From the NCBI GenBank assembly GCA_945833955.1, contig CAMAGA010000015.1, forward strand, positions 1 through 19,473: DNA of 19,473 nucleotides, written 5' to 3'. The number at the start of each line of letters is the position of its first letter. Position 1 is the stretch's first letter. Both the position numbers and the translations under genes were made by a program. The notes under the pieces are model-generated. The model was not told where the DNA came from and searched no databases. It saw only the letters and a list, made by a program, of their open reading frames with translations. Below, piece after piece: positions 1 to 19,473 of the stretch. The DNA is from an uncultured Clostridia bacterium. GTDB taxonomy: Bacteria > Bacillota > Clostridia > Christensenellales > Borkfalkiaceae.

Positions 1-32
1 ATTCTTTTTCATATACAAAACCCTCCTTGGGG

Positions 33-70
33 GAATAAAAAAGCGAACCCTTATTGCAATAAGGATTCGC
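33..70 (-). terminator. Rho-independent terminator downstream of tRNA-Arg
   Basis: Minus strand: 12-bp stem (gcgaatccttat / ataagggttcgc, one C.A mismatch), 4-nt loop, then UUUUUU (plus 37-42 aaaaaa). Sits immediately 3' of the tRNA CCA end. Confidence 0.7.
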
Positions 71-71
71 T

Positions 72-148
72 TGGTGCGTCGTAAGAGATTCGAACTCCTG
101 GCCTTCGGTTCCGTAGACCGACGCTATATCCAGCTTAGCTAACGGCGC
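72..148 (-). tRNA. tRNA-Arg (anticodon ACG), 77 nt, encoded CCA
   Basis: Reverse complement reads GCGCCGTTAGCTAAGCTGGATATAGCGTCGGTCTACGGAACCGAAGGCCAGGAGTTCGAATCTCTTACGACGCACCA. 7-bp acceptor stem with one mismatch, D-arm AGCTAAGCTGGATATAGC, anticodon stem TCGGT/ACCGA with loop CTACGGA (U33, ACG), T-arm GGAGTTCGAATCTCC-like, 3' CCA. Confidence 0.9.
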
Positions 149-169
149 ATTTGTTTTATAACGCTTGCT

Positions 170-198
170 ATTATATATCCTTCTCGCCTTCTTGTCAA
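170..198 (-). promoter_or_regulatory. Consensus sigma-70 promoter for tRNA-Arg (TTGACA-17-TATAAT)
   Basis: Minus strand reads ggataaaaacgcTTGACAagaaggcgagaaggataTATAATagcaagcg. -35 = plus 193-198, -10 = plus 170-175, exact 17-nt spacer. Predicted TSS about 15 nt upstream of the mature tRNA 5' end. Confidence 0.8.
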
Positions 199-200
199 GC

Positions 201-250
201 GTTTTTATCCCTGTTTTTGATTTTTTTTGAAAAAATCTGTTTCTCTTTTC
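201..250. other. AT-rich tract next to the DnaA boxes (candidate DNA unwinding element)
   Basis: cgtttttatccctgtttttgattttttttgaaaaaatctgtttctcttttcc: long T/A runs in an otherwise ~55% GC window, placed between the tRNA promoter and the first perfect DnaA box. Confidence 0.35.
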
Positions 251-259
251 CCTTCCCCT

Positions 260-616
260 TTATCCACAGAGCGGTGGAAAACTTTCCACCTTCCGTGTAC
301 AAAATGTGGATAACTCCAAACGTTCTGTTCGTAAAAACCAAAAAGTTATCCACATAGTTATCCACAGAATGTGTATAAGTCCGTGTTTATACACATTTTT
401 CCACAGCATTCCCCAACGCACGGTTTTTCTTTGGGGGAAAGGCGTGGATAAACTCCGCCCGATTGTGGATAAATTCTTTCCGAAAACCCCTCGTTTCTAT
501 ACAAAATCCGTCGATTTGTCGATAAATTTGGAGTTATCCACCGAAAAGCGAAAGTTATCCACATTCGGATTGTGGATAACTTGGTGGATAAGCGGTTTTT
601 TTTGCGGTTATCCACA
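260..616. promoter_or_regulatory. DnaA-box cluster (candidate oriC or DnaA-titration/regulatory cluster)
   Basis: Perfect TTATCCACA at 260-268(+), 346-354(+), 358-366(+), 555-563(+), 608-616(+). Perfect TGTGGATAA (same box, other strand) at 305-313, 464-472, 571-579. One-mismatch boxes at 370-378, 387-395 (these two form an inverted pair), 397-405, 443-451, 534-542, 583-591. Fourteen boxes in about 360 bp of non-coding DNA. Confidence 0.85.
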
Positions 617-624
617 ATTCCGCC

Positions 625-659
625 GAAAATTATCCCCTTTTCCGCAGAAAAGGGGATAG
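625..659 (-). terminator. Terminator for the gltX-HK-RR unit
   Basis: Inverted repeat tatcccctttt-ccgcag-aaaaggggata (11-bp stem) directly after the response-regulator stop (663). On the minus strand it is followed by AUUUUC. The left arm is itself a degenerate DnaA box. Confidence 0.5.
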
Positions 660-662
660 CTT

Positions 663-1307
663 TTACAGAATATTTTTTAATTTGTTGAGTGCGCCGGCAC
701 GGTTTTCCGCACCGATCTTTTTGTAGATATTGCTGATATGGTTGCGGGCAGAGCCGTCCGAAAGCTTCAGAGCCGTTGCAATCTGGCGGTTGGTGAAGCC
801 GTCGTACAGCATGAGCGCAACTTCCGCTTCCCGTTCGGAAAGGTCAAAGGTATGGCGGAGTTTAACGATGCGGTCGTCCGAAACCTGTTTTGCCGCTTCC
901 GCAATTTTGACTGCAATGCGGGAAGGCAGAATGGTATCGCCCTTGTAGGCGTTGCGGATGGAATCTACCAGAATTTCCGCGGAAACGTCCTTTAAAAGAT
1001 AGCCGCTTGCGCCGTAGTTCATGGCGTCGAGAATATATTCCCGATCGTCAAACGTGGTGAGAATGATGACTTTTACGTTGGGATATTGCGTTTTGATATG
1101 CTGCGTTGCCACCACGCCGTTCATGTTGGACATACGGATATCCATCAGCACGACGTCCACGGGCACTTCCGCTAATTTTGCAAGCGCCTCTTCGCCGTCG
1201 TAGGCGGTTGCCACTACGGACAGCCCCTCCGCGCGGCTGAGAATTTCCGAAAGCCCGTTTACGAGCAGTTCCTGATCGTCGCAAATGAGTACTTTAATTG
1301 GATCCAT
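663..1307 (-). CDS. Two-component response regulator, NarL/LuxR family (REC + LuxR HTH)
   Basis: 214 aa. N-terminal receiver (VLICDDQELLVNGL...VDVVLMDIRMSNMNG...KVIILTTFDD). C-terminal LuxR-type HTH (LSEREAEVALMLYDGFTNRQIATALKLSDGSARNHISNIYKKIG). GGGAGG SD 5 nt before the ATG. Start overlaps the upstream kinase stop by 14 nt. Confidence 0.9.
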   Translation of the reverse strand: MDPIKVLICDDQELLVNGLSEILSRAEGLSVVATAYDGEEALAKLAEVPVDVVLMDIRMSNMNGVVATQHIKTQYPNVKVIILTTFDDREYILDAMNYGASGYLLKDVSAEILVDSIRNAYKGDTILPSRIAVKIAEAAKQVSDDRIVKLRHTFDLSEREAEVALMLYDGFTNRQIATALKLSDGSARNHISNIYKKIGAENRAGALNKLKNIL

Positions 1308-2649
1308 TTTTACCTCCCATAGAATCGCCTTCCTGTTCGGTCAGCGGCAAAGTGATATGTATTTCAAAACCCTCTTCCGGTTCGGAATAGAAACTGAATT
1401 GACCGTGGAACCGTTCGCACATCTTCCGAAGGCCCTGAATGCCGTAGCCTTCCCGCAATAGCTCGATATCTGCGCCGCAGCCGTTATCGGAGAGCAGTAT
1501 ATCCACTTCCCCTTTTTTGCGCTGCTTGATTTCCAGATAAAAGGCGTTGGCTTTACCGTGTCGGATTCCGTTGGAAATGCCTTCCTGCACGATGGAGCTG
1601 ATTGCCGCACCCATCTCCTGCGAAACGAAAATCTGGTCTACGTCCGTGCGGAATTTAATGTGTCCGCCCACCGTAACGTTATCCACGATGGTGGCAATTT
1701 CCGTTTGCAGGTTGTTGATGCTCGTCGTGTTCGTGCCGTGTACCGTCTGTCGAATCGCTTCCATCGTCTTTTTGGCGTTGAAATTGGCGGAAACGATCAT
1801 GCTGAGTGCGTCCTCATACCGCCCGTTTTGCAGTGCGACCCTTGCCGCTTCCGTCTGCATGATGACGATCGTCATGGTATGCCCGGCGTTGTTGTGAATG
1901 GAAAGACTGATTCGCTCCTGTTCCTTGAGTTTGATTACTTCCTCGATGGCGGCCCTGCCCCGAACGAGTTCCTTGTTTGCCTGTTCGAGCTGTCCGTTCC
2001 GCTCGTTGAGCATACGGTTGGCTTCATCCAGCGCCTTGTTCTTATCTTTGAGTTCCTTGTTCTTTTTGTCTATCTCCCTGTTCTTTTCCTGCATGGAAAG
2101 ATTGTTCCGATAGTTGAATACGATAAAGTTGATGGCAAAGAAATGAAAGATAAAATAGAGCGTATCGTTTAAAATCTGACTGGTCAGCTGCGCCGCGTCT
2201 ATATTCCAGAACGTGAATCCGCAGGCGAGAGAGGCAACGATATAGATCAGAAGCACCACGGCGAACATGACCATCGTATCCCGCAAGCGGGGGGAGCTCG
2301 TGTAGAACTCCGTGAGAATAATGAGGAACATGGACGACATACTGATGCCGCCTGCAAAGCACATCATGACGACGAGGCAGATGACGTCTATCACGTAGCA
2401 GACTTCCTTTTGCTTGAAGGAATGCAAGCGGAACATTTTGATTGCGTTTTCCAAAAGCAGTATGACCTCGGCGCCGAGAATGGGTATCCAGCTTAACGTA
2501 TCAAAGCTTTCCGCAAGCGCCACCACGGACATGACGACCAGAAACCCGAAAATGATGAGCTTGCCGTACAGGATGAACTTGGTCTGTTTGCGGAAAAAGT
2601 CCGCCCAATACTCCCAGATTTGCTTCGGTAAATCTTTCAGCCTCTTCAC
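1294..2649 (-). CDS. Sensor histidine kinase, NarL-partner type (polytopic membrane sensor + HisKA_3 + HATPase_c)
   Basis: 451 aa. About 5-6 hydrophobic helices in the first ~200 aa, coiled-coil linker (EKNREIDKKNKELKDKNKALDEANRMLNERNGQLEQANKEL), H-box ERISLSIHNNAGHTMT (DesK/LiaS-like), C-terminal ATPase G-boxes (DNGCGADI...GYGIQGLRKMCERFHG). GTG start in a GTGA overlap with the gltX stop. GGAG SD 10 nt upstream. Confidence 0.85.
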   Translation of the reverse strand: MKRLKDLPKQIWEYWADFFRKQTKFILYGKLIIFGFLVVMSVVALAESFDTLSWIPILGAEVILLLENAIKMFRLHSFKQKEVCYVIDVICLVVMMCFAGGISMSSMFLIILTEFYTSSPRLRDTMVMFAVVLLIYIVASLACGFTFWNIDAAQLTSQILNDTLYFIFHFFAINFIVFNYRNNLSMQEKNREIDKKNKELKDKNKALDEANRMLNERNGQLEQANKELVRGRAAIEEVIKLKEQERISLSIHNNAGHTMTIVIMQTEAARVALQNGRYEDALSMIVSANFNAKKTMEAIRQTVHGTNTTSINNLQTEIATIVDNVTVGGHIKFRTDVDQIFVSQEMGAAISSIVQEGISNGIRHGKANAFYLEIKQRKKGEVDILLSDNGCGADIELLREGYGIQGLRKMCERFHGQFSFYSEPEEGFEIHITLPLTEQEGDSMGGKNGSN

Positions 2650-4100
2650 TGTGCGGACTCCAGAAGCGCAATCGCATGATCCAACCGGGCAAGCGTTCTT
2701 TCCTTACCCAACAGTTCCGCCATTTCGCTTGCGCCGCCGGGCGTGCTTTCCTTACCGGTGAGCGCAACCCGCACGCCCCAAAGCACCTGCGAGTTTTTCA
2801 TTCCCATGGAAACCGCCAGATTTTTGAGCGCTTCGTACAGCGCGGCGTTCGAGTAGTCGTCCGTTTGCGCCAGTACCGCTCTTGCGGCAGGCAGCACTTT
2901 TTTGGCGATGGAAACGTCGCTCTTCATCTTTTTATGCGTGTACAGCGCAGGGTCTATCTCGCCGTATTCTTCTAAAAAGTTGACCTTTTCGGGAATTTCG
3001 CTTAAAACGTCCACTCTCGTTTTTACGAGCGCAACCAGCTTGGCAAGGTCGTATTTGCCGTATACCTTGCTCTTGGCAAAGTACGGTTCGGCAAGGGCGG
3101 TAAACTTTTCCACGGGCATTTCCTTATAGTACTCGCCGGAAAGCCAGCGGAGCTTGGCTTCGTCGAAGATGGAAGGGGACTTGGAAATGCCGTTTACGTC
3201 GAACTTTTCAATCATTTCCGCAAGCGTCATCTTTTCCACGCCGTCCTTGGGTGCCCAGCCGAGCAAGGCAATGTAATTGAGCACCGCTTCCTTGCAGTAA
3301 CCTTTGGCGATCAGGTCCTGATAGCTTGCGTCGCCGTTCCGCTTGGAAAGCTTGTGCTGTTCGTCCTTCATGACGGGCGATACGTGAATGTATACGGGGC
3401 GATCCCAGCCGAAGGTATCGTAAATCAAGTTGTACTTGGGCGTGGAGGAGAGGTATTCGATGCCGCGGATGACGTGCGTAATGCCCATGAGGTGGTCGTC
3501 TATCACGTTTGCAAAGTTATAGGTGGGCATACCGTCGCTCTTTAAAAGAATGCCGTCCTCGATATCCTTATAGTCCACGGAGATTTCCCCGAATACGAGG
3601 TCCTGATAGGTTCCCTTTCCTTCCGTGGGTACGTTCTGGCGGATGACGTACGGTTCGCCTGCGGCGATGCGCGCTTTTACCTCTTCCTTGGAAAGGGACA
3701 GGCAGTGCTTGTCGTAACGGGTAATGCCGTTTTCGTTCTTTAAGGACGCAATGCGCTCCTGCGAGCAGAAGCACGGGTAAGCGCCGCCCAGCTCCACGAG
3801 TTTTTCCGCATACTTTTTGTAGATGCCGCTCTGCATACGTTCGCTCTGCACGTAAGGGCCGTATCCCTTGTCCTTATCGGGTCCCTCGTCGTGGTCCATG
3901 CCTACGTCCTGCAGGGTACGGTAAATGACGTCTACCGCGCCTTCCACAAAGCGTTCCGTATCGGTATCTTCGATGCGGAGGATAAAGTCGCCTTTATTCT
4001 TTTTTGCGAACAGGTATTCGTACAGCGCAGTCCGCAAATTGCCGATATGCATATATCCCGTGGGGGAGGGCGCAAATCTCGTTCTTACTTTCTTTTCCAT
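2646..4100 (-). CDS. gltX: Glutamyl-tRNA synthetase
   Basis: 484 aa. N-terminus MEKKVRTRFAPSPTGYMHIGNLRTALYEY carries the class I HIGH-type motif, and KLSKR is the KMSKS motif. Colinear with Bacillus GltX over its whole length. Stop overlaps the downstream kinase GTG start. Confidence 0.95.
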   Translation of the reverse strand: MEKKVRTRFAPSPTGYMHIGNLRTALYEYLFAKKNKGDFILRIEDTDTERFVEGAVDVIYRTLQDVGMDHDEGPDKDKGYGPYVQSERMQSGIYKKYAEKLVELGGAYPCFCSQERIASLKNENGITRYDKHCLSLSKEEVKARIAAGEPYVIRQNVPTEGKGTYQDLVFGEISVDYKDIEDGILLKSDGMPTYNFANVIDDHLMGITHVIRGIEYLSSTPKYNLIYDTFGWDRPVYIHVSPVMKDEQHKLSKRNGDASYQDLIAKGYCKEAVLNYIALLGWAPKDGVEKMTLAEMIEKFDVNGISKSPSIFDEAKLRWLSGEYYKEMPVEKFTALAEPYFAKSKVYGKYDLAKLVALVKTRVDVLSEIPEKVNFLEEYGEIDPALYTHKKMKSDVSIAKKVLPAARAVLAQTDDYSNAALYEALKNLAVSMGMKNSQVLWGVRVALTGKESTPGGASEMAELLGKERTLARLDHAIALLESAQ

Positions 4101-4212
4101 AAATATCCGATTGACTCCTTATGTTGTTTCTTTTCTCCGGAAGGGGCTTTTAAAATATTTTCAAAAAATAAAAATTATGCCCCGAATCTATTTTACCATA
4201 TTTTCAAAAAAG

Positions 4213-4220
4213 TGTATAAT
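4213..4220 (+). promoter_or_regulatory. Extended -10 promoter element (TGTATAAT) for the dipeptidase gene
   Basis: TGnTATAAT at 4213-4220, 34 nt upstream of the ATG at 4255. AAAGGTGGA SD at 4241-4249. Confidence 0.5.
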
Positions 4221-4254
4221 TATTTTAGACAGTTTTTTTAAAAAGGTGGACATC

Positions 4255-5562
4255 ATGCAAGAATATTTTCAGGAAATCGTAAAATCGATCAGCGAAATCG
4301 TAAAATTCGACTCCGTACAGACGGCCCCCCTCGAAGGTATGCCCTTCGGGAAAGGAACGGCGGATTCCCTCCGCTATTTTTTGGAGCTTGCCCAAAGCTT
4401 TGGTTTTGAAACGCATAACTATGATAACTATATCGGCGAAGTCGTCTTCGGCAACGGCAAGGAATTTGCCATTTTGGCGCATCTGGACGTCGTGCCCGTG
4501 GGCAACGGCTGGGAGCACGATCCGTTCGGCGGAGAAATCGACCCGGTGAACGAAAAGATCTGGGGCAGAGGCACCATGGACGACAAGGGCCCCGCCATCG
4601 TTACGCTGTATGCGTTGCGCGCCTTAAAGGAAGAGGGTTTTATCCCCAACCGCAAAATCAAACTCATCGTCGGCTGCAACGAGGAAGCCGGCTGGGAGTG
4701 CATTCAGCATTACAGAAAGGTCGCCGTCATGCCGGAAGAAGGCTTTTCGCCCGACGCGGAATTCCCCATCATCTATGCGGAAAAGGGCATTCACCCCGTG
4801 CGCATAGCCTATAAACTCCCTACGCCTGCGCCCTTTGCTGCCTTGCAGGGCGGAACGGTTGTCAACGCCGTCTGCGATTACTGCGAGGCAACGCTTGCAA
4901 ACGGAGTGGAACCCGACTACGAAAAACTGGAAAAGTTCGGACTGACGTTCGTGCCCGGTTGCGAGCAGAATTGCAAATACTGCAAGGATGGCGGAAAAAT
5001 TGTTTCCCGCGGCGTAGCGGCGCACGCTTCCACGCCGGAAAAGGGCAAAAATGCCATTGAACCTTTGCTCCGTTACTTCGGGTTGGACGATTTGGCGGAC
5101 GTCCTGTTTGCCGACCGTTGCGGCATACAAAAATTGCAGGATGAAACGGGTCACCTCACCTTTTCGCCCGACCTTGTAACTTTGGAAGACGGCGTTCTGT
5201 ATTTTACCTGCGACATCCGTTACCCGGCAACGCTCACTTCCCAAGACGTATGCGCCGCTTTGGATACGTTCGGCCTGCCCTATACCGTTCTGGAAGACAA
5301 AAAGCCGCTCTTTTGCGACAAGAACAGCCCGCTTATTCAGACCCTGCTCGGCGTTTATAACTCCGTCACCGGGGAACACGCACAGCCCATAGCCATCGGC
5401 GGCGGCACGTATGCAAGGGCGTTGAAAAACGGTTGCGGATTCGGCCCGGAAACCGCCGATATCGACAACCGCATTCACAACAGCAACGAATTTATTACCT
5501 TCGGGCAGATCCGCCTCATGTACGAAGTCTACTATCGGGCGATTGCCGCCGTCTGCCAATAA
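4255..5562 (+). CDS. M20-family metallopeptidase, PepV/Sapep-like dipeptidase
   Basis: 435 aa from the ATG at 4255 (strong SD aaaGGTGGAcatc). The ORF-track start at 3925 lies inside and antisense to gltX and is not credible. Motifs ILAHLDVVPVGNGWEHDPF and GRGTMDDKG, with the ~435-aa length, are M20A hallmarks. Confidence 0.85.
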   Translation: MQEYFQEIVKSISEIVKFDSVQTAPLEGMPFGKGTADSLRYFLELAQSFGFETHNYDNYIGEVVFGNGKEFAILAHLDVVPVGNGWEHDPFGGEIDPVNEKIWGRGTMDDKGPAIVTLYALRALKEEGFIPNRKIKLIVGCNEEAGWECIQHYRKVAVMPEEGFSPDAEFPIIYAEKGIHPVRIAYKLPTPAPFAALQGGTVVNAVCDYCEATLANGVEPDYEKLEKFGLTFVPGCEQNCKYCKDGGKIVSRGVAAHASTPEKGKNAIEPLLRYFGLDDLADVLFADRCGIQKLQDETGHLTFSPDLVTLEDGVLYFTCDIRYPATLTSQDVCAALDTFGLPYTVLEDKKPLFCDKNSPLIQTLLGVYNSVTGEHAQPIAIGGGTYARALKNGCGFGPETADIDNRIHNSNEFITFGQIRLMYEVYYRAIAAVCQ

Positions 5563-5594
5563 ACAGACAAAGGGAATTGCTACAAAACAAGCAT

Positions 5595-5634
5595 AAAAAA
5601 TTGTGATAAGGATATACCTTATCACAATTTTTTT
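5595..5634. terminator. Bidirectional rho-independent terminator between convergent genes
   Basis: aaaaaa-ttgtgataagg-atata-ccttatcacaa-ttttttt: perfect 12-13-bp stem flanked by an A-run and a T-run. Serves the + dipeptidase gene (stop 5562) and the - kinase gene (stop 5746). Confidence 0.8.
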
Positions 5635-5650
5635 ACAGGAAAAAACGACG

Positions 5651-5688
5651 TTCTTTTCGGGTATCGGTGCCGCCGATATCCGAAAGAA
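5651..5688 (-). terminator. Second, imperfect hairpin after the kinase stop (possible additional terminator)
   Basis: ttcttttcgggtatcggtgc / gccgatatccgaaagaa, about 16 bp with 3 bulges. On the minus strand it is followed by CGUCG-UUUUU. Confidence 0.3.
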
Positions 5689-5745
5689 TACTTTTTATAT
5701 AAAACCAAAGGATTGTATTCGCTGACTATTACTATTGCTTTTACT

Positions 5746-6846
5746 TTATATGCTTTTGACTTTGACCGTAAAGGTACTGCCCTTGCCTACCACGCTGTCC
5801 GCCGAAATTTCCCCCTGCAACAGCACGAGTATGCGCTTGACGAGCGCCAGTCCCAGACCGTTGCCTTCCTTGGTGTGGGAGCTGTCCCCCTGATAGAACT
5901 TATCAAAGATATGCCCGAGCTCTTCCAAAGGTATACCGGGGCCGTGGTCGGATATCTCCGTTACCACGTATTCGCCCGCCCGATAACTTTTTACGCCGAC
6001 GTATCCGCCCGGTTGGGAAAATTTAACGGCGTTGCCGATCAGGTTCGTCCAGACGGTGTAGAGCAGATCCTCGTCCGTGGTGATTTCCATAGGTTCTAAG
6101 TCGATATCCAATTCGAGGTCCTTTTCCGTCCACTGCTTTTCATAGGAGAGAATACTTTGCCGTATCTGTTCGTCCAGGGAAAAGGTGGATTGCTGTATAA
6201 CGAGCGTCTGATTTTCCAGTCGGGAAAGTTTGAGGATGTTCTGCGTGAGCGTCGTCAGGCGTTTGGAGGACTCGATGATGAGGGAGGTATAGTTATTCCG
6301 CTCCTCCTCGCTGAGCGTCGGGTCCTGCAAGAGCGTCGCATACCCCTGAATGGTGGAGAGCGGCGTCTTCATTTCGTGGGAAACGTTGGCTACGAAGTCG
6401 TTTTTGAGCATCTCCATTTTGCCGAGTTCCTGCACCATTGCGTTGAAGTTCTGAATCAGGGTGCTCACTTCATCGTCTTCCTTGCGCAAACAGGGATCTT
6501 TTACGATCACGGTAAAATCGCCCTTGGCAACCTTGGTGGAGGCTTTGCTGATCTTGTGTATGGGATTGAGGTATCTTCGGATAATGACTGCGGAAAGGAC
6601 CGTTCCCGCAACGATGCTGCACAGCCCGATAATGCCGATAATATAGATATTGATGCCTATAAAAACAACGAGCTTGGCGTGTACCAGAAGGAACAGGATG
6701 CCTAAGAATGCAGAGATCGTAACGAACATGGAATTAAAACAAATCCATACGATCCGGAGCGTCAACTGCCCGGAAAAGAGACCTTCCGCCTCTTCCCTTG
6801 CGTCCTCTTCCTCTCTTTTCGTTTGTTTCGGTCTATTGTTTTTCAT
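5746..6846 (-). CDS. Sensor histidine kinase, OmpR-partner type (2 TM, short loop, HAMP, HisKA, HATPase_c), TCS-1
   Basis: 366 aa. Two TM segments with a very short extracytoplasmic loop, HAMP-like AKGDFTVIV, H-box NDFVANVSHEMKTPLSTIQGY, G-boxes GNGLGLALVKRIL and GKGSTFTVKV. ATGA overlap with the upstream response regulator. Confidence 0.9.
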   Translation of the reverse strand: MKNNRPKQTKREEEDAREEAEGLFSGQLTLRIVWICFNSMFVTISAFLGILFLLVHAKLVVFIGINIYIIGIIGLCSIVAGTVLSAVIIRRYLNPIHKISKASTKVAKGDFTVIVKDPCLRKEDDEVSTLIQNFNAMVQELGKMEMLKNDFVANVSHEMKTPLSTIQGYATLLQDPTLSEEERNNYTSLIIESSKRLTTLTQNILKLSRLENQTLVIQQSTFSLDEQIRQSILSYEKQWTEKDLELDIDLEPMEITTDEDLLYTVWTNLIGNAVKFSQPGGYVGVKSYRAGEYVVTEISDHGPGIPLEELGHIFDKFYQGDSSHTKEGNGLGLALVKRILVLLQGEISADSVVGKGSTFTVKVKSI

Positions 6847-7529
6847 GAAACGTTCCCTTTGTTTTTGACGACTTTATAGCCGAGCCCCCGCACCGTAACG
6901 ATGGAAAAATCGGGGTTGTTTTTGAACTTTTCCCGAAGCCTCGTGATATGCACGTCCACCGTGCGCTCGTAGCTTTCGCTGTCCATTCCCCAGAACTCGT
7001 CCATCAGATTGCTCCGCGTGAAAATTTTATCGGGGTAGGATAATAGCTTGAACAGAATATAGAATTCCTTGGGCGGCAACACCACGAGGGCATCTTCCCT
7101 TTTTACGGTAAGCGTATCGTAGTCGGCAACCGTTTTGCCTACCGTTACCCGATGCGCATTGGCGATATTGGAGCGGCGTAAAAGGGCGGTAACGCGCAGC
7201 ACGAGCTCGTTGATGTCGATCGGCTTGACCATGTAATCGTCCACGCCGATGGAAAACCCCCGCTGTTTGGAAGCAAAATCGTCCTTTGCCGTTACGAACA
7301 GTATGGGCATGGTGGCGGAATCCTTGCGGACCTCTTTGGCAAAATCGAAGCCGTCCATGCCGGGCATCATGATGTCGGAAATAATCAGGTCAAACTGCGC
7401 GGACTCGAATGCGGCAAAGGCTTCCGCAGGATTGCCGACGCCTGCGGCGGCATAGCCGTTCCGCTCCAAAACCGTGCAGATGAGTTTATTCAAATTTCGG
7501 TCGTCTTCGACTACCAGAATACGAAACAT
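6843..7529 (-). CDS. OmpR-family response regulator (REC + winged helix), TCS-1
   Basis: 228 aa from MFRILVVEDD (AAAGGAG SD 9 nt upstream). The ORF track extends to 7571 without an SD. Receiver motifs DLIISDIMMPGMDG and ILFVTAKDD. C-terminal trans_reg_C (LLSYPDKIFTRSNLMDEFWG...VDVHITRLREK). Confidence 0.9.
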   Translation of the reverse strand: MFRILVVEDDRNLNKLICTVLERNGYAAAGVGNPAEAFAAFESAQFDLIISDIMMPGMDGFDFAKEVRKDSATMPILFVTAKDDFASKQRGFSIGVDDYMVKPIDINELVLRVTALLRRSNIANAHRVTVGKTVADYDTLTVKREDALVVLPPKEFYILFKLLSYPDKIFTRSNLMDEFWGMDSESYERTVDVHITRLREKFKNNPDFSIVTVRGLGYKVVKNKGNVS

Positions 7530-7705
7530 AATCCTATACTCCTTTCTTTTCCTTTTTATTATAGCATACATTTATGAATGGATTATAAACTTTTTGGGTA
7601 AAAAAAGGTTTTCGCAACTTTTTTTCGGCAAAACGGCAGGGTCGGAGACTGCGCAAAGGCAGGGGAAAAGCCGCCCTCTGAATATGCGGGACGGGTGCCG
7701 AAGCA

Positions 7706-7823
7706 TAAAAAAATTCCCCGAAACTTTCCGTTCGGGGCAATGCCACAAGTGAGTTGGCGGGAATGAACGCGCATAAGCCGTTCAACTGTCTATAAGTATA
7801 TATCACTTTGCGGCAAAAGTCAA
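7706..7823 (-). ncRNA. Candidate small RNA unit: sigma-70 promoter + ~85-nt body + intrinsic terminator
   Basis: Minus strand: -35 TTGACT (plus 7818-7823), 17-nt spacer, -10 TATACT (plus 7795-7800). Predicted TSS about 7788. Terminator: 7-bp GC stem ccccgaa/ttcgggg (7716-7737) followed by 7 U (plus A-run 7707-7713). The body can form a stem AGTTGAACGG/CCGCCAACT. No credible ORF or SD inside. Confidence 0.4.
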
Positions 7824-7998
7824 ACGATTTTTCCGATAAAATAAAATCACAATTACAATTTTGAAAAAAGGACGGTAAACGAAAAATGAAAATCATAAAA
7901 AGGTTATTATCGGAAAAGCCGAACCGCTGCCGTTACGGTAGACCGCCTCGTCCACCCTGTCTATCACTTTCAGGCGCCTCCGTAAAGAAGTACACTCC

Positions 7999-8046
7999 GT
8001 AAAAAATACCGCTTCCCTCGGGCGCAAGCCGATCGGTAGCGGTATT
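7999..8046 (-). terminator. Terminator candidate after the small membrane protein gene
   Basis: 9-bp stem AATACCGCT/AGCGGTATT enclosing a 24-nt loop with an internal CCGATCGG palindrome. On the minus strand it is followed by UUUUUAC. About 60 nt downstream of the stop at 8106. Confidence 0.4.
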
Positions 8047-8105
8047 TGGGTTTTATGCCGAATTTTAAAACTGCAAACGGCCTGTATTTTTGGGAATGCC
8101 GAAAT

Positions 8106-8504
8106 TTACGACTCGGGCGGTTCTTCCTTTTTTTCTTCCTTTAAAAGCGTTTCGGCAAGTTCCGCTATCTGTTTGCCGTACTTTTTTTGCCCGTGGCGCA
8201 ACAGTTCGTCGTAAGTGAGCCGTCCGCCGAGAATGCCGATGACGCCGAGCAGGACAACGGCGGTTCCCCAGCCGTAAGAACGCATTTCCAGCAAAACGGA
8301 AATTCCGCCGCCAAAAACGAGAAAACCGATCACGGAGACGATCCACCCCCAGAGAGAAGCTCTTTTTTGCACCTTTTTGTTTAACGACCGCAACTGCTCC
8401 AGGGGCGGATTTTCCGCAAACGCATTGCGGATGCTCTCTATTTCCTTCCGCTCCTCTTCCGTGGGAGCCGTATAACGGTAACTGAATTGTTTGTCGCTCA
8501 TGTT
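8106..8504 (-). CDS. Small two-TM hairpin membrane protein, unknown function, last gene of TCS-2 operon
   Basis: 132 aa from MSDKQFSYRY (AAGAGGA SD 9 nt upstream; the track start at 8543 lacks an SD). Charged N-terminal 50 aa (TEEERKEIESIRNAF), two adjacent hydrophobic helices (LWGWIVSVIGFLVFGGGISVLL and WGTAVVLLGVIGILGG), K/E-rich C-terminal tail. 45 nt downstream of the kinase. Confidence 0.65.
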   Translation of the reverse strand, partial: NMSDKQFSYRYTAPTEEERKEIESIRNAFAENPPLEQLRSLNKKVQKRASLWGWIVSVIGFLVFGGGISVLLEMRSYGWGTAVVLLGVIGILGGRLTYDELLRHGQKKYGKQIAELAETLLKEEKKEEPPES

Positions 8505-8549
8505 CTTTTTTCCTCTTTTTTCGCAATGTTCCAAAAAGCGCACGCAGCT

Positions 8550-9626
8550 TTAAGGCGAGCTCCGCAAGGTAACCGTAAAGGTACTGCCTTCCCCCGGCGT
8601 GCTTTCCACGGCAATATTGCCGCCGAGAACGTCGATGACCCGTTTGACGAGCGCCAGCCCCAGCCCGTTGCCCTCCGAAGCGTGGGAAGTGTCGCCTTGA
8701 TAAAATTTTTCAAAGATGCGATTGCCCGTTTCCGGCTCTATGCCGCAACCCGTATCCCGCACGCTGAGCACCACGTCCCCCTCCGAAACTTTCAGCGAAA
8801 CGAAAATACTGCCTTCCGCTTCCGTGAACTTGACCGCATTGGAAAGGAGATTGCCCACGACGATCTGCATATAAGCGGGGCAGGCATACGCCTTGACGTC
8901 CTGTAAATCGCATTCCAAAGTTATCCTCTTTTTTTCCACCGTATCCTCAAATTTCAGCACTTCTTCGGAGACGAGCGCAGTCAGATCGCACTCCTGTTTT
9001 TCGGGCAGGATCCTGCTGTTTTCCAGTTTAGAGAGCTGTAAAATGTTGGTAACGAGGTCGGAGAGCCTATCCGTTGCCGAAACCAGCGTCCGGACGCACT
9101 GTTCCTTCTTTTCCGCATCCAACCCCGGCTTTGTAAGCAGGGAAGCGTAGGAGCGAATGACGGCAAGTGGCGTCTTGAGTTCGTGGGAAACGTTGGAAAC
9201 AAAGTCGTTCTTCACCAGCTCCGATTTCCCCAATTCCTCCGCCATGCGGTTGATATTCGCCTCGATCAGGTCGTAGCTGTCGTACTTGCCGTAAGGGTGG
9301 CGCAGGGGAATGCGCACGGAAAAATCGCCTGCGGCTATTTTATCCGTCGCGCGGAGGATATCCTGCACGGGCTTATGCGCCATAACCTTTCGCCTGCCCC
9401 AATCCACGACCACGCACACCGCCGCAAACGACAGCGATACCGCAAACATGACGATCGTAACGATGAAGTTATCTTCCGTTACGGAAGATATCATCCGATA
9501 GATGGCGATGGCGATTTCTATGGAAATGAGCTCCATAAAAAAGAGAATAACGAAGCCGAGGGGCGTGATGGTGATCCCTTGCCCGTCCCGCCGTTTTTGC
9601 TTTTTGGAAACCTTTCGATTTTGCAT
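8550..9626 (-). CDS. Sensor histidine kinase, paralog of 5746-6846 (2 TM, HAMP, HisKA, HATPase_c), TCS-2
   Basis: 358 aa. AAGDFSVRI, H-box NDFVSNVSHELKTPLAVIRSY, GNGLGLALVKRVI and GEGSTFTVTL are near-identical in motif and architecture to the TCS-1 kinase. AAAGGGGAAGG SD. 10 nt after the response-regulator stop. Confidence 0.9.
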   Translation of the reverse strand: MQNRKVSKKQKRRDGQGITITPLGFVILFFMELISIEIAIAIYRMISSVTEDNFIVTIVMFAVSLSFAAVCVVVDWGRRKVMAHKPVQDILRATDKIAAGDFSVRIPLRHPYGKYDSYDLIEANINRMAEELGKSELVKNDFVSNVSHELKTPLAVIRSYASLLTKPGLDAEKKEQCVRTLVSATDRLSDLVTNILQLSKLENSRILPEKQECDLTALVSEEVLKFEDTVEKKRITLECDLQDVKAYACPAYMQIVVGNLLSNAVKFTEAEGSIFVSLKVSEGDVVLSVRDTGCGIEPETGNRIFEKFYQGDTSHASEGNGLGLALVKRVIDVLGGNIAVESTPGEGSTFTVTLRSSP

Positions 9627-9636
9627 ACCTTCCCCT

Positions 9637-10311
9637 TTACACCGGCACCGCTTTATAACCCAGCCCGTGCACGGTTACGATTTTGAACCCGTCGCAAGCG
9701 GCAGTTTTTTCCCGCAGTTTTGCCATGCATACGTCCACCGTGCGGGAAGTGGCGGAGGAATCGAAGTCCCAGAACTCGTCCATGAGCACGGAACGGGTAA
9801 AAGTGCGCTTGGGGTTGGAGAGCATCTTATATAAAAGGTCGAATTCCCGCACCGTCAGGGGCAGTTCCTTGCCGTCCACGTAGGCGGTATGCTCTTCCTG
9901 CTTCATGGTCAGATTGCCGACGCACAGCTGTTTTTCCTCTTCTATTCGGGTACGGCGGAACACCGCGTCCACTTTTAACGTCAGCACTTCCACGTCGAAC
10001 GGCTTGACTATGTAATCGTCTATGCCCAGTCGGTAGCCGAGAATCTGCGAATATTTATCGCTCTTTGCCGTCATGAATAAGATGGGAATGCGGGTATCCT
10101 TTTTGCGCACCGCCTCGGCGAGGGCAAAGCCGTCTGCGCCCGGCATCATGATATCCGTCAGGATCATATCGAAAGTCTGTCTTTCGAGCGCCTGCAACGC
10201 TTCGGCGCCATTTTTGCAGGCTACCACTTCGTAACCGCCTTCCCGTAAGGCAAACTCCACCAACGCATTCAAAGCCGCGTCGTCTTCCGCCAACAGTATA
10301 CGCTCCGTCAT
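9637..10311 (-). CDS. OmpR-family response regulator, paralog of 6843-7529, TCS-2
   Basis: 224 aa. ILLAEDDAALN, DMILTDIMMPGADG, ILFMTAKSD, C-terminal winged helix (LLYKMLSNPKRTFTRSVLMDEFW...VDVCMAKLREK). GGAGGG SD 8 nt upstream. Confidence 0.9.
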   Translation of the reverse strand: MTERILLAEDDAALNALVEFALREGGYEVVACKNGAEALQALERQTFDMILTDIMMPGADGFALAEAVRKKDTRIPILFMTAKSDKYSQILGYRLGIDDYIVKPFDVEVLTLKVDAVFRRTRIEEEKQLCVGNLTMKQEEHTAYVDGKELPLTVREFDLLYKMLSNPKRTFTRSVLMDEFWDFDSSATSRTVDVCMAKLREKTAACDGFKIVTVHGLGYKAVPV

Positions 10312-10390
10312 TTTTTTACCCTCCTCTATTGTATCCGAATACGGTTACCGAATTTTTGCAAAATTGTAAAAGAATCGTAAACTTTGCGTT

Positions 10391-10419
10391 ATTATACCAC
10401 AATTTACGGCAAAAAGCAA
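10391..10419 (-). promoter_or_regulatory. Promoter for TCS-2 operon (TTGCTT-17-TGgTATAAT, extended -10)
   Basis: Minus strand reads cattgcTTTTTGccgtaaattgTGgTATAATaacgc. -10 at plus 10391-10396 with a TGn extension. -35-like TTGCTT at plus 10414-10419. Confidence 0.55.
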
Positions 10420-10432
10420 TGCTTATTGCCGA

Positions 10433-10465
10433 AAATTCCCCGCACCTTGGGCAAGGTCGGGGAAT
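10433..10465 (-). terminator. Terminator after the nadA-nifS-nifU-LRR operon
   Basis: ttccccgcaccttg-gg-caaggtcggggaa: about 13-bp stem with one bulge, 6 nt past the LRR stop. Followed on the minus strand by AUUUUC, a short U-tract. Confidence 0.45.
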
Positions 10466-10470
10466 ACAGC

Positions 10471-11118
10471 TCATTTTTTGGTCGTATAGTCGTAGCGTAT
10501 GCGCATCCAGAGGAGCGACTGCTTTACGTTCCAGTCCTTATGGAATCCTTTGGGGATTTCCGCCGTGTTCAGATGTATCGTTCTCAAATTGACGCAACCG
10601 ACGAATGCGTCTTTGCCGACGAACTGAACCGTTGCGGGCAGTTCGATTTCCTCAAAGCGGTCGCAACCGCCGAAGGCGTTCGATTCTATGCGGGTCAGGT
10701 TTTGCGGCAATTCTATGTTTTTGAGGGAAGAACAGCCGTAGAACGTGCCGAACGGCAACGTCTGCAATTCCCCCAAAAAGACGACTTCTTCCAAATTGGC
10801 GCACAGCTCGAATACGTCCTTGCCGAGTTTCTGCACGGAGGAGGGGATCACGATCTTATCCAGGTCGCTGCCGGCAAAGGCGCTGTCCTCTATTTCCCGA
10901 ACCGTCTTCGGCAAAACCACCGTGCGGACCGACTTGCCCGCAAAGACGGACTTACCGATGACGGTTACGCCGTCCGGCACGACGATCTCGCCCGTTGCGG
11001 CAATCTCGTCCACGCCGTACAGAACGCCGTCTGCAATGTCAAACGGGTTGAGTTCTTCCTCTTCCGACAGAACTTCGTCCGTTACCGTACTGTCAAAATT
11101 ATCGTTATTCGTCATGGG
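10471..11118 (-). CDS. BspA-type leucine-rich-repeat (LRR_5-like) protein, no signal peptide
   Basis: About 216 aa from MPMTNNDNF. Repeated I/VxIPxxVxxIGxxAFxGC blocks (VTVIGKSVFAGKSVRTVVLPKTVREIEDSAFAGSDLDKIVIPSSVQKLGKDVFELCANLEEVVF...LKNIELPQNLTRIESNAFGGCDRFEEIELPATVQFVGKDAFVGCVNLRTIHL). Acidic N-terminus without hydrophobic leader. ATG overlaps the last codons of nifU (translational coupling). Confidence 0.75.
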   Translation of the reverse strand, partial: PMTNNDNFDSTVTDEVLSEEEELNPFDIADGVLYGVDEIAATGEIVVPDGVTVIGKSVFAGKSVRTVVLPKTVREIEDSAFAGSDLDKIVIPSSVQKLGKDVFELCANLEEVVFLGELQTLPFGTFYGCSSLKNIELPQNLTRIESNAFGGCDRFEEIELPATVQFVGKDAFVGCVNLRTIHLNTAEIPKGFHKDWNVKQSLLWMRIRYDYTTKK

Positions 11119-11545
11119 CATGGCAGTGTTCGCAATCTTCCTTCGGTGCGTATTTTTCTCTGTCGTATTCGATATGGTTCTTTTCAAAGTAATCCACGAT
11201 TGCCGCGCGAACGGCTTCTTCCGCTAAAACGGAGCAGTGGATTTTATGCGAGGGTAAACCGCCGAGCGCTTCCACAACCGCCTTGTTGGTGAGTTCCAAA
11301 GCTTCGTCTATGGATTTGCCCATGATCAGCTCGGTCGCCATGGAGCTGGTGGCGATGGCGCTGCCGCAGCCGAACGTGTTGAATTTTACGTCCGTGATGA
11401 TATTATCCTTGACTTTGATGTACATACGCATGATATCGCCGCAAACCACGTTGCCTACTTCGCCGACGCCGTCCGCATCGTCAATCTTGCCTACGTTTCT
11501 GGGATGTCTGAAATGATCCATTACTTTTTCGCTGTATAAAGCCAT
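11105..11545 (-). CDS. nifU: Fe-S cluster scaffold, IscU/NifU N-terminal-domain protein
   Basis: 146 aa. Three conserved Cys in IscU context (VVCGDIMRMY, FGCGSAIATSS, HCSVLAEEA). AAGGAG SD. Unusual Cys/His-rich C-terminal tail EDCEHCHAHDE. Confidence 0.85.
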   Translation of the reverse strand: MALYSEKVMDHFRHPRNVGKIDDADGVGEVGNVVCGDIMRMYIKVKDNIITDVKFNTFGCGSAIATSSMATELIMGKSIDEALELTNKAVVEALGGLPSHKIHCSVLAEEAVRAAIVDYFEKNHIEYDREKYAPKEDCEHCHAHDE

Positions 11546-11556
11546 AATTTTTCTCC

Positions 11557-12750
11557 TTAAATTCTATGCGTCATGGTGCCTTTTTCCAATGCGTCCCAGA
11601 CGGGGGAAATTTCCCTTAAATCCGCAACGATGGGCGGTAATTTTTCCAAAATGTAATCTACGTCCTCTTCCGTGGCGTCTTCCCCCAAAGAGATACGAAC
11701 GGACCCGTGCGCTACCTCCCGATGTACGCCGATTGCCAGAAGCACGTGGCTGGGGTCGAGGGAAGCCGAAGCGCAGGCGCTGCCGCTCGATACTTCGATT
11801 CCGACGTCGTCGAGGTATAAAAGCAAGCTTTCGCCTTCGATGCCTTCAAAACTGAAATTCACGTTGCCGGGCAAACGCTTTTCCCTGTCTCCGTTGAGTG
11901 CGCTGTGGGGAATTGCGGAAAGCCCGTCGATGAGCTTGTTCCGAAGCGCGGTCAGACGGACGCTGACTTCCTGCATATTGGCGCAGGATTCCTTGAAAGC
12001 CGCAGCCATTGCCACGATGCCCGCCATGTTTTCCGTTCCCGGGCGCTTTCCCTTTTCCTGTGCGCCGCCTTCCATCAGATTGACGAGGCGCACTCCCCGC
12101 TTTGCGTACAACACGCCCACGCCCTTGGGACCGTGGAATTTGTGTGCGGAAAGGGAGAGCATATCTATATTTTGCTTTTTGACGTCGATGGGCAAATGAC
12201 CTGCCGCCTGTACGGCGTCCGTATGGAAGAGCACCTTCTTTTCCCTGCAGATTCTGCCGATTTCCTCGATCGGCTGAATCGTGCCGATTTCGTTATTGGC
12301 GAACATGATCGTTACGAGGGCGGTATCCTCCCGAATGGCGGCTTCCACCTCGCTCGCATCCAGCACGCCGTTGTGTGCGGAAACGGGCAGATACGTTACC
12401 GTAAAGCCCTGCTTTTCCAGCTTTTTCACGGTATGCAATACGGCGTGATGCTCAAAAGCGGTGGTGACGATGTGCTTTTTTCCTTTTTTGGCGCCGAGTT
12501 CCGCCGCCGTGCGGATGGCAAGGTTGTCCGACTCCGTGCCGCAGGAAGTAAAGTAGATTTCGTTGGGTTCGGCGTTCAGACATTTTGCGATATCGGCGCG
12601 CGCTTCGTCCAGCTTTTCCTTGACGATTTGCCCCGTGGTATGCAACGAGGAGGGATTCCCGTAAAATTCTTCGAGCATGGGGAGCATTGCCGCAACGGCA
12701 GTCTTGCTCATTTTGGTCGTTGCCGCATTGTCTGCATAAACAGTTCTCAT
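11557..12750 (-). CDS. nifS: Cysteine desulfurase (NifS/IscS class V aminotransferase)
   Basis: 397 aa. PLP-lysine motif [15 protein letters not shown], active-site Cys loop [16 protein letters not shown]. 11 nt upstream of nifU. Confidence 0.9.
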
Positions 12751-12801
12751 AATTCAACCTCTTTGTTTTCTCTATGAATCAGTATGTTCTTTTTTCAAAA
12801 A

Positions 12802-13755
12802 TTAACCGCCGAGCGCAATCATTCTGTCCAAACATCTCTTTGCCTTGGCAATCGTCTCGTCGTCGAGGAGAATTTCTTCTCCGCCTTCGCCGTTCAATAC
12901 GTGGTACACGTCCGCAAGGGTCGTTGCCTTCATGTTCGGGCAGATGAGCCGCTTGGAAAGGGGATAGAATTTTTTATCGGGGCACTCGTACTGCAACGTT
13001 TCCGCAATGGAAATTTCCGTACCGATGATAAATTCCTTGGCGTCGCTCTTTTTGGCAAACTGCATGATGCCGGAAGTCGAGCCGACGTAATCGGCAAGCG
13101 CAACCACTTCCGCACGGCATTCGGGGTGCACGGCAAAGAGGGCAGAAGGGTGCTTGGCTTTGACGGCAAGCACGTCCTTTTTGCTGATTGCCGCGTGCAC
13201 GGGGCAACCGCCTTGAAGCAGTTCTATCTTCTTTTCGGGCACCTGCTCCTTGACGTATGCGCCTAAATTGCAGTCGGGGATAAAGAGGATATTGTCCTCC
13301 TCCATGTTGCGCACGATCTGTACCGCCGAAGAGGAAGTAACGCAGACGTCGGCAACCGTCTTCAATTCCGCCGTGGTATTCACGTAAGCCACTACGGCAA
13401 GCGTGGGGTCGGTCTCTTTGATCGCTTCGATCATGTCCTTATCCATCTGTTCCGCCATGGGGCAACCGGCTTCCGCACAGGAAAGATAGACGTGCTTTTC
13501 GGGCGAAAGGATTTTTGCCGTTTCCGCCATAAAGCGAACGCCGCAAAGCAATATATTGGCATTTTTTGCCTTCTGCGCATCGCAACTGAGCTTATAGGAA
13601 TCGCCTACGCTGTCCGCAATTTCACAAATTTCCCTTGCAACGTAGCTGTGCGCCAGAATATAAAAATCTTTTTCCGCTTTCAACCGTAAAATCTGTTTCT
13701 GCAATTCTGCTATGGTCATAACTTTCTCTCTTTCTCCTTTTATCGTTTTTATCAT
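12802..13755 (-). CDS. nadA: Quinolinate synthase A
   Basis: 317 aa (alternative start MTIAEL at 13719 would give 305 aa). Colinear with Thermotoga/clostridial-type NadA (ELQKQILRLKAEKDFYILAHSY, LLCGVRFMAETAKIL, VHPEC, conserved Cys ligands). GGAAG SD 8 nt before the 13755 ATG. Confidence 0.85.
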   Translation of the reverse strand: MIKTIKGEREKVMTIAELQKQILRLKAEKDFYILAHSYVAREICEIADSVGDSYKLSCDAQKAKNANILLCGVRFMAETAKILSPEKHVYLSCAEAGCPMAEQMDKDMIEAIKETDPTLAVVAYVNTTAELKTVADVCVTSSSAVQIVRNMEEDNILFIPDCNLGAYVKEQVPEKKIELLQGGCPVHAAISKKDVLAVKAKHPSALFAVHPECRAEVVALADYVGSTSGIMQFAKKSDAKEFIIGTEISIAETLQYECPDKKFYPLSKRLICPNMKATTLADVYHVLNGEGGEEILLDDETIAKAKRCLDRMIALGG

Positions 13756-13769
13756 ACCTTTATCTTCCT

Positions 13770-13798
13770 AATCATAAACCCTTTATGGGTTTTTGTCA
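13770..13798 (-). promoter_or_regulatory. Promoter of nadA-nifS-nifU-LRR operon (TTGACA-17-TATGAT)
   Basis: Minus strand reads tacTTGACAaaaacccataaagggttTATGATtaggaagataaaggtATG. -35 = plus 13793-13798, -10 = plus 13770-13775, 17-nt spacer. Leaves a ~15-nt leader to the 13755 ATG. Confidence 0.65.
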
Positions 13799-13800
13799 AG

Positions 13801-13860
13801 TAAAAAGGCAAGGGGAAACTCCCCTGTTTTTGTATCGGTTTCCAAATTCACGCCCCTTGC
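13801..13860. terminator. Terminator after the GT2 gene, with alternative pairings; reads as a terminator on both strands
   Basis: Plus strand: GGGGAAACTCCCC (13811-13823) + TGTTTTTG. Minus strand: distal GGCAAGGGG (rc of 13852-13860) can pair with CCCCTTGCC (rc of 13806-13814), which is directly followed by UUUUU (rc of 13801-13805); the same CCCC also closes the local GGGGAGUUUCCCC hairpin. Confidence 0.5.
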
Positions 13861-13983
13861 CGTTTGGTTGCGGACCGCAAAGTCAGAAAAATTCGTCTTT
13901 CCATAAAAATATGCACCGCCGAAAGTCTTTTCCGCTTTCGGGATGCATATTGAAAAAACGATTATTCCGTATCTATCCGCAAA

Positions 13984-15246
13984 TTACTTTCTTACTCGAA
14001 CGACGTCCTTGGTGGAGACGCTTACGTTGTGTTCGATCGGCTTCCATTCTACCTTGGAGAAGAGTGCGCTTACGGAAATAGGCAGGTACGTGAACATGAA
14101 GAGCGGGAAGGTAAAGAAGGACAAAATCTTCCGCCATGCAGGGGCGTGAATCTTTTTCCATTCGCAGATACCCGTGACGATACCCACTATGAACATGAAG
14201 CCGAATGCCGAAACGAAGAGATTGAGTGCGCTCAGCAAGGCGACTTCGATTTCCACGTCGCCCATGAAGAGCGCCGTAATCTGCGCAACGATATTGACGA
14301 ACAAGCTGGTTACCGTGAGGAAAAAGGCGGGAGCGGTGGTCATTGCCATATCGTAGCAGGAGAAGCAGTTCTTGGAGAAGAAGCCCTTGAACAGCTTTCC
14401 GCTGTAATTGTGCACGATCTGCAACATACCCTTTGCCCAACGCTTTCTCTGCCGCCAGGACTGGCTGAACTTGACGGGCTGTTCGTCGTAGAACATGGCG
14501 TCGTAACAGAAGGCAACCTTTTCGCCCTGTACTACGTTGTCTACGGTGAACTCGATATCTTCCGTCAGAAGGAAGTGCTTCCAGCCGCCCTGCCGATTGA
14601 TGATTTCCTTGGCGATATAGAACCCGGTACCGGATACGGCGGAAGAGGTATGTAAAATACTGCGCGCGTTGTTGAGATGACGGGCTTCCCGTATAAACCA
14701 GAGTGCGTAACCGGAGGAGATCCAGTTGTCGCCGTAGTTTTTGGAGTTACGGTAGCTCGTGATGATTTTGTTGCCCGCATTGGCGCAACGGTCCATAGCG
14801 GAAATATAGTGTTCGTCCAAAAGGTTGTCCGCATCGAAGATGAAGAAGCCGTCGTAGTAATCCTTGCCGACCTTTGCCTGTACGTTTTCAAACAGCATTT
14901 CGAGGGCGTAACCCTTGCCAACCTTTTCCTTATTCTGTCGTTCGTAAACGAATGCGCCGTGCGCACGGGCTACTTCCGCCGTAAAATCGGTACAGTTATC
15001 CGCAATGACGTAAATATCCACGAGGTCCTTCGGATAATCCTGTTCCCGAATGCTGTCGCACAGCTGACCGATGACCTTTTCTTCGTTTCTTGCCGCAATC
15101 ATGATTGCGTAGCGGTTTTTCTGTTCGCATACGGGATAGCGGCGGGGTTTGACGAACGTTCCCACGATCAGATAAAAAATCTGATAGGAATAACATACCG
15201 TAAACAGAATGCCGATCACCAGGTTAAAAACTTCAATCCAACTCAT
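13984..15246 (-). CDS. Family-2 glycosyltransferase, processive (IcaA/PgaC/cellulose-synthase-like), integral membrane
   Basis: About 420 aa from MSWIEV (AGGAATGGAAG SD; alternative ATG at 15273). N-terminal TM, GT-A core with D (IADNCTD), DxD (FDADN), TED (LTEDIEF) and QxxRW (QRKRWAKG) motifs. 3-4 C-terminal TM helices. Confidence 0.85.
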   Translation of the reverse strand: MSWIEVFNLVIGILFTVCYSYQIFYLIVGTFVKPRRYPVCEQKNRYAIMIAARNEEKVIGQLCDSIREQDYPKDLVDIYVIADNCTDFTAEVARAHGAFVYERQNKEKVGKGYALEMLFENVQAKVGKDYYDGFFIFDADNLLDEHYISAMDRCANAGNKIITSYRNSKNYGDNWISSGYALWFIREARHLNNARSILHTSSAVSGTGFYIAKEIINRQGGWKHFLLTEDIEFTVDNVVQGEKVAFCYDAMFYDEQPVKFSQSWRQRKRWAKGMLQIVHNYSGKLFKGFFSKNCFSCYDMAMTTAPAFFLTVTSLFVNIVAQITALFMGDVEIEVALLSALNLFVSAFGFMFIVGIVTGICEWKKIHAPAWRKILSFFTFPLFMFTYLPISVSALFSKVEWKPIEHNVSVSTKDVVRVRK

Positions 15247-15297
15247 ATTTTTCTTCCATTCCTTTGGTTGCATTATCTACATACTCAACCGCATCCT

Positions 15298-15326
15298 ATT
15301 ATATAAAACGGCGAAAAAATAGTCAA
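15298..15326 (-). promoter_or_regulatory. Promoter of GT2 gene (TTGACT-17-TATAAT)
   Basis: Minus strand reads tatTTGACTattttttcgccgttttaTATAATaggatg. -35 = plus 15321-15326, -10 = plus 15298-15303, 17-nt spacer. Confidence 0.65.
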
Positions 15327-15500
15327 ATAAAACCAAACCTATTTTAAAATGTTTATAATCTGTTACGGCATACAGCAATCTGATAATTCCGAACAGTTTT
15401 TTTCCGTTCTTTCCTTTCCTTTCTTGCAAATTCTCTTTTCCCCAAAACGGTAAGCGCAACGATTATTGCCACGGATCGCACTGCGGGTTTTACCGATTCT

Positions 15501-15562
15501 GCCCATCAAAAATATTGCCCATCAAAATTATCGCCCATCAAAATTATCGCCCATCAAAAACC
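15501..15562. repeat. 4 x 16-bp tandem direct repeat, unit GCCCATCAAAATTATC
   Basis: gcccatcaaaaatatt / gcccatcaaaattatc / gcccatcaaaattatc / gcccatcaaaaacc, head to tail. Non-coding, between the floT terminator and the GT2 promoter. Confidence 0.8.
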
Positions 15563-15581
15563 GCAAGGAACTTCCTTGCGG
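15556..15581 (-). terminator. Rho-independent terminator of nfeD-floT
   Basis: Perfect 10-bp stem ccgcaaggaa-c-ttccttgcgg (15561-15581). On the minus strand it is followed by UUUUU (plus 15556-15560). 38 nt after the floT stop. Confidence 0.8.
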
Positions 15582-15618
15582 CTTTCGTATTCTTTTTTTT
15601 GGGGGTTCCCCCGATAGA

Positions 15619-17013
15619 TTATTCCCCGTCCTTCTTTTCGGGGGCGATGATCTTCGGCAAGGAAAGCCCTGCCATGGCGTATACGTCCTCCAAAGGAGGC
15701 AGGCTCTTGAGCATACCGGAAACGAAGTTTGCCGTTCCCGTTTTGCCTTCGGCACCCTGACCGCCGTCCCATACGGTAACCTTGTCGATCTTGATGTTGC
15801 TGATGGCTTGCGCCTGTGCGTCTACGATCGATTCCAACTTGTCGGTAACCATCAGTCTTGCGGCGTCGGTTGCGTTGCCGCCGGCAGCTTTCACGAGCTC
15901 TTCCATACCTTGCGCCTGTTTGGAAAGTTTTTCGTAAGCACCGCGCGCTTCCGCTTCCATCTTGGCGTAAACGGCGTCCGCTTCACCTCTTGCAATTCTA
16001 CGTGCCTGTTCCGCCTGCGCTTCCGCTTCGATTTCGATTCTCTTTCTTTCGATTTCGGCGGCGACGATGATATCGGCTTCCCTCGTTGCCTGTTCCTTGG
16101 CGGCACGGGCAATTTCCGCCTGCTTCTGCGCCGCATAGGATTCTTCCTGCGCCTTGGCTTCCTGCACCTTTTCGGCGGTGACGGCAAGCTTCAAAGCTTC
16201 CGCTTCCTTTTCACGCAAGGTTGCACGGGAAAGGGCGATGTCCGCCTTGGCTCTGTTTTCACCCTCGATCGCCTTGGATTCCGCTTCGGCAACCGTGATT
16301 CTTTCCTGCATCTTGGCGTTCGCCTGACCGATGGAACCCTTCTTGTCTTCTTCGGCAACGGAAATCTTGGCGTCGTTGATGGCTTTGGCGGCAGCTTCCC
16401 GTCCGAGTGCGATGATGTAACCGGATTCGTCCGTGATGTCCGTTACGTTTACGTTGATGAGCTTTAAGCCCACCTTGCGCAGTTCGCCTTCCACGTTTCT
16501 CGAAATGGCTTCGAGGAACTTATCTCTGTCCTGGTTGATCTCTTCGATTTCCATCTGTGCGATGACGAGACGAAGCTGACCGAAGATGATATCCTTGGCA
16601 AGATCCGAAATATTGCTGAGGGACAGGCCGAGCAGACGTTCCGCCGCATTCTGCATGACGCCCGGTTCCGTGGAAATACCGACCGTAAATACGGAGGGCA
16701 CGTCGATACGGATGTTCTGCTTGGAAAGCGCGCTCTTTAAGTCCACGTTGATGGCAAGCGGCGTCAGATCCAGAAAGGTGTACTTCTGGAAGAAGGGAAC
16801 CACGAACTTTACGCCCCCGTGAATGCAGAGCGAAGAAGGATTATCTTCTTTGCGCTTGCCGGGCAGCTTACCGCTGACGACCAGAATCTTATCCGGAGGA
16901 CAGGTTTTGATGCGGGCGATGACGAGCAGGATGATCATCACCAAAAGCAGTACTACGATGAATACCACCACGCCGACGATCGGGCCGAGTTCGGCACATA
17001 AATTTTGAATCAT
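15619..17013 (-). CDS. floT: Flotillin-like SPFH/band-7 protein (FloT/YuaG-like)
   Basis: About 464 aa from MIQNL (AAGGAG SD with 7-nt spacing; the ORF-track ATG at 17019 is only 1 nt from the SD). N-terminal TM, SPFH domain, long Ala/Glu-rich coiled coil (EAEALKLAVTAEKVQEAKAQEESYAAQKQAEIARAAKEQATREAD...). Confidence 0.9.
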   Translation of the reverse strand: MIQNLCAELGPIVGVVVFIVVLLLVMIILLVIARIKTCPPDKILVVSGKLPGKRKEDNPSSLCIHGGVKFVVPFFQKYTFLDLTPLAINVDLKSALSKQNIRIDVPSVFTVGISTEPGVMQNAAERLLGLSLSNISDLAKDIIFGQLRLVIAQMEIEEINQDRDKFLEAISRNVEGELRKVGLKLINVNVTDITDESGYIIALGREAAAKAINDAKISVAEEDKKGSIGQANAKMQERITVAEAESKAIEGENRAKADIALSRATLREKEAEALKLAVTAEKVQEAKAQEESYAAQKQAEIARAAKEQATREADIIVAAEIERKRIEIEAEAQAEQARRIARGEADAVYAKMEAEARGAYEKLSKQAQGMEELVKAAGGNATDAARLMVTDKLESIVDAQAQAISNIKIDKVTVWDGGQGAEGKTGTANFVSGMLKSLPPLEDVYAMAGLSLPKIIAPEKKDGE

Positions 17014-17047
17014 TTTCATTCTCCTTATGAATTTTATTTCTTACCGT

Positions 17048-17644
17048 TTATTCGGTAGATTCCTTTGGTTTGGTACGGACGAGCGCGCACTCGTTTTCCA
17101 TGGCGACGATCTCGATCATCGTGTCCACGGGGATGCGCTCCGCTTCCTCCGTAACGGCGTCCAGTTCCATATATCTGCCCTGCGCCGTAAGCGTAACCTT
17201 ACCCCTGCCCGAACGGGAAGCGGGAACGGAAACGTACACGGTAGCCGTTTTGCCCACCAGCGCATTCAGCCGCACCGTGCCGGAGCACTGCTGCTTCAAC
17301 ACGAGGCGCACCGCAAAGTACATACCCAGTTGCGCCAAAAAACCGGCGGCAAGGGCGATGAGAATGGATACCCACCACAAATTTTCCGGCAAGCCGACGG
17401 ACGCCGCCAGCCCCACCCAGGCACCCACGCTGAAAAAGGCGATCATGCCCCGAATCGTGAAGAAGGACCCGCCGTCGATATCGCCCTCTACGTCGATCTC
17501 CCCGTCTCCGTCCACGTCGATATCTCCGCCCGACGCCGCGCCGACGCTGAGCAGGATAATCTGCACGATGAGGAGCAGACCGAATATACAGCCTACGATA
17601 AAGTAGACTTTTTCCAAAACCGTAAAATCAGTAAACCACTGCAT
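17048..17644 (-). CDS. nfeD: NfeD-family short membrane protein (YuaF-like), partner of flotillin
   Basis: 198 aa. TM helices, then a C-terminal soluble beta-rich domain (GKTATVYVSVPASRSGRGKVTLTAQGRYMELDAVTEEAERIPVDTMIEIVAMENECALVR) typical of the NfeD OB-fold. 28 nt upstream of floT, the conserved nfeD-floT pairing. Unusual acidic stretch GGDIDVDGDGEIDVEGDIDGG between TM segments. Confidence 0.8.
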   Translation of the reverse strand: MQWFTDFTVLEKVYFIVGCIFGLLLIVQIILLSVGAASGGDIDVDGDGEIDVEGDIDGGSFFTIRGMIAFFSVGAWVGLAASVGLPENLWWVSILIALAAGFLAQLGMYFAVRLVLKQQCSGTVRLNALVGKTATVYVSVPASRSGRGKVTLTAQGRYMELDAVTEEAERIPVDTMIEIVAMENECALVRTKPKESTE

Positions 17645-17791
17645 AGCATTGCTACCTCTTTTTTATTCTTTATTTTTTGTTATCGATTCCTTTTTATTTT
17701 TTTCGGGGTAACACGCATTCCCTTTACTATTATATATATCACCCCGAAACGGGAAACTTTATCGGATTTTACCGAAAATTCCGTTCGATTT

Positions 17792-19192
17792 TCACTCCTC
17801 TATAAAGTCGGGGATCTCCTTTGCGCCTGCGGGGAAAAGGAGCGATATCATCTGCGAAACGTAGCTCACGCCGCAAAGCTCGATTTTATCCGCATATTTT
17901 TTGCAGGCATCCACGTTTTTATTGGGCAGTACCACCCGTTTGCACCCCATTTTGAGGCACTCGTTCACCCGCCTTTCCGCATTGCGCACGCCCCGCACTT
18001 CCCCCGTCAAGCCGACTTCCCCGAATACGGCAGTAGCCCGATCGACGGGAATATTTTTGAATGCGCCTGCCAGGGAAGCGCACACGGCAAGGTCCACCGC
18101 AGGTTCAAAGATGCGTATGCCGCCCATGGCGTTTAGGTATACGTCGTAATTAAAGAGGGGCAGGGAGCAACGCTTTTCCAGAACCGCCGCCAGCAGTATG
18201 GTTTTGTTCATGTCTATGCCGGAAGGCAGACGCCTCGGCATACCGTACACGCTCTTGGCTACGAGCGACTGTATTTCCACCAGCATACAACGGTTGCCCG
18301 ATTCGCTCGGCGTAACCACGCTGCCCGCCGTCTTGCCCCTCGTTTCCGAAAGGAACAGCTCCCCGTAGTCCTGCACGCCCCGTATGCCCTGTTCCGTCAT
18401 TTCAAACACGCCCATTTCCTGTACGGATCCGAAGCGGTTTTTCACCGCGCGCAGTATGCGGAACTGGTTTTCCTTTTCCCCCTCGAAGTAGAGTACGGTA
18501 TCCACGAGGTGTTCGAGTATCTTCGGCCCCGCAATCGCCCCTTCCTTGGTAACGTGCCCGATGATGCAAAAGGTGACGTTTCTGCTCTTGGCAATTTTCA
18601 TAAAGCGGACGGTGCATTCCCGTATCTGGGAAACGGTCCCCGCCGCCGAGGATACGCTCTCCGTGTACACCGTCTGGATGCTGTCCACCACGACGAGGGA
18701 AACGCCCTCTATATGCGGTTCGATGTCTTCCACGCAGGTCTCGTTTAAAAGATAAAGGGAAGGCGCCGTAACGCCCAGCCGATCGCAACGCATCTTCACC
18801 TGCGAGGTGCTCTCTTCCGCCGAAACGTACAGCACTTTCTGCTTTTGCCCGAGGCTGAGCGCAACCTGCGTCAAAAGCGTGCTTTTCCCGATTCCGGGAT
18901 CGCCGCCGAGCAGCACGAGCGACCCCTTGACGAGACCGCCGCCGAGCACGTCGTCCAGTTCCCGTATGCCGCTTGACACCCGTTCCTCTTCCGTGTAGCG
19001 CGCTTCGGAAAGTCGGACGGGCGCATTGCTCTTTGTGCGGACGGGGCTTATTCGCTTGCCGACCGCAGGGGGCGGCGGTTCCACCGCCTCCTCCACGTAA
19101 GTATTGAATTTTCCGCAGGTAGGGCAACGCCCCAGCCACTTGGGGCTGCTTGCGCCGCACTCCGAACAGACGAACACGGAAGTTGCTTTCAT
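17792..19192 (-). CDS. radA: DNA repair protein RadA/Sms
   Basis: About 466 aa from MKATSVFVCSECG (GGAGAGGAG SD 8 nt upstream; the track ATG at 19213 has no SD). C4 zinc finger CSECG...CPTCG, Walker A GGDPGIGKST, KNRFG motif, C-terminal Lon-protease-like domain. Confidence 0.9.
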   Translation of the reverse strand: MKATSVFVCSECGASSPKWLGRCPTCGKFNTYVEEAVEPPPPAVGKRISPVRTKSNAPVRLSEARYTEEERVSSGIRELDDVLGGGLVKGSLVLLGGDPGIGKSTLLTQVALSLGQKQKVLYVSAEESTSQVKMRCDRLGVTAPSLYLLNETCVEDIEPHIEGVSLVVVDSIQTVYTESVSSAAGTVSQIRECTVRFMKIAKSRNVTFCIIGHVTKEGAIAGPKILEHLVDTVLYFEGEKENQFRILRAVKNRFGSVQEMGVFEMTEQGIRGVQDYGELFLSETRGKTAGSVVTPSESGNRCMLVEIQSLVAKSVYGMPRRLPSGIDMNKTILLAAVLEKRCSLPLFNYDVYLNAMGGIRIFEPAVDLAVCASLAGAFKNIPVDRATAVFGEVGLTGEVRGVRNAERRVNECLKMGCKRVVLPNKNVDACKKYADKIELCGVSYVSQMISLLFPAGAKEIPDFIEE

Positions 19193-19214
19193 TTTTCTTT
19201 CTCCTCTCCCCATG

Positions 19215-19243
19215 ATTATAACATAAATTTATTTTTTTGTAAA
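19215..19243 (-). promoter_or_regulatory. Promoter of radA (TTTACA-17-TATAAT)
   Basis: Minus strand reads ctaTTTACAaaaaaataaatttatgtTATAATcatggggagaggag. -35 = plus 19238-19243, -10 = plus 19215-19220, 17-nt spacer. Very short leader to the MKATS start. Confidence 0.6.
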
Positions 19244-19263
19244 TAGCCGCCGTTCGTTTTCTT

Positions 19264-19300
19264 TTGTCTTTTTATAAAAAAACCCGCACGCCCTGCGCAA
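19264..19300 (-). terminator. Possible terminator of the gene upstream of radA
   Basis: GC-rich hairpin cgccc-tgcgcaa-gggcg. On the minus strand it is followed by UGCGGG and then UUUUUUU. The 6-nt spacer between stem and U-tract is atypical. Confidence 0.3.
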
Positions 19301-19473
19301 GGGCGGAGGCGAGATTGCCCATGACGCCTTCCCGTTGGTCTCCGTACGGAAAAGAATTCGTCCGCACTCGTGCGGAACAATCCGTATAATAAATGATATA
19401 TATGTAATCGGATAGCCGAAAGGGTTGCCGCAAAAGCGGAACACGGATTTACGGGGTACGGATTTTAAAAAAA

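Follow-up and report, generated by a model that had tools for sequence, protein, structure and literature searches.

The DNA analyzed here, called the window throughout, is a complete metagenomic contig of 19,473 bp. Its leftmost part carries a tRNA-Arg gene with a promoter and an intrinsic terminator of its own, followed by the start of a second gene that is cut by the contig end. On the right lies an operon composed of gltX, a histidine kinase, and, as the last gene of the unit, a LuxR-type response regulator. The non-coding DNA between the regulator and the tRNA gene contains a dense cluster of DnaA boxes. The coordinates of these features are given in Table 1. The original prediction had named the same two flanks and had noted that dnaA and dnaN are absent from the window; both statements held. 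A search of the region for RNA families matched the tRNA alone.

Table 1. Features in and around the DnaA-box cluster, in window coordinates.
Feature	Position	Strand	Remarks
Ribosome-binding site AAGGAGG (28->22) and ATG (12->10)	1..28	-	reading frame M-K-K-N to the contig end
Intrinsic terminator after the tRNA	41..72	-	14-bp stem, then TTTTTTATT
tRNA-Arg, anticodon ACG	72..148	-	ARAGORN; Rfam RF00005, 60 bits
Sigma-70-type promoter, TTGACA-17 nt-TATAAT, into tRNA-Arg	170..198	-	12/12 consensus positions
A/T-rich tract	203..245		80% A+T over 40 bp (203-242); separates the tRNA promoter from the cluster
DnaA-box cluster, 8 perfect and 7 one-mismatch 9-mers	260..616	both orientations	Ishikawa A 0.88 / 0.74
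Module A, TTATCCACA-3 nt-TTATCCACA-3 nt-TGTGTATAA	346..378	+	two boxes in direct and one in inverted orientation, 12-bp spacing
Inverted TTATACACA box pair, 8-nt spacer	370..395	both	boxes at 370/387
26-nt unit, three copies	450..582	+	DnaA box at the end of each; 53-54 bp spacing
Module B, TTATCCACC-3 nt-TTATCCACA-7 nt-TGTGGATAA on the minus strand	555..591	-	mirrors module A
Terminator-like hairpin, right boundary of the cluster	634..654	-	directly after the response-regulator stop codon (663)
gltX - HisKA_3 histidine kinase - LuxR-type response regulator operon	663..4100	-	transcribed toward the cluster

Both edges of the cluster are ordinary transcription signals: the terminator of the regulator gene on the right and the promoter of the tRNA-Arg gene on the left, the -35 hexamer of which is 62 bp from the nearest box. 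The A/T-rich tract sits just upstream of this hexamer, in the position expected for a promoter UP element. A 50-bp AT-rich tract beside the cluster had been part of the original prediction; the tract exists, but it measures about 40 bp and is not exceptional in composition. It ranks eleventh among the 40-bp stretches of the window, ten others being equally or more AT-rich.

Perfect TTATCCACA/TGTGGATAA boxes are found at positions 260, 305, 346, 358, 464, 555, 571, and 608. The 19,473-bp window has no others; 0.07 were expected in it by chance, and eight or more were reached in none of 200 shuffles. Boxes with one mismatch are located at 370, 387, 397, 443, 517, 534, and 583 in the cluster; five more are scattered across the remaining 19 kb. 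All 15 boxes of the cluster lie within 357 bp (260-616) of non-coding DNA and in both orientations, and an extended AGTTATCCACA context surrounds boxes inside the cluster. The original prediction was right about the eight perfect boxes in about 360 bp, about the two close pairs (346/358 and 555/571), and about the inverted TTATACACA pair; its count of one-mismatch boxes rises from six to seven. Modules A and B mirror each other, with arms (346-366 and 571-591) that constitute a 21-nt inverted repeat, 90% complementary and separated by 204 nt.

Predicted binding was scored with the Ishikawa A value, which multiplies box density by affinity; the B. subtilis threshold for stable binding is A > 0.3, with four or more close boxes (PMC2533591). 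This threshold separates eight DnaA-bound B. subtilis regions from the remaining genome; A is 0.94 for rpmH-dnaA, 0.68 for dnaA-dnaN, and 0.36-1.64 for six non-origin clusters, each of which has at most three TTATCCACA boxes (PMC2533591). For the cluster in the window, A reached 0.88 at 346-387 and 0.74 at 555-608, accompanied by 0.69 and lower values. Scores above 0.3 were confined to 260-616, and the rest of the window did not exceed 0.03. By the B. subtilis criterion, the cluster is one that should bind DnaA strongly and stably, and the strong binding is as secure a prediction as sequence alone allows.

In E. coli and B. subtilis, the unwinding module of the origin comprises a TTATCCACA-oriented box, DnaA-trios on its 3' side, and then an AT-rich element. 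No run of DnaA-trios (four or more in-phase nTA/TAn triplets) was found within positions 1-700, and no trios adjoin the edge boxes at 260, 305, and 608. Box 608 is followed by ATTCCGCCGAAAATT and then by the terminator. Box 260 reads TTATCCACA and has the A/T-rich tract on its 5' side, whereas the AT-rich element in relatives sits on the 3' side. An AT-rich unwinding element 3' of a TTATCCACA-oriented box was found neither at the two edges nor inside the cluster. Judged by its sequence, then, the cluster is not a complete origin. The missing unwinding module is meaningful because the candidate origins of Christensenellales relatives, described below, carry the standard module. The oriC-like architecture that had been proposed for the locus is thus borne out in its box density but lacks its unwinding half. 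Origin predictors that rank loci by how densely boxes are packed would report this one as oriC despite the missing module. The rest of the window was also considered for a second, weaker origin, which was rejected, as no other intergenic region pairs boxes with a trio.

Seventeen of the 18 protein genes lie on the minus strand, as do the tRNA-Arg gene and the cut gene at the left end. The sole protein gene on the plus strand encodes an M20 peptidase (approximately 4250-5562), so the earlier statement that every protein gene to the right is transcribed toward the cluster is incorrect. The cumulative plus-strand GC skew falls across the contig; within the 8 kb that adjoin the cluster, the skew is close to zero. 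The intergenic plus-strand skew outside the cluster is -0.083. The coding-strand GC skew is +0.04 for the minus-strand genes versus -0.03 for the plus-strand gene, and the third-position skew is -0.11 versus -0.30, weak contrasts that depend on a single plus-strand gene. Because gene strand and GC skew agree, the skew only weakly, the minus strand is most likely the leading strand; a fork would then arrive from the right and pass leftward through the cluster. Gene orientation taken alone is not decisive in Christensenellales. Neither the skew nor the gene strand switches inside the window, only 260 bp of which lies to the left of the cluster. The origin itself is most likely located beyond the right end of the contig. 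A parS site, sought as a marker of origin proximity, was not found.

Exact-protein look-ups with the regulator and the kinase returned just a 3.4-kb contig that ends at the same base as the window. The regulator is present on four contigs, none of which is longer than 19,473 bp. An exact look-up of gltX and a first look-up of radA returned no record; in a second radA look-up, contigs from two samples ended no more than 19 nt from the window's right end. Circularity and an invertible segment were rejected, as no direct or inverted repeat joins the contig ends.

The gltX protein is 64-72% identical to those of 80 species representatives and places the contig among Christensenellales/Borkfalkia-like Clostridia. 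A scan of the genome collection yielded no genome of the source species, the best gltX match being 72% identical. The lineage is isolated: the next-nearest homologue of the regulator among 5.8 billion proteins is 64% identical. Nine relatives have kept the gltX-kinase-regulator(-nadA) unit in the same relative direction, with nadA following the regulator in three of the relatives that share the unit. Among those with sequence beyond the regulator, none has a box cluster or a tRNA gene after it. Synteny with the relatives breaks exactly at the cluster, after the regulator. Because no relative has a cluster at the same position, there is no argument from conservation for its function.

At 35 of the 80 related loci, no more than 10 kb separate gltX from dnaA, dnaN, or oriC; this is not the case in the nine relatives with the kinase-regulator unit. 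Where dnaA is near gltX in relatives, it is without flanking boxes and is arranged back-to-back with recF. Candidate origins were recognized between rsmG(-) and dnaN(+) at three loci (L038, L060, and L074) and between rsmG(-) and gltX(+) at a fourth (L080), which coincides with a switch of both gene strand and GC skew. In these regions, degenerate boxes are followed by a DnaA-trio-like run and then by an AT-rich stretch. The trio-like run is ACTACTAATAATAC in L038 and L074 and ATACTAATACTA in L080; it is weaker in L060. Only L038 and L074 passed a strict scan for the unwinding module, L080 and L060 having been recognized by eye, with none in the scan for L060. L074 has one additional strict-scan site that is probably spurious. 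Two further candidate origins (L027 and L046) consist of an AT-rich region upstream of rsmG with a trio-like run.

The gltX gene points away from the candidate origin in L038, L046, L074, and L080. In two of the six relatives (L060 and L027, of which only L060 was read base by base), it points, together with its neighbors, toward a candidate rsmG-side origin about 9 kb downstream. The contrary gene orientation that the original prediction had held against an origin is weakened as an argument by these two cases. From these comparisons, Christensenellales origins appear to lie at rsmG/dnaN or rsmG/gltX, with a dnaA gene that has become detached and has lost its boxes. The lack of dnaA, likewise raised as an argument against an origin, is real for the window but says little here, because the dnaA of the relatives is itself detached from oriC. 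The MKKN start at the left end of the window resembles the start of RsmG in L080 (MKKL); four residues prove nothing.

Public metagenome contigs were scanned for the pattern TTATCCACA-n3-TTATCCACA-n3-TGTGnATAA, which in the window occurs at 346-378. The scan returned at least 120 loci, each of which was oriented like the window. DnaA, DnaN, and L34 were located by tblastn with B. subtilis-type sequences as probes, and Pfam confirmed representative matches. Among the matches listed, dnaA, rpmH, or both stand where expected in 89 of 120 loci. A dnaA match was present in 66 of the listed loci, and in 64 of these it was to the left, on the minus strand, at a distance of 37-1260 bp. The rpmH gene is to the right of the module on the plus strand in 83 of the 120 listed loci. 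Because dnaA and rpmH flank most of the listed loci in a fixed orientation, the three-box module is a widely conserved signature of the canonical rpmH/dnaA (oriC1/incAB) intergenic region. With 15 boxes, eight of them perfect, the cluster in the window ranks with the most box-rich of the canonical rpmH/dnaA regions among the matches listed. The source species was absent from the listed loci.

The remaining 31 listed loci have neither gene; 14 of these have adequate flanks, and several of the 14 contain short ORFs that appear phage-like by eye. No tRNA gene was found between the module and dnaA in the 120 loci listed. One locus (L133) has a tRNA-Leu gene 276 bp to the right of the module. In IMG/VR, the module was found on 60 viral contigs without dnaA, some of which carry dense arrays; the array sizes are 25 boxes in L223, 13 in both L225 and L262, and 11 in L258.

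The fixed orientation of the module suggests one way in which the cluster might still belong to an origin: it could be the box-only half (oriC1/incAB type) of a split origin, with dnaA being the cut gene or lying just beyond it and the unwinding half being further left. The place of dnaA in the 64 listed loci noted above favors this arrangement, as the leftward promoter and the leftward gene start of the window occupy exactly that place, and the box number fits canonical origin regions. However, a tRNA gene with its own terminator stands between the boxes and the gene, which has no parallel in the 120 listed loci, and a converging operon replaces rpmH. The MKKN start, a comparison of four residues only, matches no DnaA N-terminus at the 59 loci compared. 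The dnaA genes of relatives carry no box cluster, and the tRNA gene and 17 genes would be head-on to a fork leaving the cluster. We regard a split origin of this kind as unlikely. Another reading is a self-contained origin, with the 19 kb to its right recently inverted. The cluster is the only one in the window and is very dense, the origins of the clade are detached from dnaA in a heavily rearranged region, the L080 origin is directly upstream of gltX, and the GC skew is near zero in the adjoining 8 kb. It is nevertheless highly improbable, because neither a trio run nor a suitably placed AT-rich element is present in the required arrangement at the edges or inside; the edges are, moreover, a terminator and a promoter, and 17 of the 18 genes would be head-on.

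A mobile origin of the cluster was weighed as well, in which it would form, together with the tRNA-Arg gene and the sequence to its left, part of a prophage or integrated element with its own DnaA-box array. The viral contigs that share the module without dnaA, the dense arrays on some of them, and the phage-like short ORFs at several non-canonical metagenome loci are in line with this, as are the break in synteny directly after the regulator, the coincidence of contig ends between different assemblies, and the frequency of tRNA-Arg genes in phages. On the other side, the window shows no phage gene, and to the right of the cluster its sequence is chromosomal and in synteny with relatives. A search of IMG/VR found neither the cluster nor the left end, and a separate collection of phage records matched the tRNA only. 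Insertion at the 3' end of the tRNA gene would, in addition, leave the cluster on the chromosomal side. We consider a mobile element distinctly unlikely.

The reading that fits best is the second of those offered by the original prediction, a high-affinity non-origin cluster of the kind known from the Bacillus DBCs and E. coli datA; it agrees with the A value of 0.88 and with the missing unwinding module. We give about an even chance to the cluster being a non-initiating group of DnaA boxes that acts in titration and/or promoter control and that may be a fragment detached from an ancestral origin. Under this preferred reading, DnaA would bind cooperatively to the 12-bp-spaced arrays, which comprise two mirror-image three-box modules and single boxes, and would form a stable nucleoprotein complex. 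With no DnaA-trio and no AT-rich unwinding element beside it, the complex would leave the DNA unopened. By titration, it would keep DnaA from the true origin. A further probable effect would be on the consensus tRNA-Arg promoter, which the complex would modulate and insulate from read-through of the gltX-kinase-regulator operon. DnaA occupancy, titration, promoter control, and the direction of replication are what we infer from the features described above.

Several observations count against the sink reading. The cluster has eight consensus boxes versus at most three in any non-origin DBC of B. subtilis, a number at the upper end even for canonical rpmH/dnaA regions among the matches listed; the orientation of the module predicts dnaA on the side where the contig ends; and just 260 bp of contig precede the cluster on the left, which limits the comparison of skew and strand to the right side. 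The weak skew, the head-on gltX of two of the six relatives, and the absence of a cluster at this position in any relative weigh in the same direction. The cluster has an oriC1-type module and the dnaA of the clade has lost its boxes, and for this reason an ancestral-origin remnant is suggested; the cluster is plausibly a piece of the ancestral origin region that was rearranged away from dnaA and from the unwinding element. The present arrangement would result from an inversion that had one of its breakpoints between boxes and unwinding element, and every gene would have stayed co-directional with replication. The specific version, that the cluster is the box part of the ancestral origin, separated by an inversion from the trios/DUE and from dnaA with the genes kept co-directional, strikes us as doubtful.

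The control of initiation is poorly mapped outside E. coli and Bacillus, most of all in uncultured gut Clostridia. By its composition, a site with eight consensus boxes should dominate the DnaA occupancy of the cell, whether it fires or not. If the cluster is a sink, the DBC mechanism would extend to Christensenellales-like bacteria and would be tied to a tRNA promoter. If it is a fragment of an origin, it would document origin fission, and should the split of an ancestral origin prove true, the locus would be a snapshot of a DnaA-titrating site born from an origin fragment.

Compared with the canonical rpmH/dnaA region, the cluster carries exactly the same three-box module, is oriented in the same way to a leftward promoter, and contains about as many boxes. 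The window differs from that region in having a converging regulator gene at the place of rpmH, and a tRNA-Arg gene and terminator where the dnaA leader would be.

The Bacillus DBCs share with the cluster an intergenic location, close consensus and near-consensus boxes, the lack of an unwinding element, an A value above the threshold, a promoter next door (DnaA-regulated in Bacillus), and a Firmicute host without SeqA and Hda (PMC2533591, PMC3245932). In B. subtilis, DBCs close to the origin restrain initiation, and do so in a dosage-dependent manner; such clusters are reportedly frequent among Firmicutes and Actinobacteria (PMC3245932). In contrast to the DBCs, the cluster in the window has eight consensus boxes rather than at most three, extends over 357 bp versus high-score cores of 40-100 bp, has a tRNA gene as its neighbor, and is known from sequence alone.

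The datA locus of E. coli adjoins a tRNA-Gly operon, and read-through transcription modulates it (PMC10950094). Like the cluster under the preferred reading, it is a non-origin group of boxes next to tRNA genes, and a terminator separates it from a transcription unit that reads toward it (PMC10950094). However, datA is downstream of its tRNA operon, whereas the tRNA gene in the window is transcribed away from the cluster, and read-through in the window would come from a protein operon. For the promotion of DnaA-ATP hydrolysis, datA needs an IHF site. The likeness is one of functional analogy only. In P. aeruginosa, the "oriCII" box cluster lies upstream of gidA and is a DnaA-dependent promoter region; it shares an origin-like box cluster with the window, and its demonstrated role is DnaA-dependent promoter control (PMC13438810). 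It differs in phylum, neighboring genes, and box arrangement. DnaA-binding sinks and regulatory elements are already known as a kind, to which the cluster from this lineage of uncultured gut Clostridia most likely belongs.

The region upstream of dnaA contains a conserved sub-structure, the three-box module TTATCCACA-n3-TTATCCACA-n3-TGTGnATAA. Among the matches listed for the metagenome loci (L082-L201), its orientation between dnaA and rpmH is fixed, as seen in 64 of the 66 loci that bear dnaA and in all 83 that bear rpmH. The hosts of this fixed-orientation module are soil and gut bacteria with G+C contents of 30-66%.

The origin region of the Christensenellales looks heavily rearranged. Inspection of five related loci (L025, L079, L068, L062, and L064) revealed recF back-to-back with dnaA, followed by gidA; no DnaA boxes flanking dnaA were found in these five relatives. 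In three other relatives, the interval between rsmG and dnaN, and not the flank of dnaA, holds an origin-like region that combines boxes, trios, and an AT-rich tract. A fourth (L080) has such a region between rsmG and gltX, and both the skew and the gene strand switch there. The coordinates are summarized in the table.

Origin-like regions (box, trio, and AT-rich tract) in loci of related genomes
Feature	Locus	Coordinates
Origin-like region	L038	1-620
Origin-like region	L074	1-290
Origin-like region	L060	19841-20305
Origin-like region	L080	9606-9997

The window contains three two-component systems inside 10 kb (663-2649, 5746-7571, and 8550-10311), one a LuxR/HisKA_3 pair and two OmpR/HisKA pairs; no counterpart of the two OmpR-type pairs was present at the same position among the 80 related loci. 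The spacer at 7572-8064 (about 490 bp) has a single ORF, of 120 codons, which had no Pfam match, and the spacer had no Rfam match. The slope of the cumulative GC skew shifts near this spacer, being flat to its left and falling to its right. A near-perfect palindrome, AAAAATTGTGATAAGG-ATAT-ACCTTATCACAATTTTT, lies at 5596-5640 between the converging genes for an M20 peptidase and a histidine kinase, and is probably a bidirectional terminator. The 345-bp spacer leading from the SPFH-domain gene to the glycosyltransferase gene harbors a 16-bp tandem repeat, GCCCATCAAAAATATC (15501-15560; 3.8 copies, 93% match), which may form an array resembling operators or iterons.

At the left end of the window, two contigs from other assemblies of the same sample (L001 and L202) stop at the identical base; at the right end (19473), a contig from a second sample, ERZ27292446 (L203), stops at most 19 nt away. 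On both sides, the flank is probably a repeat, a region that varies among strains, or a gap in coverage.

In one metagenome contig (L107, oriented 4-390), the common box cluster of a gut species and rpmH are present, and dnaA is replaced. This contig is chimeric, because its left ORF terminates in a translated sequencing adapter (...CLLYTSPSPRDTR). The module has a chromosomal, non-origin setting at locus L182 (oriented position 3512), where three perfect and two near-perfect boxes make up a small orphan cluster flanked by two minus-strand genes. Read by eye, the flanking ORFs of 253 and 666 residues appear to resemble TatD-family hydrolases and methionyl-tRNA synthetase, respectively.

The module also occurs, with no dnaA nearby, in 60 IMG/VR viral contigs (L204-L263; especially L223, L225, L262, and L258). 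In L223, where the module is at oriented position 3374, about 25 boxes form (+,+,-) triplets that recur with a period of about 56 bp. DnaA-box arrays carried by phages in this way could serve either as origins for the phage or as sinks for the DnaA of the host.

Follow-up and report, generated by a model that had tools for sequence, protein, structure and literature searches.

A predicted stand-alone small RNA gene in a clostridial spacer belongs to an uncatalogued RNA family of prophage-like elements

The window, a 19,473-nt stretch from a pig-gut metagenome contig, contains a spacer between two two-component systems (TCS-1 and TCS-2) in which a promoter and an intrinsic terminator follow one another on the minus strand. 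Does this pair delimit the gene of an independent small RNA (sRNA), does it belong to TCS-1 as a leader or attenuator, or is it an accident of an AT-richer spacer? A sequence-only reading had put forward an independent RNA of about 85 nt and, as an alternative, a terminated TCS-1 leader. The comparative data reported here firmly support the former: as far as sequence comparison can tell, 7706-7823 on the minus strand is a genuine, independent sRNA gene. The unit is conserved in 23 other loci, its stems carry compensatory pairs, its promoter is kept, and homology ends at the edges of the unit.

The DNA around the unit is ordinary chromosomal DNA. Features of the unit and its surroundings are listed in Table 1. 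The spacer measures 576 nt rather than the 575 bp first given, and the description of the flanking operons as duplicated was overstated. TCS-1 and TCS-2 share 47% identity between regulators and 40% between kinases, which marks them as old paralogues and not as products of a recent duplication.

Table 1. Features of the sRNA unit and of its surroundings in the window
Feature	Position	Strand	Basis or remark
-35 box, TTGACT	7818..7823	-	Consensus scan; TTGAC(T/A) in 14/14 distinct family members
-10 box, TATACT	7795..7800	-	17-nt spacing from the -35 box
Predicted transcript, ~80-85 nt	7706..7790	-	Covariance-model matches in other loci
SL1, UGAACGGC-UUAU-GC(G)CGUUCA	7764..7784	-	RNAalifold covariation
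Unpaired C-rich linker UUCCC, within motif CAUYCCCG	7759..7763	-	Folding and conservation
SL2, GCCA-loop-UGGC, loop variable	7742..7758	-	Covariation
Terminator hairpin, CCCCGAA(C)...(G)UUUCGGGG	7716..7737	-	Consensus scan, folding, covariation
U7 tract, preceded by AA	7707..7713	-	Sequence reading and scan
DNA homologous to element copies	7701..7845	-	Core 7706-7825; 7845 reached only with L121
TCS-2 regulator	9637-10311	-	Pfam
TCS-2 kinase	8550-9626	-	Pfam
131-aa membrane protein	8106-8501	-	
Spacer, 576 nt	7530-8105		
TCS-1 regulator	6843-7529	-	Pfam
TCS-1 kinase	5746-6846	-	Pfam
Leucine-rich-repeat protein gene		-	Pfam; listed ahead of TCS-2
M20 peptidase gene		+	After TCS-1
gltX		-	After TCS-1
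RadA, NadA and others			Further upstream

A promoter and a terminator frame a predicted three-hairpin RNA

The near-consensus minus-strand promoter noticed in the sequence-only reading is present: TTGACT and TATACT, 17 nt apart, match the sigma-70 consensus at 10 of 12 positions. Its distance to the terminator, put at about 60 nt, is 57 nt when counted from the end of the -10 box to the stem. At a threshold of 10 consensus positions out of 12 or better, the window contains six sites, and its dinucleotide shuffles contain 2.2 ± 1.4. Since each of the remaining five lies immediately 5′ of a gene or of tRNA-Arg, sites of this score predict promoters well in this organism. Of shuffled versions of the 576-nt spacer, about 10% had such a site on one strand or the other; for a site that is correctly oriented and no more than ~100 nt ahead of the terminator, we put the chance frequency at roughly 1%.

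The terminator hairpin reads CCCCGAA-N8-TTCGGGG, followed by AA and then T7. The 7-bp stem and the U7 tract stood as described, while the stem is not purely GC, only five of its seven pairs being G-C, and AA precedes the U tract. Folded alone, the hairpin has an energy of -11.9 kcal/mol. The 85-nt RNA folds into three hairpins (minimum free energy of -27 kcal/mol, z -2.3), so that the body holds two stem-loops, SL1 and SL2, where one had been suggested; both are backed by covariation. The transcript would start at about 7790-7787 and end inside the U tract.

Directly upstream of the -35 box there is also a perfect 11-nt inverted repeat, TTTTCCGATAA/TTATCGGAAAA, at 7829-7839 and 7907-7917. Its arms are 67 nt apart, and the chance expectation for such a repeat is about 0.05 pairs per 650 nt.

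The unit looks non-coding

Reading of the unit revealed no visible Shine-Dalgarno sequence. The two open reading frames that run across it, of 63 aa (7583-7774) and 120 aa (7534-7896), have GC3 values of 0.48 and 0.40; the ORFs taken as genes have values of 0.55-0.71 (0.61-0.71 in 14 of 15). For the 120-aa ORF, neither a homologue among 1.84 billion representative proteins nor a Pfam match was found. Both ORFs were ruled out as genes because of their low GC3 and, for the longer one, the empty homologue and Pfam searches. These results concur with the earlier view that no Shine-Dalgarno sequence or plausible ORF lies between promoter and terminator. Translation of the 63-aa ORF, which had been named as an outcome that would speak against an RNA gene, is not suggested by its composition.

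The RNA belongs to a conserved family

A metagenome collection was scanned with the pattern TGAACG-N9-CGTTCATTCCCGCC, which represents SL1 and the linker. Among the 37 loci returned, 32 were chance matches in high-GC coding DNA. The other five (L098, L100, L108, L113, and L121; GC 0.39-0.51) contained the whole RNA at 81-101 bits, all with TTGACT, a -10 box 17 nt on, the same terminator, and a run of seven or eight U. Each has a neighbouring gene for a protein of ~153-170 aa on the opposite strand. In a second round, DNA fetched around four homologues of this neighbouring protein yielded 18 further distinct loci; all of them contain the RNA, each time in convergent position. Beyond the window, the family comprises 23 distinct loci, all of which keep the -35 and -10 boxes and the three hairpins; covariance-model scores in the other loci were 39-101 bits (R1) and 65-108 bits (R2). 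The conservation of promoter, body, and terminator that the sequence-only reading had proposed as a check is thus borne out, in loci where the RNA never precedes a two-component system.

A covariance search of the region, likewise proposed, was run and matched no family. Rfam 15 gave no match at an E value of ≤10 in 7450-8150, the whole window yielded only tRNA-Arg, and five homologous loci gave no match at an E value of ≤1. Three patterns run against IMG/VR viral contigs and blastn searches of GenBank phages and PLSDB plasmids returned no match, and no description of an equivalent RNA or locus was found in literature searches. Together, the comparisons firmly support the assignment of the predicted window RNA to a conserved RNA family that is uncatalogued in Rfam.

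Stems covary and the promoter is retained

Double-sided changes were found by RNAalifold in five of the eight SL1 pairs, for example, G-C to A-U in L098 and UGGAUG/CAUCCA in L144. The U-G wobbles of SL1 in L125 and L132 agree with the promoter strand and not with its complement. The UUCCC linker has an unpaired probability of 0.8-0.99 and is near-invariant across the family. In SL2, two of the four pairs covary (C-G to U-A in six sequences and G-C to A-U in three), and the loop sequence differs among subgroups. The innermost pairs of the terminator hairpin covary as well, with A-U replaced by G-C in about half of the family. Near-invariance extends to the unpaired motifs CAGUUG, CAUYCCCG, and CA-N2-G.

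In the model-fitted alignment of 16 sequences, 99.6% of cells pair, and double-sided changes occur in 7 of 17 pairs. None of 500 shuffles reached 7/17, and sliding the partners by one to three columns left zero or one such pair. An independent alignment of 13 sequences (MAFFT and RNAalifold) recovered these three hairpins, with compensatory changes in 9 of 20 pairs. Elsewhere in the family a spacing of 17 nt is likewise kept, with a -10 box of TATAAT, TATACT, TATGCT, or TATTCT, and both boxes are retained in L142 and L144 despite unrelated spacers and flanks. The U run measures seven or eight in all members but one, L144, which has five. Judged from these alignments, the structure and the promoter of the family are under selection.

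In other loci, the RNA converges on a protein gene of mobile elements

In all 23 other loci, the RNA lies within prophage-like mobile elements of gut Clostridia and is linked to one protein gene. Features of these elements include a REP_ORF2-G2P rolling-circle initiator, Zot-like ATPases, strings of tiny ORFs, DDE or tyrosine integrases, and HTH repressors, with the host genes for PGK, RecX, and GDPD at the edges; the elements are probably of the inovirus type. The RNA is internal to them and lies at least 1.4 kb from the integrase, off the element edges, so that an attachment site was ruled out. In nearly all of these loci, the RNA is transcribed towards the gene for a basic protein of 145-170 aa and overlaps its last 5-22 nt. 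The gene that follows the RNA varies by element type (725 aa, 92 aa, Zot-like, or HTH), so it is the 145-170-aa gene to which the RNA is linked.

The partner protein has 418 homologues, with a highly conserved core and basic tails; it is rich in Lys and Arg, and 34 of 35 aligned sequences are without a hydrophobic stretch. Searches returned Pfam PemK at an E value of 5e-4 and a PHROG MazF-like family at 4e-4. By hhalign, its segment ERPVVVIE was aligned with the presumed Bacillus subtilis MazF segment VRPVLVIQ, which would hold the catalytic Arg. The protein model was of low confidence (pLDDT of 61) and had CptN of the gut Firmicute Eubacterium rectale among its structural matches; PADLOC gave no match, and nothing beyond weak matches to eL6 came from a sequence search of the PDB. 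These signals are consistent but weak, and they suggest that the protein may be MazF/Kid-like.

In the element copies, the stop codon of the partner gene sits in the terminator loop of the RNA. Since no sense-strand terminator was found after the partner gene in the element loci, the partner mRNA probably continues across the RNA gene, in which case it would be complementary to the whole sRNA. The coding overlap of 5-22 nt is short and its length is not conserved, so that antisense action would hinge on this putative read-through. No recurrent complementary site that could serve as a trans target was conserved in the 13 loci examined, where matches were at chance level, and the same was true of pairing between the RNA and the partner 5′ UTR.

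Two further observations concern the partner gene. Its 5′ UTR contains a long hairpin, CUGUCGGACGG...CCGUUCGGCAG, at 10396-10455 of L113 and at the same position in L125, L126, L098, and L108; it is absent from the L135, L142, and L144 types. The arms of this hairpin resemble SL1 of the sRNA (CAGUUGAACGG...CGUUCA), and it could act as a kissing partner or mimic a binding site. In some elements, the MazF-like gene (protein P0240) has lost the stop codon in the terminator loop and continues into the sRNA antisense (7707-7765 of the window plus strand), with the C-terminal extension ...NPFGAMPQ..., which shows how closely the two genes abut.

L108 holds three tandem promoter-RNA-terminator units (3995-4790) that share an upstream repeat of ~100 nt and have promoters at 4004, 4203, and 4649. 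Unit 1 (4037-4122) is of the window type and lies 645 nt from the 170-aa gene, with units 2 and 3 between. Unit 3 (4702-4782), a divergent family member (R2 of 32 bits, E value of 3e-6), overlaps the 3′ end of that gene, whose product is the most divergent partner protein, at ~40% identity to the others. The most divergent protein thus adjoins the most divergent RNA, which suggests that RNA and protein diverge together. Unit 2 (~4238-4326) also forms three hairpins (-34.7 kcal/mol); it falls outside the family, has no Rfam match, and was found in no other locus.

The window copy is intact, sharply bounded, and solo

When 7400-8200 was compared by blastn with 28 element loci, all matches with an E value of <0.1 fell inside 7701-7845. 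Save for L121, the homology spans the -35 box to the U tract, from 7701/7706 to 7825/7827. The rest of the 19.5-kb window had no match to the element loci, and tblastn found no partner protein gene in the window. Because the RNA cassette stands alone, with no partner gene within 19 kb, the window copy is solo; it is also intact, with no damage at any stem, linker, or promoter position, and sharply bounded. It is the only chromosomal solo copy known.

The window RNA is identical to that of L100 over the 57 nt that begin with CAGUUG and end where the terminator loop starts, and 96% identical over 83 nt; this near-identity could reflect recent transfer. Its promoter is nearest to the L135 type (89% identity over 123 nt). 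Relative to all other members, the terminator loop has a 1-nt deletion and further changes, and the partner stop codon is lost.

TCS-1 relatives lack the cassette

Early comparisons around related regulators were fruitless because the species is rare. The TCS-1 regulator was found on four contigs, the next relative being 69% identical, and the nearest relative of the 131-aa neighbour protein was 46% identical. By blastn and a single-sequence covariance model, the cassette was absent from 80 genome and 6 metagenome loci near related regulators. The closest TCS-1 relatives (regulator 67-69% identical) have, upstream of the regulator, a gene of 202-220 aa with its own promoter and terminator; a DUF2188 domain is recorded in the L086 copy only. 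The idea that the cassette is a relic of this lost upstream gene was abandoned: tblastn detected no remnant of the gene in the window, and the true homologues of the cassette superseded it.

A palindrome, ATTATTCTGTAACGRATAAT, is conserved in L082 (3806-3852) and L086 (3845-3885) just before the terminator of the 202-220-aa gene. It lies ~150 nt before the regulator gene in these closest TCS-1 relatives, is absent from the window, and may be an operator or an RNA hairpin.

Interpretation

We consider it most likely, with a probability of about 0.6, that the unit is a stand-alone sRNA gene whose product acts as antidote to, or regulator of, the MazF-like protein and whose solo copy in the window is either kept to act in trans or a remnant. 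A sigma-70-type promoter would direct synthesis of an RNA of ~80-85 nt consisting of SL1, the unpaired CAUUCCCG linker, SL2, the terminator hairpin, and the U7 tail. This RNA would restrain the MazF-like protein in toxin-antitoxin style, by pairing with the read-through mRNA of the protein, by binding the protein directly, or both. The solo copy might act in trans and neutralise the protein of elements that are already resident or are coming in, conferring immunity or anti-addiction, or it might be a recently captured remnant whose transcription continues. The antidote model builds on RNA and protein genes that are strictly and convergently linked and diverge together, on the likely read-through antisense, on the MazF-like signals, and on the invariant unpaired motifs; transcription, protein toxicity, the antidote mechanism, and the role in trans are what we infer.

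The main rival is a neutral remnant, a mobile-element fragment that stayed behind in the spacer or was transferred there, has no host role, and is probably still transcribed because its promoter and terminator are intact. Every other copy sits in mobile elements and the window lacks the partner gene, the near-identity to L100 is compatible with recent arrival, and the terminator loop has become 1 nt shorter with removal of the partner stop codon. Yet the -35 box and the U tract mark the exact limits of the homology, and nothing is seen of the adjoining protein-coding DNA, which is otherwise well conserved; such edges would rarely result from random decay of a larger fragment. Moreover, stems, linker, and promoter are undamaged, and L108 has a second copy 645 nt from the gene. 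The exact edges and intact motifs argue against the remnant, and we regard it as unlikely but a serious competitor. Distinctly less probable is a trans-acting sRNA that would use the C-rich CAUUCCCG or the SL2 loop as a seed against ribosome-binding sites in mRNAs of the host or the elements, with the MazF-like protein uninvolved. Firmicute sRNAs, RsaE/RoxS among them, typically have C-rich seeds, the linker here is both unpaired and near-invariant, and the SL2 loop varies among subgroups as a specificity determinant might; however, no recurrent complementary site emerged from the 13 loci examined, Rfam offered no similarity to RsaE or any other family, and the linkage to one protein gene in 23 of 23 loci would go unexplained.

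That the unit serves TCS-1 as a leader, attenuator, or borrowed promoter, with partial read-through tuning or driving the operon 177 nt downstream, we consider very unlikely. The unit is co-oriented with the regulator gene, the AA between stem and U tract may weaken termination, and 7764-7752 can pair weakly with the 3′ arm of the terminator. However, the alternative fold that frees the terminator reaches -19.5 kcal/mol against -27 kcal/mol; this penalty of 7.5 kcal/mol, together with a whole 265-nt leader that folds like its shuffles (z -0.47), led to rejection of the attenuator model. No homologue precedes a TCS, the downstream gene is on the opposite strand in all other loci, and the relatives with 67-69% identity carry an ordinary gene and terminator in that place instead. 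The absence of any TCS-linked homologue, the element-free TCS-1 relatives, and the worse alternative fold thus tell against the leader that the sequence-only reading had offered as an alternative. TCS-1 also has its own extended -10 box, read from the sequence as TGcTATAAT at 7566-7558, just 5′ of the ribosome-binding site; some read-through from the unit into TCS-1 may occur. That two motifs resembling a promoter and a terminator merely fell together by chance in the AT-richer spacer has a negligible probability: consensus scans are rich in false positives, and a tenth of shuffled spacers contain a site of this quality, but the idea is refuted by the 23 homologous loci, in which the boxes are conserved and the stems covary.

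Relation to known systems

In the type I systems txpA/RatA and bsrG/SR4 of B. subtilis, a convergent antisense RNA overlaps the 3′ end of the toxin gene. The element loci are similar in that a small RNA equipped with a promoter and a terminator of its own converges on a gene and overlaps its 3′ end; type I loci are also often prophage-borne, and extra or solo antitoxin copies are conceivable. The antisense relation itself is found in the element loci (an overlap of 5-22 nt and no sense terminator) and not in the window, which is without a toxin gene. Unlike the hydrophobic toxin peptides of ≤60 aa, the partner here is soluble, highly basic, and 145-170 aa long, and since it is not a small hydrophobic peptide, the pair is not a classical type I system. 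The coding overlap is also only 5-22 nt, and the RNA has conserved unpaired motifs that pure antisense action would not need. Clostridial type I toxin-antitoxin loci have been reviewed (PMC6563280, PMC5961336).

The type III loci ToxIN, CptIN, and TenpIN have tandem repeats, with the RNA upstream on the same strand and a terminator between RNA and protein gene (PMC3401426). Similarities to type III are the pairing of a possibly Kid/MazF-related endoribonuclease-like protein with a non-coding RNA and carriage by mobile elements; in contrast, the RNA here is single, three-hairpinned, and convergent and has its own promoter. No tandem repeats were found in the ~600-700 nt upstream of the protein gene (L113, L135, and L144) or in the window spacer, so a canonical type III locus was rejected, there being no repeat arrays and the RNA being convergent rather than upstream. 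The layout is type I-like and the protein fold possibly type III-like, with the defining features of neither.

The C4 antisense RNA of P1/P7 and the CI RNA of P4 are phage immunity RNAs processed from longer transcripts. They resemble the present RNA as stem-loop RNAs of ~80 nt from temperate elements; they act in trans on element transcripts, and a chromosomal or rival-element copy would confer immunity. Unlike them, the window RNA had no Rfam match (hence none to C4, which presumably has an Rfam family, if that family is in the release), and no target repeats were found. RsaE/RoxS is alike in size, in an unpaired C-rich motif between hairpins, and in a Rho-independent terminator; it differs in that the present RNA shows no sequence or structure match in Rfam and has a mobile-element location and linkage to one protein gene.

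A tentative proposal, which we would not yet favour, is that these loci encode a novel RNA-protein toxin-antitoxin pair in which a single, non-repetitive three-hairpin sRNA with a strong promoter of its own lies tail-to-tail with a MazF-fold toxin and solo copies have been domesticated for immunity or anti-addiction. If so, the pair would be widespread on inovirus-like prophages of gut Clostridia, and the domesticated solo RNAs would be those of the window chromosome and the rival element L108. If the antidote model holds, it would represent a new RNA-controlled toxin-antitoxin architecture in which a structured, single-copy sRNA converges on the gene for a MazF-fold protein, and of which the chromosome and a competing element keep only the RNA half. 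Keeping the RNA alone would be a simple way, open to testing, of becoming immune to filamentous-phage-like elements, which abound in gut Firmicutes but are poorly understood. The formerly anonymous promoter-terminator pair is now predicted to belong to a conserved RNA family that is uncatalogued and has a clear genetic partner, and the family alignment and covariance model can be used for annotating the RNA in gut metagenomes.

Other features of the window

A probable terminator of the TCS-2 operon lies at 8004-8047 on the minus strand and consists of a 13-nt inverted repeat (92% complementary) with an 18-nt structured loop, followed by T6; it was missed by the simple scan because of its long loop. 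A comparison unit at 41-198, also on the minus strand, combines a promoter matching 12 of 12 consensus positions (198-170), tRNA-Arg(ACG) at 148-72, and a 14-bp terminator (72-41). Between gltX and the tRNA, positions 663-2649 encode a HisKA_3 kinase and a LuxR/GerE-type regulator, so that the window holds three two-component systems.
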